A DNA stretch of 64,000 bases from Candidatus Jorgensenbacteria bacterium. Lineage in GTDB: Bacteria > Patescibacteriota > Minisyncoccia > UBA6257 > GWB1-50-10. Shown piece after piece: positions 1 to 64,000 of the stretch; positions within the stretch are counted from its first letter, which is position 1; each line of letters starts with the position of its first letter. Made by a program: the position numbers and the translations under genes. The notes beneath the pieces were generated by a model. That model ran no database searches. It had not been told where the DNA came from and was given only the letters and a program-made list of their open reading frames with translations. Location of the stretch: contig JAUSHK010000005.1 in the NCBI GenBank assembly GCA_030648515.1, positions 48,383 to 112,382 of the forward strand, read 5' to 3'.

Positions 1-63
1 GTTGTTTCGGATGGGAATTTCATATTCCCCTGCTGGTTAGCGCAATCGGCGCGTGGTAAATCT

Positions 64-98
64 AAAAAAGCCAAGGAAAAAGGATCCTTGGCTTTTTG
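64..98. terminator. Bidirectional rho-independent terminator hairpin (GCCAAGGA...TCCTTGGC) with an A-run on one side and a T-run on the other
   Basis: Perfect 8-bp stem around the palindromic core aggatcct. Flanked by aaaaaa and ttttt. Lies just downstream of the small minus-strand ORF ending at 113. Confidence 0.5.
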
Positions 99-112
99 TT
101 TTACCGAGAAAT

Positions 113-241
113 CTACGCTTCACAGTCGCACGATTCGCACTTTCCTCCGTCGTGCTTTTCGTGATGGCACTCGTTGCAGTGGCAATCACATGAACCGTGA
201 TCATGCTCGTGTTCCTCGCCGCACTTTTTGCAGAATACCAT
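113..241 (-). CDS. Small Cys/His-rich peptide, 42 aa (MVFCKKCGEEHEHDHGSCDCHCNECHHEKHDGGKCESCDCEA); putative metal-binding mini-protein
   Basis: Hand-translated from the minus strand. Below the ORF-track length cutoff. Followed by the hairpin terminator at 64-98. There are 10 Cys and 8 His in 42 aa. Confidence 0.3.
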   Translation of the reverse strand: MVFCKKCGEEHEHDHGSCDCHCNECHHEKHDGGKCESCDCEA

Positions 242-323
242 AGGTATGTTTTGTTTGTTTTATTTTATGCGCATCGACTCCTTGCGCATATCAGAACAAT
301 AAATACTGCACGCAATCCACTTA

Positions 324-647
324 CTATCTTGGGATCGCAAGGGCAAGGGACGCGAGAACTGCGACGGTAATAATAAGCAGAGCCGCTGCTGTATATATTG
401 CAAGTTTTAGCCCCTCTTTTTTCTTGCCGTCTAGATACCACATAATCGGCCGCGCAAAGACGAGAAGCCCGGTGATTGTCGCCGAAGCCACAAAAAGCAG
501 AAGAAAGCTGATGGGCCCGAACATGCTTTTATCCGCCACTGTTCCTAAAAGCGGGCCTACGTTAGTCATGAAAAACGCGACAAGTACGACATAGAGCGAG
601 GTTGCTACGGCATGCAAAACTGCGTACGAGATAATTTTCTTGTTCAT
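324..647 (-). CDS. Hypothetical integral membrane protein (3-4 predicted TM helices)
   Basis: 107-aa ORF, strongly hydrophobic. No recognisable motif. Confidence 0.45.
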   Translation of the reverse strand: MNKKIISYAVLHAVATSLYVVLVAFFMTNVGPLLGTVADKSMFGPISFLLLFVASATITGLLVFARPIMWYLDGKKKEGLKLAIYTAAALLIITVAVLASLALAIPR

Positions 648-656
648 ATATTTATT

Positions 657-1232
657 TTATTTCATCGGCTGCTGAGCCTGCTGATTTTCAACTAACTTGC
701 CGTTTTCTATTGTAAGATATTTTGATACTCCAACTGAAGGTTGTGCCGTCATCGGTTCGCCTGGTTTCCTATCCGCATAGTTTACAACAATCATCCCATA
801 ATGGCTATCCGAAGGCCTCGTTTCTGAAATCAAGTTAATATTTTGCGGGGCAATTCTGTCTCCTAAGTGTATGGCGTTTGTGCCTACGTATCCGCCGTTT
901 TCATTCAACGCCGCCGCGGCGTAATAAAATGTTCCACTCCCGCCGGGATTTTGAGCTATAAATACCGCCGCCTCATTTTTTCCATCTTTATTTAAATCTC
1001 CATAAACCGGATCGCCAAAAATTGACGTTGTTATTTTTGTTGCCGAATCAAACGATATTTCAATTTCCGATTCTCCGTTAACAAAAGTTATTCTGTTCCC
1101 GTCAATGATATACGTTGCGTTTAACGGACTCGCGGCTTGCGTGCTTGGCGCCGAGACCTGCGGCTTCTCCCATACAAACCAGCCTATACCGGCAATGATT
1201 ATTACCGCAATAAGAATTATTAACTTATTCAT
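657..1232 (-). CDS. Hypothetical membrane-anchored extracytoplasmic protein
   Basis: 191-aa ORF. N-terminal TM helix (LIILIAVIIIAGIGWFVW), then a Gly/Asn-rich soluble region. Confidence 0.45.
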   Translation of the reverse strand: MNKLIILIAVIIIAGIGWFVWEKPQVSAPSTQAASPLNATYIIDGNRITFVNGESEIEISFDSATKITTSIFGDPVYGDLNKDGKNEAAVFIAQNPGGSGTFYYAAAALNENGGYVGTNAIHLGDRIAPQNINLISETRPSDSHYGMIVVNYADRKPGEPMTAQPSVGVSKYLTIENGKLVENQQAQQPMK

Positions 1233-1256
1233 ATACGGTCAGTGTAGCACACGCGG

Positions 1257-2729
1257 TTAATCTGACACAGCTTTGTTAGCGGCATTAGCCATCGCCACGA
1301 TTGCGGCGCTGTCCGGCTTGTACCGATGAAGCGGCGCGAGTCCCTGTTGCCACGCCGTAATAAAGGGGTCAATGAAATGCCACATCGCGGCTATCTCGGC
1401 GCTTGAGACAAAGAGCGTCTGGTCTCCGCTCACGCAATCGAGAAGTAATTTTTCATACTCTTCCGTATATTGGCTTTTCGTTGATTCGCGGTCGCGGAAA
1501 TCAAATCGGAATGACCGCTCTTCAAGCTCAAGCGCATAGCCGGGCTTTTTGGCGTAGAAAGAAACAGTGATGCCTTCGTTCGGTTCCGTACGGATAATGA
1601 TACGGTTTCGAACATGATCTTTTCCTGGCGGGCAGAGACAGGGTTCGGGGTGCTTTAAAATAATCTCAACCTCCTTGAGCGGCGCGCCGAGCCGTTTGCC
1701 GCCTTCCATAATAATCGGGACGCTTTTCCATTGCGGCGCGGACAGAAATCCGCGGACGCGGAAATACGTTTCGGTATCGGAATCGGACGCGACGCCGCGG
1801 ATAGTGCGATACCCCTCGTACTGCGCGCGGAACGAGTTTGTCGCCGCATCAGCGATTGTCGGGGCAATGAGTGTCTTAAGTAGTTTTGTGCGCGCCGTGC
1901 GGATAGCGGCGGCGTCATAGCTCTCGGGCCGCTTCATAGTGAGAAGCGCAAGAATTTCAAGAAGATGGTTTTGCCCCACGTCGCGAAGCGCTCCCACGCC
2001 GTCATAAAATTCGCCGCGGTCCTCCACACCCTTACTTTCAAAAAGGCGGATATGAATACTTTGAATAAATTTGCGCCCCCACTCTGCTTCAAAGAGATTA
2101 TTTCCAAATCGAAACGCGATAATGTTCTGAAACATCTCTTTGGCGAGATAATGGTCAATGCGGTAGATTTGTTCTTCTTTGAAAAGTTTTGAAAGCTGTT
2201 TATCAAGCGCTTTTGCGCTTTTTCTGTCGCTTCCGAACGGTTTTTCAACGATAACCCGCGTCCATCCCTCACCTGACCCGCCGCACGGCTTTGTAAGTCC
2301 GCTTTGATGGAGATTATTAAAAATAACGCTATAGAACTGCGGCGGTACCGAGAGGTAAAAAAGCTTATTTGAGCACTGACCCCACTCGTCATCAATCTGC
2401 TTCAGTATTTTGCCGAGAACGCGATAGTTGCTTTCTTCGGAGAACGTGAGCTGGTGGTAACTTGTGAGATTTAGAAATCCGTTGCGCGCCAATCGCGCCG
2501 CTTTCGGGATTGCGTCACCGATAATTGATTTGACGTGCTTTTTAAAATCGCTGTCCTGCCAGTTGCGGCGCGATACGCCGACGAGCCGGAACCGAGACGG
2601 CAATGCTTGCTCCTTGTGCAAATGGAAAAGCGCCGGCACGATTTTTTTCGCCATTAAATCGCCCGTCGCGCCCAAGACGACCATGATGGTCGGCGCTCCT
2701 AAACTGGCAGGATTTATATTCTTTGCCAT
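1257..2729 (-). CDS. zwf: Glucose-6-phosphate 1-dehydrogenase
   Basis: Motifs VVLGATGDLMAKKIVPALF (NADP-binding), EKPFG and RIDHYLAKE. The start is chosen at internal Met (MAKNINP) because the longer track ORF 1257..2798 would overlap the upstream gene; alternative start at 2798. Confidence 0.85.
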   Translation of the reverse strand: MAKNINPASLGAPTIMVVLGATGDLMAKKIVPALFHLHKEQALPSRFRLVGVSRRNWQDSDFKKHVKSIIGDAIPKAARLARNGFLNLTSYHQLTFSEESNYRVLGKILKQIDDEWGQCSNKLFYLSVPPQFYSVIFNNLHQSGLTKPCGGSGEGWTRVIVEKPFGSDRKSAKALDKQLSKLFKEEQIYRIDHYLAKEMFQNIIAFRFGNNLFEAEWGRKFIQSIHIRLFESKGVEDRGEFYDGVGALRDVGQNHLLEILALLTMKRPESYDAAAIRTARTKLLKTLIAPTIADAATNSFRAQYEGYRTIRGVASDSDTETYFRVRGFLSAPQWKSVPIIMEGGKRLGAPLKEVEIILKHPEPCLCPPGKDHVRNRIIIRTEPNEGITVSFYAKKPGYALELEERSFRFDFRDRESTKSQYTEEYEKLLLDCVSGDQTLFVSSAEIAAMWHFIDPFITAWQQGLAPLHRYKPDSAAIVAMANAANKAVSD

Positions 2730-2766
2730 GATATTGCCGTATAAGTAATACGGATTGGTCCGTTGT

Positions 2767-3144
2767 TTATTTTTTCCAGTACGCTTTGAAATTTTCAACT
2801 TCGGATACCAGCGTTTCTGCTGACTGTCCCGCGTATCGAATGGCTTTGTCGTCTATATATATCCACGCCACCGGTTTTCCGGGGTTTTCTCCCTGCATTT
2901 CCGGATTATGATTAATGAAATCAAAAGGAATTGAGAATTTCTCGCAATATTTTCTGATAAATTCATCCCCGCGCGTTGAATATATGAGAATCCTGAATCC
3001 TTTTTCTTTCAACAAACGCATTGCTTTTACCGTTTCCGTTACCGGTTCCTGAACGTCGCTGTGCGACACAAACCCGTTGTATTGCGCGATTGTTCCGTCA
3101 AAATCAAAAGCTATAATTCTTCCCTTTTTTATTGTTTGTTCCAT
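2767..3144 (-). CDS. Small HAD-superfamily hydrolase (phosphatase-like)
   Basis: N-terminal DxDGT motif (IIAFDFDGTIAQ), plus downstream STRG and IYIDDK motifs typical of the HAD fold. 125 aa. Confidence 0.55.
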   Translation of the reverse strand: MEQTIKKGRIIAFDFDGTIAQYNGFVSHSDVQEPVTETVKAMRLLKEKGFRILIYSTRGDEFIRKYCEKFSIPFDFINHNPEMQGENPGKPVAWIYIDDKAIRYAGQSAETLVSEVENFKAYWKK

Positions 3145-3157
3145 GCAGCAAATAAAA

Positions 3158-3892
3158 CTACATCTCCGCTTCTTTTCTTAAGATATAGTTGGTGGACATA
3201 TCACCGCCGTCAACTGTAATAGTAGTGCCGTTTATATAACTTGATTTATCAGAGAGCAAAAAACTTACAACTTGAGCGATTTCCTCGTAGGTGCCGACTC
3301 TCTTAAGCGGATTAAGCGACGCGACTTCCTTAAGCAGTTCTTTCGGAGCTCCCATGCCGCCACCTATCCACCCGGGGGCAATGGCGTTCGTTCGTATCTT
3401 TTTCGGAGCGAGAATATTAGCAAGGCTTTGGGTTATATTAATGAGGGCTGCTTTGCTTGCGGAATAAGCCATGCCTGAAAAAGAACCAATCATGCCGTCG
3501 GTGCTTGAAATATTTACAATTGAAGCATCTTTTTCAAGATTTTCTTTTAAACCCTCTATTAATAAAAGCGGGGCATTTAAGTTAATCTCAAAAGTTTTTT
3601 CCCATACTTTCATATCAAAATTATTAAGGTCAACATCAATAAAAACGCCCGCACTATTCACGATTCCCTTGAAACGAAATTTGCCTAATTTTTGTATTAA
3701 AGCTTCTGTATTTTTCCTGTTGCTGAAATCACATTGAAACATCTCAATGTTTTTAAGTTTATTCTTGAGCTTCTCGGCTTCTTCTTTTCCCGTGTTATAA
3801 ATTCCATACACAAAATAACCCTCTTTTACCAAAAGTTGCGCGACTGCCTTACCCATTCCACTTGATACGCCGGTTACGAGAATGTTTTTCAT
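3158..3892 (-). CDS. Short-chain dehydrogenase/reductase (SDR) family oxidoreductase
   Basis: TGVSSGMGKA glycine-rich NAD(P)-binding motif at the N-terminus; catalytic YxxxK (YSASK). 244 aa. Confidence 0.8.
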   Translation of the reverse strand: MKNILVTGVSSGMGKAVAQLLVKEGYFVYGIYNTGKEEAEKLKNKLKNIEMFQCDFSNRKNTEALIQKLGKFRFKGIVNSAGVFIDVDLNNFDMKVWEKTFEINLNAPLLLIEGLKENLEKDASIVNISSTDGMIGSFSGMAYSASKAALINITQSLANILAPKKIRTNAIAPGWIGGGMGAPKELLKEVASLNPLKRVGTYEEIAQVVSFLLSDKSSYINGTTITVDGGDMSTNYILRKEAEM

Positions 3893-3917
3893 AAGTTGAT
3901 TATAGCAATTTCTCGTA

Positions 3918-4382
3918 TTATAAAATTTTAAGTTCGGAGAGCCATTCTTTCCAGACGGGTTCTATGCCGGGCGATGATTGCCACTCCGTTTCGCTTATTT
4001 TCCCCAAAATATAGTTTTCTGTTCTCTCGGCAAGTTTGCGAATTTGCTCTTTTGTATACCAGCCGTATTGCTTGGTTTCACTTGGGCTTGCTGTAACCTT
4101 CCCTTCTGTTTTCACTTCAAAGATTTTCCAGTAATGCCATGTGCCGTCCTCGCGCCTGCAAGGATTTTCTTTTCTGCCTTCGGCAAGTAATGTAATTTTT
4201 TTGGCATTGAGACCAACTTCTTCTTCAACTTCCTTCCGTGCCGCATCTTCAAAAGACCCATGGTCGTCAATGTGGCCGGCGGGAGGAGCAAAACCATACG
4301 GCGGCTTGCGCCGTTCAATAAGAAGTAGTTTGTCGCCATCCCAAATAAGCATTCCGACGCTTTTATGGTCGCAAATCGCCAT
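3918..4382 (-). CDS. Nudix hydrolase
   Basis: Nudix-box-like segment GHIDDHGSFEDAARKEVEEEVGL. 154 aa. Its stop lies 1 nt from the start of the upstream gene (4384), suggesting translational coupling. Confidence 0.6.
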   Translation of the reverse strand: MAICDHKSVGMLIWDGDKLLLIERRKPPYGFAPPAGHIDDHGSFEDAARKEVEEEVGLNAKKITLLAEGRKENPCRREDGTWHYWKIFEVKTEGKVTASPSETKQYGWYTKEQIRKLAERTENYILGKISETEWQSSPGIEPVWKEWLSELKIL

Positions 4383-4383
4383 A

Positions 4384-4791
4384 TTACGCTATTTTTGTAA
4401 GGTCGCCGTTCAGTACGACTGGCTCAACTGTCAGTATCTCGTCCTCAATATATTTTTGGCTGGGAATTGCGTTTAATAGATAGATTTTCTTATCCCGATA
4501 GTGCGCGAAACCAACTTCAAGAAACGTGTTTGCCCCGATGTAATTTTCAACTTCCCCTTTCGTAATATTCATGACAAGAATGGCGTCTGATTTTTCTATT
4601 TTATCCATGTGTTCCGATATAAGCCCCAATTTCTTTTTTGCCTGAACCCGGCCGGCATTATCCTTAGACCAATAATCAACGCCGTCGGCTTTTATTGGCA
4701 TGAGAACTGTGTGGCCCATTTGCTCAAGCTTACCTTTCACTCCGAGCATTTGGTCAAAGAATTTTATAGATCCGCAAACGGTAATAGTCAT
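4384..4791 (-). CDS. Nucleoside 2-deoxyribosyltransferase-like / LOG-like (SLOG-type Rossmann) small protein, paralog 1
   Basis: 135 aa. Motif NYIGANTFLEVGFA...KKIYLLN resembles the GxT(A/F)xExG(Y/F)A glycine-rich site of the NDT/LOG clan. Clear paralog of 16002..16412. Confidence 0.5.
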   Translation of the reverse strand: MTITVCGSIKFFDQMLGVKGKLEQMGHTVLMPIKADGVDYWSKDNAGRVQAKKKLGLISEHMDKIEKSDAILVMNITKGEVENYIGANTFLEVGFAHYRDKKIYLLNAIPSQKYIEDEILTVEPVVLNGDLTKIA

Positions 4792-4829
4792 GTTTGTATT
4801 ATACTTTATTTTTCGTTTTATTCTATGAC

Positions 4830-5879
4830 TTATACGGTCTGAACTGGCCCGCCTTGATTTGTGCGGTTCAATTTGCGCGAGCGCTGGTACGCTTCAATCT
4901 CACTTAATTTAAGCGCTGTTGTGGTGTTTCCTGTGCGCACATAGAAGTGTTCGTCATTGTCTGTTTTTAAATATACCGGCATTCTACTTTTAAGCGTCTG
5001 GACGACGCAGAGGTTTGTTTGCCCAGCGCTCGGAAACCATAGTTTCACAAGGTGGCGGAACTCCGGTCCGATCATGACGTTAAATACTTGCGTGAAATGA
5101 TTCTCAAATCCGTCGCTGTTCTGATGCTGGAGTGTTTGGTAATCATTCATAAGCCCAATCGGTTCCCGCGCGTTGTTTACGCCTATCACAAGCTCGCCGC
5201 CGTGCGAGTTCAAAAACGCGGCAACCGTTTTCATTGCCGCTTTTTCTAAATCGCGGTTCATTTTGCCGCTATGGTGGTCAAAACGAAGAGATGATTTGAA
5301 TTCAAGGTGCTCGTGCTCTTCAGTTCCAAGAAGTTTCTGCACGTCGGGCGCGGTAAAGCTGTCCCGTTCCGGGTTTATGCATTCTTCTATCGTCTCCACG
5401 AGTTCATCCGGCCGCGAAACATCTGCGATGACAAATGCCGTACCGGAAGAATCGTCTTTAATGCGAATTGAGCCATAATGAAACAGTTTCCCTGGTAGAT
5501 TAGAAGAAACGGTTGCCGTCATGGATTTTTTGAGTGAAACCGCAGTATTCTTTTTCAAGAAGACGCCGCGCTGATGCGAAATAATCCCAGGGCCCGCGGA
5601 ATATGACTCAAAATACCAGCGCGCGAACGCGTAGATAGTAACAAAAAGCTGTACGCCAGCAAGAAATATGAGCTTCGCAATGCTGTATGGAAGCACGCCG
5701 GAAAAGAAGAACGACTGCGTGTAGAGGTCGTATTTGTAGCTGCCGCCGCCGAGGACGAGGAGATATGCGATGAATATAAGAAGCTCTATCCCGATAAACG
5801 TTCGGACGAGAATAAATGGGCTTTTTTTGATTGTTACTACAGTATCGCCCAAACTCTTCATGTATCTAGTGTAAAACAA
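4830..5879 (-). CDS. Membrane protein with N-terminal bPH_2-like (YdbT-like) membrane domain and C-terminal AlbA_2 (Schlafen-type putative nucleic-acid-binding) domain
   Basis: Two TM helices, then a PH-like segment (SYSAGPGIISHQRGVFLKK...HYGSIRI). The C-terminal region EHEHLEFKSSL...MKTVAAFLNSHGGELVIGVNN...HFYVRTGNTTTALKLSEIEAY matches the AlbA_2 signature (E..LEFK ... AFaN..GG.l.iGv). Confidence 0.5.
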   Translation of the reverse strand: MFYTRYMKSLGDTVVTIKKSPFILVRTFIGIELLIFIAYLLVLGGGSYKYDLYTQSFFFSGVLPYSIAKLIFLAGVQLFVTIYAFARWYFESYSAGPGIISHQRGVFLKKNTAVSLKKSMTATVSSNLPGKLFHYGSIRIKDDSSGTAFVIADVSRPDELVETIEECINPERDSFTAPDVQKLLGTEEHEHLEFKSSLRFDHHSGKMNRDLEKAAMKTVAAFLNSHGGELVIGVNNAREPIGLMNDYQTLQHQNSDGFENHFTQVFNVMIGPEFRHLVKLWFPSAGQTNLCVVQTLKSRMPVYLKTDNDEHFYVRTGNTTTALKLSEIEAYQRSRKLNRTNQGGPVQTV

Positions 5880-5962
5880 AATTTAATTGGAGCAAAGGAA
5901 GATGCGACTTCTTCTTTGTGAACGAAGCTTTATTGCAAAAAGGCTAATTTTGATTTTTATGA

Positions 5963-6697
5963 TTAGTTTTGTAAGTCTTGTTGATGCGTCTTGGTTTCTG
6001 GTGTTTGAAGATTAATAATTTCTTTGTTGTTAGAATTTTTTTGCTCTATCTGTTGTTGTTTGATTTTAGTTTTATCTTCTGCTCTTTTTGAAAATAATGA
6101 CGACAAATCTTTGTTATGCAGCCATTCTTGGGGCGCTGGTATTATTTGATTTTTAAAACTCTCAGTAGTTTTATCTTCTAATGTCTGAATCATCATTCCA
6201 ATAATCATTAAAAAATTACCTCTTGGATTAATCATTTCCGACACTATGCGCCCCCTAGATCCTTCCGGAAATAAATTTCTACCTTTCTTGTATACTTCTG
6301 ATACGCTCTGAGAAGACGAGACTAGACTTTCTAGAAAATCTTTTATTCTTCCGGTATTAAAACTTGAGCCATAAACATTATGCGCAAAGTCATTTCTCAT
6401 TTTTCTTATTATGTTAAAATTTTGTGTAAATTTTGCACTTATTAAGCCAAGTCTAAATGCTAACTGAATCTTCGAATTAAATGTTGACACTGGCGCGTTA
6501 TTTTGATCAAATAGTTCATCCTCACTAGTCGTCGTAGGAGCCAAGTGAGATTTCAAGAGGGTGGTTAAAGTATTTTCTAATAATGATACCGATAATATAG
6601 CAGCAGCACGATCTGTTTCTTTTGAAAATTCATTTATAAGAAAGTCCCCTTTTTCCCACGTTGTTTCATGTGAAGATTGGTTATTTGCGTTTTCCAT
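5963..6697 (-). CDS. HEPN-superfamily protein, MtlR/Abi-like (Rx4H motif RNDFAH) with Q/K/N-rich low-complexity C-terminal tail
   Basis: Segment FNSKIQLAFRLGLISAKFTQNFNIIRKMRNDFAHN carries the HEPN Rx4-6H signature. The gene sits in a strongly AT-rich stretch (5880-6760), unlike its flanks. Confidence 0.5.
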   Translation of the reverse strand: MENANNQSSHETTWEKGDFLINEFSKETDRAAAILSVSLLENTLTTLLKSHLAPTTTSEDELFDQNNAPVSTFNSKIQLAFRLGLISAKFTQNFNIIRKMRNDFAHNVYGSSFNTGRIKDFLESLVSSSQSVSEVYKKGRNLFPEGSRGRIVSEMINPRGNFLMIIGMMIQTLEDKTTESFKNQIIPAPQEWLHNKDLSSLFSKRAEDKTKIKQQQIEQKNSNNKEIINLQTPETKTHQQDLQN

Positions 6698-6755
6698 GTT
6701 TTTATTTTATTATTTTAGTACTTCTAAATCTTTTTTGATACTACATTTATCCTAA

Positions 6756-7673
6756 TTAGCCTCTACTCAACCAATCAGCTATCGTTTTTGCCAGCTGTTT
6801 CTCGCGGCCCTTAAATCCGTGGTCCGCGCCTTTAATAATCCGGTAATCTAGTTTCGGTTGATACTGTTTCAGTATCTCAACAATTTTTGGCACATTGCCC
6901 CAGGCGTACTGGTCTTTATCTCCGTATACGACAAGGGATTGTTTTTTGATGGATTTGAAATACCGAAAGAGCGGTTTTGTTGAAAGCTTCTTTTTCCGAA
7001 GAACTTCGTAGAACGGAAATGTGTTATAGTCCCCATCTGGATTTGCTGCGTCATAAAATCCAGCGTAGGAAAATATTTCGTCAGGCAGAATTTCTTTGAT
7101 AATTTCTCCGCCTCGCTTGGCTTTTATTTTTCTTTTGGCCTCGGAGAGAAGTCTTGAGAACCTGGATTTTCCCAATATATCGTAATAGATGCCGGTATCG
7201 TCGCCTCCGCAAAGAAGAACGTATTTTTTGATGTCGTTTTTCGGCTTATAGAAGTTGTAAACGCAAATCTTATTCGCGCCCGTTGAAGTGCCGATGAGAT
7301 AAAACTCGCGATAGCCCCGTTCTTTAAGAAAAGAAATAGCTCCATCAATATCAGGCACGCATTCTTTTATTTTTTCGTACGCCATTCCAAACAGTTTCCG
7401 TTCATCTTTATTACCACGCTTTACATAAAGATTTTTAATAACGTGCGCTCCCCTATTATTGAAATAAAGGGTTGAAATATTTTTCTCGGCCCAGGCGGAA
7501 GCGAGTATGCTATTTTTTGCTTTGTTGTAAAAAACCGACGAGCCCATACCATGCAAACAGATAGCGACGGCTTTTCCCTTTTTCGCTTTGTATAAAAGCC
7601 CGGGAAGCGTAAGCCCGTCTTTTGTTTGAAATTCCACAAATTCCGGCTGTACGGCGGTGTTTTTCATACTCAA
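6756..7673 (-). CDS. Alpha/beta-hydrolase fold protein (esterase/dienelactone-hydrolase-like)
   Basis: Nucleophile elbow GTSTG (GxSxG). HGMGSS near the N-terminus. 305 aa. Confidence 0.55.
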   Translation of the reverse strand: MSMKNTAVQPEFVEFQTKDGLTLPGLLYKAKKGKAVAICLHGMGSSVFYNKAKNSILASAWAEKNISTLYFNNRGAHVIKNLYVKRGNKDERKLFGMAYEKIKECVPDIDGAISFLKERGYREFYLIGTSTGANKICVYNFYKPKNDIKKYVLLCGGDDTGIYYDILGKSRFSRLLSEAKRKIKAKRGGEIIKEILPDEIFSYAGFYDAANPDGDYNTFPFYEVLRKKKLSTKPLFRYFKSIKKQSLVVYGDKDQYAWGNVPKIVEILKQYQPKLDYRIIKGADHGFKGREKQLAKTIADWLSRG

Positions 7674-7737
7674 TTCAATTGTATGCCGTCGCGGAGAATT
7701 GGTCTACCTGCAGAATTTATGACATAATGACATTACA

Positions 7738-8598
7738 ATGAAAGTATTGAATACGGCATGGTTTATCGCGTTATTGCTTTGTGTTTCTGTGGTTCTAAAA
7801 AGCGCGAGCGCGGCGGCAGATTTTACATTTACACGTAATCTTTCTCTAGGAATTCGCGGAGACGATGTGTCCGCCTTACAACAATTTTTAATTGCCGGCG
7901 GTTTTCTAAAAATTCTTACCCCGACCGGCTACTTCGGCCCCCTTACAACAACCGCTCTTGGCGCGTGGCAGACATCAGTGAGTATTTATCCTCCCGCAGG
8001 TTTTTTCGGCCCTATTTCAAGGGGGAAAATCAACACGGTTGCTCAACAAGCGCCGATCAGTGCAACTTTGGCGAAAGATGCCGTAGGAACAACGACTATT
8101 ATTGCTGAAACAACGAGTACAGCGGTTGTAAATATTATTGACGGGTCTCCGGTTCGCCTCAAAATCCCAAAGCTTAACATTGACGCGGGCTTTCAATATA
8201 ACGGCCTTAAGTCCGATGGGACAATGGAGATACCAAACAATGTTACTGACGTAGGGTGGTTTACAGGCAGTCCGCGCCCCGGAGAAAAAGGGAGTTCTAT
8301 TGTTACCGGACATGTTGCCCAAATACGCGGAGGGATAATGACGAAACCTGGAGTGTTCAGTAATTTGAGCGAATTGAAAATCGGAGACAAATTGTACGTT
8401 CTAAACGACAAAGGAGAATCCATTGCTTTCGTTGTCCGCGAAAGCCGCGTTTATGACCCAACGGCCGACGCCACCGATATTTTTACGCCCGGAGACGGCG
8501 GAATTCATCTTAACCTTATCACCTGCGAGGGTTCCTGGAATCCGGAGAAATTAAGCTATACCCAAAGATTGGTGGTATTCACTGACGCCGTGCAATAA
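7738..8598 (+). CDS. Secreted sortase-family transpeptidase (class E/F-like) with N-terminal peptidoglycan-binding domain
   Basis: Signal peptide; PG_binding_1-like segment (GDDVSALQQFLIAGGFL...GYFGPLTTTALGAWQ). Sortase catalytic triad context TGH ... LNLITC ... R. Confidence 0.65.
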   Translation: MKVLNTAWFIALLLCVSVVLKSASAAADFTFTRNLSLGIRGDDVSALQQFLIAGGFLKILTPTGYFGPLTTTALGAWQTSVSIYPPAGFFGPISRGKINTVAQQAPISATLAKDAVGTTTIIAETTSTAVVNIIDGSPVRLKIPKLNIDAGFQYNGLKSDGTMEIPNNVTDVGWFTGSPRPGEKGSSIVTGHVAQIRGGIMTKPGVFSNLSELKIGDKLYVLNDKGESIAFVVRESRVYDPTADATDIFTPGDGGIHLNLITCEGSWNPEKLSYTQRLVVFTDAVQ

Positions 8599-8615
8599 CT
8601 TTCCTCCCCTGTTTA

Positions 8616-9503
8616 TTATTTTGTATAGTATCCAAAAAGCGCTTTGATGCCGGCCAAATTTCGCTCCCACTCAACCGTCTCGTGAGTTTTAAGCTCAACT
8701 GTGATTGCCGGAATGTTGATTGAAGCAAGCCACCCTTCGGCGTCGCCCGTAATCTCGTAGGCGCTAAAAGAATCAACTGCCGGATATCCCGACGCGTGCG
8801 AATACGCCCCAATAATTTCAAGCGTCTTCGGAAGAATTCCTCTTTCGCATTCTGACGCGTACACGGCGTTTGACTGGCTGTGCCAAAACACGACAGCGGC
8901 CGGATTATTTTTAAAAACAAAATCACGAATAGCACGAGTTTCCGGCTCGGAGAACGGCGCCGTCCCCGCGCTTACAACATTTCCCTGCCACATGCTTTCC
9001 GGCTTCCACTTACAATCAAAATTGCGATTCAGGTCAACTTTATGCGCGTTGAAGCGCCCCGGCGCTTCGGAGACGCCCACGGGCACATCTGGGGCGGTGA
9101 AGCGCCCTTCCTTGCCGATTACTTTATATACCCCATCAGGATTAGCGGACGGAATCACGGCAACGGTCAAATTCGCGGGAATGGCTTTTGGATTAGCGTT
9201 AAGATAATCCATAAATGCGTACGCTAAAAGCACGCTGTTCCACTCATAGCCGCCGTGCACGCCGCCCACAAATGCCAGAAGCGTTTTTCCGCTTCCGTAT
9301 GTATACGATTCGATTTGTCGGCCTTCCACTGATAAACCTATTACGTTGCGTTTTGGAGCGTAATTTTCTGTTTTAACCGGCACTATCGTTACTGGCTTTG
9401 GCGTGCTGCCGCTTCGCAATAAAATAAATATAAGCAAACCGACGCCGAGCACGGCAATAACAATGGCCGCAATGACACGTTTAGTCCGCAAGAGGCTTAC
9501 CAC
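8616..9503 (-). CDS. M14-family zinc carboxypeptidase-like protein, membrane anchored (tandem paralog A)
   Basis: N-terminal TM; motifs VGGVHGGYEWN, NPDG and DLNRNFDC typical of M14 / gamma-D-Glu-DAP peptidase-like enzymes. Paralogous to 9507..10427. Confidence 0.6.
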   Translation of the reverse strand: MVSLLRTKRVIAAIVIAVLGVGLLIFILLRSGSTPKPVTIVPVKTENYAPKRNVIGLSVEGRQIESYTYGSGKTLLAFVGGVHGGYEWNSVLLAYAFMDYLNANPKAIPANLTVAVIPSANPDGVYKVIGKEGRFTAPDVPVGVSEAPGRFNAHKVDLNRNFDCKWKPESMWQGNVVSAGTAPFSEPETRAIRDFVFKNNPAAVVFWHSQSNAVYASECERGILPKTLEIIGAYSHASGYPAVDSFSAYEITGDAEGWLASINIPAITVELKTHETVEWERNLAGIKALFGYYTK

Positions 9504-9506
9504 AAA

Positions 9507-10427
9507 TTATTTGGCGTAGTATTTAAGCAAGGCTTCAATGCCAGCCTGATTTTTACTCCATTCAGTATCCGTATGATTTTTAAGAAGAACGCTTATTGCG
9601 GGAATGTTGCTTTTCGCGAGCCAATTTACCATATCGCCGGTTATTTCGTAGAAGTTAAAACTCTCGTAGGCGGGGTACCCCGAGGCATCCGCAAATTTTT
9701 TAGTAATCGTGTTCGTCTCCGGCAAAACACCATTGTGACAGTTTGACGCGAATACACCATTTGCCGCGCTATACCAAACCACTACTGCTTTTGGTTTTTG
9801 AGTTTCAATATAATTTTTAATCGCGAGGCTTTCTGGCTCAGAAAATACAGAGCTTCCACCGCTCACTTTCGTATTCTGCCATTTTGCGCTTTCTTGCCAG
9901 TCACAGTCAAAATTGCGATTGAGGTCAACATTGTTCGCGTTAAAACGGCCTGATGTCTGGATGGCTTGCGACGATGACACCTGAGATGCTGTAAACCGCC
10001 CTGTCGTGCCGATAACTTTATAGAGTCCGTCCGGATTCAAAACCGGTATGACAGTTGCTCTCACATTTGCCGGAATGATGGTCGGGTTCGCCTTCAAATA
10101 ATCCATCGCTTCGTAAGCGACAAGCGCCGTATTCCATTCATATCCGCCGTGTATTCCGCCGACAAACAAAATCTCCGCGTCACCAGTACCATAATGATAC
10201 GCGGTAATATCGCGGCTCTCTACTGATTTTCCAATTACCGATTCTCCCTTGTTTGTAACCGACGTTTCGCCAGTTTGGGCGTCATCCTGCGACTGGGTTA
10301 CGCTGCCTGATATATTCGCATCCTGAACTTTCCCAACATCCGCCGTATTAAATGAGCCACGAATGACAAAATACGCACCGGCGCCAATGATAACCACGAC
10401 TAGAAACACGATGATGATGTTTTTCAT
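9507..10427 (-). CDS. M14-family zinc carboxypeptidase-like protein, membrane anchored (tandem paralog B)
   Basis: Same motifs (VGGIHGGYEWN, NPDG, DLNRNFDC). 4-nt spacing to paralog A. Confidence 0.6.
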   Translation of the reverse strand: MKNIIIVFLVVVIIGAGAYFVIRGSFNTADVGKVQDANISGSVTQSQDDAQTGETSVTNKGESVIGKSVESRDITAYHYGTGDAEILFVGGIHGGYEWNTALVAYEAMDYLKANPTIIPANVRATVIPVLNPDGLYKVIGTTGRFTASQVSSSQAIQTSGRFNANNVDLNRNFDCDWQESAKWQNTKVSGGSSVFSEPESLAIKNYIETQKPKAVVVWYSAANGVFASNCHNGVLPETNTITKKFADASGYPAYESFNFYEITGDMVNWLAKSNIPAISVLLKNHTDTEWSKNQAGIEALLKYYAK

Positions 10428-10471
10428 AATGACTTTAGTGTAGCACTATATTCTCATATTTCCTATAGCCC

Positions 10472-11395
10472 TCAATCAAAAATATTAATGAGATATGCGT
10501 CAATGTCTCTCTGGTCCATATCGTAAAAATTCAGTTTGTTGTCATGGAGATACGTTGCGAATTTTACGCCTACAAAGCGCCAATGCCACGGCTCGTAGAC
10601 GTAGTGGGTATTGCCTTTCGGATAAGAAATCTCAAAGCCAAAACGATACGCATTAGCGAGAAGCCATTGATAGGCCTGCGTGTTTTCAAAGCCCTCGGTT
10701 TGGCCGCCAAGTCCGGTAGTGATGAAATCCAATGTCGTTCCAAGCTGGTGCTCTGAATAACCCTGGTCCGCCGCGAACGAGTTGGCGGTGCCTGCGCCGT
10801 AAATAACGGTATATAAAGATTTAAGCGATTGCTGTTCTGCAAACGACCGGTAAGCGGATTCCGCGTAGAGCGCAATTCCGTTTGATTTTGCCGCATCAAA
10901 TAAGTTTTTAAGAAACGGCCATGCCTCCGTTAGGAATTGTTCCGAACTTGATTCCTTGTATAAATAATCGGCCGGCATACTAATCAGGTGCGGCGGCGTA
11001 TAATTTTCATTCAAAAAATATACTTTGGAATATTTTTTGAGAAGTTCAGGGTCAATTTTTGAAAGTTTTTGAAGCGTGCCGACGGTGCCGGAAATTGAAC
11101 CGACGGTCTGTTCAACTCCGCCAACCTGCGTTTTAACGGCGTCAATATTTTGCTGAGCGCTTGAGAGCGTATCGGAAAGTCCGGTGGTTTGCGAGCGCAG
11201 GTCCGCAAGATTTTTCGCAAGCTGGCCCGTATTCTGTGATAGCGTCGCGGTTGTAGACGCGAACTCCGTTGTAAGAGACCCTATCTGTTCCGTTAACGCG
11301 GAAATCCGCAGAAACCCGTAAACAAAAAGGCCGCCGAGCACGACAAAAACAATCCCTGCGGGGATTATATACGGCAAAAATCTTTTATATCCCAC
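10472..11395 (-). CDS. D-alanyl-D-alanine carboxypeptidase, VanY / peptidase M15B family, with N-terminal TM and coiled-coil repeat region
   Basis: Motifs YRSFAEQ, SEHQLGTTLD and YEPWHWRF (VanY zinc-binding H/D/H context). Confidence 0.7.
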   Translation of the reverse strand: MGYKRFLPYIIPAGIVFVVLGGLFVYGFLRISALTEQIGSLTTEFASTTATLSQNTGQLAKNLADLRSQTTGLSDTLSSAQQNIDAVKTQVGGVEQTVGSISGTVGTLQKLSKIDPELLKKYSKVYFLNENYTPPHLISMPADYLYKESSSEQFLTEAWPFLKNLFDAAKSNGIALYAESAYRSFAEQQSLKSLYTVIYGAGTANSFAADQGYSEHQLGTTLDFITTGLGGQTEGFENTQAYQWLLANAYRFGFEISYPKGNTHYVYEPWHWRFVGVKFATYLHDNKLNFYDMDQRDIDAYLINIFD

Positions 11396-11443
11396 GCAAA
11401 AGATTATACCGCATTTTCACCCAAATTTGAATTCAATTGATAA

Positions 11444-12037
11444 CTATTTTTTTCTTTGAATCTCGAGCCAATCCGGCGTCGGGATAAAAGTAATTTCTTT
11501 CCACGCGTCTATTTCTTTTTCCGTAACATTAAAATATTTTTGGTACGCGGTTTCTACACTTCCATGCATAGCTTGCGACCAGTCAAAACCCAATTTATCT
11601 ACTCCATCCTTAACTTCTTCCTCGGTTGACGCTTCAAATTCTACAAAAGAGGGAATCCATGGCCACGTATCAATGGTAATTTCGCAATCATTTAGTTTCC
11701 AAGTTTCGCGGCGCGTTTCTTGATATGAGCTTTGTTTTAATCCTATTGCTAAAAAAATATTACAGGCATCGTCAAAGTTATCCGCCGTAATGGTTATTTC
11801 TTTGGTTCCATACAAAGAGCGGTCCAATAGGCGCTTATAGCTAACTGTTATTTTATCTCCTTCGTCCCGTACTCTAATCCACGCGCCTTCTTTTTCCAAC
11901 CGTTCATCCGGGAAATCAAAAACCTTGCGCTTCATAAGGCGCTCGGCAGTAATTAAAATTGCCCCGACCTCAATGAGTTTCTTGCGAAATAATACCGGGT
12001 CTATATCTAAAAATTTGGCTTCTAATTCGGTTTTCAT
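11444..12037 (-). CDS. CYTH-domain protein (class IV adenylyl cyclase / triphosphatase fold)
   Basis: N-terminal EAKF motif (MKTELEAKFLDI), then acidic/basic residue pattern of the CYTH tunnel. 197 aa. Confidence 0.55.
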   Translation of the reverse strand: MKTELEAKFLDIDPVLFRKKLIEVGAILITAERLMKRKVFDFPDERLEKEGAWIRVRDEGDKITVSYKRLLDRSLYGTKEITITADNFDDACNIFLAIGLKQSSYQETRRETWKLNDCEITIDTWPWIPSFVEFEASTEEEVKDGVDKLGFDWSQAMHGSVETAYQKYFNVTEKEIDAWKEITFIPTPDWLEIQRKK

Positions 12038-12040
12038 TAC

Positions 12041-12709
12041 TCAGTTGAATTCAAAGTATTTACCTCCGCCGATTACTTTAACTTTTCCGTCAACAACTTT
12101 CAAGGCAGATTGATCATCAAGGGCGTAGGTTTTTTTGGTTATTTCTTTTATAACTTCTTTTATGGTGGCATCCATTCGTGCTGGGAAGTACGGGGAATTA
12201 AGGTGCGGCAAAAAATAGAAATCTACAAAGCCGAGCCCCGCCATAGCACTTTCTTCGGTGTCGTCCCCATATATTGCCCGGGAGAGCCTTAGTCCAAGGT
12301 CGGGAGCAGTTACCATACTCCCCGCACTGACACCGACATAAACTTTTGTCTTGAGTAATTCCGGCAAAATCTTCACTAGTCCAGATGTGTTAATCCACCT
12401 CATAAGATGGTACGTGTTGCCTCCCTCAAAAAACAAAACGTCAGCTTCTTCAATCTGTGGCCTCCAAATGTTTTCCGGAACGGCAGAAATATCAACTATC
12501 GCAATGGACTTAAATCCCTGCTTTTTGATGTTTATAAGGTCATTAATAAGCCAGTCCTTGTCCCCAACTTCCACATTCGCGGCCGTTGGGATGAAAGCAA
12601 CTGAGGTCTCGGCCGCTGGCTTCCCAACTAATTCAAACAGCCCTTTTGCGATTAATTGATTGGAAATCCCGCCTGATGTTAGTAACAATTTCATAAAGTT
12701 ATTATACAT
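12041..12709 (-). CDS. Peptidase S51 (dipeptidase E / cyanophycinase-like) family protein
   Basis: Motifs FFEGGNTYHL and GVSAGS (catalytic Ser elbow). 222 aa. Confidence 0.65.
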   Translation of the reverse strand: MYNNFMKLLLTSGGISNQLIAKGLFELVGKPAAETSVAFIPTAANVEVGDKDWLINDLINIKKQGFKSIAIVDISAVPENIWRPQIEEADVLFFEGGNTYHLMRWINTSGLVKILPELLKTKVYVGVSAGSMVTAPDLGLRLSRAIYGDDTEESAMAGLGFVDFYFLPHLNSPYFPARMDATIKEVIKEITKKTYALDDQSALKVVDGKVKVIGGGKYFEFN

Positions 12710-12926
12710 TAGCTGGCACGATTGGACGAGTTTCGAATGACAGATTTGGCAAGTTTGTTTGAGGGTTTTAAAAAACCATGGAGAAAATCAAAGAATTATT
12801 TTGTTTACTTGTTTAGAATAGCGGGAATTTTACACAGGAGAAAGAATGGAAATATTGCCATAAATAAAAAACCGCCTTCCAAGAATACTCATTGGTCGGC
12901 GGCGAGATACAAGGGATTGATTTTTA

Positions 12927-13520
12927 CTACGAAGAAACAACCAGGACGAGCGGAATTTTGTATGCATCCGCGACTTCCTTGAGACGCTCCCATACGTCCA
13001 CATAACGGCCTTCCGGACAGTAATGCCTCATCACGCCATCGGTAATAATAGCAGCTGGAAGAGTCATTGGTTCTTTACCTGAAAAAAGCTGCTTGCAGTT
13101 GTAAAAACGTGTCCAAAAGAGCCCCACGTCGCGGCTGAATTCCCACGTGTTTGAACCATCGAATTTGAAACCGGCGTTCGCGCACGCATTGCTGACTTTC
13201 AGGGGAATTTGCCGAACGGGACTCGACGGCTTTACGCCGGCAAAACCCATTTTTTCAAATCCAATTGTTGAACTGCAAACAAGAATTCTACCGGATGAAA
13301 CCGCGTTCCCCGGCATGATACTCTCGCTCCACGGATTATTCTCCCAAGGATTCGCAGAAAATGCCTCATAACCGCCGTCACTGTTCTTGGGAGGGGGTGT
13401 TTGGCCATCTCCGGTTAGGACCATCCAATGCCAGAGATCATGGTTTGTTACTTCCCGTTTTTTTTCTCCTAAGCTCGAAAGCCACTCGAGCACTTCAATT
13501 CTTCCTTTTTCAAGATTCAC
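12927..13520 (-). CDS. Hypothetical Trp-rich protein
   Basis: 197-aa ORF in a normal-GC region. No confident motif; weak resemblance of SNTWEF to the GNVWEW motif of FGE-like proteins, but motif order does not fit. Confidence 0.35.
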   Translation of the reverse strand: MNLEKGRIEVLEWLSSLGEKKREVTNHDLWHWMVLTGDGQTPPPKNSDGGYEAFSANPWENNPWSESIMPGNAVSSGRILVCSSTIGFEKMGFAGVKPSSPVRQIPLKVSNACANAGFKFDGSNTWEFSRDVGLFWTRFYNCKQLFSGKEPMTLPAAIITDGVMRHYCPEGRYVDVWERLKEVADAYKIPLVLVVSS

Positions 13521-13656
13521 GGGACTTCTCCTTTTTTGGTATATGTTTGACTATTTGAATGTTTCTAAATGAATTGTATCACATATATACCATTTGTCAA
13601 TCAGCTAGATTTTTAATAGCTTTAGAGCTGTTTGTCTGTTATGATGGGTTTTAACA

Positions 13657-14919
13657 ATGGAAACTAAAAGAGATTTTTATGGGCTCGGTATCGCGCCTGG
13701 CATTCTCCAAGTTCTTACCAAACTTGGTTTTAATACGCCAACTCCGATTCAAGAGCAGGCTATTCCAATCGCGATTGAAGGCAAGGATTTAGTGGGTGTT
13801 GCCCAAACCGGCACCGGGAAGACCCTCGCCTTTGGCATACCCTTGATTCAGCATGTCCTTCGTGGCGCTGGCACAGGTCTTGTTATCGTACCCACGCGCG
13901 AGCTCGCCCTGCAGATTGACGAGACCTTCCGCGGAGTCGGTACGCCGCTTAATTTGAGAACTGCTGCTCTTATCGGCGGGGAATCCATTTCCAGGCAAAT
14001 TCGGGACCTCCATCGCAGCCCGCAGGTTATTATCGGTACGCCTGGCCGGATTCTTGACCATCTCGCGCAAAGAACGCTTTCTCTTCAAAAAATAAGCATA
14101 TTGGTTCTTGATGAAGCCGATAGGATTTTGGATATGGGTTTTGCTCCCCAGTTGAAACGCATTCTTTCTGCTTTGCCGCGTAATCGGCAGACGATGCTGT
14201 TTTCTGCGACAATGCCGGAACAAATCATTAGGATGGCCAAAGAATATTTGAAACTCCCAATTAGGGTTGAAATCGCGCGCTCTGGCACGACCGTGAAGGA
14301 CGTTACTCAGGAATTGTTTTTCGTTCTTCAGGAAGAAAAACCTCGACTTTTGGAAAAAATTCTTCAGGAATATCGGGGTTCAGTACTGGTTTTTTCGCGC
14401 ACGAAACACAGCGCGAAAAAAATAGCCGCCTTGCTGCGCGCTTTAGGGCATACTGCCGCCGAGATTCACAGTAATCGTTCCCTGGGTCAGAGGAAAGAAG
14501 CTCTTGAAGGATTCAAAACTGGAAAATATCGGGTCCTCGCGGCAACGGATATTGCGGCGCGAGGGATTGACGTGACAAATATCGAACTCGTACTGAATTA
14601 CGATTTACCAGAGAATGCCGAAGATTATGTCCATCGGATCGGCCGCACGGCCCGGGCTGGTGTAAGAGGCCACGCCATTTCCTTTGCCCGCCCGAACCAG
14701 AAGAGAGACGTTCAGGCAATCGAAAAACTGATTAAAAAAACATTGCCCGTTTCCAAAATTCCGACTCTTCCCCCGCCCACGCCCTTTAAATTCAAAATAG
14801 AAAGGCCAGAGCGCGGTTTTTTCCCACACGGCCGGAGAAGTTCTTTTCACTCTCGCGGCCGCGGAAATTCTAAATTCGGAGGCAAACGGCCGCATTCCAA
14901 TTTTTTCAGGGGAAAGTAA
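13657..14919 (+). CDS. DEAD-box ATP-dependent RNA helicase with basic RGG-like C-terminal tail
   Basis: Q-motif region, GVAQTGTGKT (Walker A), VLDEAD, SAT, HRIGRTAR. Confidence 0.9.
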   Translation: METKRDFYGLGIAPGILQVLTKLGFNTPTPIQEQAIPIAIEGKDLVGVAQTGTGKTLAFGIPLIQHVLRGAGTGLVIVPTRELALQIDETFRGVGTPLNLRTAALIGGESISRQIRDLHRSPQVIIGTPGRILDHLAQRTLSLQKISILVLDEADRILDMGFAPQLKRILSALPRNRQTMLFSATMPEQIIRMAKEYLKLPIRVEIARSGTTVKDVTQELFFVLQEEKPRLLEKILQEYRGSVLVFSRTKHSAKKIAALLRALGHTAAEIHSNRSLGQRKEALEGFKTGKYRVLAATDIAARGIDVTNIELVLNYDLPENAEDYVHRIGRTARAGVRGHAISFARPNQKRDVQAIEKLIKKTLPVSKIPTLPPPTPFKFKIERPERGFFPHGRRSSFHSRGRGNSKFGGKRPHSNFFRGK

Positions 14920-14949
14920 GTATTATCTCTTTTAAAGTAAACTCTCGCG

Positions 14950-15912
14950 CTATTTTTCTGACTTAATAACGTTCAAGATTTTTTCCACTTTTTTGATGCT
15001 TTCGGAATCGTCCGTGGAAATCGCGATCGCGTCCGGCTTTATTTCTTTCAGCGCTTTTAATTTTGTCTCAACGGACTTTTTATCCATAAGGTCGCTTTTC
15101 GTGAGAAAAAGATATTCGCGCTTTTCGAGAAGTTTTTTGTTGTAAGCGCCGAGTTCCTTACGGATTATTTCATAATCTTTTTGGATTGAGGCGGACTCCA
15201 CCGAAATCAAATGGAAAAGTATTTTTGTGCGCTCCACGTGCTTCAAGAATTTTATTCCCATGCCTTTGCCCTTGGACGATTCTTCTATGAGTCCGGGGAT
15301 GTCGGCCAGAATAATTTCGTAATAAACGCCAAGATTAGGTTCCAAAGTAGTGAAAGGATAATTCGCCACTTTGCTTTTGGCGTTTGTGAGTTTATTAAGC
15401 AAGCTTGATTTACCTACGTTAGGAAGTCCTACGAAGCCGACATCAGCGATTAGTTTTAATTCGAGGCGAAGCGTAAAATTTTCTCCCTGCAGTCCGTGCT
15501 GGAATTGCTTAGGGGTAGTATTTCTGGACGAACGGAAGTGAAAATTGCCCTTTCCTCCCCTGCCGCCTTTAGCCAGAAGCAGGCGCTCGCCGATTTTTGT
15601 TGTTTCAACTTCTGTCCCGGTCGTCAGATTATGGATTACTGTGCCCACGGGAACCTTCAAAACAAGATCGTCGGCGTCCGCGCCGTCCTTAAATTGCCCT
15701 CTCCCTGGTCCCCCATTCTTTGCTTTAATTTCTTTTTTATATCTAAATTGGCCCAAAGCGTTCAAATCAGAAACACCCTCGCAATAGATGCCACCGCCCT
15801 TGCCGCCGCTCGTGCCCGTCGGCCCCAAACTCATCGAATTCGTATTAAAAGCTACTGCGCCGTTTCCACCGTTACCAGCGGCTACTTTTATAACAACGTC
15901 ATCGATTAACAT
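14950..15912 (-). CDS. obg: GTPase Obg (lacks the long C-terminal extension)
   Basis: Gly-rich Obg fold (GGNGGNGAVAF, GGKGG) followed by G-domain GLPNVGKSSLL. Confidence 0.85.
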   Translation of the reverse strand: MLIDDVVIKVAAGNGGNGAVAFNTNSMSLGPTGTSGGKGGGIYCEGVSDLNALGQFRYKKEIKAKNGGPGRGQFKDGADADDLVLKVPVGTVIHNLTTGTEVETTKIGERLLLAKGGRGGKGNFHFRSSRNTTPKQFQHGLQGENFTLRLELKLIADVGFVGLPNVGKSSLLNKLTNAKSKVANYPFTTLEPNLGVYYEIILADIPGLIEESSKGKGMGIKFLKHVERTKILFHLISVESASIQKDYEIIRKELGAYNKKLLEKREYLFLTKSDLMDKKSVETKLKALKEIKPDAIAISTDDSESIKKVEKILNVIKSEK

Positions 15913-16001
15913 AGAATTGTTTTAGTAGTATAAGGGTTCTTGTGTCAACTTTTCAATCTTATTCTTGTTGGCTGACACAATGGGACAATACAGGAATCCT
16001 T

Positions 16002-16412
16002 CTAAATGACTTTGTGTAAATCTCCATTAATAACCTCAACACCCATACCAATCAATTCGTCTTTGAAATTAGATTCAGGAATTGGATTATATAAATATGC
16101 CTTTTTCCCAGAATCAAATGCTCTAAAAATTTCTAGAAAAGTAGCCCCTCCAATATAATTCGGCTGTCCATTTTTTTCAAAATTTAATACTAAAACACAA
16201 TCATTTGCGTCTACTTTCTCTTTTTGCAACCGAATCATATTCCCTTTCCATTTCCTATGTTCCTCAATCCCTAAATTTTTAATTTCTTCCTCCTTCATTG
16301 GCTCATCATAACTATTTGGAACAGTTATGATGTGTCCCATAACCTCAAGTTCATTTTTGATCTTTGTAACATAACAATAGTTATGTTTACTTGCACAAAT
16401 AAGTATTTTCAT
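16002..16412 (-). CDS. Nucleoside 2-deoxyribosyltransferase-like / LOG-like small protein, paralog 2
   Basis: 136 aa. NYIGGATFLEIFRAFDSGKKAYLYN aligns with paralog 1 (4384..4791), sharing MGH, IP and NGDL positions. Confidence 0.5.
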   Translation of the reverse strand: MKILICASKHNYCYVTKIKNELEVMGHIITVPNSYDEPMKEEEIKNLGIEEHRKWKGNMIRLQKEKVDANDCVLVLNFEKNGQPNYIGGATFLEIFRAFDSGKKAYLYNPIPESNFKDELIGMGVEVINGDLHKVI

Positions 16413-16443
16413 AGATTGAATATGTTATGTATGAAATTAATTG

Positions 16444-16514
16444 CTGCGGGACAGGGATTCGAACCCCGATACCGTGCTCCAGAGGCACGAGTCCTACCAT
16501 TAGACGATCCCGCA
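16444..16514 (-). tRNA. tRNA-Gln (anticodon CTG)
   Basis: Hand-folded cloverleaf. Acceptor stem U1-A72 is typical of bacterial tRNA-Gln (TGCGGGA/TCCCGCA). D loop AATGGTA, anticodon loop CTCTGGA, T loop TTCGAAT, discriminator G. No encoded CCA. Confidence 0.75.
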
Positions 16515-16760
16515 ATGATTCTCAATCTGCCTTATTATCGTTTCTTTTTCAATGCGACAATCCTTGACCTTATGTTCATATTCCCTTGCCTCCTTCTCCA
16601 ATTCAAATTTTCTCGTAAAAACTAGCTCAAAAGGTTTATAAGGTTTTGTCGATTTAACTCTACCACTATTATGCTCACAAAGTCTTTCGTCCAATCTATT
16701 GGTACTTCCTGTGTAATACCATTCTCTTTGTTTACTTTTTATAATATAAACATACCACAT
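16500..16760 (-). CDS. GIY-YIG nuclease family protein (UPF0213/YhbQ-like), overlapping the 5' end of tRNA-Gln
   Basis: YVYIIKS...YTGSTNRLDERLCEHN matches the GIY-(x10)-YTG core. Start taken at Met26 of track ORF 16500..16835, because the upstream codons are read through the duplicated tRNA fragment. The stop TAA is tRNA positions 13-15. Confidence 0.6.
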   Translation of the reverse strand: MWYVYIIKSKQREWYYTGSTNRLDERLCEHNSGRVKSTKPYKPFELVFTRKFELEKEAREYEHKVKDCRIEKETIIRQIENHCGIV

Positions 16761-16766
16761 GTTACA

Positions 16767-16808
16767 GACTACCATTAGACCTGCCTGCGCAGGCAGGCGA
16801 TCCCGCAA
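16767..16808 (-). repeat. Partial duplicate of tRNA-Gln positions 1-21, interrupted by an 18-nt perfect palindrome (CCTGCCTGCGCAGGCAGG)
   Basis: 16798-16808 equals tRNA nt 1-10 (plus 1 nt upstream). 16769-16779 equals tRNA nt 11-21. The 18-nt palindrome 16780-16797 lies between them. Confidence 0.7.
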
Positions 16809-16901
16809 CATATAGAAATTAAACAGCAAAAACACTTAAAAATCAATAAAAACAGCCCTTAGCATGAAAGCGCTAAGGGCTATGTGATACGAGATATAAA
16901 A

Positions 16902-17588
16902 CTATACTGCCTGAGAAACCGGCTCTTCTTCCAAAAGTGCCAAAAGATCTTTCGCTTCGGCTATTTTGCTTTTTATATCTATTTCCGGGAATTTCTCCCT
17001 CGCCCATTCGGTGGCGAATTTTAAGTTGCCAAGGAACAAGTCTTGCATTTTTAGAATTTCGCACGGAGTCTTTCCCCATTCGGCGGCGAGACCTAAAACC
17101 ACTTGTTGTAACCACACAGGATCAAGCACTTGGCTCAAATCCGCGTCACGGATAATTTTGAGCGTTAGGCCCAACTGATCGGATGGAGTTTGGTAGGGAA
17201 ATTCAGTGGCCATGATAATCTCTATGATTTTAGGAAGCTCCTCAATATCTTCGTCCATAATATGCTCTTTTAGCGCTACGATTGCCCTCTCTATATTCAC
17301 TGAATCCGGGCCCGATTTACCCGTGTGATTAAAATCGTGGAACATTGCCGCAATAAAAATATTTCGGACTTCTCTCTTTGATAATGTCCCGTAGAAAATA
17401 CACGCTTGATAGCATAACCACAAAACGTGAAGCATGTGCCTCCCGTTGTGATATGGATTAAGAAGATTCCGTGCGTCGTAAAAAATTGCTCGGAAATAAG
17501 GTCTTAAGTCGCCCTCGAAGAGAAGTGCATCGTTTCTGATTATTCCAGCAATTCCTCCGCGAACTTTTGATTCTTGTTCCATATACAA
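16902..17588 (-). CDS. HD-domain metal-dependent phosphohydrolase
   Basis: H...HD signature (YHNGRHMLHV ... FHDFNH ... RDADL). 228 aa. Confidence 0.7.
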   Translation of the reverse strand: MYMEQESKVRGGIAGIIRNDALLFEGDLRPYFRAIFYDARNLLNPYHNGRHMLHVLWLCYQACIFYGTLSKREVRNIFIAAMFHDFNHTGKSGPDSVNIERAIVALKEHIMDEDIEELPKIIEIIMATEFPYQTPSDQLGLTLKIIRDADLSQVLDPVWLQQVVLGLAAEWGKTPCEILKMQDLFLGNLKFATEWAREKFPEIDIKSKIAEAKDLLALLEEEPVSQAV

Positions 17589-17769
17589 TTCCCTCCTTGT
17601 TAAGATTTACTTTATCCACATTAATTACGATTTAAGAGTTCTACCGGTAGGATACGCAGTGTTTACATTTTTGTCAATAGAAACACCGCCAAAATGTAAG
17701 CGGTGTCTTATGTGTGGACGACGATATTTTTAGTATCCTGGCCTGGGCTATATTTAGGTGGATTTATGG

Positions 17770-18390
17770 TTATTTAATACAAAACTCTCTCTCGACGGGC
17801 TTGATAACGACGATCATACCTCCCTGTTTTATAATTGAGTAGACGTTTTTATTTGGAATTTCACCGCTTGTAGACTTTACTATTACGCCCTTTTCGTAGG
17901 ATATTTGGAAAGCGGGTTCGTCAAAAAGTTTCATTTGTTTTTCTTTCTTCTCTTTTTCCTCTTTTCGTAGAATTTCTTCATCTCTGCACTGGGTCATGTC
18001 TATAATTTGAACCGTCAATTGGCCCACGACGTTTATACCTGGCAGAAATAAAAAAATTTCTCTTGGAATCCTCTCGATAAATAACCACACATTCTCTGAT
18101 ATGGATTTAATAGCTTCCGGCGATGGGAACTCCCACTTCTTATCGGAAAAATTAGGGTATTCCAGCACTTCCTGCGTGGGTAATTCTGATCTTATTATTT
18201 CGCAAGTGTCTTTTAGATAACGATTCTTGCCCCTTAGAATGGTTACTCCGCTACTATTTTCGTCAATCTCCTTTTTCATTTTCCCAACTGCGTGCTCAAT
18301 TTGTTCTTTTCCAATTGGTGATATCCCGTGGTTTGCCATAAAATCCCCAGGGGAAACCATGATTACTTTCTTATTCTTGCTTACCTCCAT
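17770..18390 (-). CDS. Hypothetical protein in AT-rich island (weak histidine-phosphatase-like N-terminus, ANHGIS instead of RHG)
   Basis: 206-aa ORF. Local GC is clearly lower than the flanks. No confident family assignment. Confidence 0.4.
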   Translation of the reverse strand: MEVSKNKKVIMVSPGDFMANHGISPIGKEQIEHAVGKMKKEIDENSSGVTILRGKNRYLKDTCEIIRSELPTQEVLEYPNFSDKKWEFPSPEAIKSISENVWLFIERIPREIFLFLPGINVVGQLTVQIIDMTQCRDEEILRKEEKEKKEKQMKLFDEPAFQISYEKGVIVKSTSGEIPNKNVYSIIKQGGMIVVIKPVEREFCIK

Positions 18391-18464
18391 GATACCCCCT
18401 ATTTTTTAAGTTTTTTATGTTTAATAACTGGCAAAAGGATACATGAAAAGAATTTATTTGTCAA

Positions 18465-18497
18465 ATAAAAAAGAGCGCATTTAATACAGCGCTCTTT
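18465..18497 (-). terminator. Rho-independent terminator (stem AAGAGCGC/GCGCTCTT, 10-nt loop, followed by TTTTTT on the minus strand)
   Basis: 8-bp GC-rich stem plus a U6 run, about 95 nt downstream of the stop of gene 18591..19112. Confidence 0.6.
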
Positions 18498-18590
18498 AAT
18501 AGTCGGCGGCTAAGCATTAAAAGTGGCAAATGATCCGCCGCGATCCCAATCACTTGCCTAGCATTTTAATATGCCAGCCGCCCTGATTCT

Positions 18591-19112
18591 TTAATTAAGT
18601 GCAGTAAGGTATTTATTTCTTACCCACTTCAAATTCGGGAAATAAAACGAAAAAATCCCAAGCGGTGTTATGATGAATAGCTGTTTTAGCTTTTCTTTGA
18701 AATCCCTTTTAAAACTGAATTTCGTCACTATAATTTGTCCATTAAAAAGCTTTTTAGCAGAAAGTTTTACAACGCTCGCGTATGCCTCTCCGCAAAAAAT
18801 AATAATTTCGTTTTCAATTGTAATATTGAACATTTCAATTTTTTCCAAATTTTTCCGTGCGGATTCCAGCTCTTCGGTGATTGCTGAATTGTTTCCCATT
18901 TCTAAAACGGTTCTGCCCATACTAAGCGACTCGTATTTTAGCAATAAACTTTTTAGTTTTTCTTCTTTTGGAACTGACTCTGCGCCTGTTTCAACAATTA
19001 TCATCCTCGTTGCGACATACGTCTTCATTTGCTCGGTAATAAAATCTACGAATCTTAAACGCTTTTCCAGGTTATTAAATCCGTTTCCTATCACAATAAC
19101 AAATTTTGCCAT
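18591..19112 (-). CDS. Hypothetical protein in AT-rich island
   Basis: 173-aa ORF, low GC. Followed by a structured 3' region and a strong terminator. Confidence 0.4.
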   Translation of the reverse strand: MAKFVIVIGNGFNNLEKRLRFVDFITEQMKTYVATRMIIVETGAESVPKEEKLKSLLLKYESLSMGRTVLEMGNNSAITEELESARKNLEKIEMFNITIENEIIIFCGEAYASVVKLSAKKLFNGQIIVTKFSFKRDFKEKLKQLFIITPLGIFSFYFPNLKWVRNKYLTALN

Positions 19113-19200
19113 TCAACACCTCCTCGGTAATTTTTACCTTATAGTTATATTTAGTTTTTTATTAAGCTAGGTTGGATTTTGCTCTTTTTGTGTTTAAAAG

Positions 19201-20196
19201 TCAAGCCCGCTCAATACCCGAATAGAGGAATGATTTTATGGCTTTTTCAGCCTCGGCGCCGGTTTTTGCTACCATGCACGCCGTGCGAAGCTCTTTTGCG
19301 CCGTCAAAACCGGAGATGTATGCCTTGAGATGCTTTTTCATAACATCAAAGTTTTTCTTCTTGTGAAAAATCTTTTCAAATAGTTTTGCGTGCTCAATTG
19401 CGACTCGGAGTTTTTCTTGGACCGTAGGCGGATTTTTTCTGCGCGCGTAAAAAAACCACGGGTTTCCGAAAATTCCCCTGCCGATCATCACGCCATCTGC
19501 GCCGGTCTCCTTTGCGCGCGCTTTTGCTTCAGTGAGGTTTTTTACGTCCCCATTTCCGATAATGAGCGTGCGGTTAGGCGACGAATCGTATTTATGCGCG
19601 ATTTTTACGGCTTCCTTTATCACACTCCAATCAGCCGGAACATCGGACATCCCTTTTCGCGTACGGGCATGGATGGTAATTGCAGACGGTTCGGCTTCCA
19701 ACAGATACGGAAGCCATTTTTTAATCTCGTTTTTCGCGTCACCTATCCTTGTCTTTACGGACACAGGAATCCGCCGGCCGGCGGATTCCGCGCCTCTTTT
19801 TGTTTCTTTTATAATTTCCCGCGCAAGCTTCGGGTTTTCGATAAGCGCCGCGCCAGCGCCTTGTTTTAGTATTTTCCGGTCCGGACAGCCCATATTGATG
19901 TCTATTCCGTCAAAGCCAAGCTTTTGGAGTATGCGCGCGGACTTATAAAAATGTTCAGGCGTTGCGCCAAAAAGCTGGGCCACAATCGGCCGTTCTTTTT
20001 TTGTATATGACAAATCAAGTTCAAATGCTTTTCTCCCCTTCGAACACAGTCCGTCAGCTGGGACAAATTCCGTCCATAAAATGTCCGGTTTGCCATATTT
20101 TGTGACAATTCTTCGAAACGCGGCGTCGGTCACATCAGACATCGGCGCAAGCGCAAAAAACGGCCTTTTTAGCTTTTTCCAGAAACCTTGGACCAT
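19201..20196 (-). CDS. dusB: tRNA-dihydrouridine synthase (DusB-like)
   Basis: Dus TIM-barrel motifs: FALAPMSDVTDAAFR, NMGCP (catalytic Cys), IGNGDV. Confidence 0.8.
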   Translation of the reverse strand: MVQGFWKKLKRPFFALAPMSDVTDAAFRRIVTKYGKPDILWTEFVPADGLCSKGRKAFELDLSYTKKERPIVAQLFGATPEHFYKSARILQKLGFDGIDINMGCPDRKILKQGAGAALIENPKLAREIIKETKRGAESAGRRIPVSVKTRIGDAKNEIKKWLPYLLEAEPSAITIHARTRKGMSDVPADWSVIKEAVKIAHKYDSSPNRTLIIGNGDVKNLTEAKARAKETGADGVMIGRGIFGNPWFFYARRKNPPTVQEKLRVAIEHAKLFEKIFHKKKNFDVMKKHLKAYISGFDGAKELRTACMVAKTGAEAEKAIKSFLYSGIERA

Positions 20197-20278
20197 TGTG
20201 TTATGGTAATCCAGTTAGCCAACAATCAAAAGCCCCGTCGGAGAGGCGGGACTTAGTGCGTCTAGTAAATTTTTACTA

Positions 20279-20596
20279 TTACGATGTAACCTTGTTAAGA
20301 AAATCAATGCTTGATTGCTTAAAGTCGGAAATTTCTTTTGCAACCATACCGTCAAAGTTCGGGATCTTTGACCGAAGAAACGTTATAATTGCTTCTGGAT
20401 TTTCCGTTTCCTTGCCAAGAATGGCGTCAAATGCGTCTTTATCTTCATCAGAAAGACTATCAAGGGCTTTTACAATAATCCGCTGATTGATAATTTCACC
20501 TATTTTTAAGAGCGTATCAGCCTGCTGATCCGCTGGTAGGGCATCTAACCCGAGTTCTTTTATTATGTTTTTAGACAGCGCGTCTTGTTGTGTCAT
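20279..20596 (-). CDS. Small hypothetical protein (conserved-looking acidic helical protein, DUF-type)
   Basis: 105-aa ORF directly downstream of the giant protein on the same strand. Confidence 0.4.
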   Translation of the reverse strand: MTQQDALSKNIIKELGLDALPADQQADTLLKIGEIINQRIIVKALDSLSDEDKDAFDAILGKETENPEAIITFLRSKIPNFDGMVAKEISDFKQSSIDFLNKVTS

Positions 20597-20615
20597 GTAT
20601 CTATTATATCATTAT

Positions 20616-23600
20616 CTACTGCTTGAGTTGTGCGACCTTTTTAAAGAACTCATCGATCGTCATTTGTTGAGCTTTTATACCAGAGGGAAGGTGCTTATCA
20701 ACATTTTTAATATTTTCTTTTATAAGATGCGCTATTTTTACGAATTTCGGATCAATCCCCTTACTTTCATACATTTTTACGACATCACTGACTTTTATTG
20801 TCGGCGCCATCGCGTCATATTGGTATCTCACTAGGCCCGTCTTCTTAATCATCTTTTCGTAAATCTCAGTTGCGTGCCAGTGGGCGGCCTTAAGCGCCTC
20901 AATTTTCCGCTCCAACACATCAACAATCTTTATTCTGTCCGGTGTGGGATTCCACCCATTTTGTTTCATGTGTTTAAGATATTCACGAAACCTTGAAATG
21001 TCGTCGCTAAACACTTCATAACCAGACAATACCCTTTCTTGAGCCGCGAGCGAGCTTGTTTTAAAAGAATGTTCCGATTGGCGACTTAATGTTCCAATAG
21101 CTTTTTTGAAAATTTTTTCGTGGTCGTAAATCCACTCCTCCGATGGCAACGGCGGTTTTCCAATTACATAATCTGGGGCATTTGGATGAATTATTGCCTT
21201 TGGTATGCTGGGATTTTCTTTTAGCGATTCCATGAATTTTTCAACATTGCCATGCAGGCCTTGTTCAGGTATTGGCTCATCGCTTTCCATACCACCACTA
21301 ACATTGCGGACAGGTTCTGGCGGTGTCTCAATTTTTTGTTTCCATTCGTATGTTTTTGATTTAACATCCTCAATTCCAAGCTTCACCTTGTATTCATTAA
21401 GGTACACCTTCGCCCCAGGATGAGTCCTTACTTGTACAGTTCCGTCGGGCGACATGTATTTTTGGCTAATCAGTTCTTTCGTGGTGAATTTATCTATTAT
21501 TGCATCCACTTTTGCCTTATTACTAAGCTCTTCAGGACTTAAACCATATTTTTTGAAATCTCCATGCTCAATTTGATCTCTGATTTGCCGCGCTATAGCT
21601 TTCCATGGGCTGTTTTGTCCCTTACCAATGGTCGCAAGCTCTTCAATTCGACTCCTTTCTGCTGATGGGTCGCTTTCTGGCGCCACTTCCTTGCCTGTTG
21701 TTTCTTCAGGTTTTATTTGTGCCTTAGGGGCTTGATCATTGACTGGGCTTTCAGGATTTTGGCTCTTTAATCCAATTTGTTGATCCGTTTTATCAGTGGT
21801 GCTAATGTCCGGTTCTTTTTCTGTTCCGACAGACACCGGTTCACTTTGAGTGGGTTGGTCCTGATCAATAATTTTTGGCCTTACCACAGCTTCGCCATCT
21901 ATTTCAGTACCTGGCTTTGCGCCACCAACATTCTCACTGACAGCGCCACTCCCTTCCCCAGCCGCAGGAACCTCCTTTTCTATGCTATGAAAAGAAACTC
22001 CTGAGCTGTCCATACCAAGCGCATTTTCAAGCATTCCGGAACCTAAGAATGACGCGCCTCCACCGATGGCCACGGAAGCTAAAAGCTTTCCGATATTTAG
22101 CCATCTTTGCTTCCATTTTGCGGTAGATGTTATCTTTTCAATTTTATCGTGTAATTCATACATTTCTTCAATAAAGTCTGGAATCTCAGAAGATGGGCCG
22201 GATTTCTCGTTTTCAAATTCTAATGAACTTTCCTCATCAAGGTCTTCTTCGTTTTTTTCTTGGTTAGAGGTTATTTCATAAAGCTTTGCGATTTTTTCTT
22301 CTTTTCCTCTTTCTATTGATTCCACCCATTTTTTGACGCCCAATTTATCAAATCCCTTAGAAACCATCGGGATGAGTGAACCGCCGATAACGGAGCGAAT
22401 AAGCCTGATCTTGAAAACCGTTCCGACGCCCGCAGTAATTGCCCATGAAGCGCCGAAAAAGCCAGCTATTGCGCTTGCGCTTACCATAACCCCCGTACCG
22501 ATACCGGCAGCAATAATCCACTTTATTGGCGGTTTTAATTTACTATATCTTTCAAATGCTTTTCCTAGTATGCCCCTATCTTTTGAAGATTCACTTTCCA
22601 GCTTTTTAAGCATTACTTCCTCATCAACGAACCTTTGAGAAATTTCCGCTCTCACATATTTTTCCTCGCTGCCCTTGCTAATTTCTTCACGGTAAAGTTT
22701 TCTTGCTGCATTTACTTGTCCGAATTCGTATTCTGTTTTTGCAACATTCATCGCCTCTTTAAGTTTTTCCCCTTCATTTGTTTTTTTGTCTTTTCGCGGC
22801 AGATTATTCCATTCTTTGTAAAGTTTTAGATACGTGTTTCGCTTTTCGGTGATTTGGTCTAACTCAATTTTTTCTTCCGGCGCCATTTTTTCTACTGACG
22901 TTTCTTCTTTTTTCGGCTCGGATGTCGTAGAAACTCCTGCCTTAGACTGTTCTAATTCTGATTTTTCTTTTTCCCATTCCCTCATCGAGCTAAATGGAAG
23001 ATTTTCTTCTTCTCCGGGTGTTACTGGTTGAGATTCTGGTATATTTTCAATTTGTTTTTTTAAAAACGTCGGGATATCTAACTCTGGAAGATCTCCAGTA
23101 AAATAATCTCCGGCTTGTTTTGTTTCTTGTAATCCGGTTCCAGTAACGTCTTGTAAAACTTCTTGTCCTGTCCCTTCTGGTTTAATTTCCGGCGAAACGC
23201 TTTCGCTTTTTTCTGATTGCCCAACAACACTATTTTTCAATTCGGTTCTTACTGGATTATCTCCATGAAAAGGCGTTCTTTCGTTATCCGCATAATTAGC
23301 CACTCTTGCGATGAGGCCACGTTCAATTACCATTTTGGTTCCCCAGTCAATTTTCGCCGGCTTTAGAATTTCATAGAGTCCCTCTCCCTCTCCTTGTCGC
23401 GGTTTCTCCGTTATAAACTGAAATGCCATTTCCAGTACAATATCAAGAGCCATGTCTGGTTTTCGATTCAATATTGAAGGTTTAACAAATAAACCATTCC
23501 CCTGAATATAGAAGTAGTCGGCGTTTTCCTCGGGAACCAGTTTACCCTTCTCTATTTTAACGCCAATCCTTCCGGTTTCGGGTGAGCTATTTTTTTCTTC

Positions 23601-23759
23601 GCTAATAAAAGGCGCCTCCTCAGAGGTTCGCGGAACTTTTAGCTCAACCTTACTCATCGCATTATTAATAGCTTTGGCTTCCGGCGACGGCTCGCCTTTT
23701 ACCAAAACCTTTTTCCATTGAGGGCCCCCTTCGTGAGACAATAGATTTATATGGAGCAT
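20616..23759 (-). CDS. Giant (1047 aa) acidic low-complexity protein with two internal hydrophobic helical hairpins; no recognisable catalytic domain
   Basis: Uninterrupted 3.1-kb ORF; E/K/S/P-rich. Hydrophobic segments near residues 410-460 (IIAAGIGTGVMVSASAIAGFFGASWAITAGVG) and 555-585 (LLASVAIGGGASFLGSGML). Confidence 0.6.
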   Translation of the reverse strand: MLHINLLSHEGGPQWKKVLVKGEPSPEAKAINNAMSKVELKVPRTSEEAPFISEEKNSSPETGRIGVKIEKGKLVPEENADYFYIQGNGLFVKPSILNRKPDMALDIVLEMAFQFITEKPRQGEGEGLYEILKPAKIDWGTKMVIERGLIARVANYADNERTPFHGDNPVRTELKNSVVGQSEKSESVSPEIKPEGTGQEVLQDVTGTGLQETKQAGDYFTGDLPELDIPTFLKKQIENIPESQPVTPGEEENLPFSSMREWEKEKSELEQSKAGVSTTSEPKKEETSVEKMAPEEKIELDQITEKRNTYLKLYKEWNNLPRKDKKTNEGEKLKEAMNVAKTEYEFGQVNAARKLYREEISKGSEEKYVRAEISQRFVDEEVMLKKLESESSKDRGILGKAFERYSKLKPPIKWIIAAGIGTGVMVSASAIAGFFGASWAITAGVGTVFKIRLIRSVIGGSLIPMVSKGFDKLGVKKWVESIERGKEEKIAKLYEITSNQEKNEEDLDEESSLEFENEKSGPSSEIPDFIEEMYELHDKIEKITSTAKWKQRWLNIGKLLASVAIGGGASFLGSGMLENALGMDSSGVSFHSIEKEVPAAGEGSGAVSENVGGAKPGTEIDGEAVVRPKIIDQDQPTQSEPVSVGTEKEPDISTTDKTDQQIGLKSQNPESPVNDQAPKAQIKPEETTGKEVAPESDPSAERSRIEELATIGKGQNSPWKAIARQIRDQIEHGDFKKYGLSPEELSNKAKVDAIIDKFTTKELISQKYMSPDGTVQVRTHPGAKVYLNEYKVKLGIEDVKSKTYEWKQKIETPPEPVRNVSGGMESDEPIPEQGLHGNVEKFMESLKENPSIPKAIIHPNAPDYVIGKPPLPSEEWIYDHEKIFKKAIGTLSRQSEHSFKTSSLAAQERVLSGYEVFSDDISRFREYLKHMKQNGWNPTPDRIKIVDVLERKIEALKAAHWHATEIYEKMIKKTGLVRYQYDAMAPTIKVSDVVKMYESKGIDPKFVKIAHLIKENIKNVDKHLPSGIKAQQMTIDEFFKKVAQLKQ

Positions 23760-23915
23760 TTCTTAATGTAAAATATAATAAGCCACCTTTTTGATTATTG
23801 TAGCAAACTACGTTAGTAAGCTCTGTGCATATCTTTGAGCGTGATACCAGAATCGGACTGGCGCCACTGCCTACCAGCAGGCAGGTCGACCTTGGTCACG
23901 CCAAATTTTTTTACT

Positions 23916-23989
23916 TGGAGCGGGTAACGGGAGTCGGACCCGTGTCTCAACCTTGGGAAGGTTGCATAATACCGTTATACAATACCCGC
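23916..23989 (-). tRNA. tRNA-Gly (anticodon CCC), CCA encoded
   Basis: Hand-folded: perfect 7-bp acceptor GCGGGTA/TACCCGC; anticodon stem CAACC/GGTTG with loop TTCCCAA; T stem ACGGG/CCCGT with G53-C61. D stem is only 3 bp plus a mismatch, and the T loop reads TCCGACT (C at position 55). Confidence 0.5.
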
Positions 23990-24028
23990 ATTCGTTAAAG
24001 CTTCGGCTGGCAAGCCCGCCTATTTCAT

Positions 24029-24340
24029 TTATTGCGTACTCGTGGCTTTTGAACTTGCGGTCGTTGTCGCGGTTTTTGTTTCAGGGACAACAATAATTAG
24101 TTTCTCGCCGGAATTTACCAGGTTCTGCTGTTTTTTTACTTCTTTCAGGCGATTTTCCGGATTGTTGAAATACTCAATATCCGAGGCTGTCGTGTCCTTT
24201 TTGTGCTGAAGCTTTTCGAATTTCGCCCGAAGATCGGCAACTTCCGCATCAAGCGCTTTACGCTGACCGTGGAGATTATAAATGCCGAACCCGAGAAGGG
24301 CAATAACCGCGAGTAATGCGACGGAGCGCCACGAAATCAT
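24029..24340 (-). CDS. Septum formation initiator family protein (FtsB/DivIC-like)
   Basis: N-terminal TM, coiled coil, then the conserved ...ENRLKEVKKQQNLVNSGEKLIIV C-terminal motif. 103 aa. Confidence 0.55.
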   Translation of the reverse strand: MISWRSVALLAVIALLGFGIYNLHGQRKALDAEVADLRAKFEKLQHKKDTTASDIEYFNNPENRLKEVKKQQNLVNSGEKLIIVVPETKTATTTASSKATSTQ

Positions 24341-24353
24341 AGTTCAATAAATA

Positions 24354-24605
24354 TTATGCAACCTGGTGGTGTGTATAAAACCGTTCCGCAAATGTTTTTC
24401 CAAACACAATGAGCCACGCGGTAAGCGCGATATGGAGAAACATGAGAATGTACCGCGCGTTGTAGAGCGAGCTTGCAATATCAATGCTATATGAAACGGC
24501 GGCGTACACAAAAACGAGCTCAATGATGCACTGAATTAGCACGAACGTGAGCGCCGTTAAAAAAATCGCCCAGTAATGATGTTTTTCCATGACGCGCTTT
24601 GCCAC
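24354..24605 (-). CDS. Small hypothetical membrane protein (2 TM)
   Basis: 83-aa hydrophobic ORF between lepA and the ftsB-like gene. Confidence 0.4.
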   Translation of the reverse strand: MAKRVMEKHHYWAIFLTALTFVLIQCIIELVFVYAAVSYSIDIASSLYNARYILMFLHIALTAWLIVFGKTFAERFYTHHQVA

Positions 24606-24617
24606 GCGTTCAGTATA

Positions 24618-26438
24618 TCATTTTTTCAGGAGTTCTTTGAATGTCTCTGGCGCGATATGAACCTCGGCGCGGGCGTTTAGGCGTTTTTTCCCGCGCTGCT
24701 GCTTTTTCCACAGCTTCATTTTGCGCGTGCGGTCTCCGCCATAGAGATAATCAGTGACGTCTTTTCGTAATGCGGCTATATCATCGCGCGCGATAATCCT
24801 TCCGTCCGCCTGTGCCTGTATCGGCTGGTTGAACTGCTGGCGCGGAAGAAGTTTTTTGAGCTTTGCGACCATTGCGCGCGCCTCGCGCTCAACTGAATCG
24901 CGCGGAAAAAATCTGCTCAGCCCAGGAAGTATCTCGTGCGAGACCAAAATATCAGTGCGCACCACATCCGCTTTTTCATAGCCCACAAGCTCGTAGCTGA
25001 ACGATGCAAGGCCGTGCGTTGCCGATTTCAATTGGTCGTCAAAATCGCTTACGAGCTCGGCGAGCGGCATTTTTGTGGAAAACTGCAGACGGTCGCCGAT
25101 TGTTTCCGTCGTGACGCCTGACATTCTAAATGTTTTTTGAAGCGCCATAATATCCGAGAGATTTTCCTGCGGCAAAATAATGTCTATCGCGATAATCGGC
25201 TCTAAAATTTCCTCATATTCGGCCGGCAGGTCTTCGGGTTTTACAATCTCTTTCCATCCTGACGGTGTTTTAATTTTGTAGAGCACCGACGGAAACGTGT
25301 TTACCGTTTCCACGTGAAACTCGCGGCGCAAACGCTCCGATGTAATTTCAAAATGAAGGCGCCCTAAAAATCCCACCTTAAATCCCCTGCCGAGAACTTC
25401 GTTTTGATCCGGCTCAATTAATAGCGCGGAATCGTTTAAGTGAAGCTTCTCAAGCCCGTGCTCTAAAAGCTCGTACTCGTCGCTTTCGCTAGGATAGAAC
25501 GAGACGAAAACAACTGGGCTCGGCTCTTTGTATCCGGGCAATGGCTTTACTAATGAAACTTGCTTTTGGTTTCCCGCGCCGACTTGTACTAACGTGTCGC
25601 CGATTTTAATTTTTTCAGGATCGCGCACGCCTGTCGCAACATAGCCGAACTCGCCCGTTCCGATTACCGCGCCTTTCGCAAGCAACCGAAGTTCTGGAGC
25701 AAAATAACCAATCTCTTTTATTTTTGAGCGCGTTTGCGTCGCAATCAAAAAAATATCATCTTCCGAGTTTATTACACCGTCAAAAACGCGAACTGAGGCA
25801 ACAACGCCTTTGTGGTCATCATAGAACGAGTCAAAAACTAGCGCGCGCGCGTGAGAAACATCGCTAGCCTCTGTCTGTCGCGGAGGCGGAACAAGCTCTA
25901 TTACTTTTTTAAGCAATTCTTCCGCGCCCTTGCCGGTTTTCCCCGACACAAAAAGAATTTCTTCTTGTTTCACGCTAATAAGCTTCGCGAGCCCGTCCAC
26001 AACAGAGCGCAGGCGCGGATCATTTTTATCTTCAAATAAATCAACTTTGTTAACTGCGCCGATTACCGTAAGTCCAGCGGCTTTTGCCAAACGAAAATTT
26101 GCGAGCGTTTGCGCTTGAATTCCCTGTGTGGCATCAACTAAAAGAATTGCGCCTTCAACAGCGTGCAGTGAACGCGAAACTTCATATGAGAAATCGGAAT
26201 GGCCTGGCGTGTCTATAAGGTTCAAAAGATACTCCGTGCCGCCAATTGCATAGCGCATTCGAACCGGCGCCATCTTAATAGTGATGCCGCGCTCGCGTTC
26301 CAAGTCAAGCTGGTCCAAAAATTGCGCTTTCATTTTGCGTTTATCAACCGTGCCGGTTATTTCAAGAAACCGGTCGGCAAGCGTGCTTTTGCCGTGGTCA
26401 ATGTGCGCGATGATTACGAAGTTGCGTATATTCTGCAT
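24618..26438 (-). CDS. lepA: Translation elongation factor 4
   Basis: N-terminal GTPase motifs AHIDHGKST, DTPGH, NKVD; LepA-specific C-terminal region. 606 aa. Confidence 0.9.
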   Translation of the reverse strand: MQNIRNFVIIAHIDHGKSTLADRFLEITGTVDKRKMKAQFLDQLDLERERGITIKMAPVRMRYAIGGTEYLLNLIDTPGHSDFSYEVSRSLHAVEGAILLVDATQGIQAQTLANFRLAKAAGLTVIGAVNKVDLFEDKNDPRLRSVVDGLAKLISVKQEEILFVSGKTGKGAEELLKKVIELVPPPRQTEASDVSHARALVFDSFYDDHKGVVASVRVFDGVINSEDDIFLIATQTRSKIKEIGYFAPELRLLAKGAVIGTGEFGYVATGVRDPEKIKIGDTLVQVGAGNQKQVSLVKPLPGYKEPSPVVFVSFYPSESDEYELLEHGLEKLHLNDSALLIEPDQNEVLGRGFKVGFLGRLHFEITSERLRREFHVETVNTFPSVLYKIKTPSGWKEIVKPEDLPAEYEEILEPIIAIDIILPQENLSDIMALQKTFRMSGVTTETIGDRLQFSTKMPLAELVSDFDDQLKSATHGLASFSYELVGYEKADVVRTDILVSHEILPGLSRFFPRDSVEREARAMVAKLKKLLPRQQFNQPIQAQADGRIIARDDIAALRKDVTDYLYGGDRTRKMKLWKKQQRGKKRLNARAEVHIAPETFKELLKK

Positions 26439-26481
26439 AAATGTTCAGTATCAGGTATTTAGTATTAAGTATCAAGTATAA

Positions 26482-26520
26482 ATACAAAAAGAAAAGCGCC
26501 GTACCTTTCGGTAGAGCGCT
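26482..26520 (-). terminator. Rho-independent terminator downstream of gene 26534..27040
   Basis: Minus-strand hairpin AGCGC-TC-TACC-GAAA-GGTA-CG-GCGCT followed by TTTCTTTTTGT. Confidence 0.5.
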
Positions 26521-26533
26521 TTGATCTTAATTA

Positions 26534-27040
26534 TTAATATCCTTTCTCAATCATCCGAGTGTCTGCCTCCAGCGCCTCTTTCTCCTCTTGGGTTACAACT
26601 TCCGGGATTTCCATTTTTTTAACCTCTTCGAGGATGAGATTGAGTTCCTCATTTCGCTGAGTTAATCCCGCCTTGAAGGTTTCTGTGAGTCTTATCATGA
26701 CTTTGACTCGGTCGCACATTTTTTGAATCCGATCAGATTGATCTTTGGACGTCTGTTCAGAAACATTCTCCTTTGTAACTCTTTTTTCGGCGACTTCGGC
26801 CTCCGCGATTTCTTTTTGCTTGAGAAGATTGGCACTTATTTTTGTAACTTCTTTTTTCCATTCCTCACTTTCGTAGTCCTTAAAATACTCCTCGAGTGCC
26901 TCAATTATTTCACTTTGACCTTTAGGAATCTTTGTATCACTGATGAGCGACATCAAAAACTCCATATCTGTAATGGATAAGCCGGCTTTAATCTTACTCA
27001 AAGCCACTTCGTGAAAAGGACGATATTGTTTCTTAGACAT
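26534..27040 (-). CDS. Hypothetical coiled-coil protein
   Basis: 168-aa ORF, charged/helical. No motif. Confidence 0.4.
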   Translation of the reverse strand: MSKKQYRPFHEVALSKIKAGLSITDMEFLMSLISDTKIPKGQSEIIEALEEYFKDYESEEWKKEVTKISANLLKQKEIAEAEVAEKRVTKENVSEQTSKDQSDRIQKMCDRVKVMIRLTETFKAGLTQRNEELNLILEEVKKMEIPEVVTQEEKEALEADTRMIEKGY

Positions 27041-27174
27041 TTACGTTCCTCCCTTTAATTAAGTAGGTATTAAATTTTGATTATTAATTACTAGTTTAAC
27101 AATAACAAAACCTGCTGTTTTTGTCAAATCCCCTTTAGAAGCGCCCTACTACAAAATAGCAAAGCAACAGTAGC

Positions 27175-29292
27175 CTAGGGGCGACTTACTTCTAACAGGG
27201 CAAGCGTGAGTTTTATTATCGTCCTTCCTTCGGGATTTTTATCTTCGTATGTAAAAACAGTATTTCCTGTTTCTTGCCATACATATCCAAGCGGAGCGGA
27301 AATTGTCGCCTGAAATTCATTTTCCACACCAGACTGCTTTTCAAATATAAACTCAAATATGTTTCCAGGCGCGACCACGGCAGAATCAGACTGCGTGGTT
27401 TGATACCGCAACTCAAGGTCTTTTGACTCGCCCGCCAATACTGTGAACCACGTTGCGAAAACGTTTTTGCCGTCCTCAATCATACTCCAAACTTTATGTT
27501 CCGTGAGATATTTCTCCGTTTCTTCAATCGCAAGAAGATCGGGGTTGTGCTTGTAACCGCCTGTTTCGTAATCAAACGAGCTTACCGAGTTCCGATCTAT
27601 ATTCCCCTTCGCGTTCAAAAGCATCGTCTCGGGATTCGTAAAAATCTTGATGTAATCCTGATTCGGCGATTTCCACCACGAATCGGTTTGCGTATCGCCA
27701 GAGTGCGCGCGGGTTACCGTGAGATTCGTGAGCGCGCTGCCGTCGGTGCCGATATCAATCGCCGCGCGCACTGTTTCTTTTACAAACGCGTCGCTTTTCC
27801 CGCCAGCGATGTTTGTATTCACAACAGCGAGGTAACTTCCCCAGAAACTGCTCGGCAACTCATACACCGCACCGCTTAGTCCAGACGAAGCGATGAAACT
27901 TTGGATTTTATCGTCTTTCGCGTACACCATAATGTCTTTTTTCGCGAAGTGCTCCTCAAAACGCGTGAGAAGCGCCTTTTGTTCCGTTTGCGTGAGCGCG
28001 CCCAGGCGTTCAAAGAGAATTGGCGCGAGAATTTTTAAAATCCGCTTCGGGTGCCCTGCTTTATTATCCTTCCCCGCCTCTACCTCACGCTGGATTTCGT
28101 GCAGAAAGTTTTCGCTATCAATAGTTAGCTTATATTCATCAAGCGGAATGGAGCCTGTAACGTCTAGAAGCGTTTCAAGCACGTTAATGTTAATTGCGAC
28201 AGCCGCGTCAAATTTTATACCGCGTTCCTCATACATTTTTGACGACTCAAGAAAACCAAGAACTGTTTTCGCGGACGTCGGGAAATCAAAGAACCAGTTT
28301 GCGTCGCGCGCTTCCCAATCGGTTGTCGTTTTCTGAAGCGGTTTAGGCGGGATAATTTTTGAGAACACCCAGCCGTCGGGGTCGTAAATATCGCGCACAT
28401 CAAGCGAGACCATCTGCCCGCCACGGACCGTTATATCTGCGTAGCTTCCCAAGAAACCTCCGCCTGGTCGTATCTCCGCCGGATTCTGAAACAAGATAGC
28501 AACGTGCGTATCAGTGTCGCGTTTTAAGAGTGCAAGCAAATTATTTAAAAATTCTTCGGCGCCATAGAGCGCCGCGCTGTGCGCTATGTATTGGTTGCCG
28601 ATAAGGCTGTCAATGCCGTCAAAAAGAGAGGCGGTCTGTTTGAGGCTCGCGGTCGTATTTTTAATATCTTGCGTTTTTGCTAGAATCGCGCTGATTGCGT
28701 CGCGCGCTTCCCCGAGACGCGCAAGAAGCGTTGCTCCGTCGCTTTCAAAATATTTGAAGCCGTTTTGTTTTGCGTCCGCGATGATTTGCGAGATTTTAAG
28801 AAGTTCTATATTTAATCCAGTGATTCCCCCAATGAGAGAACCCGAACTTTTGAAAGCCGGGACGACCCACCCCAATGCGGCTGTGAGCGTTTTTCCGCGC
28901 CCATTTTCCAAGAGCGCATCAAGCGTTGCGAGATCCTTGTTATTTTGGGTAAGGCTTTGCTGCGCGGCTTCCGGGTCAAGATTGCTTAACGCCTCAACTG
29001 ATTTTTGAAAATTACCCGATATAGCGGAGCTTGAATTTTTAATTACGTCGCGCGTTTGAACGGCTGTCTTCGCGACAAAAACAAAAAGAATTCCGACCAT
29101 AATAAAGGAGAACGCGCCGATGATTTTTGCCACAGCACCGCTCGTGTTGCGCTTTGGCGCCTGCGGGATGCGGGCAAGGTCAAGCGACGGCGTGCGCATA
29201 ATGCGCTCATAGTTAAGGTCGGGATGCCGCACGTCAAAAAGAACCGGGTCAATGTTTTTCGCGGAAACTTTTCTCTTTATCGGGTGTTCCAT
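27175..29292 (-). CDS. Large membrane-anchored extracytoplasmic protein, DUF4012-like
   Basis: N-terminal TM (IIGAFSFIMVGILFVFVA). Segment LFQNPAEIRPGGGFLGSYADITVRGGQ resembles the DUF4012 signature. Sits at the head of a glycosyltransferase cluster. Confidence 0.5.
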   Translation of the reverse strand: MEHPIKRKVSAKNIDPVLFDVRHPDLNYERIMRTPSLDLARIPQAPKRNTSGAVAKIIGAFSFIMVGILFVFVAKTAVQTRDVIKNSSSAISGNFQKSVEALSNLDPEAAQQSLTQNNKDLATLDALLENGRGKTLTAALGWVVPAFKSSGSLIGGITGLNIELLKISQIIADAKQNGFKYFESDGATLLARLGEARDAISAILAKTQDIKNTTASLKQTASLFDGIDSLIGNQYIAHSAALYGAEEFLNNLLALLKRDTDTHVAILFQNPAEIRPGGGFLGSYADITVRGGQMVSLDVRDIYDPDGWVFSKIIPPKPLQKTTTDWEARDANWFFDFPTSAKTVLGFLESSKMYEERGIKFDAAVAININVLETLLDVTGSIPLDEYKLTIDSENFLHEIQREVEAGKDNKAGHPKRILKILAPILFERLGALTQTEQKALLTRFEEHFAKKDIMVYAKDDKIQSFIASSGLSGAVYELPSSFWGSYLAVVNTNIAGGKSDAFVKETVRAAIDIGTDGSALTNLTVTRAHSGDTQTDSWWKSPNQDYIKIFTNPETMLLNAKGNIDRNSVSSFDYETGGYKHNPDLLAIEETEKYLTEHKVWSMIEDGKNVFATWFTVLAGESKDLELRYQTTQSDSAVVAPGNIFEFIFEKQSGVENEFQATISAPLGYVWQETGNTVFTYEDKNPEGRTIIKLTLALLEVSRP

Positions 29293-29293
29293 G

Positions 29294-30442
29294 TTACAGA
29301 GTTTTAAAAAGATTCAGTACGTCTCTCGCGGTTTTCTCCCACGAGAATCTTTTCGCGTTTTCAAATCCTTTTTCAATATAGCGCGAACGCACTGACGCAT
29401 TTCCAATAACCGCCTCAAGCGCCGCAATCTGCTCGTCTATATTCCACGGATCAACCAACAGCGCGGAATCCCCGAGAACTTCAGGTGTGGACGACCTGTT
29501 TGAGGCAACAACCGGCGCGCCGCACATTTGCGCCTCAAGCGGCGGAAAACCGAACCCTTCAAAAAAAGACGGGTAGAGAAGCGCTTCGCACGCATTATAG
29601 AGGCACGTGAGTTCTTCATAATTTCCGTCGCCCCACAAAACAATATCGTCCTTCGCGCGCGAATCGGTAATCTCTCTAAAAATTGTATCATAGCTCCATC
29701 CTTTCCGCCCCACGAACACTAGTTTTAAATCGTGAAATGCCGGTTTTGATTTCAACACGGAGAACGAACGGATGATGCTCGCGACATTTTTTCGCGGCTC
29801 AAGAACACCTACAAAAAGAATGAACGGCTGTTTGAGGCCGTGCCGCGCGCGGAAATCATCAACGGCTTCTTTGCTTACTTTTTTGTACGCGGGATTTATT
29901 CCCGGATAGATGACGGCAACTTTTTCTTTAGGAACACGCAGGGTTTGCACGATATCGCGCGCGGTGAAATGTGAGACAGTCAGGATTGCGCTCGCTTCGT
30001 CCGCTCCGCGCTTATAACGCTGGAGAACGTGCCACAAGCGCGCGCGCCATGAATAAAACTCGGGGAAATGAAGAAATGAGAGGTCGTGGAATGTGATGAT
30101 TCGTTTTGATTTCCGCGATGTTGAAAGCAAATTGATGTTTGGGCTTAAAACAATATCTGCTTGTGCCTTTCGATCAAGAAATGGGCGATGAAACACGATG
30201 TTTGAAAAATCAAGAAACTTGTTCGGCATCCGCCACGCGAGCCGCGAAGCATTCGTTTTGCTTTCAAACGTTTCCGGAAAAAACGGCTTTCTTAGGCCAT
30301 TTGTAAAAAAGATGTAATGGTTTTCATGGTCCGCCGCGAGGAGATGCTCGGACAAAAGCCGCGTGTATTCCTCTACGCCGGATTTTCTCCCCTTGCCCAG
30401 CACGCGGGCGTCAATCAAGATACGGAGCGGCGTACGGCTCAT
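29294..30442 (-). CDS. Glycosyltransferase family 4 (GT-B, retaining)
   Basis: C-terminal [20 protein letters not shown] (E-x7-E motif). Overlaps the next GT4 gene by 4 nt. Confidence 0.75.
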
Positions 30443-31563
30443 ACGATATTAGTCGGCTCACTATCAACGCAGAAACCGCACTTCCCGAGTTTCTTAATGA
30501 AATTCTTTTTGAAGTTCTCTTTTGAAAATCTCTGGGCATGGTGCGCGATGTACGTTCTGTCCCATTTTATGCCATCGCTTTCATGTATCGCCCTTATAAC
30601 CGCGTCAGTGGTTTGTTTATCAAACAAAAGTCCCGTGCGGCGCATTTCTACAATCTCTGGGCCACCGCCGACGTTATACGCGATAACCGGCACTCCGCAT
30701 GCTTGCGCTTCGGCCGCGACAAGCCCGAAGTCCTCAATCTGCGGAAAGATAAACGCTTTCGCGTTGCTGTAGAGCCGGCGCAATTCTTCATCCTCCGGAT
30801 GTTTTATAAAAGAAACATAGTTCGGATCCGCAATCTGCTTCAATTTTTCAAATTCGGGACCCATGCCAATAATTTTTAATTTCTTTCGCAGTTTGTTGCA
30901 CGCGAGAATTCCAAGGTCAAACCGCTTGTAATACAGGAGACGTCCCGCCATCATGTAATATTCTTCGCTATTTATTACGTTGCGCTCGGGATAAAACGTT
31001 TTTACGTCAACTGGCGGATATATGACTTCCGCATTGCGCTTATAGTACGCGCGCACTTTTTCACCGATGTATGAGGAGTCCGCAAAAAACACATTTACGC
31101 GCGATGAGCTTTTTACATCCCATGCACGAAGCCATTTCGCAATCGGCCGAATCACCATTTCTTTCAATGGCCACGGCGAGAACGGCAAATCCTTAAGATA
31201 ATCAATTTCCCACGCGTACCGGAGCGGACTCAGGCAATAGCAAACGTGGTACGGCGACTCAACGCGGAATCCTTTTCCATAGCCAGCGGTTGAGGAAATT
31301 ACTAAATCGTATTTTTCTTTTGATTTTAAAAAGCGCGACGCGAGCGGCATAAATGGAATAAACATCCGATGCTTTCGGCGTACGAACGGAATATTTAAAA
31401 AACTGACTTTCTTTATATTGTTTTCAAACTTTCCGAACGTCCGCGCTTTGTCATAGAGTAAAGTATAAATATCCGCTGACGGAAAAATTTCAAGCAGAAC
31501 TTCCAGCACGCGTTCGGCTCCCCCATATTGGTTTAAATAATCATGTAAAATCGCAACGCGCAT
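30439..31563 (-). CDS. Glycosyltransferase family 4 (GT-B)
   Basis: EDFGLVAAEAQACGVPVIAY motif. 374 aa. Confidence 0.75.
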   Translation of the reverse strand: MRVAILHDYLNQYGGAERVLEVLLEIFPSADIYTLLYDKARTFGKFENNIKKVSFLNIPFVRRKHRMFIPFMPLASRFLKSKEKYDLVISSTAGYGKGFRVESPYHVCYCLSPLRYAWEIDYLKDLPFSPWPLKEMVIRPIAKWLRAWDVKSSSRVNVFFADSSYIGEKVRAYYKRNAEVIYPPVDVKTFYPERNVINSEEYYMMAGRLLYYKRFDLGILACNKLRKKLKIIGMGPEFEKLKQIADPNYVSFIKHPEDEELRRLYSNAKAFIFPQIEDFGLVAAEAQACGVPVIAYNVGGGPEIVEMRRTGLLFDKQTTDAVIRAIHESDGIKWDRTYIAHHAQRFSKENFKKNFIKKLGKCGFCVDSEPTNIV

Positions 31564-31677
31564 TGGGATTATTCTATATCTTTCGCCTTTGTAACGCCAA
31601 ATTGAAAAAGAAAAAACCGCCCGGGTGTATTTATCCGAGTGGTTTTGATGTTTTTCTCCTGCAGTTTGTAATAAATC

Positions 31678-31872
31678 TTAGTGAGTTGCTTTTAAGATGC
31701 CGGCAAGAATGAAAAAGAAGCCGACTATCATCCCAAACGCAGGCCATGGAATTTGGAGAGTGTCTGCTGCACAAAATCCTGAAATTATAAGCAAACCTCC
31801 TACTAAAATGAGGGTAGGAAATTTTGTAGAAGATTCTATCTTTCCAATTTTGATTTTCTTTATTCTCACCAT
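31678..31872 (-). CDS. Small 2-TM membrane protein within the glycan operon
   Basis: 64-aa hydrophobic ORF between GT4 and the sugar transferase; the alternative-frame ORF 31631..31903 is less protein-like. Confidence 0.35.
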   Translation of the reverse strand: MVRIKKIKIGKIESSTKFPTLILVGGLLIISGFCAADTLQIPWPAFGMIVGFFFILAGILKATH

Positions 31873-31969
31873 TCGAAGCCTCCTTTGCCAATATTAAGCA
31901 CAAATCTCAGTTTTATTTATTTAAAAATGACTGAGTGAATTGTAGCATCTGTATTACTTTGTGTCAAAC

Positions 31970-32560
31970 CTACACCCCCGTCGGGTCAGAGAAGAAAATC
32001 CAGATAGTTTTGAAGAGAATCTTAATATCCAGCCAGCATGATTTGTGCTCGGCATAATATTCGTCAAATTCAAGCTCTTTGCGGAACGGAAGAGACGAGG
32101 CGCCGTTCACCTGCGAAAGCCCTGTGAGTCCCGCCTTTGTGAAACGGAGGTTTTTAAACTCCAGCGGATAGGCATCAATTTCCTCCGGTTCGTGCGGGCG
32201 CGGGCCGACGAGCGAAAGGTTGCCCATGAGTACATTAAAGAATTGCGGGAACTCATCCAGGCGAAACCTGCGCAGAAACTTCCCTACTTTTGTAAGGCGC
32301 GGGTCATTTTTAATTTTAAAAAGCGGGCCGTCGGTCCGCTCATTCAAATGCGCGAGTTCTTTTTTCTTTTCGCGCGCGTTTTTTACCATCGAGCGGAATT
32401 TATAAACTTTTATAATCTTTCCTTCACTTACCCTATCGAGCGCGACAAAAATCGGAAACCCGGTTTCTAATACAATGGCGAAACCGACAAATGGAGTGAG
32501 TACAATAGTTAAGCAGGTTCCAACTAGCCCGCATATTACATCAATGAGCCGTTTTAACAT
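31970..32560 (-). CDS. Polyprenyl-phosphate sugar phosphotransferase (bacterial sugar transferase, WbaP/PglC-like small form)
   Basis: KFRSM...DGPLFKIKNDPRLTKVGKFLRRFRLDEFPQFFNVLMGNLSLVGPRP is the PF02397 core. Confidence 0.8.
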   Translation of the reverse strand: MLKRLIDVICGLVGTCLTIVLTPFVGFAIVLETGFPIFVALDRVSEGKIIKVYKFRSMVKNAREKKKELAHLNERTDGPLFKIKNDPRLTKVGKFLRRFRLDEFPQFFNVLMGNLSLVGPRPHEPEEIDAYPLEFKNLRFTKAGLTGLSQVNGASSLPFRKELEFDEYYAEHKSCWLDIKILFKTIWIFFSDPTGV

Positions 32561-33231
32561 TACAAAATTACGATAACAAACTCTCCTTTTTCCTTTTCGC
32601 CCTTAAAATGGAGGAGCGCGGATTCAAGCGTTCCACTAAAAATGTCTTCATGGATTTTAGTGAGTTCTCTGCCAACGACTATCGCGTGTTCTTTTCCATA
32701 AACAACCGACAAACTCTCCAGCGCTTTCCTTGCGCGAAACGGGGATTCGTAGAACACGACGGGGCGGGCTTCAATTTCCTTTGTCTTTTTGAAAAACGTT
32801 TCGCGCCCCTTTTTGTGCGGGGCGTATCCTAAAAACGTGAACTCCCCCGCCGAAATTCCAGAAACGGAAAGTATTGAAGTGATTGCTGAAGCGCCCGGGA
32901 TTGGAACAATTAAGATTTTTATATCTTGTTCACGCAGAAATTTAACTAGCTTTGAACCCGGGTCTGAAATTCCCGGCGTGCCGGCGTCCGATACAAATGC
33001 GATGTTTTCGCCATGTACTAGGCGTTCCTTAACTGATTCAAAGAAAGATGCGTTTGCGTATTCATCGCACCGCAGAATTGGCTTTTTGATTTCATAGCGG
33101 TCAAGAAGTTTTTTCGTCACGCGCGTGTCCTCGGCTAAAATAACATTAACGCTTTTAAGCGTTTCAATCGCCCGTATTGAAATATCGCCTAAGTTTCCTA
33201 TCGGCGTCGCAACAATGTATAAAGTGCCCAT
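32560..33231 (-). CDS. rsmI: 16S rRNA (cytidine1402-2'-O)-methyltransferase
   Basis: TPIGNLGDIS and DTRVT N-terminal motifs of the tetrapyrrole-methylase-fold RsmI. 223 aa. Confidence 0.8.
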   Translation of the reverse strand: MGTLYIVATPIGNLGDISIRAIETLKSVNVILAEDTRVTKKLLDRYEIKKPILRCDEYANASFFESVKERLVHGENIAFVSDAGTPGISDPGSKLVKFLREQDIKILIVPIPGASAITSILSVSGISAGEFTFLGYAPHKKGRETFFKKTKEIEARPVVFYESPFRARKALESLSVVYGKEHAIVVGRELTKIHEDIFSGTLESALLHFKGEKEKGEFVIVIL

Positions 33232-33281
33232 AGGAAAAGTATATTGTGTTTTGGATTAAAATAATAGTTCGACTTCGCTCA

Positions 33282-33317
33282 CTATAATAAAAACAGGGCG
33301 GAGATGTTTTTCCGCCC
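33282..33317 (-). terminator. Rho-independent terminator (GGGCGGA-loop-TCCGCCC followed by T-run), copy 1 of 3 related hairpins
   Basis: Minus strand: GGGCGGAAAAACATCTCCGCCC then TGTTTTTATTAT. Immediately after the stop of small ORF 33329..33493. Confidence 0.6.
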
Positions 33318-33328
33318 ATTATCTTTAT

Positions 33329-33493
33329 TTAACCACCACACCTAAATGAGTTTTTTGTGAAATTTACGGTGGTTATATTTCCACAAAACGGAACGCATCT
33401 GAATGTGCCTTTGTTGCCCGAAAATTTCTCTTGTTTATTTTTCGGGACTACCCTCCGAGAACATTCGGGTGGGTTTTTATCTTTTTTCTCCAT
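33329..33493 (-). CDS. Small basic Cys-containing protein, 54 aa (MEKKDKNPPECSRRVVPKNKQEKFSGNKGTFRCVPFCGNITTVNFTKNSFRCGG)
   Basis: Hand-translated, not in the ORF track. Canonical AGGAGG Shine-Dalgarno 6 nt upstream of ATG; own terminator. 4 Cys. Confidence 0.45.
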   Translation of the reverse strand: MEKKDKNPPECSRRVVPKNKQEKFSGNKGTFRCVPFCGNITTVNFTKNSFRCGG

Positions 33494-33572
33494 TTGTTCC
33501 TCCTTCCTGTTTTATTTTTAGATTCCTTATGTTTCTTATATTAATCTAAACTCCAAAATTTCATGTGTCAAT

Positions 33573-33606
33573 TAATAATAAAATGTGGGCGGAGAATATA
33601 TCCGCC
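33573..33606 (-). terminator. Rho-independent terminator (GGGCGGA-loop-TCCGCCC plus T-run), copy 2
   Basis: Minus strand: GGGCGGATATATTCTCCGCCC then ACATTTTATTATTA. Abuts the stop of small ORF 33610..33817. Confidence 0.5.
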
Positions 33607-33609
33607 CAA

Positions 33610-33817
33610 TTTACAGCTCGGAGATTGATGGAACTTCGCGGGGAAGAGGAGGATTTTTGGATATTTCTTTTATGAGCTCAGCCATCCCCGGTGGAAATTT
33701 TCCTCTAAAATTCCTTAAAAAAGCTTTTCTAACACCTTTTCTGCGCGCCGTTTCCGCGGTCTGTGTGTCTTCAGAGAGCCGCGTTGTCGCATTACCACTA
33801 TTCGATTTTGGGCTCAT
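33610..33817 (-). CDS. Small basic hypothetical protein, 68 aa
   Basis: Track ORF 33611..33817. AAGGAGAGG Shine-Dalgarno 5 nt upstream of ATG; own hairpin terminator. Confidence 0.45.
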
Positions 33818-33880
33818 TTTTCCTCTCCTTTTAAATTATTTTCGGTTATTGTGTTCTGCTTTAAGTCTAGCTGTTTGAAC

Positions 33881-33910
33881 AATAAATACAAACCGCCCAC
33901 GAATGGGCGG
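33881..33910 (-). terminator. Rho-independent terminator of rplS (CCGCCCA-TTCG-TGGGCGG plus T-run), copy 3 of the GGGCGG hairpins
   Basis: Minus strand: hairpin directly after the rplS stop, followed by TTTGTATTTATT. Confidence 0.6.
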
Positions 33911-33911
33911 C

Positions 33912-34244
33912 TTATTTTGCCTCTTCTGTTTTCTTTAAACGTTCTCTGGCTTTCTTGCTTGAAAATCCTCTAAGGAAGTAAAGCTTTGCGCGGTGAACTT
34001 TCTTGGGCGAGGAAATAACATCAACTTTTGCGATTGACGGAGAATGAATCGGAAACACTTTTTCAACCCCTATCTCGTCAAGCACTGCGCGGACGGTGAA
34101 CGTGGCGCCGGATTCTTTTCCGTGTTTGCGCGCAAGCACCGTGCCCTCAAATGCCGACAGGCGCTCTTTGTCGCCTTCTTTTACCTTTTCCCAGACGCGG
34201 ACTTTCGCGCCCGGTTTGATTTTTTCCATTATTGTTTGATCCAT
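33912..34244 (-). CDS. rplS: 50S ribosomal protein L19
   Basis: VRVWEKVKEGDKERLSAFEGTVLARKHG and PSIAKVDVI segments are diagnostic for bL19. 110 aa. Confidence 0.85.
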   Translation of the reverse strand: MDQTIMEKIKPGAKVRVWEKVKEGDKERLSAFEGTVLARKHGKESGATFTVRAVLDEIGVEKVFPIHSPSIAKVDVISSPKKVHRAKLYFLRGFSSKKARERLKKTEEAK

Positions 34245-34257
34245 AATTCGTTTTTCA

Positions 34258-34286
34258 AGTTTACCTCGCTTTTCTCAAATCGTCAA
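34258..34286 (-). promoter_or_regulatory. Candidate sigma70-type promoter for rplS (TTGACG-17 nt-TAAACT)
   Basis: Minus strand: -35 TTGACG at 34281-34286, 17-nt spacer, -10 TAAACT at 34258-34263, 13 nt before the ATG. Confidence 0.3.
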
Positions 34287-34366
34287 CCCCGATTAGAAAT
34301 ACCCGCCCCGGGGCAGCTCCGCTGTTTTTATAGAAAGGCGATTTCTAACGGGGCAGGGAAACGCTG

Positions 34367-35092
34367 TTATTTGTTTCGTAAGGTGTTGAGAAAAGACGAC
34401 AATTCATCTGGTAACGCGCTTTCAATCCGCAGGCGCTTGCCGTCAGCTTTTATAAACTCTATCGCCGACGCGTGCAAAAACTGGCGGTTCAGTCCGAACG
34501 GATTATCTCTCGGCCCATACAGCTTATCGCCCACAATTGGATGCTTTATTGACGCAAGATGAACGCGAATCTGGTGAGTCCTCCCTGTTTTTGGCGTAAT
34601 TTTAAGCAATGTTGTTTCTGAGAACTGTTCCATTGGGGAATATTCAGTAACGGCATCTTTTATCATCTTCATATTTCTCGCGTTCACGCTTCGGCGCGTT
34701 GACCCTGAACGGAGCCCGATTGGCTTATTAATTATGCCGTGTCCCTCAATCTTTCCGCGGACAAGCCCGATATATTCCTTTTTAACCTCGTGGTTTTGGA
34801 ATTGTTTCTTTAAAAGATCAAAAAATATCTGCGTGCGGGCAACCACCACAATACCGGACGTTTCTTTGTCCAGCCGGTGCACGATTCCATAGCGCTCCAA
34901 CTCGTCATGGTTTTTGTCCGTGTCTCCAATGTCCAGCACTTCCGGGTACCGTTTAAGAATCCAATCAACAAGCGTTTCCTCGCTTGTATGGGCGTCTTTT
35001 GCAATTCCGCCCCTTGTTTTATGCACTAAAACCCCAGACGGTTTGTTTACAGCAACGAAATCTTTGTCCTCATAGATAACCTTTATTTCCAC
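34367..35092 (-). CDS. RluA-family pseudouridine synthase (RluD-like)
   Basis: VHRLDKETSGIVVVART catalytic-Asp motif. 241 aa. Confidence 0.8.
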   Translation of the reverse strand: MEIKVIYEDKDFVAVNKPSGVLVHKTRGGIAKDAHTSEETLVDWILKRYPEVLDIGDTDKNHDELERYGIVHRLDKETSGIVVVARTQIFFDLLKKQFQNHEVKKEYIGLVRGKIEGHGIINKPIGLRSGSTRRSVNARNMKMIKDAVTEYSPMEQFSETTLLKITPKTGRTHQIRVHLASIKHPIVGDKLYGPRDNPFGLNRQFLHASAIEFIKADGKRLRIESALPDELSSFLNTLRNK

Positions 35093-35224
35093 TGTTTAAG
35101 TATGCACGAAAGTGCGAAAAATGCAATAAAAACGAGGTTTTTAGCCCATTTTCATACCCCCTTGATTTTTCTAGAACTATGTGCTAGTATATGACTATAC
35201 ACCCTTAGGTCCGGGTGTTTTTAT

Positions 35225-35641
35225 ATGGAAACAATTTTACCGGCACTTATTAGTTTTGTTATGGCAATTTCACCGCAGACCGCGGGGATTTCTGCCACAA
35301 CGCAAATCTCAATCCCTATAGTTCAGGCCGCGCAGGAGCGCGTTTCTGCTCCCCGCATTTTTGACGTGTGGGTTACCGCATACTCAAGCTCACAGGATGA
35401 AACCGACAGCACTCCTAATATAACAGCTTCAAACAAAGCGCCACACGACGGCGTGCTTGCCGCAAACTTTCTTAAGCTTGGTGAGAAGGTAAAAATTCCG
35501 TCTCTCTTTGGCGACAAAATTTTTACCGTTGAGGACCGCATGAACAAACGCAAAAAGAACTTTGTTGACATCTGGATGCCAACAAAACAGGACGCGCTTA
35601 AGTTCGGCATCGCGAAAGCGGATATTGTACTTGTAGATTAG
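35225..35641 (+). CDS. Secreted 3D-domain protein (MltA/YuiC-like cell-wall-associated domain)
   Basis: Signal peptide; YSSSQDETDSTPNITASN ... LAAN ... FTVEDRM ... VDIWM pattern with the three conserved Asp. Confidence 0.45.
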   Translation: METILPALISFVMAISPQTAGISATTQISIPIVQAAQERVSAPRIFDVWVTAYSSSQDETDSTPNITASNKAPHDGVLAANFLKLGEKVKIPSLFGDKIFTVEDRMNKRKKNFVDIWMPTKQDALKFGIAKADIVLVD

Positions 35642-35967
35642 CGGTTGTCGCCGTCCCCCGAAATTACGCTTCGCTCTTTGCGAAAGCGTAATTTTTCTAT
35701 ATTCGCATCCCCGATTTCTTCCAAAGACAGATTGAGCTCGCGGGCTAATTGCGAAATGTACCATAACATATCTCCTAGTTCATTCGCGATTGCTTTTTTT
35801 ACTTCTTCATCCAGAATGTTTCCTTTGTCTCTTTGTATTTTCTTTATCTTATTCGCAACTTCCCCGCCTTCTCCTACCAATCCTAGGGTTGGGTAAATAT
35901 AATTGTTTCCGACGTTAGGATATTGCGCCGTTTCGGTCGCTTTTTTCTGATATTCATCAAGAGTCAT
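35638..35967 (-). CDS. MazG-like nucleoside triphosphate pyrophosphohydrolase (small all-alpha NTP-PPase)
   Basis: EVANKIKK...ELGDMLWY with the E..E....(K/R)...E..D metal-binding pattern. 109 aa. Confidence 0.65.
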   Translation of the reverse strand: MTLDEYQKKATETAQYPNVGNNYIYPTLGLVGEGGEVANKIKKIQRDKGNILDEEVKKAIANELGDMLWYISQLARELNLSLEEIGDANIEKLRFRKERSVISGDGDNR

Positions 35968-35976
35968 AAAAAGCGT

Positions 35977-36591
35977 TTATTTTCCAAAATTATTTCCGAC
36001 TTTTTCCCAGTTAACAATGTTCCACCAGTTTTCTATATATTCCGCCCGGCGGTTTTGATACTTAAGGTAATACGCGTGTTCCCACAAGTCGAGCGTGAGA
36101 AGCGGCATCTCTTTGATTGAAATCGGAGAATCCTGATTTGGCAAGGAATTTACCTTGAGTTTGCCAGCAGCATCGCGCGTGAGCCATGCCCAACCGCTTC
36201 CAAAATGCCCCGCGGCGACTTTCGTAAACTCCGATTTAAATACGTCAAAACCTCCGAATGTTTTTGTAATAGCTTCAAGCAGGACCCCTTGCGGCATTCC
36301 CCCGCCTCCCCCGCTAGCTGGCGGATTCATAACCGTCCAAAAAAATGAGTGGTTGAAATGACCGCCGCCATGGTTTTTAACCGCGGTACGGATGTCCTCA
36401 GGCATTGTCTCAAGCGACATAAGCAGCGATTCAACCGTCTGGCCCTCGAGCTCGGGGTGCTTCGCTATTGCCTCATTCAGCTTCGCCACGTAGGTCGCGT
36501 GGTGCTTCGCGTGATGCAATTCCATTGTTTGCGCGTCGATGTAAGGCTCAAGCGCGTTGTATGAGTATGGAAGTTTCGGAAGCTCGTACAT
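35977..36591 (-). CDS. sodA: Fe/Mn superoxide dismutase
   Basis: LPYSYNALEPYIDAQTMELHHAKHH (N-terminal His ligands) and DLWEHAYYLKYQNRR (C-terminal D...H). Confidence 0.9.
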   Translation of the reverse strand: MYELPKLPYSYNALEPYIDAQTMELHHAKHHATYVAKLNEAIAKHPELEGQTVESLLMSLETMPEDIRTAVKNHGGGHFNHSFFWTVMNPPASGGGGGMPQGVLLEAITKTFGGFDVFKSEFTKVAAGHFGSGWAWLTRDAAGKLKVNSLPNQDSPISIKEMPLLTLDLWEHAYYLKYQNRRAEYIENWWNIVNWEKVGNNFGK

Positions 36592-36598
36592 GATTATT

Positions 36599-36838
36599 TT
36601 ATCCGTTTATTCCGAGAAGCCCCTCAATATTGCTCTTATTAAAACCGATAACAATAGAGCCGTTGATTTCAATCACGGGCACGCCAAGCTGGCCCGTTTT
36701 TTTAATCATTTCCTCCTGCGCTTTTAAATCGCTTTCCACGTTCATTTCGCGATACTCTATGTTGTGCGACTTAAAAAACTCCTTCGCCATCTTGCAATAA
36801 ACACAGCTCGGTGTCGTATAAATGGTTACGTTCGGCAT
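36599..36838 (-). CDS. Glutaredoxin-family small redox protein (NrdH/Grx-like)
   Basis: CVYC active-site motif at residues 12-15 in a 79-aa thioredoxin-fold sized protein. Confidence 0.7.
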   Translation of the reverse strand: MPNVTIYTTPSCVYCKMAKEFFKSHNIEYREMNVESDLKAQEEMIKKTGQLGVPVIEINGSIVIGFNKSNIEGLLGING

Positions 36839-36893
36839 ATAAAATTCTTTTGATTAATAATTAATTTTTCGACCGATATATAGTATACACTAT

Positions 36894-38567
36894 TTATTTA
36901 GTCATTTTCCGAAAGAGCGCTAGGTCGTGTTCTTTAAGCTGCCTTAAGATTTTCATATCAGGATCAATGGCAATGGTTTTCCCGAGGTACTGTCCGGAAG
37001 TGAAGTGCGGTAAAAGCACGTAGTCGGCGCCGGCCTTATAAAGCGTGCGCGCGTCTTCTTCGGTTTCCGCCCGTATAATTGTTTTCGGGCGGCCCTTGCG
37101 CCTTGAAAGCTCTGATAGCAGCGTGAGATTGTTTTCAAGGTCGGGACTTGTCGAGATTATCAAATTCGCATCCTTCGTGTTTGCCTTTTCGAAAATCTCC
37201 GCGTCTTCAATATCGCCAAACAAACATTCGTACCCGCGCTCGCTCATCGCGCGAATCACGTCCGGATCAAAATCAACAATGAGCAGGCCTTTTTTGGGCA
37301 AGCTCATTGCGATACTTTCCCCCGTCCGATGGCACCCTATAAGAATAATCGGTTTATGAAACTCTTCTTCTGGTACACTAAACTCGGATGTTTTCTTTCG
37401 CTCAAAAATCCGCAGGAGCGGGTGAATATGCTTAAAAATGGCGTCCGAATGTGTAATGAGATACGTCGAAAGGGCAATGGTAATAATGCCGACCATGGTG
37501 ATGAGCGCTACTACATTCTCAGAAATATGCCCAATCTTAAGCCCGAGCGCCGCAAGCACCAAACTGAATTCAGAAATCTGCGCGACAGTCACGCCGGCAA
37601 AGAAGCTTGTCCGGCGCCGATATCCCATAGCGCCCATAAGGACGAGAACTATGATTGGATTCCCTATCAAAACAAACAGAGAAAACACAATTACTGGAAT
37701 TGTAAGCCCCCCAAAGTTTGACAACACAATGGAAGAGCCGAGAATTACGAAGAAAATGAGGAGGAAGAAGTCGCGGAGCGGTTTTACGCGGCTCGCGATT
37801 TGAAAATGCTCTGATGAATTTGCGAGCGCGAGGCCCGCAAGAAATCCGGCTATCTCAACGGAAAATCCTATCCAGTACGCACCCGCCGCAACCAAAAACA
37901 GCCACGCGAGAGAAATTAAAAAAAGAAGTTCCTGTGAGTGCGCGACGTAGCCGAATATTCGCGGAAGAATTTTTCTCCCGAGAAGAAGCATGATGATTAA
38001 AAGTCCTACACCTTTTCCGATTGTCGCGAATGCCTGGACTGCCAAGTGCCCGCCGCCAGACGCGAGACCAGCTAAAAAAATCAAAAGAATCGCCGCCACA
38101 AAATCCTGCACAAGGAGAAAACCGACTGCGATTTTCCCATATAAGCTGTTAAGGTCTTTTTTGTCGGACAAGAGCTTTACGACAATAACCGTACTTGAAA
38201 ACGTGAGAGCTATCGCAATATAGAGCGCTGGAACCATTGAAAAACCGAATGCCACAGCGATGAGATATCCAATTGCGGCGGTAAATATGATTTGTCCTAA
38301 TCCGACGATAATTGAAGTTTTCCCTACAAGGCGCAACGCTGCGTAATTGATTTCAAGCCCGACCAAAAAAAGCAGAAACATTATCCCTAGATTTGAGAAA
38401 ACGGAAAACACCTCGTTATTTACAAGGTTCAGCGCGCCGAGCGAACCGATTACGATTCCAGTCAAAAGATACGCGAGTATAATCGGCTGGCGCAAAAGTT
38501 TTGCGATTACACCAAGAACCGAGGCAATGAGTATGATAACCGCGAGTTCAAAAATTCCCGATGCCAT
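36894..38567 (-). CDS. Monovalent cation:proton antiporter-2 (CPA2, KefB-like) with C-terminal RCK/TrkA-N domain
   Basis: 12-13 TM Na_H_Exchanger core, then a Rossmann GxGxxG-type region (ILIGCHRTGESIA). Confidence 0.8.
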   Translation of the reverse strand: MASGIFELAVIILIASVLGVIAKLLRQPIILAYLLTGIVIGSLGALNLVNNEVFSVFSNLGIMFLLFLVGLEINYAALRLVGKTSIIVGLGQIIFTAAIGYLIAVAFGFSMVPALYIAIALTFSSTVIVVKLLSDKKDLNSLYGKIAVGFLLVQDFVAAILLIFLAGLASGGGHLAVQAFATIGKGVGLLIIMLLLGRKILPRIFGYVAHSQELLFLISLAWLFLVAAGAYWIGFSVEIAGFLAGLALANSSEHFQIASRVKPLRDFFLLIFFVILGSSIVLSNFGGLTIPVIVFSLFVLIGNPIIVLVLMGAMGYRRRTSFFAGVTVAQISEFSLVLAALGLKIGHISENVVALITMVGIITIALSTYLITHSDAIFKHIHPLLRIFERKKTSEFSVPEEEFHKPIILIGCHRTGESIAMSLPKKGLLIVDFDPDVIRAMSERGYECLFGDIEDAEIFEKANTKDANLIISTSPDLENNLTLLSELSRRKGRPKTIIRAETEEDARTLYKAGADYVLLPHFTSGQYLGKTIAIDPDMKILRQLKEHDLALFRKMTK

Positions 38568-38640
38568 ATATGACTAATGATAACAAATAGGATTGCGCTC
38601 TCCGTAAAACAACGCCGCTTCTTGTGCTATCCTTTAAGCA

Positions 38641-39189
38641 ATGGGAATTTTTTATACTGGAAAGGGCGATAAAGGGAAAAGCATTATCGGGAAAAGGAAA
38701 GTGGATAAGACCTGCCTTGAGATTTCCGCGCTCGGGGATTTGGATGAGCTAAATTGCCTGCTTGGCGCGGTTCGGAACGAGAAGCTCCTCCCCTACCACA
38801 AAAAAGTAATCAGCGAGGTTCAGGAGAACCTCTTTATCATTCAGGCAAATGTTGCGGGCGCAACGTTGTTTTACGGAGAACACAAGAGCCCCGATTTTCC
38901 AGCAGGAAAAATAACAGAGATTGAAAAAATAATTGACGGGCTTGAGCGCGAGATAAAACCGGCAAAAAAGTTTGTTATACCGGGCGAGACGCGCGAGTCA
39001 GCGTGGCTTGATGTCGCGCGCACGGTTTCTCGCCGCGTTGAGCGCGAGGTTTTGAAAGTGCACAAGAAACGCCCGCTTCCACCCACAATTCCCGCTTACC
39101 TCAATCGCCTTTCGAGTTTGCTCTTCGCGCTCGCGCGCGCCGAAGCAAAACGTGTCGGCAAAAAAGAGCGGCATCCGAGATATAAATAA
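38641..39189 (+). CDS. PduO-type ATP:cob(I)alamin adenosyltransferase family protein (MMAB-like)
   Basis: MGIFYTGKGDKGKS N-terminal motif and helical-bundle size (182 aa) typical of PF01923. Confidence 0.65.
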   Translation: MGIFYTGKGDKGKSIIGKRKVDKTCLEISALGDLDELNCLLGAVRNEKLLPYHKKVISEVQENLFIIQANVAGATLFYGEHKSPDFPAGKITEIEKIIDGLEREIKPAKKFVIPGETRESAWLDVARTVSRRVEREVLKVHKKRPLPPTIPAYLNRLSSLLFALARAEAKRVGKKERHPRYK

Positions 39190-39190
39190 T

Positions 39191-40606
39191 TTAATTGATG
39201 GCTGGAAATTGTTTTTCTGCTGATTTGGGGATTAACTCAACGAGGCCGTCCAAGTCGCCGGAGGTTAATATAAGGATCGCGTCGTCCGCCTTCCATTCAT
39301 TTTGAATCAGCTTTAATCCTTCTTTGACATCCTCAAACCCCGTGACTTTTGTGCCAGACTTTTTCACGCGATTTACTATGTCACCTAGTGTGAGTTGATT
39401 ATGGGTTGCGGCGCCCTGCAAGGGCGGTTTGTAAATAAATACTTTATCCGCGCCTTCAAAAACATTGTCGTACTGGCTAATGTAGTCACTGTTTCGCCAA
39501 CTGAACGTGTGCGGCTCAAAAATTATAATCAGCCGTTTATCAGGATAATGAAGCTTTATTGCCTCAATCGCTGCGCGGGCTTTTGTAAACGACGAACCGA
39601 ACCCCTCGTATATTTTAAGCGTGGTTTTTTCGGACTTCAGGTCAAGGCGGCGCGCGAGCGTCTGAAACGTTTCAACCCCGCTTGCTAGTTCTTCGGTAGT
39701 AACCGCGTTTTCGGAAAGCAGAAGCGCCGAGACACCGATAATGTTTTCTATATTATGTTTGCCAAGAAGGCCTGTTTTGAGTGAGACAATCTTTTTTCCA
39801 TTGTGAACAAGATTAAAAAATGTTTGCGCGCCGTATTGTATGTCTTGAGCAGTCCAGTCAGCTGAATTTTTTAATCCATACGTTACCGCGCCCGGAAAAT
39901 TTTTATCTATAAATTCACGGACATTTTCTCCATCAACACACGCTATGAGTTTGCCTTCCCTAGGAATCATCTTAACGAGTTTTGAGAACGGCTCTAAGTA
40001 GCTTTCAAGTGTTTTAAATACGTTTACATGGTCATGGACCAAAGAAGTCAGAAGAACGTGCTTTGGGTTGTAATACAAAAATTTTGAAGATGTGTCCCAG
40101 TTTGATGCTGGGTACTCATCCCCCTCCAAAACAAAATACCGCCCCTTGCCCAAGCGCGAGCTGCTGTCAGGCGTTTTAGGCACGGCGCCTATGAAGTAGC
40201 TTGGGTCTTTCAGGGCGCGTTCCAGACACCACGCGGCGAGCGCGGTACAAGTTGATTTTGCGTAACTGCCGACGATTATCATATTCTCCGTTTCTTTCGT
40301 AAGTTCGCTTAAAACTTCAGGAAATGATTTGACTGTGATTCCGCTTTCGAAAGCCGCTTTTACTTCTTTGTTGTCTTCCGGCGTGAGTTTTGCGTTCCTG
40401 CCGATAACAATCATATCGGTGTCTTTAGGGATATTGTTTTCTGAATAGTACGGGACGCACGGAATGCCGAGCTCCGTTAGATATGCACTCACGGGAGGAT
40501 AGAACCCCTCGTCCGAGCCGGAAATCTGCCACCCTTTTGATTTCAAGAGATTTGCGACCGCGCTCATGCCGGCCCCGCAAATTCCTATAAAATAAGCTTT
40601 CTTCAT
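39191..40606 (-). CDS. Mur ligase family protein, MurC/Mpl-like (UDP-N-acetylmuramate-L-alanine or -tripeptide ligase)
   Basis: N-terminal YFIGICGAGMSAVANLLKSKGWQISGSD matches the MurC/Mpl Rossmann start. 471 aa. Confidence 0.65.
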   Translation of the reverse strand: MKKAYFIGICGAGMSAVANLLKSKGWQISGSDEGFYPPVSAYLTELGIPCVPYYSENNIPKDTDMIVIGRNAKLTPEDNKEVKAAFESGITVKSFPEVLSELTKETENMIIVGSYAKSTCTALAAWCLERALKDPSYFIGAVPKTPDSSSRLGKGRYFVLEGDEYPASNWDTSSKFLYYNPKHVLLTSLVHDHVNVFKTLESYLEPFSKLVKMIPREGKLIACVDGENVREFIDKNFPGAVTYGLKNSADWTAQDIQYGAQTFFNLVHNGKKIVSLKTGLLGKHNIENIIGVSALLLSENAVTTEELASGVETFQTLARRLDLKSEKTTLKIYEGFGSSFTKARAAIEAIKLHYPDKRLIIIFEPHTFSWRNSDYISQYDNVFEGADKVFIYKPPLQGAATHNQLTLGDIVNRVKKSGTKVTGFEDVKEGLKLIQNEWKADDAILILTSGDLDGLVELIPKSAEKQFPAIN

Positions 40607-40608
40607 GT

Positions 40609-41367
40609 TTATAAATCAAAGGTTTTGAGCCCGCCTTTCCAAATGTCGCGCAAGCCGATGATTCGGTTGTTGTCCTCGCGCCCGAGCTGTTTAATTTTTT
40701 TAATATCAGCTGTCCAGTTGTCACCATTCCAATATTCAATGTTTTCAAAAGCGGTTTTATATAATGCCTTTTGGCCATAGACCGTACCGACATAAAAATA
40801 CTCAGCTCCGCGAGTTTTCGCCTGCCGCGCGCTATCAACCATAAGCCACGTGCCGAGCGATTGATTTGCCAGCGACAAATCATAGAAAGAAAACCAAAAG
40901 TGGGTCATTCGCCCGTCAGAAACTTCAAATACGTACGCGACCGGCTCGGTTTTGTTTTTGTAAGAAACGATATTGGCGATGATTCCTGAATTCAAAATTG
41001 TTTTCAGGCGCTCAAGAGGCATTACGCCAGGGCCGTGTCGTTTTAAGAAATATTCAGTGCAAAATGAAAGAAAAGAATCATCGTCCGTTTTAAATTGATT
41101 TATCGGAGTAGAAGTTCTCTCGAAACTTCCGTCAAATTTCCCCGCTACTCGCCTGTTCTCACTTGACATATTGAATGAATTCAGCGGCACTCTGGCGCTC
41201 CGCGCCATGTAGAAAATATTTTTTGCTTCCGGACTGCCAGAGTACGGCAAATAGCCAAGATTGTATATGTCCGAAAGCTTGTCGTTTTCTTCACGGACGC
41301 AGTAATTGGCGTACGCAAAAGTATATGTATTGTAATTGTGGCCGGTTTCGCTTGAAAATATTTTCAT
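40609..41367 (-). CDS. Arginyl/leucyl-tRNA-protein transferase family protein (Bpt / ATE_C domain)
   Basis: HFWFSFYDLSLANQSLGTWLMVDSARQAKTRGAEYFYVGTVYGQKALYKTAF matches the ATE_C core (VYFFYDP..SLG ... YYYLGY.I..C.KM.YK..F). 2-nt gap to the upstream mur ligase. Confidence 0.5.
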   Translation of the reverse strand: MKIFSSETGHNYNTYTFAYANYCVREENDKLSDIYNLGYLPYSGSPEAKNIFYMARSARVPLNSFNMSSENRRVAGKFDGSFERTSTPINQFKTDDDSFLSFCTEYFLKRHGPGVMPLERLKTILNSGIIANIVSYKNKTEPVAYVFEVSDGRMTHFWFSFYDLSLANQSLGTWLMVDSARQAKTRGAEYFYVGTVYGQKALYKTAFENIEYWNGDNWTADIKKIKQLGREDNNRIIGLRDIWKGGLKTFDL

Positions 41368-41407
41368 AGATTATTTTTCTCCTGCGATTTCAAACACCTC
41401 GCTTAAT

Positions 41408-41602
41408 TTATAAAAAGTATGTTTTGTAAACAATCGTTCCGTCGATTAAAAGCCCGAGTATTCCTATTACAAGTAATAGTACAAAAACCCATCTTGGTAT
41501 ACGCTTTTTAGTTTTAATCGCCCGCACCGATTCGATTGTAATAAATAAAAACACGGCGATTCCAAAAAGATCAAAAAATTCTGGCCGGATAAATGATGGC
41601 AT
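41408..41602 (-). CDS. Small 2-TM membrane protein
   Basis: 64-aa hydrophobic ORF. Confidence 0.3.
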   Translation of the reverse strand: MPSFIRPEFFDLFGIAVFLFITIESVRAIKTKKRIPRWVFVLLLVIGILGLLIDGTIVYKTYFL

Positions 41603-41609
41603 AAGGATT

Positions 41610-41686
41610 TGGTGGACCCGGGGAGATTTGGACTCCCGACCTCCTCATTGCAAATGAGGCGCTCTACCAGGCTAAGCTACGGGCCC
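41610..41686 (-). tRNA. tRNA-Ala (anticodon TGC), CCA encoded
   Basis: Hand-folded: acceptor GGGCCCG/CGGGTCC with the G3-U70 wobble that is the alanine identity element. 9-nt D loop. Anticodon stem CCTCA/TGAGG with loop TTTGCAA. T stem GGGAG/CTCCC; T loop TCCAAAT has C at position 55. Confidence 0.6.
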
Positions 41687-41765
41687 TAACACCAATTGAG
41701 GATAAATTAAAATTCCCTTTCTGTGAAGACCTCGATTGGTGTGGGAACAGGCCCTCTTTTATATG

Positions 41766-41837
41766 TGGGTGTGGAAGGAATCGAACCTTCGACTTCTGTC
41801 TTATCAGGACAGCGTTCTACCACTGAACTACACACCC
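41766..41837 (-). tRNA. tRNA-Ile (anticodon GAT)
   Basis: Hand-folded canonical cloverleaf: GGGTGTG/CACACCC acceptor, D loop AGTGGTA, anticodon loop CTGATAA, T loop TTCGATT, discriminator A. No encoded CCA. Confidence 0.75.
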
Positions 41838-41887
41838 GGCAAAACCGGGTAAATTAATGAGGTAATCTAACCACCAGCCGCTAATTA

Positions 41888-42103
41888 CTAGCCTCCTAAA
41901 TTTAACTTTTCAAACCCCTTAATGTCAAACTGCTTTGTTGGCGGCGGAGGCGTCGTCACGTTTAATACGCCACTCAGGTTTGAAACGAGGAATGTAAGAA
42001 GATAGGCGCATATCCCGATTGTAATGAGCCCAAGAAGAACGGCTCCCGTGAGAAATATTGCCTGATGATCAAGTTTTGCGTTCCATTTTTTAAGTTTCTC
42101 CAT
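41888..42103 (-). CDS. Small membrane protein (possible pilus-assembly accessory)
   Basis: 71-aa ORF with one TM and a Pro-rich stretch, upstream of the PilO-like gene. Confidence 0.3.
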   Translation of the reverse strand: MEKLKKWNAKLDHQAIFLTGAVLLGLITIGICAYLLTFLVSNLSGVLNVTTPPPPTKQFDIKGFEKLNLGG

Positions 42104-42224
42104 CCCATTAGAGACAGGAAGCGCTTTGCGCGATTCCTGGCATAGTATTATTTCCCATAACCTTTTCTTTTATTGTACATGATGTTGGCATAGAACATTA
42201 TCGTCTCTAACGGGACAAGTACCA

Positions 42225-42749
42225 TTATTTTTGAAAAAAGATTTTCCCGCGGATTGAAACGTTATTCCCCCCGTCTTTCGTGCGGCCGACAGCAAAACTT
42301 TCAAGCCGCGTGAGATACCGGAATTGCTCCAAGCTTTTTACAAATATTTCAATGCCTTGAATATCCCCGTCGGCCTGAAGGCGAAAACTCACGGCCCCTA
42401 AGCCACTTCCACTAACGGAGTTTTCTCCGGTAAAAGCGAACGTATGATTAACGCCGGCTTGTGTCGCTAGAACCTGAAAATCGCGCGAGATATTAAAGAG
42501 ATCCGCCTCGCGCGGTATCGCGCCGTTTATCATAAGCGAGTAATCCTTCGCTTTTTTATATTGCGACTCCAAACTAGCAAGCTCTCCTAGAGACGCGCTC
42601 CGCGACGCAAGCTCGCTTCTGGCAGTAATGAGATCCCTGCCGTTCGTTCCGATACTGCTTGCAAAAACCGCGATTCCAATTGCCAGTAAAATTATTGCGA
42701 CTCCCGCAATTGAAACCTGTATAGTGAGCTTTTTTTGAAAGGCCGTCAT
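42225..42749 (-). CDS. PilO-like type IV pilus assembly protein (N-terminal TM, coiled coil, ferredoxin-like C-terminal domain)
   Basis: Architecture and size (174 aa) only; no strict motif. Adjacent to dprA. Confidence 0.35.
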   Translation of the reverse strand: MTAFQKKLTIQVSIAGVAIILLAIGIAVFASSIGTNGRDLITARSELASRSASLGELASLESQYKKAKDYSLMINGAIPREADLFNISRDFQVLATQAGVNHTFAFTGENSVSGSGLGAVSFRLQADGDIQGIEIFVKSLEQFRYLTRLESFAVGRTKDGGNNVSIRGKIFFQK

Positions 42750-42802
42750 GAGACAAGTGTATAATGAATTGAAATCGCTTCATTCCATTTTACCACATTA
42801 GA

Positions 42803-43666
42803 GTGACGCAAAACATTTTTTCAATAACAGCGAACGACGCATTATATCCTCCGCTTCTCCGCGAAATTCCGGGCGCTCCGCAGAAGTTGTATTATCGCGG
42901 TGAAATACCCCGCGCGTGGACGCACACCGTTGCGATTGTCGGCACGCGCAAAGCGACGCGCGATGGCATTCTAACCGCACGTGAGATTGCGCGCGATCTT
43001 GCTTCCCGCGGCGTTCTCATTATAAGCGGCCTCGCGCTAGGAATTGATGCCGCGGCGCACGAAGGGGCGCTTGCGGGCGGAGGGAAGACGTATGCGGTCC
43101 TCGCGAACGGACTTGATACCATTTATCCGCCAAGCCACGAGTCGCTCGCAAGACAAATTCTTGAAACCGGCGGATGCATCTTTTCCGAATATCCAGAAGG
43201 AACGCCGAGCTATCCAAGCCAGTTTCTTGAGCGCAACCGCATTGTAAGCGGTTTATCGCTCGCAACCGTGGTTATTGAGGCGCCTGAGCGTTCTGGGGCG
43301 CTTGTAACCGCACGCAACGCGATTGAACAGGGGCGTGACGTGTTTATCATCCCCGGGCCGGTTCATCACAGCAACTACCGTGGGTCGCATTTTTTGGTCC
43401 GCGAGGGCGCGCGGCTTGTTACGTCCGCCGAAGATATTATTCGCGATTTAGGCATTGAAGCGCAAAAGAAATTGCCAGAGTTCTCTAGCGAGCAAGTTAA
43501 AGTTTTTTCCGTAATAAAAGAACAAAAAGTACCGCTTGACGTTGACAGAATCGCAGAATTGGTTACACTAGAACCTCACGTTGTGCAAAGCGCACTTACT
43601 TTTCTCTCTCTTGAGGGTTATATTGAAGAAGCGAGCGGAAAGTTTTGTATAACAAAAACATTATGA
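42803..43666 (+). CDS. dprA: DNA processing protein A (DprA/Smf)
   Basis: SLOG/Rossmann core VAIVGTRKAT ... IISGLALGIDAAAHEGAL ... ERNRIVSGLS ... IEAPERSGALVTAR. Confidence 0.85.
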   Translation: MTQNIFSITANDALYPPLLREIPGAPQKLYYRGEIPRAWTHTVAIVGTRKATRDGILTAREIARDLASRGVLIISGLALGIDAAAHEGALAGGGKTYAVLANGLDTIYPPSHESLARQILETGGCIFSEYPEGTPSYPSQFLERNRIVSGLSLATVVIEAPERSGALVTARNAIEQGRDVFIIPGPVHHSNYRGSHFLVREGARLVTSAEDIIRDLGIEAQKKLPEFSSEQVKVFSVIKEQKVPLDVDRIAELVTLEPHVVQSALTFLSLEGYIEEASGKFCITKTL

Positions 43667-43852
43667 ATCCCGTTAGAGAAGATACTGTGCTATATCTATG
43701 CCTTATACAATAACCAAGACCAAAAATAACATACTCATCATGCTCAGCATATACGGAAGCGCCTTTCTAAACGCGATTGATATTTTTATTGCGAAAGGTT
43801 CGAACAAGTACCATATCAGGAATCGCGTAAGGCGCTTCCTTTCTCTAACGGG

Positions 43853-46027
43853 ATGAAACTCGTCATTGTAGAATCACCTACAAAAGCGAAAACCATTTCG
43901 CATTATTTGGATTCATCATTCAAAGTGATGGCGAGCGTAGGACATATTCGCGACTTGCCGAAAAAAAACAGCGGCGCAATTGATATCGCGCATGGCTTTG
44001 TTCCGCACTACGAAGTCGTAAAAGGGAAGGAAAAAATTGTCGCTGAAATCAAACAGCTTTCAAAGAAAGCGAGCGAAGTATATCTCACAACCGACCCTGA
44101 CCGCGAAGGCGAAGCAATAGCGTGGCACATCAAAGAAGCGTGCGGACTTAAAGATCCAAAACGCGCCGTCGTGCACGAAATCACAAAAGAGGCCGTTATG
44201 GAGGCGCTCGCGCACCCGAGGCACATAGACGAGGATTTACGGAAGGCACAGGAGGCGCGACGCGTGCTGGATAGATTATTTGGTTATGACTTAAGCGGTC
44301 TTATTTGGAAAAAAGTTCGTTACGGGCTTTCCGCCGGCCGCGTGCAATCTCCCGCGCTTCGGATTCTCATGGAGCGCGAGCGCGAGATCCGCGCTTTTGT
44401 GCCGGAAGATTTTTGGGTTATCACCGGCGAATTCAACACCGAGAAAAATTCAACGATTACACTTGTCTGCGATGAAACTCCCGCGAAGGAAACTGAGGCG
44501 GAACGGATTATCGCTGCTGCGAAGAAAAATCCGTGGCATGTCATTGAAGTAAAACAGACGGAAGCAAAACGCTCTCCGCGTCCCCCGTTTATTACATCAA
44601 CCTTACAACAGGCGGCGAGCTCCGAGCTTGGGTTCGCGCCGTCGCGGACGATGCGCATCGCCCAGCATCTTTTTGAAAACGGGTTGATAACCTATATGCG
44701 CACTGACAGCACGAACTTAAGCGCCGCGGCTCTTGCGGAAATTTACGGAGAAATTGAAAAGACGTACGGCAAACAGTATCTCTCGCCACGCGCGTATCAT
44801 ACGAAAAGCAAAACCGCGCAGGAAGCGCATGAAGCGATACGGCCAACAAGCGCGCGGAAGCGTCACGCTGGCAGCGGCGAAGCAGAACGGCTTTACAACA
44901 TGATCTTGGAGCGAACTGTCGCTTCGCAGATGGCTGATGCTAAAACTCTGCGTACAAAAATCTCCGCGAACATTATAGGCAAGGGTGATGCTATTCCAAA
45001 TTTTTCAGTAAACGGAAGCGTGATTGTTTTTCCCGGGTGGTTTGCCGCGGATCCCGGCGCTCGCGGGGAAGAAACTGAGTTGCCGAAGATTATGGAGAAC
45101 GATCCGCTTACGCTCAAAAATATAGCGAGCGAGGGAAAACAGACGGAACCGCCTGGTAGGTACACGGAGGCGGGGCTTATCAAGGAACTTGAGAAACGCG
45201 AGATCGGGCGGCCGAGCACGTACGCGTCCATAATTCAAACGCTTTTGACGCGCGCGTACGTTCTAAAAAATGGCAGAGCACTCCAGCCGACCGACGTCGG
45301 CGAGGTGGTTAGCACGTTTCTTGAAAAGAATTTTGAAAAATACATAAGCGACTCATTTACAGCTGATATGGAAAACAAGCTGGACCTTATCGCTGACGGC
45401 AAGGAAAATTATGTGACAACGCTTAAAAACTTCTACACGCCGTTTTCAAAAGACGTTGCCGCGAAGGCAAAAATAGAAAAGCTTACCACGCTCGGCGAAG
45501 CGGACAAGAAATTCAAATGTCCAGTCTGCGGTTCATCGATGGATATAAAACTCGGGCGGAGCGGAAAATTCCTGAGCTGCAGCCGGTTCCCAAAGTGCAA
45601 GGGCTCGCTAAAAATTGACGGGGCTCCGTTTGAAGAACCGAAAGAAACCGGCGAGATGTGCCCTGAGTGTAAAACCGGAAAACTCGTTGAGCGCGAAGGC
45701 AAGTTCGGAAAATTCATCGCGTGCAACAATTATCCGAAATGCAAATATATTAAAGAAGATCCGGCGGAGGTTGCAAAACGGAAAACCGGCGTCACGTGCC
45801 CGCTTTGTAAGGAAGGCGAGATTACCGAGCGCCGCGGACGATTCGGCTTTTTCTACAGCTGTTCAAATTATCCGAAATGCAAATTCGCTATGAAGGCGCG
45901 CCCGACAGGCAATATCTGTAAACTATGCGATTCTCTTATGATGGAAGGGACAAAAACAATTCCCGAACGTTGTTCTAATAAAGATTGTCCGAACCATAAT
46001 CCTCTTAAAGCCGCAAAGAGGAAATAA
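43853..46027 (+). CDS. topA: DNA topoisomerase I with C-terminal tandem zinc-ribbon domains
   Basis: TOPRIM start MKLVIVESPTKAK; catalytic-Tyr region TYMRTDST; several Cxx C...Cxx C ribbons in the C-terminal 200 aa. Confidence 0.9.
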   Translation: MKLVIVESPTKAKTISHYLDSSFKVMASVGHIRDLPKKNSGAIDIAHGFVPHYEVVKGKEKIVAEIKQLSKKASEVYLTTDPDREGEAIAWHIKEACGLKDPKRAVVHEITKEAVMEALAHPRHIDEDLRKAQEARRVLDRLFGYDLSGLIWKKVRYGLSAGRVQSPALRILMEREREIRAFVPEDFWVITGEFNTEKNSTITLVCDETPAKETEAERIIAAAKKNPWHVIEVKQTEAKRSPRPPFITSTLQQAASSELGFAPSRTMRIAQHLFENGLITYMRTDSTNLSAAALAEIYGEIEKTYGKQYLSPRAYHTKSKTAQEAHEAIRPTSARKRHAGSGEAERLYNMILERTVASQMADAKTLRTKISANIIGKGDAIPNFSVNGSVIVFPGWFAADPGARGEETELPKIMENDPLTLKNIASEGKQTEPPGRYTEAGLIKELEKREIGRPSTYASIIQTLLTRAYVLKNGRALQPTDVGEVVSTFLEKNFEKYISDSFTADMENKLDLIADGKENYVTTLKNFYTPFSKDVAAKAKIEKLTTLGEADKKFKCPVCGSSMDIKLGRSGKFLSCSRFPKCKGSLKIDGAPFEEPKETGEMCPECKTGKLVEREGKFGKFIACNNYPKCKYIKEDPAEVAKRKTGVTCPLCKEGEITERRGRFGFFYSCSNYPKCKFAMKARPTGNICKLCDSLMMEGTKTIPERCSNKDCPNHNPLKAAKRK

Positions 46028-46056
46028 AAACCGCCCCTTAAATTAACGGCGGTTTT
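46028..46056. terminator. Bidirectional rho-independent terminator between convergent topA and the Nudix gene
   Basis: AAAAACCGCC-CCTTAAATTAA-CGGCGGTTTTAT. Confidence 0.55.
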
Positions 46057-46528
46057 ATGTAAACTCAATTTTTTCCACATTACCAAGTGCGTCTTTGAAA
46101 AATACGTTCGCCCTTATTATTTCTCCTCTTAAGATTTTTGGCAGCCATTGAATATCATCGGGCCACATTTTCGCATATGGGATATCTTTTATCTTAAACC
46201 ACTGCGGCTTCATCTCATCGCTTTCCTGCAAAATACCTCTCCATTCGATTACTGTAAAAATGTGCACGCGCTGATTCCATTCCGGTTTTGTGAGGAAAAA
46301 AAAATTTATTACTCCTGCATTTCGGATACTGCCCGGTTCAATAATTATTCCAAACTCGTCCTTTCCCTCCCGGATTAAACAACCTTCTACTGTCTCTCCG
46401 TTTTCCAGTTTTCCACCGAACCCGTTCCAGTACCCTGCGCCGAAACCCCTTTTCTTGAGCCCGAGCGCTATTTCGTCACCAAAAATAAGAAAACCGAGCG
46501 AGCGCTCTGAACGAATGCTGAGATCCAT
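46055..46528 (-). CDS. Nudix hydrolase (MutT-like)
   Basis: Nudix box GGKLENGETVEGCLIREGKDEFGI. Start taken at internal Met (MDLSIRS); the track ORF extends to 46597. Confidence 0.65.
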   Translation of the reverse strand: MDLSIRSERSLGFLIFGDEIALGLKKRGFGAGYWNGFGGKLENGETVEGCLIREGKDEFGIIIEPGSIRNAGVINFFFLTKPEWNQRVHIFTVIEWRGILQESDEMKPQWFKIKDIPYAKMWPDDIQWLPKILRGEIIRANVFFKDALGNVEKIEFT

Positions 46529-46604
46529 AGTTTGCCCCCTTGTTAATTTGTGGTTATAACTACAGCTATATAACCACGGAAATCGTCCTGCGTCCAATTC
46601 TAAC

Positions 46605-47363
46605 CTATAGCGTCAAAATTTCCGGCTCTCCGTATGTGATAAGAACCGTGTGCTCAAAATGAGCCGTGAGCGAACCGTCTTGCGTTGCGAAGCTTTCGTC
46701 GTCGTTTTGAATAACGTCCGAAGAACCAGCGGAGAGCATCGGCTCAAGCGCGAGCACGAGGCCGGGTTTTAGAACAAGCCCTTCCCCTTTTCTCCCATAG
46801 TTATAAACAGTTGGGTCTTCGTGAACGGCAAAGCCGACACCGTGGCCTGTTAAGCCGCGAATCACTTTGAATCCGCGCCGTTTCGTTTCTTTTTCAATTT
46901 CAAATCCGATGTCTCCGATATGGTTTCCTGCACGGCATGCTTTAATAGCGTTTCTGAGCGCTTCTTCGGTTGCCCGAATAAGTTCCCGCGCTTCTCCTGT
47001 AATTTTTCCGATACCGACCGTAACTGCGGCGTCAGTGAAATAGCCGCGATAGTTTACGCCAAGATCTATCTTAAAAACGTCGCCGCTTTTCAAAATCCGC
47101 TTCGTTGGGATACCATGAACGACTGTTTCATTTAACGAGGCGCAGATTGCTGCCGGGAACGGCTTATCGCTTCCGTCTGGCATATAGCCCAAAAAGGCAG
47201 GTTTTGCGCCTGCCGCGCGGATAAGCTCCCGCGCTTTCATTTCCAGATCAATGAGAGCAACGCCCTCTTTAGCTAAATCTTTTAAGGCGCGTAATACTGA
47301 CGCTAAAATCTTTCCCGATACCCTGAGTCCCGCGATATCCTTTTCTTTTTTAATAGTGACCAT
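46605..47363 (-). CDS. map: Type I methionine aminopeptidase
   Basis: Pita-bread fold metal ligands: D...D (FKIDLGVNYRGYFTDAA), HGVGF, E...E. 252 aa. Confidence 0.85.
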   Translation of the reverse strand: MVTIKKEKDIAGLRVSGKILASVLRALKDLAKEGVALIDLEMKARELIRAAGAKPAFLGYMPDGSDKPFPAAICASLNETVVHGIPTKRILKSGDVFKIDLGVNYRGYFTDAAVTVGIGKITGEARELIRATEEALRNAIKACRAGNHIGDIGFEIEKETKRRGFKVIRGLTGHGVGFAVHEDPTVYNYGRKGEGLVLKPGLVLALEPMLSAGSSDVIQNDDESFATQDGSLTAHFEHTVLITYGEPEILTL

Positions 47364-47389
47364 AGTTCGACAAGCTCACTACAAACTAT

Positions 47390-48076
47390 CTAGCCGGTTA
47401 GTTTTAGGGCTTTTTTAACGGATTCAAACACTTTGTATGGTAACGGCTCCCCATTGATTTCACAAACCTTAAACCCATGTTTTTTCATTTCTTTTATAAC
47501 TGGGTATGAACGTTCGCGATATTCCTTAAGGCGAACTTTTATAACTTCGGGCTTGTCTAGTGTGCGTTTACGGAGCGGCCCAGAGCACAGAGAACACTGT
47601 TTTGCTTTCGCCGCTTCAAGTGCCTGCAGTCCGCAGACGGAACATATGAGTCGGCCAGTGTTTCTTTGAAGCGAGCTTTTGTCTGCGACATTAAGTCGAA
47701 TGACAATTACGTTCTTTTTTCCATACTTTCGCACCAATAGAGGGACAAGCCCCTCTTTTTGTTTGTCCCCAAATGCTTCATATACAGTCCTTAAGGAGCC
47801 GCTGAGAACTATATTATGGCCAGAGTCGGCTATCCCACTTATAATACCGTGCATAAATTTCAACACCCACGACGGGGACGATAAAATTCCGGCGTCAAAA
47901 AGTTTCTTCTCTTTCTGAAGTTCCGGACTTTTTTTCGCATCCGGGTCGCGTAATGCAGATTCTATGTAGCGACCCGAGTCTATATTGATAAATAAATACC
48001 TGCGCGCTAAAAGTTCAGCTTGCGTTCCTTTCCCCGAACCAGGCGGGCCAAATATCACAACGGCTTGTTTCTTCAT
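47390..48076 (-). CDS. adk: Adenylate kinase-like protein with Cys4 zinc-lid (divergent)
   Basis: P-loop VIFGPPGSGKGTQAELLA. LID Cys pairs CSVCG and CSLCSG. Operon position between secY and map. Confidence 0.65.
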   Translation of the reverse strand: MKKQAVVIFGPPGSGKGTQAELLARRYLFINIDSGRYIESALRDPDAKKSPELQKEKKLFDAGILSSPSWVLKFMHGIISGIADSGHNIVLSGSLRTVYEAFGDKQKEGLVPLLVRKYGKKNVIVIRLNVADKSSLQRNTGRLICSVCGLQALEAAKAKQCSLCSGPLRKRTLDKPEVIKVRLKEYRERSYPVIKEMKKHGFKVCEINGEPLPYKVFESVKKALKLTG

Positions 48077-48106
48077 GATGTGTTTTATTGTACCACGCCC
48101 TGGATT

Positions 48107-49378
48107 TTAGGAAATCGTGTCGTACTCGCGAACTGTGAGTTGAGAATCCACTTGCTTCATAATTTCAAGAGCGACTCCGACAACAATTAAAAGTGCTGCA
48201 CCGCCGACTGTGAATACCTCGAGGCCCGTAAGCATCTGCGTTATGTTTGGGAGAATTGCGATGATACCAAGAAAGATCGCGCCGAAAAACGTTGTCCTGC
48301 GCGTAATCGCAGCAATAACATCCGATGTGGACTGCCCGGGCCTGATTCCTGGGATAAACCCGCCGCTTTGCTGGAGATTTTTTGAAATTTCCTTCGGATC
48401 AAACGTGACCGCCGTGTAGAAATAAGTAAACAAGAACACGAGAACGAAATATATTCCGCTGTATAAAAACTGGTTATTGAAAATCGCCGTAACAATCTCG
48501 TTTAAGCGCAGCGATAGATTGCTTGAAAATACAGAGCTCGCCTGCGCGATAAATTGCGGGAAAAGCAAAATGGAAATTGCAAAGATAATCGGAATCATTC
48601 CGGCTTGGTTCACCTTGAGCGGAAGATATGTTGAAACGCCGCCGTACATTTTATTGCCGCGAACTTGCTTTGCGTATGTTACAGGAACTTTTCGCTCGCC
48701 TTCGTTTACGAAAACCGTCGCAGCTGTAACAATTACTCCCAACACTATAAATATGAGGTATGTCGGAAGCACTGATGGGTTGTAGTTTAAAAACGCGTTT
48801 GCGGCGGTACTGGGAATTGAACTTACAATTCCGGCAAGAATAAGAAGCGATATGCCGTTTCCGATGTTGTATTCAGAGATGAGCTCACCAATCCACATAA
48901 GGAGGAGACTGCCGGCCGTGATGATAATTACGTTTGCTGCGGTGTTAAAGAAGTCCAGACGCGTAACCACGCCCTGCGACATAAGGAGGTTTAAAAAACC
49001 GTATCCTTGGAGTAAAGCGATTGGAACCGTTATCCAGCGAGAATAGCGGTTGAATTTTGCACGGCCTTCTGCGCCCTCTTCGTAGTACGCTTTTTTAAGC
49101 GACGGGAAGATGATGGTCAAAAGCTGCATGATGATTGTTGAAGTAATATACGGGCCCAAGCCAAGCATTATAATGGAGAGGTTATTAAGCCCTCCGCCTG
49201 AGAAAATATTAAGAAAACCGAATAATTGGTTTGATGAGAGAAAGTCTTGGAGACGGATAGCATCAACTCCAGGAATTGGAATTGCCGCTAGAATCCGGAA
49301 CACAACAAGCCACATAATGACCATCAGGACTTTTCTACGCAGATCCGGGATTTTAAAGATTTTTAAGAATTTTTGCAT
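48107..49378 (-). CDS. secY: Preprotein translocase subunit SecY
   Basis: 10-TM profile and position after rplO. 423 aa. Confidence 0.85.
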   Translation of the reverse strand: MQKFLKIFKIPDLRRKVLMVIMWLVVFRILAAIPIPGVDAIRLQDFLSSNQLFGFLNIFSGGGLNNLSIIMLGLGPYITSTIIMQLLTIIFPSLKKAYYEEGAEGRAKFNRYSRWITVPIALLQGYGFLNLLMSQGVVTRLDFFNTAANVIIITAGSLLLMWIGELISEYNIGNGISLLILAGIVSSIPSTAANAFLNYNPSVLPTYLIFIVLGVIVTAATVFVNEGERKVPVTYAKQVRGNKMYGGVSTYLPLKVNQAGMIPIIFAISILLFPQFIAQASSVFSSNLSLRLNEIVTAIFNNQFLYSGIYFVLVFLFTYFYTAVTFDPKEISKNLQQSGGFIPGIRPGQSTSDVIAAITRRTTFFGAIFLGIIAILPNITQMLTGLEVFTVGGAALLIVVGVALEIMKQVDSQLTVREYDTIS

Positions 49379-49413
49379 GTGACTTTATTATAGACGCTTC
49401 CGCCAGCCAGTTT

Positions 49414-49836
49414 TTACTTTTTAACAGAGCCACCAGCCGCTTCAATTTGTTTTTTTGCGCTTTCAGACACACGAATACCTTTTATTGTGAATGCGCGACG
49501 CACTTCCCCGCCGCCTAAAAGCTTTATTGATATTGATATTTCTTTAATCAGCCCCGAAGCAAGGAGCGTTGCTTTTGTAACGTTCGTATCCTTCATTTTC
49601 CTTTCGAGTTCTCCAACACTAATAGCAATCGGCTTTACGTTTTGTATTTTGCGTTTCGAACCGCGAAGCTTCGGTAGTCGCATAATAAGGTCGCGTTCTG
49701 CTGGCCGAATCCGGTGGCCAGCGCGCGAACCCTGCCCTTTCTGGCCGCGCCCGGAATACGTTCCGCGTTTTCCACCGCGCCCAATGCGTTTTCTTCCCCT
49801 CTTTTTAGTTTGTGGAACAATTGTATGAAGTTGCAT
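49414..49836 (-). CDS. rplO: 50S ribosomal protein L15
   Basis: Gly/Arg-rich N-terminus (KRGRKRIGRGGKRGTYSGRGQKGQ) typical of uL15. Follows rpsE directly; no L30 gene between them. Confidence 0.85.
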   Translation of the reverse strand: MQLHTIVPQTKKRGRKRIGRGGKRGTYSGRGQKGQGSRAGHRIRPAERDLIMRLPKLRGSKRKIQNVKPIAISVGELERKMKDTNVTKATLLASGLIKEISISIKLLGGGEVRRAFTIKGIRVSESAKKQIEAAGGSVKK

Positions 49837-49839
49837 ATA

Positions 49840-50340
49840 TTAGATGTTTTCTGATTTTTCTACTGCCTGCGAACGCGGGGTAAGATCCATTTGTTTTAAT
49901 GCTTCTATAGTAGCAAGAGCGTTTGCGATTTTGTTTTTTGTCCTGCCTAAAATCTTTGCAGAAACATCGCGCACTCCTACAAGCTCAAGCACAGTGCGGC
50001 ACGAACCACCGGCAATAAGCCCGTGCCCCTTCTTCGCTGACTTGATCCGCACGTGCGCCGCGCCGTATTTTGCCTCAGTTTCATATGGAACTGTGCGTCC
50101 TTCAATAAGCGATATCATTACTATATTCTTCTCAGCTTGGCGGCGCGCTTTATCAACGGACGAGCTGAAGTCCAATCCCTTTGCAATACCAAGGCCAACG
50201 CGGCCCTTCTGATCGCCCAAAACAACGGTCGCGCGGAAGCTAAACCGCTTTCCGCCAGCCATAACGCGGGTTACCCGGCGCACTTCAAGCACCTTTTCCT
50301 TAAATTCGCTTTTCTGATTTTTCGAAAAAGTACGTCTCAT
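49840..50340 (-). CDS. rpsE: 30S ribosomal protein S5
   Basis: VRRVTRVMAGGKRFSFRATVVLGDQKGRVG dsRBD-like N-domain; S5 C-domain. Confidence 0.9.
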   Translation of the reverse strand: MRRTFSKNQKSEFKEKVLEVRRVTRVMAGGKRFSFRATVVLGDQKGRVGLGIAKGLDFSSSVDKARRQAEKNIVMISLIEGRTVPYETEAKYGAAHVRIKSAKKGHGLIAGGSCRTVLELVGVRDVSAKILGRTKNKIANALATIEALKQMDLTPRSQAVEKSENI

Positions 50341-50341
50341 A

Positions 50342-50701
50342 TTAAATCTTTAATCCTGCCTCCCGCGCGGCGTCTACGACTGCTTTTACCCTTCCATGAT
50401 AGCGGTATTTTCCGCGGTCGAGAACTGCTGTGTTTATGCCGGCTTTTTTAGCCTGTTCCGCGATGTGTTTTCCGATAACGCCGGCGCTTTCAATTTTCTT
50501 ACCCGCTTTTGCTCCTTTTTCTTTATGAGAAGAAGCCGCCGCAAGCGTTTTACCAGCTTCATCATCAATGAGCTGGGCGTACGTAAAGCGATTACTTCTA
50601 AAAATAGAAAGTCGCGGTTTTTCTTTTGTTCCGGAAATCCGCGCCCGCACGCGATGCGCGCGACGCGCACGTATTGCATTTTGTTTTTTTGCTTTATTCA
50701 T
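50342..50701 (-). CDS. rplR: 50S ribosomal protein L18
   Basis: RLSIFRSNRFTYAQLIDDEAGKTLAAAS pattern. Confidence 0.85.
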   Translation of the reverse strand: MNKAKKQNAIRARRAHRVRARISGTKEKPRLSIFRSNRFTYAQLIDDEAGKTLAAASSHKEKGAKAGKKIESAGVIGKHIAEQAKKAGINTAVLDRGKYRYHGRVKAVVDAAREAGLKI

Positions 50702-50714
50702 ACTGTTTTATTTA

Positions 50715-51272
50715 CTACGCTGCTTTGCCCGCGGTCGCCGCGGCTTTCTTGCCGGCCTTTCTCTGGATGACCTCGTCCGAGTAGCGAAATCCTTTTCCTT
50801 TGTATGGCTCCGGTTTTTTAAGCTCCCGTATTTCAGCTGCGACTTGTCCGACAAGCGCTTTGTCAAAACCGCTGATTTTTACGATTGAATTTTTTTCTAC
50901 TTCAAAACTAACTCCTTCCGGCTTTTTATATTTTACAGGGTGCGAAAATCCCAAGCTCATTGTAAGGTCTTCTCCCTCTTTTGTGACTTTAAAACCGACC
51001 CCCTCTAAAATGAGTTTCTTTTCAAACCCTTTCACAAGGCCCTCAACAGCGTTCGCGACAAGCGCGCGCACCGTTCCCCAATTGCTCCTTGTCTGTTTTG
51101 TGTCGTTTATGAGCTCAAACCGGATTGTGTTTCCCTCGCGAATAGAACGCACTCCGCGCAGAAGCGGAACTTCAAGCTTGCCTTTTGGGCCGTTCACAAC
51201 AATGTTATTTTCACTAACATCTAGGGTGACGCCTTCAGGGATTTCTATAATTTGTTTTCCTATTTTTGACAT
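50715..51272 (-). CDS. rplF: 50S ribosomal protein L6
   Basis: Two-domain uL6 pattern (SKIGKQIIEIPEGVTL ... GVGFKV ... LGFSHPV). Confidence 0.85.
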   Translation of the reverse strand: MSKIGKQIIEIPEGVTLDVSENNIVVNGPKGKLEVPLLRGVRSIREGNTIRFELINDTKQTRSNWGTVRALVANAVEGLVKGFEKKLILEGVGFKVTKEGEDLTMSLGFSHPVKYKKPEGVSFEVEKNSIVKISGFDKALVGQVAAEIRELKKPEPYKGKGFRYSDEVIQRKAGKKAAATAGKAA

Positions 51273-51281
51273 AGTAAATTT

Positions 51282-51653
51282 TTACCAGATTTCGCAAAGA
51301 AGCTCGCCTCCGACTTTTCCGCGCCGCGCCATTTCGCCCGTCATAATCCCTTTTGGCGTTGAGAGAATTATAATGCCGTGTCCGTGCTTTACTGGCTTCA
51401 TTGCCCGATAACCGCCGTAGCGTCGCACTGACGGTTTACTCAAGAATTTTATGCCTCGTATCGGGCTTTTTACATCACAGTCAACCTCAATGATTTTTTT
51501 AAATGATTTTCCCTTAACCTCCGCTTTCTTTAAAAATCCATGCGCGCAAAGAAGCTCGGCTATCGCGAGGTTCATTTTTGAATAGCGAACTTTGAGGGGC
51601 TTCTTTCCTGCCGCCTGCGCGTTTTTAATTTTGATTAAAAGGTCAATAAACAT
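51282..51653 (-). CDS. rpsH: 30S ribosomal protein S8
   Basis: IDLLIKIKNA ... GIIILSTPKGIMT. Start chosen at internal Met, 1 nt after the rpsZ stop; the track ORF runs to 51677. Confidence 0.85.
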   Translation of the reverse strand: MFIDLLIKIKNAQAAGKKPLKVRYSKMNLAIAELLCAHGFLKKAEVKGKSFKKIIEVDCDVKSPIRGIKFLSKPSVRRYGGYRAMKPVKHGHGIIILSTPKGIMTGEMARRGKVGGELLCEIW

Positions 51654-51654
51654 A

Positions 51655-51840
51655 TTACCAGGAAGATTTTTTAACACCCGGGATCATTCCGCGCGACGCA
51701 AGCTCGCGGAAACAAATGCGACACACGTTGAAATCGCGCATATAACCGCGTTTCCGCCCGCAACGAAAACACCGCCGGACGATCCGTGTCGTGTATTTCG
51801 GCGTTTTTCTTGCTCGTGCTTTTACTGATGTTTTTGCCAT
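51655..51840 (-). CDS. rpsZ: 30S ribosomal protein S14 type Z (zinc-binding, 61 aa)
   Basis: CxxC...CxxC ([23 protein letters not shown]). Confidence 0.9.
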
Positions 51841-51871
51841 ACAATACGATTTCCGCGTTTATTACAACGCT

Positions 51872-52375
51872 TTATTTCTTCAAGGGTACCCTAATCGACC
51901 GGTAAAAATCAATCGCCTTCACCCGATTGCGCACTTTTGGCACGCAGGTCACTTGGAGCCCGAACGGTATCCTCGACTTTTCCATGTTAATTTCCGGGAA
52001 CACATATTGGTCGTGAAACCCGATGTTTAGGTTGCCGTTTGTATCAACGTTTGAGAGTTCAAGCCCGCGGAAATCTTTCACGCGAGGAATGACTACGGCA
52101 ACGAGCTTCTTCAGAAAATCGTCCATGCGCGAACGCCGGATTGTCACCTGAAGCCCAATAATATCGCCCTCGCGGGTGCCAAATCCGGCAATTGATTTCT
52201 TTGCAACGCGATTTGCCGGTTTCTGGCCGGAGATAACTGCGATTTCTTTCGCAATCTCAGGCAAAACTTTTTCTTCAAAATTCGCCTGGCCCTTGAGACG
52301 CCCCAAACCTACGTTCACTACGATTTTCTCGAGGAAACGCCGCGCAGTATACTGTTGTTTTGTTATTTCTTTCAT
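51872..52375 (-). CDS. rplE: 50S ribosomal protein L5
   Basis: uL5 pattern (GLQVTIRRSRMDDFLKKLV ... NIGFHDQYVFPEI). Confidence 0.9.
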   Translation of the reverse strand: MKEITKQQYTARRFLEKIVVNVGLGRLKGQANFEEKVLPEIAKEIAVISGQKPANRVAKKSIAGFGTREGDIIGLQVTIRRSRMDDFLKKLVAVVIPRVKDFRGLELSNVDTNGNLNIGFHDQYVFPEINMEKSRIPFGLQVTCVPKVRNRVKAIDFYRSIRVPLKK

Positions 52376-52381
52376 ATGCGG

Positions 52382-52693
52382 TTATTTTTCAAGAATGTTT
52401 TTGCACTTTTTGCAGTAGCGCTTTTTTACGCCGTCCTTGACTTCGAAGCCGACGCGGACCGTTTTATTGCATGACGGACACACCAACTGGACGTTTGCGA
52501 TTGGAAGCGGGCGCGCGATTTCAACAATCTGGCCCTTCTCGCCCTGCTTGCGCGGCCGCACGTGTTTTTTAAAGCGATTCAATCCTTCAACCACGACCTT
52601 CATGGCGCTTACATCAACACGAAGTATTGGCCCCGTCTTTCCGCGGTCTTTTCCTTTCATTATTTTTACCGTGTCTCCTTTTCGTATGCGCAT
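52382..52693 (-). CDS. rplX: 50S ribosomal protein L24 (with C-terminal Cys4 zinc ribbon)
   Basis: KIRKGDTVKIMKGKDRGKTG KOW motif. C-terminal CPSC...CKKC. Confidence 0.85.
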   Translation of the reverse strand: MRIRKGDTVKIMKGKDRGKTGPILRVDVSAMKVVVEGLNRFKKHVRPRKQGEKGQIVEIARPLPIANVQLVCPSCNKTVRVGFEVKDGVKKRYCKKCKNILEK

Positions 52694-52711
52694 AGTAATA
52701 AGTTTGCTAAT

Positions 52712-53077
52712 TTAGACGAGTTCTTTCGCCAGCGATGCGATTGTTGTATATCCCTTTTCTTTTATTTCGCGCGGGATTGGACCGAAGATGCGGGTGCCGC
52801 GCGGCTCGCCTTTTTCAATTAATACAACGGCGTTGTCGTCAAATCGTATATATGAACCGTCAGACCTGCGAAGCTTGGCGCGATGGCGCACTACAAGCGC
52901 CCGCACAACATCTTTTTTCTTTACTTGTTTTCGCGGCTCCGCGGACTGCACTGAAGCGATGATAATATCCCCGATTTTTGCATATCGCTTTCGGTCGCCT
53001 CCCAAGACGCGAAAACAGCGAACGAGTTTCGCTCCGCTATTATCTGCAACTTTTACTACGCTGCGTTCTTGGATCAT
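52712..53077 (-). CDS. rplN: 50S ribosomal protein L14
   Basis: [17 protein letters not shown] ... [12 protein letters not shown]. Confidence 0.9.
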
Positions 53078-53125
53078 AAATAAATAGAAATTAGTAAATG
53101 GTAATTAGTAATTAGGAAAATTGGA

Positions 53126-53398
53126 TTACTTCGATTCGGATTTCTTTTCTTCCGGCTTTTCCAAAGCGCGTTTTATCAAGGCAACGATTTTCCACCGTTT
53201 CTCCTTTGAAAGCGGGCGCGTTTCCTGAATTGTAACTCGGTCACCGGATTTGTATTCGTTGTTTTCATCATGCGCTTTCATCCGCTCCGAAACTCGGTAA
53301 CGCTTTTCATAGCGCGGGTGACGCACGAGGCGCTCAACTAAAACGACGCGCGTTTTGTTCATTTTGTCCGATACTATGGTACCTTCGAGTTTTCTCAT
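53126..53398 (-). CDS. rpsQ: 30S ribosomal protein S17
   Basis: GTIVSDKMNKTRVVLVERLVRHPRYEKRY. Confidence 0.9.
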   Translation of the reverse strand: MRKLEGTIVSDKMNKTRVVLVERLVRHPRYEKRYRVSERMKAHDENNEYKSGDRVTIQETRPLSKEKRWKIVALIKRALEKPEEKKSESK

Positions 53399-53402
53399 AA
53401 AT

Positions 53403-53606
53403 TTAGAATCCTTTTCCTTCTGATTGCGCTATGGTATGCAATTGCGCGATTGTTTTTCGAACCTTTCGCGCTTCGCGTACATTCTTCGCCTTTCCAAGAG
53501 CAATATCAAATTTCAATTTATTCAGCGTCGCGTAGGCATCGCCGAGCTCCTTGCGGATTTCCGCAGCTGTTTTATTTTTCCACATTGTCATGTCTTTCTT
53601 TTTCAT
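53403..53606 (-). CDS. rpmC: 50S ribosomal protein L29
   Basis: 67-aa helical protein AAEIRKELGDAYATLNKLKFDIALGKAKNVREARKVRKTIA. Confidence 0.85.
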   Translation of the reverse strand: MKKKDMTMWKNKTAAEIRKELGDAYATLNKLKFDIALGKAKNVREARKVRKTIAQLHTIAQSEGKGF

Positions 53607-53610
53607 AATT

Positions 53611-54030
53611 TTATAAGTTAGCCGCAGATACGAATTTAGTTTTTATCGGCAATTTATGCCCGGCCTTTCTCAGCGCTTCCCGCGCAGCCACTTCGTCTAC
53701 GCCGCCGATTTCAAATAAGATGCGGCCTGGCTTCACTGGAAAAACATAGTGGTCAACCTCGCCTTTTCCACCTCCTAATGTCACCTCCGGAGGAAGCTTT
53801 GTCACTGGCTTATCAGGGAACACGCGTATCCAGACCCGCCCTTCGCGCTTAAGGGAGTGCGCGATTGTTTTCCGCGCAGCCTCGAGCTGGTTGCCCGTAA
53901 TCCATATCGCTTCAAGCGCCTGAAGGCCGAACTGGCCAAAACCAAGCGTCATGCCACGCGTTTCAACTAGACGCCTTCGGGAGCGCCCTTTCTGCTGTTT
54001 GCGATATTTTTGTTTCTTAGGTTGCAGCAT
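53611..54030 (-). CDS. rplP: 50S ribosomal protein L16
   Basis: MLQPKKQKYRKQQKGRSRR ... WIRVFPDKPVTKLPPEVTLGGGKG. Confidence 0.9.
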   Translation of the reverse strand: MLQPKKQKYRKQQKGRSRRRLVETRGMTLGFGQFGLQALEAIWITGNQLEAARKTIAHSLKREGRVWIRVFPDKPVTKLPPEVTLGGGKGEVDHYVFPVKPGRILFEIGGVDEVAAREALRKAGHKLPIKTKFVSAANL

Positions 54031-54035
54031 ATGTA

Positions 54036-54713
54036 TTAGGATTTCTTGCTATTTTTAAAAATTTCTCCCTTATAAATCCAGACTTTGACGCCAACCGTTC
54101 CGTACGAATTAAATGCTGTCGCGGTTCCATAATCAACATTCGCGCGCAATGTCTGAAGCGGCATGCTTCCATTTGCAAGAAAATCTCTCCGTGAAATTTC
54201 CGCTCCGTTTAGCCGTCCTGATAATTTTATTTTTGCCCCTTTTACTTCGCGATTTTGCATAACGCTTTCAAGATACCGCTTCATAATACGACGGTACGGC
54301 TGGCGCTTTTCAATATCAAAGGCGATGTTTTGCGCGACAACGGGCGCCGAGATTTCCGAGCGTTTCAGTTCTTCTATCGTGAGGTTCAGTGAGAATTTCG
54401 GCTTCACGGAATTTTTCTTTCGTAGTTTTGCTATTGCAGTAGCGAGCCCGGTTTTAAGCTCTTCTATCCCCTTGCCGCCGCGTCCTATAATTAAACCCGG
54501 CTTACTTGCCTGAATCGTCACGCGTATCGCGTCTCCCATGCGTTCAATAGCAATTCCGGCGATTCCCGCCTGAAGGATTTTCTTCTCAATAAATTTGCGT
54601 ATGTCGTGGTCTTCTTCTATGAAATACCGCGTAGACTTTTTCCAAAACCACCGGCTGACCCACGGAATCGTGACGCCTAATCTATGTGTAATTGGGTTGA
54701 TTTTCTGTGCCAT
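54036..54713 (-). CDS. rpsC: 30S ribosomal protein S3
   Basis: MAQKINPITHRLGV ... KH domain ... GAKIKLSGRLNGAEISR. Confidence 0.9.
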   Translation of the reverse strand: MAQKINPITHRLGVTIPWVSRWFWKKSTRYFIEEDHDIRKFIEKKILQAGIAGIAIERMGDAIRVTIQASKPGLIIGRGGKGIEELKTGLATAIAKLRKKNSVKPKFSLNLTIEELKRSEISAPVVAQNIAFDIEKRQPYRRIMKRYLESVMQNREVKGAKIKLSGRLNGAEISRRDFLANGSMPLQTLRANVDYGTATAFNSYGTVGVKVWIYKGEIFKNSKKS

Positions 54714-54718
54714 ATGTA

Positions 54719-55267
54719 TTAAACAGCTTTTCTCCTAAAGACCTTCGGTAGAAATCCCTTTTTCTCGACTGGTTTTTCAGACGCCGATTTTGCTTCTGGC
54801 TCCGCATGTTCATGCGCGTGCTTTTCGCCCTTCTTCATATGTTTTGCGTCTTCCGTAAGCTTCTTTTCTTTTTTGCCGTGAATAACAAATCTCTCGCCAG
54901 CCTTGCCTTCTGCAATTGATACGCCCTCGCGCACCGCAATTACAAGACTAACATGACTTGTTTTCTTTTCTATGCGAGCACCTCCGCCGCGCGCGCGCGG
55001 TGTCCACCTGCGGAGTTTTGGCCCCTGGTCAACGCGAATTTCTTTTACGTACATAGTCCCAGGATCAAGCTTCATAGTATTCTTAGCATTTGCAACCGCA
55101 CTCCTTAAAAGTTTCAAAATCGGAATACCGGCTCGCTTTGCGAGCGAAAGGAGGCGAGCCTCCGCTTCATTTATAGAAAGGTTCTTAATAACGTTCGCCG
55201 CAAGTCGCGTTTTTCGCGGGGCAATCCGTAGGTATTTAAGTTGTGCTGTTGCAAATTTCTGTTCCAT
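54719..55267 (-). CDS. rplV: 50S ribosomal protein L22 with basic C-terminal extension
   Basis: LRIAPRKTRLAANVIKNLSINEAEARL ... VKEIRVDQGPKLRRWTPRARGGGARIEKKTSHV. Confidence 0.85.
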   Translation of the reverse strand: MEQKFATAQLKYLRIAPRKTRLAANVIKNLSINEAEARLLSLAKRAGIPILKLLRSAVANAKNTMKLDPGTMYVKEIRVDQGPKLRRWTPRARGGGARIEKKTSHVSLVIAVREGVSIAEGKAGERFVIHGKKEKKLTEDAKHMKKGEKHAHEHAEPEAKSASEKPVEKKGFLPKVFRRKAV

Positions 55268-55272
55268 AATAA

Positions 55273-55596
55273 TTATTTCTTAGCACCTGCTGCGGCCGGC
55301 TGGGCCGCCTCGGTTGCGCCTTTTTCAATATCTTTTTGAATCTTTCCGCCGTGCTTAATGAATTTCCGCGTCGGTGAAAATTCTCCAAGCTTATGGCCAA
55401 CCATATCTTCATTAATTCTGACTTCAATGAAATTTTTTCCGTTATGAATCGCGAAAACAAAACCAACCATCTCAGGAGAGATTTCAGAATCCCGCGACCA
55501 TGTTTTAATCGGCGTCAGGTCCCCTTGCTTCATTTTGCCCATCTTTTCCACAAGCTTCGGGTCAACCCACGGTCCTTTTTTTGATGATCTGCTCAT
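55273..55596 (-). CDS. rpsS: 30S ribosomal protein S19
   Basis: [11 protein letters not shown] ... [30 protein letters not shown] ... [15 protein letters not shown]. Confidence 0.9.
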
Positions 55597-55642
55597 AATA
55601 AATCAGGTTGGTAGTATATCCTGTTAGAAGGCTTTGGACAAG

Positions 55643-56470
55643 TTATTTCCTCCGCTCTACGACGAATTTACCCGACCATTTTTTCTTATTGCGTGTTTTG
55701 TGTCCGCCGGTAATCTTGCCCCATTTCGTTTTTGGACGGCGCGTGCCGCGCTGCGTGCGTCCTTCACCGCCTCCGTACGGATGGTCGCGCGGATTCATAA
55801 CCTTGCCGCGGACGGTCGGCCTTATGCCGAGCCATCTCGAGCGTCCTGCTTTTCCTATTACAACCAGGTTATGCTCCGGATTTGAGACTTGTCCGATTGA
55901 GGCATAGCACTCCCATGAAACTTTCCTGATTTCTCCCGATGACATTTTGAGATGCGTGTAGCCGTCTTCATTCGCTAGAATCTGAACCGAAACTCCTGCC
56001 GAGCGAGCAATCTTCGCTCCTCCGCGCGGATGAATTTCTATTGAATGCACGAATGTTCCGACCGGAATTCTTTTTAATTTCGTGCGATTTCCGGTTGTAA
56101 ACGCCGCATCGTCGGATGTGATAATAGCATCACCAACCTTAAGCCCGTTCGGAGCCAAAATATACCGGCGTTCTCCGTCGTGATAAACAACGAGCGCGAT
56201 GAACGCGGTGCGATACGGATCATATTCAATGGATTCAACGCGTGCCGGAACGCCGATTTTCATCTGCATAAAATCAACATCGCGGTACAGCGTTTTATTG
56301 CCTCCGCCCTGATGCCGCACAGTGATTCTTCCCTGGGTGTTGCGTCCGGCATGCTTTTTAATCCGCCATGTGAGCTGTTTTTGCGGTTTCGCGCGCGTAA
56401 GCGTGCTGTAATCAGTAACGCTGTAATGGCGCCTTGAAGGAGACGTCGGCTTGTATTGTTTGATTGGCAT
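55643..56470 (-). CDS. rplB: 50S ribosomal protein L2
   Basis: PIKQYKPTSPSRR ... GGGNKTLYRDVDF ... HPYGGGEGR. Confidence 0.9.
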   Translation of the reverse strand: MPIKQYKPTSPSRRHYSVTDYSTLTRAKPQKQLTWRIKKHAGRNTQGRITVRHQGGGNKTLYRDVDFMQMKIGVPARVESIEYDPYRTAFIALVVYHDGERRYILAPNGLKVGDAIITSDDAAFTTGNRTKLKRIPVGTFVHSIEIHPRGGAKIARSAGVSVQILANEDGYTHLKMSSGEIRKVSWECYASIGQVSNPEHNLVVIGKAGRSRWLGIRPTVRGKVMNPRDHPYGGGEGRTQRGTRRPKTKWGKITGGHKTRNKKKWSGKFVVERRK

Positions 56471-56471
56471 A

Positions 56472-56846
56472 TTAGTTTTCTATTTTTTGGCCGGCAGCGA
56501 GTGTGACGATTGCCTTTTTTATAATCGGTTTTTTTCCCGCTTTTCCCCTCCAGTGCGTTTCTCTCCCTTTCTTTATAACTGTATTTACGGAACTGACTTT
56601 AACGCCGTATCGCTCCTGGATTTCTTTTTTGATTTCCGGCTTTTTCGCATTCCTCGTAACCAAAAACACGTATCTGCCATTAGCTTCGTCTTGCGCCGCT
56701 TTTTCACTGATATGCGGCTTAAGAATTATGCTTTTTGTGATTCGTGAGCGCGTTCCAGAAACCGACGCTATTGGCGCCTGTTTTTTTACCGCATCAACCG
56801 GCTGGTTTTCTTTCTCTTTTGGTTTGTTTTTTGTAAAAATACTCAT
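56472..56846 (-). CDS. rplW: 50S ribosomal protein L23 (N-terminally extended)
   Basis: SIILKPHISEKAAQDEANGRYVFLVTRNAKKPEIKKEIQERYGVKVSSVNT. Confidence 0.85.
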   Translation of the reverse strand: MSIFTKNKPKEKENQPVDAVKKQAPIASVSGTRSRITKSIILKPHISEKAAQDEANGRYVFLVTRNAKKPEIKKEIQERYGVKVSSVNTVIKKGRETHWRGKAGKKPIIKKAIVTLAAGQKIEN

Positions 56847-56850
56847 GGGA

Positions 56851-57486
56851 TTATTTATTCAATCGCGACTGCACTGGAATTTCGTTTAACGCATTTTTCT
56901 CAAGAATAACGAATTTATGCGATGCGCAGTCATACACATTTAAATTCGGCGCTTGAAGCACGGCTACCTGCGGGATATTCCTTCCAGCGCGTGAAAAGAG
57001 CGCGTGCTCTTTTGCCGGGACAAACAGAACGCTAGTGCTCTTGCCGATAAGTTGTTTAACTACATGCGCGGCAAGTTTTGTTTTGTACGCTTGAAGTGAA
57101 AGGTCGTCAATAATTTTTACTTCTCCGTCTTTGAGCTTCCTTGAAAGGAGCGAGGAGAGAGCGACTTCGCGCATCTTCTTATTAATCTTCTTTATAAAAT
57201 TGCGTTCCTTAGTCGGTCCGAATGTCACGCCGCCTCCTTTCCATAATGGCGAACGCGAAGAACCTTGCCGGGAACGGCCCGTATGCTTCTGCGCATACGG
57301 CTTTTTACCTCCACCGCTTACGTCTCCGCGCCCTTTTGTGTGCGCGAGCGGTTGCCTGCGATTTGAAAGTTGCGCAAGAATAACCTGGTTCACAAGATCA
57401 GGATTCCACTTTTGAGAAAATACAGCATCTCTTAGTTCAACTGTTCCGATTTTCTCGTTTTCTTTGTTGTAGAGATCAGTGATCAT
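56851..57486 (-). CDS. rplD: 50S ribosomal protein L4
   Basis: HTKGRGDVSGGGKKPYAQKHTGRSRQGSSRSPLWKGGGVTFGP. Confidence 0.9.
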   Translation of the reverse strand: MITDLYNKENEKIGTVELRDAVFSQKWNPDLVNQVILAQLSNRRQPLAHTKGRGDVSGGGKKPYAQKHTGRSRQGSSRSPLWKGGGVTFGPTKERNFIKKINKKMREVALSSLLSRKLKDGEVKIIDDLSLQAYKTKLAAHVVKQLIGKSTSVLFVPAKEHALFSRAGRNIPQVAVLQAPNLNVYDCASHKFVILEKNALNEIPVQSRLNK

Positions 57487-57525
57487 AGTGATAGTAAATA
57501 GTAATTTGTAATTAGATATTAGAAA

Positions 57526-57957
57526 TTACTTTCGGATTTCAATTTTCGTTCCGCGCATACCCGGTACGGCGCCGCGCACCATAATAAGGCGTTCCTCCGG
57601 CACCATTCTGGCAATCTTTAAATTTCTCACCGTTACGCGCTTTGCGCCCATGCGCCCAGCCATCTTTCTTCCTTTAATAACGCGCTGCGGAGCCGTCGGA
57701 CCCAAAGATCCCGGGGCGCGAAGCCTGTCCTTTTGGCCGTGACTCTTAGGACCTCCGTGGAAACCGTGCCTTTTTACAACGCCCTGAAACCCCTTACCAT
57801 GCGAAATGCCGGAGACACGAACCATATCCCCGGCTTTTAGTTTTTCTATTTCTCCTGATTCTATTTTGGGAGCAAACTCAAGAACCGTCACAGGAACGAC
57901 GGTCTCTCCATCCCAGATCTGGGTCATATGTTTTTTTGTAGCAATGATTTTTTCCAT
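57526..57957 (-). CDS. rplC: 50S ribosomal protein L3 (compact 143-aa form lacking the usual central region)
   Basis: KKHMTQIWDGETVVPVTVLE ... ISHGKGFQGVVKRHGFHGGPKSHGQKDRLRAPGSLG. Confidence 0.85.
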   Translation of the reverse strand: MEKIIATKKHMTQIWDGETVVPVTVLEFAPKIESGEIEKLKAGDMVRVSGISHGKGFQGVVKRHGFHGGPKSHGQKDRLRAPGSLGPTAPQRVIKGRKMAGRMGAKRVTVRNLKIARMVPEERLIMVRGAVPGMRGTKIEIRK

Positions 57958-58011
57958 ACAAAACTATATACACATGCCGCGTACGTGGCATTATCTAGGA
58001 CAAACTCACCT

Positions 58012-58044
58012 GATATGAAAACGGCAGGGGCAAGCCCTGTCGTT
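58012..58044 (-). promoter_or_regulatory. Hairpin plus U-run between rpsJ and rplC (possible intra-operon attenuator/terminator)
   Basis: Minus strand: AACGACAGGGCTTGCCCCTGCCGTTTTCATATC. 9-bp imperfect stem followed by UUUUC. Confidence 0.3.
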
Positions 58045-58084
58045 TTCCTTAGACTTAGATAGGCTAAACCCGTTATGGGGTATG

Positions 58085-58417
58085 TTAGCTCATCTTAATT
58101 TCCACGTCAACACCCGCGGGAAGGTTCAAATCCGTCAGCGATTCAATGATTTTCTGCTGAGGATTTAGAACGTCAATCATGCGCTTATGCACGCGAATCT
58201 CAAACTGGTCGCGGGATTTCTTGTGTACAAACGTCGAGCGGTTTACCGTGTACTTTTTGAACTCGGTCGGTAGCGGGATTGGGCCGACAATCTGCCCGCC
58301 CTGCCGCTTTATGGCTTCAATTATCTGATGGACTGAACTATCAATAAGCTTCGCATCGTATGACTTTATGCGGAGGCGGAGCTTTTCGCGCGGAAGTTCT
58401 GCTTCTTTTTTTGCCAT
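58085..58417 (-). CDS. rpsJ: 30S ribosomal protein S10
   Basis: LRIKSYDAKLIDSSVHQIIEAIKRQGGQIVGPIPLPT ... RSTFVHKKSRDQFEIRVHKRMIDV. Confidence 0.9.
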   Translation of the reverse strand: MAKKEAELPREKLRLRIKSYDAKLIDSSVHQIIEAIKRQGGQIVGPIPLPTEFKKYTVNRSTFVHKKSRDQFEIRVHKRMIDVLNPQQKIIESLTDLNLPAGVDVEIKMS

Positions 58418-58468
58418 GATTATTGTTAATATTTCAACCGAGTTTCAAAGAGCGGCATTCGAAAAACT

Positions 58469-59668
58469 TTACTTCAGTATTTTTGTGACCGCGCCCGCTC
58501 CAACCGTCTTGCCTCCTTCGCGGATAGCGAACCGCTGTTTCTCTTCAAGCGCTACTGGCGCCATAAGTTTTACAGTAATGCTAACCGTATCGCCAGGCAT
58601 AACCATCTCAGTTCCCTCCTTGAGGATAACTTCTCCGGTAACATCCGTGGTTCTGATATAGAACTGCGGCTTGTATCCCTTGAAGAACGGCGTGTGCCTT
58701 CCTCCTTCTTCTTTTGAGAGCACGTAGATTTCTGCTTCAAATTCAGAATGCGGCGTGATGCTGCCTGTCTTTGCGATAACCTGGCCGCGTTCCACGTCTT
58801 CTTTCTTAAGTCCGCGGAGAAGGATTCCGACGTTGTCGCCGGCGCGTCCTTCATCAAGCGTTTTCTGAAACATTTCAATGCCAGTTACCACCGTCTTCTG
58901 CGTCGGCTTCAAACCGACAACTTCAACTTCCTCGTTTACCTTAATGACACCGCGTTCCGCACGGCCAGTTACCACCGTACCGCGCCCTTCAATTGAAAAG
59001 ATGTCTTCAATCGGCATAAGGAACGGCTTATCGGTTTCACGAACCGGATCAGGAATGTAAGCATCCAAAGCATCAACAAGATCCAAGATCGGTTTTACTG
59101 CCGGGTCTTCCAATGTCTTCGCTTCAAGCGCTTTTAGCGCCGAACCGCGAATGACTGGAGTTGCGTCGCCATCAAAGTGATACTTCTTAAGAAGCTCGCG
59201 CACTTCTGACTCCACGAGATCGACGAGCTCTTTATCGTCAACCATATCAACCTTGTTCAAGAAAACCACAATCTTCGGAACACCAACCTGGTATGCCAAA
59301 AGAATGTGTTCGCGCGTCTGAGGCATTGGGCCGTCAGTTGCAGCAACTACAAGCACCGCGCCGTCCATCTGAGCCGCGCCGGTAATCATGTTTTTGATGT
59401 AGTCCGCGTGTCCTGGGGCATCAATGTGCGCGTAGTGGCGCTTCGCTGTTTCATATTCAGAGTGATGAAGGGCGATAGTAATACCGCGCGCCTTCTCTTC
59501 GGGAGCATTGTCAATCATATCGACTGACTCTTCCTTCTTTGCAAAGCCTTTCATGTGGAGAACATGCGTGATGGCGGCCGTAAGGGTCGTCTTTCCGTGG
59601 TCAACGTGTCCAATCGTGCCGACGTTTACGTGCGGCTTTGTTCGCTGAAATTTTTCTTTTTCTGCCAT
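58469..59668 (-). CDS. tuf: Translation elongation factor Tu
   Basis: [29 protein letters not shown]. 399 aa. Confidence 0.95.
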
Positions 59669-59819
59669 AATTTTGGTTAATGTATATTAATGTATTTTTC
59701 GACCTATATAGTACCAGTTATAATAACAAGAGTGATTGTATCCCTTACGCCCTAATTGTCAAGCCATTGCTTTAAAAAACAACGCGGCGCGTTCGCCTAC
59801 TCTTTCAGTATATCATACT

Positions 59820-61928
59820 TTATTTCTTTCTGCCCTCAACTATCTGCTGGGTGATGCTTCCCGGGACCTCGTCATAATGCGAGAACTCCATATTGAAATT
59901 GCCGCGCCCCTGCGTAATTGAACGGAGATTCGTGACATATCCGAACATTTCGGCCATCGGCACGGTTGAATTTACAATTCTTAAATTGCCGCGTTCTCCC
60001 ATGTCGGTTATTTTCGCGCGCCGCGAGCTGAGGTCGCCGGTTATGTCTCCCAAAAATTCCGCCGGCGCTATTGTCTGCACTTTCATGACTGGTTCAAGTA
60101 AAACCAATTTTGCCTGCCGCGCCGCTTCCTGAAGCGCCATTGATGCGGCGATTTTGAAAGCAAACTCAGACGAGTCAACTTCGTGGTACGAGCCGTCAAA
60201 CAGCGTAACTTTCAAATCAACGAGTTTGTAGCCAGCGAGAACGCCCTTATCCAGCGCTTCCTCAACGCCTTTTTCAATAGGCGAGATAAATTCGCGCGGA
60301 ATTGCACCTCCCTTAATCGCGTCAACAAACTCAAATCCTTTTCCGCGTTCAAGCGGTTCAATCTTAAGCCACACGTGCCCGTATTGTCCTTTTCCGCCGG
60401 ACTGCCGGATGTACTTACCCTCCGCTTCGGCTTTGCCTTTAATCGTTTCCTTATAAGCAACCTGCGGGCGTCCTACGTTCGCTTCAACGCCGAATTCGCG
60501 CTTCATGCGTTCCACAATGACTTCAAGGTGAAGTTCGCCCATGCCACCGATGATCGTTTCGCCGGTTTCTATGTCGCCGCTCACACGAAACGTCGGGTCT
60601 TCATCAGAAAGCCTATGAAGCGCAAGTCCCATTTTTTCCTGGTCGGCTTTTGTCTTCGGCTCAATACGAATTGAAATGACCGGTTCAGGGAAAACAATGC
60701 TTTCAAGAATAATCGGATGCTCCGGATCAGCAAGCGTGTCGCCCGTTGTCGTATCTTTCAATCCAACAATCGCGCATAGGTCGCCGGCGTAAATTTCTTC
60801 CGCCTCTTCGCGATGGTTTGCATGCATAAGAACCACGCGCCCAATGCGTTCCTGCGTATTCTTTTTAACATTTAAAACATAGCTGCCGCGCTTCAAAATA
60901 CCCGAGTACACGCGAACATATGTGAGTGCGCCCACAAACGGGTCCGCGGCGATTTTAAACGCGAGGCCAGAGAACGGCTCATTGTCATCGGGGTGCCGTT
61001 CCTCTTCAGTATTTGTTTTGGGATTTGTGCCCTTGACCGGCGGAAGGTCTATCGGGGACGGGAGATAATCAGCAACCGCGTCCAACATAAATTGCACGCC
61101 CTTGTTCTTTAGAGCCGAGCCGCAGAGAATCGGAACGAGCTTGACCGCAAGCGTCGCTTTGCGAAGCGCTTTTTTTAAATCTTCAAGTGGGATTTCTTTT
61201 CCTTCAAGATAGATGCCTATGAGAGCATCGTCGGTTTCAGCGATTTTTTCAATAAGGTCTTTTCGTTTCTCGGCAACAAGTTTTTTCATATTTTCCGGTA
61301 TGGGAATTTCCGTAATGCGTTCGCCGTGTTCACCTTCAAAGCGATACGCTTTTTCTTCAAGAAGATTTACCACACCCTCAAAATGCTCCTCGGCGCCTAT
61401 CGGGAGCTGAAGCACAATCGCGTTCGGCGTAAGCCGTTCGTGGATGGACTCAACGTCTTTTTCAAAATTCGCGCCCATGCGATCAAGTTTGTTGATGAAA
61501 CAAACGCGCGGCACGCCGAACTCATCCGCATACCGCCAGTTCGTTTCCGACTGAGGTTCAACGCCTGCTACTCCGTCAAAAATAACAACTGCTCCGTCAA
61601 GCACGCGAAGCGAGCGTTTTACCTCAACTGTAAAGTCAATATGTCCCGGCGTATCAATTAGGTTAATGCGGTATTCATTTGTCTTCTTATTCTCTTTTGT
61701 GTACGTCGGAGTCCAAAAACACGTTGTCGCGGCTGATGTGATTGTAATGCCGCGCTCGCGCTCTTGTTCCATCCAGTCCATAACCGTGTCGCCCTCGTGC
61801 ACCTCGCCGATTTTATGGGAAATTCCGGTATAAAATAAAACGCGCTCTGATACCGTTGTTTTGCCGGCATCAATGTGCGCAATAATACCAATGTCCCTAA
61901 CTTTTTGAATCGGGTATTGCCGCGGCAT
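59820..61928 (-). CDS. fusA: Translation elongation factor G
   Basis: [22 protein letters not shown]; five-domain length of 702 aa. Confidence 0.95.
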
Positions 61929-61934
61929 ATAGCT

Positions 61935-62423
61935 TTATTGCCGAACTGTTGGCTTTCTCAAAAGCGACGCGAAAGCGCGGTTCGCTTCGGCCATGCGGTG
62001 CATGTCCTGCTTTTTCTTGATAGCTATGCCTTCGTTCTTTGAGGCGGCGATGATTTCATCGGCAAGTTTTTCCGCCATCGGTTTCCCCTTCTTTCCGCGC
62101 GCGGCTTGGATAAGCCAGTGCGTCGCAAGGAAGAATTTCCGTTCCGGCCTGATTTCGCGCGGAATCTGGTAATTTGCTCCGCCGATACGCTGAGAGACAA
62201 CCTCAAGCATCGGGGTGGCATTTTCTATCGCTTTTTCAAAAATAGAAACTGGGTCTTGTTTCGTGACTTCCTGAAGTTTTTCCATCGCGCCGTAAAACAC
62301 AAATTCCGCGCGGGTCTTTTTTCCGCCAGTCATTAAATAATTAATGAAACGCGCAATATCCACGCGTGTGAATTTGTGGTCGCTATCGTGGTCTCTTTTT
62401 TTATAATATCCTTTCTTACGCAT
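61935..62423 (-). CDS. rpsG: 30S ribosomal protein S7
   Basis: LMTGGKKTRAEFVFYGAMEKL ... ATPMLEVVSQRIGGANYQIP ... HWLIQAARGKKGKPMAEKLADEI. Confidence 0.9.
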   Translation of the reverse strand: MRKKGYYKKRDHDSDHKFTRVDIARFINYLMTGGKKTRAEFVFYGAMEKLQEVTKQDPVSIFEKAIENATPMLEVVSQRIGGANYQIPREIRPERKFFLATHWLIQAARGKKGKPMAEKLADEIIAASKNEGIAIKKKQDMHRMAEANRAFASLLRKPTVRQ

Positions 62424-62436
62424 AAAATATGTTCGT

Positions 62437-62853
62437 CTACTTTTTTACGTGCTTTGCGCCGTATTTGCTTCTTTGCTGTTTTCTGTCTTTTACGCCTTCC
62501 GTATCAAGAACGCCGCGAACGATGTGGTACCGAACGCCCGGCAAGTCCTTTACGCGGCCGCCGCGAATTACCACCACAGAGTGTTCCTGAAGATTGTGCC
62601 CCTCACCTGGAATGTACGCCGTGACTTCCATGCCGTTTGTGAGGCGGACGCGGGCGACTTTCCGAAGCGCTGAGTTCGGCTTCTTTGGAGTCGTGGTAAA
62701 CACTTTAACACATACTCCGCGCTTAAATGGCGACGATGAATCCACTGGCCTATTTTTGAGATAGTTAAAATAAAAACCAAGCCCCGGCGTCTTGTCTTTC
62801 GGTTTGCCGGTCCTTCGTTTGTGTTTTTTGAGTAATTGATTGATTGTCGGCAT
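62437..62853 (-). CDS. rpsL: 30S ribosomal protein S12
   Basis: [14 protein letters not shown] ... [18 protein letters not shown] ... [36 protein letters not shown]. Confidence 0.95.
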
Positions 62854-62905
62854 ATGTGAAAAACAGTTAGTAGTTGGTAGTGAGTAGTTTGTAGTGAGTT
62901 ACCTC

Positions 62906-62927
62906 TGATTCATTCAAAAACGCCAAC
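62906..62927 (-). terminator. Rho-independent terminator after the site-2 protease gene, upstream of the rpsL leader
   Basis: Minus strand: CGCCAA-ACGG-TTGGCG followed by TTTTTG. Confidence 0.5.
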
Positions 62928-63011
62928 CGTTTGGCGATGTATGTGTATATAGTAACCGACCTGCCTAAGAAGTCAAGATAATGGCCGTAGAATAAAAAAA
63001 TCGTTTGATTC

Positions 63012-63611
63012 CTACCCCATTCCGCCCATGAGGATGCGGTAAATAAAAAAGATTATGAAATCAATGACGCGCGAGCCGAGGAAGATGATGATGAGCAGAA
63101 AAATGAATCCCTGGCGTTCAAACATGGCATACCATGCGTCGGTCCGCGGAGAATGCGGGAGTACTGCATAGAGAATTTTTGAGCCGTCGAGTGGCGGAAT
63201 TGGAAGCGCGTTAAAAATCGCAAGTGCGATATTTACCTGAATAACCATAAGGAAAAGCGGAGAGGCGGAAACAACGCGATAGAGAAAAATAAAAACGAGC
63301 GCGATGATGAAGTTGCTTGCCGGGCCTGCGAGCGCGACGAGCCCTTCATCGCGCCGTGGATTCTTTAGATTCCGCGGATCAAACGGAACTGGCTTTGCCC
63401 AACCGAAAATGACTCCACCAGCGAGAGCAAGAAATCCGGGGACTAAAAAGGAACCTACAAGATCTAAATGTTTTATTGGATTGAGCGTCAAGCGCCCCGC
63501 CCTGCGCGCGGTGTCGTCTCCTAAATGTTCCGCCATATACCCGTGTGACACTTCATGAATTACAACGGAAAATAATAAAATCACTAGGGCAAATACAAAC
63601 GTCATATCCAT
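63012..63611 (-). CDS. Site-2 protease family zinc metalloprotease (peptidase M50, small SpoIVFB-like form)
   Basis: HEVSHG (HExxH) in TM1. Downstream NALPIPPLDGSK (LDG motif). 5-6 TM helices. Confidence 0.75.
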   Translation of the reverse strand: MDMTFVFALVILLFSVVIHEVSHGYMAEHLGDDTARRAGRLTLNPIKHLDLVGSFLVPGFLALAGGVIFGWAKPVPFDPRNLKNPRRDEGLVALAGPASNFIIALVFIFLYRVVSASPLFLMVIQVNIALAIFNALPIPPLDGSKILYAVLPHSPRTDAWYAMFERQGFIFLLIIIFLGSRVIDFIIFFIYRILMGGMG

Positions 63612-63635
63612 ATTTTTATGATATACTAGTTTGTA

Positions 63636-64000
63636 ATGGAAAGAAAAAGCGATGCGCCGATTTATATAACAATTGTTGTTTTTGCATTTCTTGTCGCGGG
63701 AGGATTTTTGTTAATGTCCGACCGGATTGGCTCGCTTTCAACGGACCTCAAAAATACGCAGTCACAGCTTGAGATGGCAAACGGCTCAATAAGCTCTCCG
63801 CAAACTGGTTCGCAGCAAACAAATACGACGCCGGTTCAAAATGTGACTCCTCAACAAACGGCGCCGCAGAATAGCGTTAGCATTCCCACCGCGATTATTT
63901 TTACCACGCAATCCAGCCCAGCACTCTCGCCGCAAACAAGCATTACTGTGACAGTGGAAGACGCGCGGAGGGAAACAGACGGAACGCTTACATTGGATCT
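63636..64000 (+). CDS. Membrane-anchored secreted protein, 5' partial (runs off the window end)
   Basis: ATG at 63636, one TM (IYITIVVFAFLVAGGFLLM), then an S/T/Q/P-rich region. No stop within the window, so it is absent from the ORF track. Confidence 0.4.
   Translation, partial: MERKSDAPIYITIVVFAFLVAGGFLLMSDRIGSLSTDLKNTQSQLEMANGSISSPQTGSQQTNTTPVQNVTPQQTAPQNSVSIPTAIIFTTQSSPALSPQTSITVTVEDARRETDGTLTLD

Follow-up and report, generated by a model that had tools for sequence, protein, structure and literature searches.

A large part of bacterial diversity belongs to the Patescibacteria, yet many of the genes behind their envelope biology fall in families that lack annotation. Some membrane proteins are anchored by hydrophobic hairpins, among them those with reticulon-like hairpins and the chlamydial Inc proteins, which have a bilobed hydrophobic domain, serve as type III secretion substrates and are inserted in a host-derived membrane. 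In RsgI/RskA anti-sigma/sigma pairs, adjacent genes encode a membrane protein and a small cytoplasmic one. The membrane protein has a single transmembrane (TM) span that leads into a Pro-rich linker and variable ectodomains, and the cytoplasmic protein is better conserved than its partner. The syntaxin/Sso1-like proteins, which are eukaryotic, carry an antiparallel three-helix Habc bundle upstream of a long helix entering the membrane. Passages of Meheust et al. 2019 (PMC6744442) describe 20 Parcubacteria-enriched families, primarily hypothetical, of which 12 are predicted membrane proteins. The Pfam family DUF5663 (PF18908) comprises uncharacterised small proteins, and no mention of DUF5663 or PF18908 was found in the literature that we searched.

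Here we describe a two-gene locus in a 64,000-nucleotide stretch of DNA (the window) from a Candidatus Jorgensenbacteria MAG (Table 1). The large gene is the largest ORF of the window, is single-copy within it and corresponds to the uninterrupted ~3.1-kb frame reported in a first-pass annotation. Its product is an exact self-match to the NCBI entry 'MAG: hypothetical protein Q7R98_02675 [Candidatus Jorgensenbacteria bacterium]'. That annotation had called it a giant, acidic, low-complexity protein rich in E, K, S and P. The residue shares are indeed high in part (E 12.0%, K 11.1%, S 7.7%, P 5.9%), and the protein is acidic, just mildly so (pI 5.6, net charge -21); at 117 kDa it is large, not giant. 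Compositional bias is confined to residues ~250-300, 500-530 and 600-700, no tandem repeats were found, and the protein is modular, not low-complexity throughout: by AlphaFold2 (AF2) prediction, residues 294-390, 700-789 and 870-1047 form ordered domains, and disorder falls chiefly at 790-794, 800-841 and 845-868. Searches of Pfam, NCBIfam, PHROGs, PADLOC and PDB sequences returned nothing at or above threshold, which agrees with the earlier statement that no catalytic motif is detectable and places the protein in no catalytic family. Phage-derived or anti-phage defence proteins were rejected, as tblastn against 50,697 phage records gave no match and PHROGs and PADLOC yielded only sub-threshold noise.

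Table 1 Features of the two-gene locus (positions in the window; residues refer to the large protein)
Feature	Residues	Position	Strand	Remarks
Large ORF		20616..23759	-	Uninterrupted, 1047 aa + stop (ORF list)
N-terminal variable region	1-291	22887..23759	-	Predicted cytoplasmic; without signal peptide
Small domain in N-terminal region	60-150	23310-23582	-	Matches P0027 only
Three-helix bundle	294-390	22590..22880	-	Conserved; cytoplasmic part of M module (predicted)
Basic juxtamembrane motif + H1	391-466	22362..22589	-	Hydropathy, family alignment
Charged loop	467-553	22101..22361	-	15 K/R, 23 D/E; predicted cytoplasmic
H2	554-577 (core 559-577)	22029..22100	-	Gly/Ala-rich transmembrane span, hydropathy
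Stalk	578-696	21672..22028	-	Pro/Glu/Gly/Ser/Thr-rich; predicted extracytoplasmic
C1 domain	697-805	21345..21671	-	Most widely conserved ectodomain
Second linker	806-868	21156..21344	-	Largely disordered; AF2 pLDDT <50 over most (800-841, 845-868)
C2 helical-bundle domain	869-1047	20619..21155	-	Conserved in closest relatives only
Small partner gene		20279..20596	-	105 aa, DUF5663 (PF18908); predicted cytoplasmic
Terminator-like hairpin + T-run		20232..20247	-	Consensus scan + sequence; 32 nt past DUF5663 stop codon

We searched 1.84 billion representatives exhaustively with phmmer and obtained only 24 matches to the large protein at E<=1e-3. All source names recovered were Jorgensenbacteria, Parcubacteria or Patescibacteria; the family is thus lineage-specific and restricted to Patescibacteria (CPR), as had been proposed. 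The relatives, which come from many independent assemblies, are uninterrupted, 640-1153 aa long and colinear, with the same module order; the L001 and L002 homologues share 26-29% identity with the large protein. Their common core, which we define here as the M module, starts with a three-helix bundle and a basic juxtamembrane motif; a Gly/Ala-rich hairpin, a charged loop and a single TM span complete it. An M-module HMM was built from 11 members. The window ORF, itself part of the seed, carries all elements in order (E=9.5e-77), and independent metagenome ORFs match the HMM at E 1e-19 to 1e-41.

The bundle helices span residues 294-318, 328-361 and 366-390 in the AF2 model (m18401434b7d7; block pLDDT ~74-93), and their alignment shows conserved R/Y/Y/F/E/L columns. 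A Foldseek comparison of the M-module model with the PDB gave no match at E<=1e-3. The juxtamembrane motif follows the family consensus PPKEKxIxRK...P...RW-x-IS, which in the large protein reads SKDRGILGKAFERYSKLKPPIKW, and leads into H1 (412-466), a hydrophobic region rich in Gly and Ala whose amphipathic tail bears R/K. H1 is long enough for a membrane hairpin, and a hairpin or re-entrant segment is predicted; AF2 confidence is below 50 across this membrane part, and in most members H1 is merely ~30 aa between two conserved arginines, short for a full two-helix hairpin. H2 is a single span of ~19-24 aa and not a hairpin. The two membrane hairpins of the first-pass annotation thus reduce to one possible hairpin, at H1. 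The H1 and H2 pair recurs mid-protein in at least 13 family members, with H2 ~70-100 aa past H1 in 13 or more. An N-terminal hydrophobic segment is absent from the large protein and its relatives, and no member has an N-terminal signal peptide; the stretch preceding H1 varies from 16 to 549 aa. Within this stretch, residues 60-150 have a sole match in the exhaustive phmmer search, at 43% identity, to the 198-aa protein P0027, in which an N-terminal TM segment is followed by RLKK.

The flanks of the hydrophobic segments carry a consistent charge pattern. Across 17 members the net charge is +3.2 before H1, +2.0 after H1, +2.5 before H2 and -0.9 after H2; the flank preceding H2 holds 4-8 K/R per 20 aa, and exceeds the flank after H2 in K/R in 16 of the 17 (Wilcoxon p=4e-4). 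The pooled 100 aa past H2 are enriched in Pro (9.0 vs 5.0%) and Gly (10.2 vs 7.6%) and depleted in K+R, and the stalk, which varies in length and sequence, has low entropy and a negative net charge. Together with the conserved hydrophobic pair, the flank charges make it very probable that the large protein is anchored in the membrane and has sizeable soluble regions on either side, as first suggested. By the positive-inside rule, the one empirical rule on which the assignment depends, the N-terminus and loop would lie inside and the C-terminal ~470 aa outside. It is also conceivable, if unlikely, that H1 and H2 are both single TM helices, with the N- and C-terminal domains cytoplasmic and the charged loop outside; the protein would then be a membrane-attached scaffold, for example in division or envelope biogenesis, and DUF5663 its cofactor. 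The ~30-aa H1 of most members suits one long helix better than two, the AF2 model has a single helix at 410-432, and the domains are all-helical, as in cytoskeletal scaffolds such as EzrA. LepA-DivIC lies directly upstream in the window and in L034, a distant C1-containing relative, but DivIC adjacency is absent where upstream genes were read elsewhere (L008-L012, L035, L036). That topology would also violate the positive-inside rule in 16/17 members, as the most basic flanks, those following H1 and preceding H2, would face outward and the net-negative one past H2 inward. In composition, the stalk is like a typical extracytoplasmic linker.

The small gene lies downstream on the same strand, as annotated earlier, with a measured gap of 19 nt in place of the 20 nt given before. 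Its product is acidic, also as described (pI 4.45, net charge -7), and has no hydrophobic segment (maximum hydropathy 0.66). Residues 11-94 align colinearly and over near-full length with positions 1-82 of 84 of the PF18908 profile; a precomputed PF18908.7 match and the NCBI name 'DUF5663 domain-containing protein' point the same way. Profile similarity thus assigns the small partner to DUF5663, as a divergent branch because its score is at or just below the gathering threshold (22.8 vs 23.7 bits, PF18908.5, local Pfam copy). All 11 aligned partners match DUF5663 in a Pfam scan (best E=4e-6), and all 11 are acidic (pI 4.15-5.3). We rejected a WXG100 / type VII secretion substrate, given that the 11-sequence alignment has no conserved Trp and no WXG100 Pfam match; no FtsK/SpoIIIE gene occurs in the loci examined for called genes and Pfam families.

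Membership of DUF5663 and pairing with the membrane core were overlooked in the first-pass annotation; no other feature of the locus is as strong or as informative as the pairing. Counting only M-module loci with a readable flank, the window included, the M-module ORF has a neighbouring DUF5663 gene on the same strand in 17 of 17. The distance from the M-module ORF to the DUF5663 gene downstream is 3-85 nt in the window, L002, L008-L013, L017, L021-L024, L033 and L035; one additional 99-aa ORF intervenes in L036, and the order is reversed in L016. The remaining neighbours vary among the paired loci (Dus, DnaX, L10/L12, CtpB/Alr, M50/S12, FtsH). L012, L016, L017, L021, L022, L024 and L033 combine the M module and DUF5663 with no C1 HMM match, while P0016 has C1 without an M match and, in the 180 nt available downstream, a convergent gene that is not DUF5663. 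The pairing therefore tracks the M module, not C1. Among other DUF5663 loci, no M-module neighbour was detected in L015, L025, L026 and L029, and L031 and L032 show a weak M-like motif only. In the same loci, identity to the window copy is 42-75% for the partner and 19-28% for the large protein: the partner evolves about twofold slower. Judged by gene order and homology, the large ORF and DUF5663 gene form a real conserved pair found only in Patescibacteria.

The pair is self-contained and probably co-transcribed. The terminator-like hairpin past the DUF5663 gene is likely the end of the two-gene transcript, and counts as weak evidence because such sites are no commoner in the region than expected from shuffled sequence. 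The large gene sits among housekeeping genes (LepA, DivIC, tRNA-Gly, Dus), not in a variable island, and housekeeping neighbours recur at other loci (L10/L12, S12/S7/EF-G, DnaX or FtsH). A role in surface interaction is no better suited to this neighbourhood than a core cellular one.

Of the C-terminal domains, C1 has the consensus ELATxxKGEGxWHAVxRQL...FGLxPEDL...LNxET...DGTExRIxxPGxKVxL, with invariant G/W/Q/T/L columns; its HMM also detects C1 in relatives, and AF2 block pLDDT is at least ~90 over 700-769 and 82-83 over 770-789. C1 gave no Pfam match in any of 25 family members and no PDB sequence or fold match. C2 is conserved in L001, L002, L004 and L007, and partly in P0008 and P0010. 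Neither domain resembles any known ligand-binding domain in fold or sequence. Two C1 motifs, an initial '..T[IV]xKGEGxW..[IV]..' and a terminal 'IxxPGxKVxL', bear a superficial likeness to LysM (PF01476). We rejected this assignment: the 25 members contain no LysM match at E<=0.1, the compact ~45-aa beta-alpha-alpha-beta fold is not found, and hhalign, run with approximate LysM sequences, gives a probability of 5%.

We favour, still tentatively, a reading in which the pair forms a tether or relay across the envelope and DUF5663 is the cytoplasmic adaptor of the M module. The M module would anchor the large protein in the cytoplasmic membrane, with the Gly/Ala-rich segment entering and exiting from the cytoplasmic side; next would come the charged loop, likewise cytoplasmic, and a single true transmembrane helix. 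At the N-terminus, ~290 variable aa would remain in the cytoplasm, and the outer part would comprise the Pro/Glu/Gly-rich stalk, C1, the second linker and the helical bundle. The acidic DUF5663 protein may serve as a dedicated cytoplasmic partner, docking most plausibly on the basic juxtamembrane surfaces of the M module; the acidity of the partners and the strongly basic juxtamembrane flanks are complementary. The external ligand of the exchangeable, fast-evolving surface domains could be the wall of the cell itself or the surface of another cell, and the conserved core would physically couple them to the slowly evolving adaptor.

A membrane protein that holds DUF5663 in the manner of an anti-sigma or anti-adaptor factor, with an ectodomain cue releasing or altering DUF5663 as output regulator, seems to us quite improbable. 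The variable outer and N-terminal domains, conserved membrane and juxtamembrane core and slower small cytoplasmic partner do follow the pattern of signal-transduction pairs, and the Pro-rich stalk past a single TM span is similar to that of RsgI-type anti-sigma factors. However, none of the 11 DUF5663 members contains a sigma-70, HTH or other regulator domain, and the one weak RskA_N match in the small partner (E=0.18) falls far below threshold. An anti-sigma/ECF sigma pair was rejected, the 11 partners matching DUF5663 only, and the large protein and its 24 relatives having no anti-sigma domain (zf-HC2, RsgI_N or RskA_N). Nor is a site-1/site-2 protease consistently nearby, an M50 gene occurring at one locus only.

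We regard as more doubtful still a host-attachment adhesin, in which the C-terminal domains would bind the host cell surface of an episymbiotic Jorgensenbacterium. The C-terminus is predicted to point outward on a long stalk, the large protein is fast-diverging and its C-terminal modules have been exchanged among lineages, and the family is confined to Patescibacteria. Against this, no adhesin-type domain (Ig, FN3, lectin, beta-helix) was detected, C1 is conserved across divergent lineages with presumably different hosts, the single-copy gene in its housekeeping context belongs to no expanded or island-borne family, and episymbiosis of the source organism is itself unproven. Finally, a chimera of frameshifted shorter genes, the artefact that the first-pass annotation had raised, or a non-coding chance ORF has next to no probability: a word-index protein search returned only the self-match and made the ORF look orphan-like at first, and nothing else speaks for it, whereas the uninterrupted relatives, one of them colinear over residues 224 to 1044 (>800 alignment columns), the P0027 homologue of the N-terminal region and an estimated chance probability of ~1e-28 for a 1047-codon stop-free run at ~42% GC refute it.

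Extending the tether-or-relay reading, the M-module protein and DUF5663 might represent a previously unrecognised trans-envelope coupling system across Parcubacteria, in which C1 or other surface domains engage the wall or a partner cell and the core relays to DUF5663; we consider this possible, though less likely than not. It would give genome-reduced CPR bacteria, poor in classical sensory systems, a dedicated outside-to-inside link, and a surface-cytoplasm connection would offer a concrete target for studies of attachment or environmental sensing in ultra-small cells. Should the large protein be no more than a structural part of the envelope, the annotation is useful but ordinary. In either case an apparent orphan ORF is now a defined family with named modules, and DUF5663 is for the first time placed in a functional context, through a membrane partner that is strictly adjacent to it and evolves faster.

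The large protein family fits the description of the CPR/Parcubacteria-enriched hypothetical membrane families, and the passages of PMC6744442 that describe them contain neither the pairing of M module and DUF5663 nor the module structure. The partner matches the DUF5663 profile end to end. With RsgI/RskA pairs the locus shares the adjacent genes, the single span with Pro-rich linker and variable ectodomains, and the more conserved cytoplasmic protein; unlike them, it has a partner that is no sigma factor (no Sigma70_r2/r4), and its M module adds a hydrophobic hairpin and a three-helix bundle foreign to those families. The syntaxin/Sso Habc bundles were the top Foldseek matches of the M-module model and resemble it in placing an antiparallel three-helix bundle ahead of a long helix that enters the membrane, but E values of 0.6-3 and probabilities of 0.2-0.6 are not significant, there is no SNARE motif, and the large protein runs ~470 aa past the membrane. 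The analogy with Inc and reticulon-like hairpins lies in a 30-55-aa hydrophobic stretch with both ends on the same side, flanked by large soluble helical domains; the sequences are unrelated, and the locus described here differs in its extra, true TM span and its small dedicated partner gene.

The large gene is a single uninterrupted 1047-codon ORF on the minus strand (20616..23759), the longest within the window. It is followed on the same strand by a 105-codon ORF (20279..20596) with an acidic product (pI 4.45), as the first-pass annotation had it, although the spacing is 19 nt and not 20 nt. Opposite-strand ORFs overlapping the two genes are all short in the ORF list, and the chance of a stop-free run this long at ~42% GC is roughly 1e-28 by our estimate. 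The identical protein is on record under the name 'MAG: hypothetical protein Q7R98_02675 [Candidatus Jorgensenbacteria bacterium]', encoded on a 278-kb contig. At 117 kDa, the protein is large rather than giant, the label it had first been given. Glu makes up 12.0% of its residues, Lys 11.1%, Ser 7.7% and Pro 5.9%; it has a pI of 5.6 and a net charge of -21. Compositional bias is confined to about residues 250-300, 500-530 and 600-700, and a search for tandem repeats found none. The protein is thus modular, not generally low-complexity.

The small protein covers the whole Pfam profile of DUF5663 (PF18908); its score, 22.8 bits, falls just short of the gathering value of 23.7. In the protein database it has a PF18908.7 match and is named 'DUF5663 domain-containing protein' by NCBI. 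The large protein has no match at or above threshold in Pfam, NCBIfam, PHROGs or PADLOC, nor among PDB sequences or phage genomes, which agrees with the initial reading that it lacks a detectable catalytic motif and gives no support to a phage or defence origin. A word-index search with the full large protein, and then with a 25-sequence alignment, returned the self-hit alone. Relatives were reached via the DUF5663 neighbour and via exhaustive phmmer. The DUF5663 protein has relatives at 56-75% identity, and the gene upstream on their contigs encodes a homologue of the large protein. One such homologue, at locus L002, is colinear over residues 224-1044 (26% identity, E=4e-59); another, at L001, is 29% identical across the C-terminal 350 aa. 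Among 1.84 billion representatives, phmmer found 24 proteins at E<=1e-3, most of them 600-1150 aa long, and paired mid-protein hydrophobic regions ~70-100 aa apart recur in at least 13 of the 24. A chimera of frameshifted shorter genes, named in the first-pass annotation as the finding that would undo it, was looked for through these homologues and is excluded by the colinear relatives; together with the phmmer relatives, the recurring hydrophobic pair and the lack of tandem repeats, they also refute an orphan or repeat-built low-complexity ORF. Every source name recovered for the phmmer relatives is Jorgensenbacteria, Parcubacteria or Patescibacteria, in line with the proposed restriction to this lineage. 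A match to Thermoplasmatota in the genome-contig scan, with the C-terminal 349 aa as query, was spurious (34% identity across 65 aa). The 401-aa protein P0014, built of ~59-aa tandem repeats (PPLSSKLF.IH.GH...), gave six matches to the Pro-rich stretch at residues 833-880; these are probably compositional or due to chance, and P0014 is probably not a relative.

Domain-level comparison and two AlphaFold2 (AF2) models, from whose alignments contig-truncated homologues were left out, set the borders of the modules: a conserved membrane core (M module) with two hydrophobic regions (H1 and H2), and two C-terminal domains (C1 and C2). The C2 model comes from a shallow alignment. The C1 consensus reads ELATxxKGEGxWHAVxRQL...DGTExRIxxPGxKVxL. 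Within the N-terminal region, ~90 aa (window 23310-23582, minus strand) match the C-terminal part of P0027 at 43% identity; P0027 is a 198-aa protein with an N-terminal transmembrane helix followed by RLKK; this sequence match suggests a separately mobile cytoplasmic domain.

Modules of the large protein, in residue numbers of the 1047-aa chain
Feature	Residues	Strand	Basis or remark
Variable N-terminus	1-291	-	Small domain at 60-150 common to P0027 only
M module, conserved core	294-582	-	Family comparison, AF2
M module part 1: three-helix bundle	294-390		AF2 block, pLDDT about 74-93
M module part 2: basic juxtamembrane motif			Family consensus PPKEKxIxRK...P...RW-x-IS
M module part 3: H1, Gly/Ala-rich	412-466		Hydropathy
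M module part 4: charged loop, ~85 aa			
M module part 5: H2, Gly/Ala-rich single span, 19-24 aa	554-577		Hydropathy
Pro/Glu/Gly-rich stalk	578-696	-	Composition
C1, most widely conserved outer domain	697-805	-	AF2 block, pLDDT about 90 or higher, 700-769
Linker, largely disordered	806-868	-	AF2
C2 helical bundle	869-1047	-	Common to closest relatives only; AF2

No family member has an N-terminal signal peptide. To orient the membrane core, we averaged the net charge of each 15-aa flank across 17 members: +3.2 before and +2.0 after H1, and +2.5 before and -0.9 after H2, with more Lys/Arg before H2 than after it in 16 of 17 (Wilcoxon p=4e-4). By the positive-inside rule, this would place the N-terminus, both ends of H1 and the charged loop in the cytoplasm, with H2 crossing the membrane once and the C-terminal ~470 aa outside. 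With both ends cytoplasmic, H1 would be a hairpin or a re-entrant segment. Of the two membrane hairpins originally proposed, the first may stand, but the second is a single span. A live rival is a two-span topology with the C-terminus inside, which draws its strength from the shortness of H1 (only ~30 aa between conserved arginines in most members) and from AF2 confidence below 50 across the membrane part; the flank charges favour the single crossing.

How closely the two genes belong together emerged from their relatives. In L008, L009, L010, L011, L012 and L035, the large gene has the DUF5663 gene as its next downstream neighbour (L009 and L010 come from the Hainich datasets); in L036, a 99-aa ORF (5653-5952), not DUF5663 by HMM, lies between them. 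The remaining neighbours vary by locus (Dus, DnaX, L10/L12, CtpB/Alr, M50/S12/S7/EF-G, FtsH). Another 21 loci came from scanning metagenomes with the DUF5663 alignment as seed, and three HMMs (M module, C1, DUF5663) were then run over all ORFs of all loci. Directly 5' of DUF5663, an M-module ORF is present in L013, L017, L021, L022, L023, L024 and L033; in L016 the order is reversed, with the M-module ORF directly 3'. In total, wherever an M-module ORF has a flank that could be read, DUF5663 is adjacent: 17/17 loci, the window and L002 counted. Seven loci with M module and DUF5663 have no C1 detectable by HMM (L012, L016, L017, L021, L022, L024, L033). Conversely, P0016 (at L034) contains C1 and has no M-module match, and the 180 nt readable downstream of it hold a convergent gene that is not DUF5663. 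We conclude that DUF5663 is coupled to the M module, not to C1.

No M-module neighbour was detected at the DUF5663 loci L015, L025, L026 and L029. At L031 (4416-6983) and L032 (270-2726), the ORFs upstream of DUF5663 (855 and 818 aa) are mutually homologous (E=6e-44) and escape the M-module and C1 HMMs; by eye, they have a weak M-like juxtamembrane motif and a C1-like 'GKGYEYMMKRxWE...DGTSVRI', so the large-protein family is probably wider than HMM detection. Their DUF5663 genes are the most divergent, at 26-27% identity. L018 has two DUF5663 genes in tandem (139-1143), and in L024 another M-module ORF lies 2.3 kb downstream (5231-6568). Measured against the window copies, and for one and the same set of loci, the partner is 42-75% and the large protein 19-28% identical: the partner evolves much more slowly.

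Upstream, the order LepA, DivIC/FtsB-like gene, large gene (window 24029-26438, minus strand) recurs at the distant L034 (876-5886, P0016) and was not seen in the other loci with upstream genes read (L008-L012, L035, L036); it is a weak hint of envelope or division biology. An 83-aa hydrophobic ORF (24354-24605) separates LepA from the DivIC-like gene, and a tRNA-Gly(CCC) gene (23916-23989, minus strand) lies between the latter and the large gene. The 156-nt spacer after this tRNA (23760-23915) folds into a long imperfect hairpin that shows no significant gain in stability over shuffled sequence (z=-1.6), and no promoter-like sites were called there on the minus strand. Elsewhere in the window, tRNA-Ile(GAT) and tRNA-Ala(TGC) adjoin (41610-41837, minus strand), a pair whose usual place is the 16S-23S spacer; Rfam at gathering thresholds found no rRNA anywhere in the 64 kb. 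A 228-aa ORF (16902-17588, minus strand) has a sub-threshold 3'5'-cyclic nucleotide phosphodiesterase match (22.3 bits, gathering 24.8) over 50 profile positions only. A 705-aa ORF (27175-29292, minus strand) carries a DUF4012 domain (E=1e-16), which Meheust et al. 2019 (PMC6744442) take up where they discuss CPR-enriched families, mentioning a proposal that it is an envelope auxiliary protein.

The genomic pattern of pairing is solid; as to function, we infer the following. The best-supported reading of the sequences is that the pair would form a self-contained two-gene envelope module. Exchangeable, quickly diverging domains would face outward on a flexible stalk, and the conserved core would couple them to the cytoplasmic partner, which is small and acidic and evolves slowly. 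The basic juxtamembrane surfaces are the probable docking site of DUF5663, which has a pI of 4.15-5.3 in 11/11 sequences; the juxtamembrane flanks are strongly basic. The pair may act as a passive tether, a signalling relay or a host-attachment device. That the large gene sits among housekeeping genes and occurs only once in the window speaks for a core cellular function and against an accessory adhesin. Profile searches of the PDB with C1 and with DUF5663 gave nothing significant. A LysM-like C1, suggested by a motif resemblance, is rejected: no LysM Pfam match occurs in 25 members, no LysM structure is among the fold matches, and hhalign against LysM sequences gives a probability of 5%. An anti-sigma/sigma pair is rejected because neither a sigma or HTH domain occurs in the partner nor an anti-sigma domain in the large protein, and a WXG100/T7SS assignment of the small protein because it has no conserved Trp, no profile match and, in the loci whose genes were read, no EssC-type ATPase nearby.

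Databases already list the sequences of the pair as hypothetical or DUF5663 proteins, and the literature searched yielded no paper naming DUF5663 or PF18908. The large-protein family, its modules and the strict M module-DUF5663 pairing are described in none of the resources queried, and the pairing gives this domain of unknown function its first context. Hypothetical membrane families enriched in Parcubacteria have been recognised as a class (PMC6744442). The pair in the window is not a categorically new system; it shares a known general plan, in which a modular protein spans the envelope and has a small partner in the cytoplasm.

Follow-up and report, generated by a model that had tools for sequence, protein, structure and literature searches.

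Organization of the rplS–rsmI spacer

In a genome of Candidatus Jorgensenbacteria, a CPR lineage, the spacer between rplS and rsmI carries on its minus strand two self-contained mini-genes, p68 (68 aa) and p54 (54 aa), which were analysed within a 64-kb stretch of DNA (hereafter the window). The upstream neighbour rplS (33912..34244, minus strand, as are all features below unless indicated otherwise) encodes the 110-aa protein bL19 (Pfam Ribosomal_L19, E 5.9e-30; TIGR01024 above cut-off), while the downstream neighbour rsmI (32560..33243) encodes a 223-aa rRNA methylase (Pfam TP_methylase, E 1.5e-29) and is likely leaderless, a TATACT box ending 6 nt upstream of its ATG. Together with a rluD-like gene, these two place the mini-genes among translation genes. 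The p68 unit comprises a candidate promoter (33835..33864; TTAAAG-N18-AATAAT), a Shine-Dalgarno (SD) site (33822..33830; AAGGAGAGG), the ORF (33611..33817) and a terminator (A). The p54 unit comprises a promoter-like site (33543..33571; TTGACA-N17-TAGATT, 10/12 matches), an SD site (33499..33505; AAGGAGG, 5 nt upstream of the ATG), the ORF (33329..33493) and a terminator (B), so that each unit has its own complete set of signals in the right order. A first-pass annotation of this DNA had reported three minus-strand hairpins, two ORFs, the charge of the products and the Cys count, all of which were found at the places given. Both products are indeed highly basic, with a pI of 9.9 for p54 and 10.6 for p68, and p54 has four Cys and ends in CGG. 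The accompanying statement that these proteins have no annotation holds for p54 only, since p68 is the NCBI hypothetical protein Q7R98_02735.

Terminators

The hairpins that close rplS, p68 and p54 are all GC-rich stem-loops with T-rich tails lying just 3' of a stop codon (0-12 nt away), as expected of intrinsic terminators, and their folding z-scores range from -3.5 to -4.8. The rplS terminator (33888..33915; hairpin 33915-33888, CCGCCCA-ttcg-TGGGCGG, in RNA GCCGCCCA-uucg-UGGGCGG) extends to 12 bp with its flanks, has a free energy of -19.2 kcal/mol (z -4.8) and runs into the tail UUUGUAUUUAUU. Terminator A (33575..33608; hairpin 33608-33586, UGGGCGGA-N7-UCCGCCCA, -15.3 kcal/mol) is followed by the U-rich tail (CA)UUUUAUUAUU, and terminator B (33284..33317; hairpin 33317-33296, GGGCGGA-N8-TCCGCCC, or GGGCGGA-N8-UCCGCCC in RNA, -14.6 kcal/mol), a duplicate of A, by UGUUUUUAUU. 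Two instances of the pattern GGGCGG-N3-12-CCGCCC are present in the 64 kb, where 0.03 would be expected, and a scan of the window for perfect-stem terminator-like hairpins picked out about 10 places, three of them within these 630 nt. Among relatives, the rplS stem changes from CCGC-CCA/UGG-GCGG (window and the relative L093) to CCGC-UCC/GGA-GCGG (the relative L001), that is, by two compensatory double changes. The stem of terminator A is also present in L001 and L093 and terminator B is kept in L093, both stems being invariant and for that reason uninformative on compensation. With their GC-rich stems of 7-12 bp, loops of 4-8 nt and U-rich tails straight after stop codons, these elements resemble canonical Rho-independent terminators, from which they differ in that the same stem serves two adjacent units; otherwise they are ordinary.

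It had been proposed that the locus consists of tandem modules ending in related hairpins. The shared architecture and the duplicated terminator bear this out, and terminators A and B are alike, whereas the rplS hairpin has its arms reversed and is not a copy, and the units have unrelated bodies. The duplicated part is confined to a terminator segment of about 35 nt (repeat D1, spacing 291). A tandem duplication of the whole module, or paralogy of p54 and p68, was rejected because no similarity extends beyond the SD site and the terminator: the unit bodies gave a DNA local alignment score with P 0.09 against shuffles, a protein score with P 0.30 and an hhalign probability of 0.2%.

Start signals and coding signature

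The SD sequences of p54 (AAGGAGG) and p68 (AAGGAG(AGG)) are strong and rare in the window, where an SD core of at least 5 nt precedes 6 of the 63 long ORFs, but they rank about second to fourth rather than best as first described, a competing strong site (AGGAGGTG) being located upstream of the ORF at 18591-19112. The p68 core GGAG is retained in L093 (GGGAGGGG) and L001 (AAGGAGAA), and the p54 sequence GGAAGGAG is retained in L093. A consensus scan for the p68 promoter gave no match and TTAAAG-N18-AATAAT was picked by inference; its AATAAT box is common to all three species, and the window and L093 share 92% identity over the stretch that separates the rplS terminator from the p68 start. For p54, both the -35 and the -10 hexamer are identical in L093 and in a further relative, L094.

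Both ORFs are longer than expected when their own modules are shuffled with dinucleotides preserved (P about 0.01 for p68 and 0.02 for p54). On the other hand, neither resembles the long genes in codon usage: the log-likelihood ratio per codon is +0.04 for p68, an intermediate value, and -0.05 for p54, which resembles spurious out-of-frame ORFs (-0.09, sd 0.08) and not chunks of real genes (+0.17, sd 0.08). Such atypical usage is compatible with young or foreign genes and equally with non-genes. No exact entry for p54 was found in the protein collection including NCBI, and p54 is missing from the genes called on the Logan contig. Two antisense ORFs on the plus strand (97 aa, 33585-33878; 54 aa, 33357-33521) were rejected as true genes, as they lack an SD site and differ in length in L093 and L001 (the 54-aa ORF becomes 33 aa in L093).

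Relatives and distribution

The proposal that the units are real small genes is supported by related genomes, in which the frames are open and the start, an SD-like sequence, promoter-like boxes and a terminator are kept; loss of the frames, which had been named as the observation that would count against it, was not seen at the locus next to rplS. Frame, start and stop are maintained in p68 proteins of 68, 72 and 69 aa from three species and in p54 proteins of 54 and 54 aa from two. The p68 orthologues occupy the same position (72 aa in L001, protein P0002; 69 aa in L093) and share the SD site, an N-terminal LSDxTQ, the C-terminal motif and the terminator. When all 1.84 billion representatives were scanned with HMMER, the only true relative of p54 to emerge was P0003 (54 aa, 65% identity, E 5e-15, no indels), and this orthologue sits at the same locus in L093 and L094 with the SD core and the terminator kept. 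A word-index protein search with p54 had returned nothing, which is a sensitivity failure of the index, and because P0003 was missed in this way homologues of p68 may be under-sampled.

The window and L093 represent sister species with the same two-unit layout, and L001, from a species whose ten contigs are essentially identical and thus uninformative on population variation, is the outgroup (rsmI dS 0.40 versus 0.78-0.86) and has the p68 unit without the p54 unit. Judged from this distribution, the p54 unit may have been gained or lost relative to L001, in either direction. In other Jorgensenbacteria the slot is empty, with a spacer of only about 50 nt in some relatives, or holds unrelated small genes. 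Depending on the lineage, it contains both mini-genes, a 42-aa protein under strong constraint, an ORF of 85 aa or one of 192 aa, or nothing. The two mini-genes are restricted to a very narrow clade of Jorgensenbacteria. In this they belong with the lineage-restricted orphan proteins listed as hypothetical at NCBI (Q7R98_02735 / AAB503_01280) and IMG (P0003), among which are p68 itself, its orthologue P0002 and the p54 orthologue P0003, all of them small, domain-free and confined to a few closely related MAGs; p54 differs in being unannotated in this genome. Origin from a mobile element or phage was not supported: no second copy of either unit was found in the window or in more than 90 loci, a DNA comparison with 50,697 phage records gave no match, viral contigs contained no relative, and the two copies of the p54 type share one locus.

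Selective constraint

All selection tests are weak because two or three independent sequences represent each family. In p68, amino-acid changes fall below the neutral expectation (P 0.003-0.1 for pairs; P < 1e-4 for the rsmI control), and the frame is open in all three species even though nucleotide identity is only 58-76% and there are several length changes, which in a codon-based, protein-guided alignment amount to whole codons; under neutrality the probability of no stop would be 0.15-0.2 per pair. The C-terminal 23 codons gave pN 0.077 and pS 0.29 between the window and L001, the held segment being ELIKEISKxPPLPR. In p54, no indel occurs in 165 nt while flanking non-coding segments are gapped, and the probability of an intact ORF under neutrality is 0.28. 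Codons 28-54 of this protein (held segment TFRCxPFCGNIxTVNFTKNSFRxGG) differ at 12 nucleotides, which alter 4 amino acids where 7.8 changes would be expected (P 0.009), a constraint like that of 27-codon windows of rsmI, while codons 1-27 show no constraint and a slight excess of amino-acid changes. Over the whole ORF, 19 amino-acid changes stand against 20.1 expected (P 0.39) with transition bias modelled; the NG86 dN/dS of 0.34 was consequently rejected as a sign of purifying selection, since for the full ORF it vanishes when the model includes the 27:5 transition bias, and only the C-terminal half keeps a constraint signal. Both proteins are fast-evolving, with N-terminal and central parts near the neutral rate and C-terminal parts held.

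These data bear on the alternative that one or both ORFs are transcribed yet functionless, either as neutral "proto-genes" or as decaying insertions that are open by chance in a few close genomes. Such an explanation, which is unlikely, would account for the lack of net constraint over p54 and the sizeable chance of its staying intact, for a p68 dN on the window branch that approximates rsmI dS (about 0.3 and 0.24, from pairwise values), for the absence of the p54 unit from L001, for a slot that is empty or otherwise filled in other Jorgensenbacteria, and for the atypical codon usage. It fits poorly with the expression signals, as promoter hexamers, SD cores and terminators are 83-94% conserved against a divergence of 31-51% at rsmI synonymous sites, with the deficit of amino-acid changes in the C-terminal segments of both proteins, and with the three p68 orthologues that hold the frame through several length changes.

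RNA structure in the p54 unit

A 10-bp RNA hairpin (33330..33375; UAACCACCGU ... GUGGUGGUUA, arms 33375-33366 and 33339-33330) spans codons 40-43 and 52-54 of p54 together with its stop codon, and belongs to the minimum free energy fold of both species. A role at the RNA level is possible because this conserved hairpin covers the stop codon, and the conservation of the p54 C-terminus could be partly due to it. The p54 unit might be mainly a structured small RNA, about 250 nt long and perhaps dual-function, in which the promoter is followed by the hairpin at the stop codon and then by the terminator, with the ORF and its CGG end largely a by-product of the stem, an explanation regarded as improbable. 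The transcript has a more stable fold than shuffles when the terminator is included (z -4.05); once the terminator is removed, significance disappears (window, z -1.65; L093, -0.99), and the remaining hairpins of the window copy are absent from L093. The stem takes four substitutions without loss of pairing, namely one compensatory A-U to G-C pair, whose 5' side is non-synonymous (T41A), and two one-sided wobble-compatible changes; three of the four changes are tolerated by wobble pairing by themselves, and the covariation therefore comes down to one pair seen in two sequences. Conservation of the promoter and leader exceeding that of rsmI synonymous sites, and the codon usage of p54 that is not gene-like, would agree with an RNA product, but an RNA-only role leaves unexplained a strong, conserved SD site at working distance from a conserved ATG. 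In Rfam 15 no family matched the unit, the sole match in 32000-35500 being a chance-level STnc280 inside rsmI (E 0.69, 23 bits versus a gathering threshold of 80).

Dual-function small RNAs that contain a small ORF include SgrS/SgrT, RNAIII/hld and SR1/SR1P. The p54 unit is like these in being short, apparently transcribed from its own promoter-like site and terminator-ended, with a small ORF and a conserved hairpin. It differs from them in having no identified target or seed region and no Rfam match, and in a structure signal that consists of one hairpin in two sequences.

Family searches and the cysteines of p54

A comparison of both products with ribosomal-protein and small-protein families had been suggested, and it gave no match above the curated cut-offs in Pfam, NCBIfam or PDB: p54, p68 and their orthologues matched no Pfam or NCBIfam profile at cut-off, and PDB profile searches returned nothing at E < 0.49. 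PHROGs and PADLOC likewise gave nothing at E < 0.01 for the mini-gene proteins. An AF2 model of p54 built with its orthologue reached a pLDDT of 51, with no secondary structure and no confident fold. A literature search found no paper on small proteins of Jorgensenbacteria.

In view of the four Cys in the window copy of p54, a peptide based on cysteine chemistry was considered, whether a 4-Cys mini-protein that binds Zn or a modified product such as a RumC-like sactipeptide (RiPP) precursor. The Zn-binding form was rejected because conservation is limited to half of the Cys: C33 and C37 alone are kept, C11 is replaced by R and C52 by S in P0003, and the conserved pair is spaced CxxxC instead of CxxC. 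The sole hint of a modified peptide is a match of NCBIfam RumC_sactiRiPP to residues 25-48 of p54 (E 0.0036), which at 17.2 bits lies far under the 40-bit cut-off, and the same profile does not match P0003. The short motif CVxxCGN...V...N is shared with RumC-family sactipeptides (NF035950), and CxxxCGN is retained in P0003, but the Cys pattern as a whole is unconserved, p54 has no leader or cleavage motif, and no radical-SAM, peptidase or ABC-exporter Pfam match is recorded on the 13.4-kb contig that surrounds the locus (about 5-8 kb on each side), so that no maturase is found nearby. For these reasons the RumC/RiPP reading was also set aside, and a cysteine-based peptide, now largely refuted, appears highly improbable.

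Interpretation and significance

Taken together, the available sequence data suggest that p68 and p54 are probably two clade-restricted, independently transcribed orphan small-protein genes, whose products are possibly nucleic-acid-binding. In this scheme, the spacer would hold two separate monocistronic minus-strand genes, each leading from a sigma-70-like promoter through a short leader with an SD site to the ORF and its terminator, the p54 unit having a copy of what appears to be the same terminator on either side. The genes may be young or captured orphans that were inserted into the rplS–rsmI spacer, and their basic, hydrophilic and probably disordered products might, as a low-confidence suggestion, bind nucleic acid or the ribosome via the conserved C-terminal motif.

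The small ribosome-associated proteins bS22/Sra, bL37 and bTHX provide an analogy, as they resemble p54 and p68 in size (about 25-70 aa), strong positive charge, the lack of a recognisable fold and a setting among translation genes. Contrary to these, p54 and p68 have no sequence similarity to ribosomal families in Pfam, NCBIfam or PDB, and, unlike structural components of the ribosome, they occur in two or three species and are near-neutral over half their length. One might speculate, though it is rather doubtful, that the rplS–rsmI spacer of Jorgensenbacteria repeatedly serves genes for small basic proteins as a landing pad or cradle, and that p54 and p68 would be clade-specific accessory proteins acting on the ribosome or rRNA in the manner of bS22, bL37 and THX, caught early after their birth or capture.

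Translation genes surround the mini-genes, and this genome otherwise does mostly without SD sites. If both peptides are made, they would represent two unclassified small-protein families in a CPR lineage with an essentially unexplored small proteome, one of which (p54) escapes gene callers. Both families are very small, and their architecture is wholly conventional; the locus is nevertheless a compact natural case that combines fast-evolving young genes, complete and conserved expression signals and a duplicated terminator, and as such it would be useful for studying the birth or capture of small genes in reduced genomes.

Anatomy of the rplS–rsmI locus

On the minus strand of the window, which comes from a Candidatus Jorgensenbacteria MAG, the locus carries an RluD-like pseudouridine synthase gene (34367-35092), rplS (33912-34244), the 68-aa ORF p68 (33611-33817; hypothetical protein Q7R98_02735 at NCBI), the 54-aa ORF p54 (33329-33493) and rsmI (32560-33231), and a 13.4-kb Logan contig is identical to it. 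Minus-strand hairpins with U-rich tails are found at 33915-33888, 33608-33586 and 33317-33296 (-19.2, -15.3 and -14.6 kcal/mol, respectively; z from -3.5 to -4.8), and a perfect-stem terminator scan of the window returned about 10 loci, 3 of them between rplS and rsmI. The sequence GGGCGG…CCGCCC occurs at the latter two hairpins only in 64 kb, against 0.03 sites expected, and a terminator segment of approximately 35 nt is duplicated at the p68 and p54 units (repeat D1, spacing 291). Upstream of p54 lie a promoter-like TTGACA-N17-TAGATT and the Shine-Dalgarno (SD) sequence AAGGAGG, 5 nt before the ATG, while the SD sequence of p68 is AAGGAGAGG. Both products are basic (pI 9.9 for p54 and 10.6 for p68), p54 contains four Cys residues and terminates in CGG, and each ORF exceeds the length found in dinucleotide shuffles of its own module (P 0.02 for p54 and 0.01 for p68). 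The hairpins, SD sites, basic ORFs and four-Cys peptide described in the first-pass annotation are thus all found in the window. An 18-nt direct repeat, TTAA(T/A)(C/G)CA(A/G)AACACAATA, is also present on the minus strand upstream of rsmI (33242-33259) and of p68 (33847-33864), and is kept in L093, a metagenomic contig of a relative; this may reflect partial duplication of the rsmI promoter region in front of p68, or simply chance.

The majority of genes have no SD sequence at all, and an SD core of at least 5 nt is present in just 6 of the 63 long ORFs of the window and in none of the ribosomal-protein operon genes (52-58 kb). Strong SD sequences are therefore rare in this genome, which places both mini-ORFs among the top few sites, although not strictly as the best in the window, as had been claimed. 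A TATAAT-like box ends 5-12 nt 5' of the start codon in 17/72 genes, suggesting that leaderless or very short-leader mRNAs may be widespread in this Jorgensenbacteria genome; examples lie upstream of 3158-3892, 10472-11395, 48107-49378, 30439-31563 and 32560-33231. The canonical SD of p54 and p68 fits with this view, because both have a leader, unlike most genes in the genome. Another strong SD, AAAGGAGG, precedes an unclassified 64-aa ORF (31678-31872, minus strand) within a 406-nt gap downstream of a Bac_transf gene, and its sequence, MVRIKKIKIGKIESSTKFPTLILVGGLLIISGFCAADTLQIPWPAFGMIVGFFFILAGILKATH, resembles a two-helix membrane peptide.

Conservation in relatives

Using the rplS protein as a query, 80 loci were obtained from GTDB species genomes, and rsmI is kept downstream of rplS in only the 6 closest. 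In L001, a Hainich aquifer MAG (rplS identity 88%), a single unit precedes rsmI, composed of an SD, a 72-aa p68 orthologue (P0002) with the conserved C-terminus and a GGGCGGA…TCCGCCC terminator; the p54 unit is not present in this spacer. The spacer of L002 (77%) measures about 50 nt, with a terminator and a TATACT box. A 42-aa basic ORF occupies the slot in L003 and L005 (75-76%) and a distant variant of it in L004 (80%), while L003 (76%) additionally holds an 85-aa ORF and L006 (73%) a 192-aa ORF.

A word-index protein search returned no p54 homologues and, for p68, only P0001 and P0002. However, an exhaustive HMMER scan of 1.84 billion representatives with p54 as query found P0003 (54 aa, 65% identity, E 5e-15), which the word-index search had missed even though it is in the collection and shares many 5-residue words with p54, indicating that word-index negatives, including the two-member p68 family, are weak for short proteins; the 69-aa p68 orthologue of L093 was likewise missed. 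The sole other HMMER match, P0004 (530 aa, E 4.8e-4), was judged a repeat artefact and not a homologue: it contains about nine tandem copies of …YCRHLSQHRFTKSSLCSGGSSVDLEERACLV…, and its score sums eight repeated weak matches to p54 residues 32-54.

P0003 is encoded on L093 and L094, contigs from two JGI metagenomes whose layout is exactly that of the window: an rplS terminator identical to that of the window, the 69-aa p68 orthologue, a GGGCGGA terminator, TTGACA-N17-TAGATT, GGAAGGAG, the 54-aa ORF, a second GGGCGGA terminator and rsmI. In L093 both GGGCGGA terminators are similar even in their loops. Since rsmI dS is 0.40 between the window and L093 and 0.78-0.86 between L001 and either, the window and L093 are sisters, with L001 as the outgroup. 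It is equally parsimonious that the p54 unit arose in the window/L093 ancestor or was lost in L001.

Other elements in the relatives' slot

The different, very basic 42-aa ORF of other Jorgensenbacteria, MKQHAKVGNRPGRPTYRTPAVFRYQQYLKTKSAKSKARFR(S/Q)K, lies directly upstream of rsmI (L003 2642-2767; L005 1689-1814; L004 4427-4537), and its stop codon and the rsmI start codon share bases in L003 (ATGA). L003 and L005 differ at 14 nt, of which 11 are single third-position changes and 3 fall in one altered codon, yielding 1 amino-acid change vs 9.2 expected (P < 1e-4); on this substitution pattern, the ORF is a genuine gene under strong constraint, and it matches no Pfam or NCBIfam family. In L005, a truncated duplicate of the rsmI 5' end (MGTLYVVGTPIGP…, 1818-1945) precedes intact rsmI, separated by about 90 nt apparently with short palindromes, pointing to a small insertion at the beginning of the gene, followed by restoration of its start. 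The small basic ORF of L004 is flanked by inverted repeats ACAACCTACAACC / GGTTGTAGGTTGT (4329-4341 and 4564-4576) inside longer GTTGT-rich tracts, hinting at a hairpin-bounded or MITE-like cassette.

Coding potential of p68 and p54

The p68 frame is open in three orthologues at 58-76% nucleotide identity, with several length differences that are all whole codons in a protein-guided alignment; under neutral substitution, the probability of no stop codon is 0.15-0.2 per pair. Amino-acid changes fall below the transition-aware neutral expectation (P 0.003-0.1, somewhat optimistic as the alignment is protein-guided), and the C-terminal 23 codons show pN 0.077 and pS 0.29 between the window and L001. 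Codon usage is intermediate. The window copy diverged very fast, its branch having a p68 dN of about 0.3 vs an rsmI dS of about 0.24 (by hand, from pairwise values). Translation of p68 is very likely.

For p54, P0003 has the same length, start and stop, with 0 indels in 165 nt, while adjoining non-coding segments have some. NG86 omega is 0.34, but transitions make up 27/32 differences, and a simulation keeping this bias gave 19 amino-acid changes observed vs 20.1 expected (P 0.39), that is, no net constraint over the whole length. Codons 1-27 carry 15 changes vs 12.2 expected, and codons 28-54 carry 4 vs 7.8 (P 0.009), resembling 27-codon rsmI windows. Codon usage is not gene-like. Translation of p54 appears reasonably probable, less so than that of p68.

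It could be argued that the p54 unit is an RNA-only gene. RNAalifold on the two p54 transcripts predicted a 10-bp hairpin (33375-33366 with 33339-33330), which also appears in the MFE fold of each species and spans codons 40-43, the final three codons and the stop; pairing is preserved in all 4 stem substitutions, two of which together convert an A-U pair to G-C, the 5' one being the non-synonymous T41A. Other structure of the window transcript is not conserved in the second species, and once the terminator is left out the z-scores do not stand out (-1.65 and -0.99), so a 3' structure in the mRNA is plausible and an RNA-only gene is not favoured. Antisense ORFs at p68 and p54 are not conserved in the relatives compared. 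The window and L093 share 83-94% identity over promoter hexamers, SD cores and terminators, more than at rsmI synonymous sites (pS 0.31). With frames and expression signals kept in a narrow clade, the earlier inference that these are real small genes is supported, although the comparison has little depth.

Family assignment and significance

No p54 or p68 member gave an above-threshold match in Pfam, NCBIfam, PHROGs, PADLOC or PDB, Rfam had no family match at the locus, and no phage or viral relatives were found. The proposed four-Cys, Zn-binding peptide is not borne out, as just C33 and C37 are conserved. The modified-peptide idea fares no better: the weak RumC sactipeptide match of p54 scored 17 bits where the cut-off is 40, P0003 gave no match, and no radical-SAM gene is on record for the 13.4-kb contig around the locus. 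AlphaFold2 gave no confident structure for p54. The two proteins are unrelated to each other, the duplication being limited to the terminator segment.

In conclusion, p68 and p54 each form a monocistronic unit in which promoter, SD, ORF and terminator follow the canonical order, and both units are conserved in a narrow clade. They would represent orphan genes, either young or captured, that entered a spacer which some relatives keep minimal. Their basic, probably disordered peptides may interact with a partner through conserved C-terminal motifs; only their charge and the translation-gene neighbourhood point to a nucleic acid or the ribosome as that partner. They are of an ordinary kind, namely lineage-specific small hypothetical proteins.
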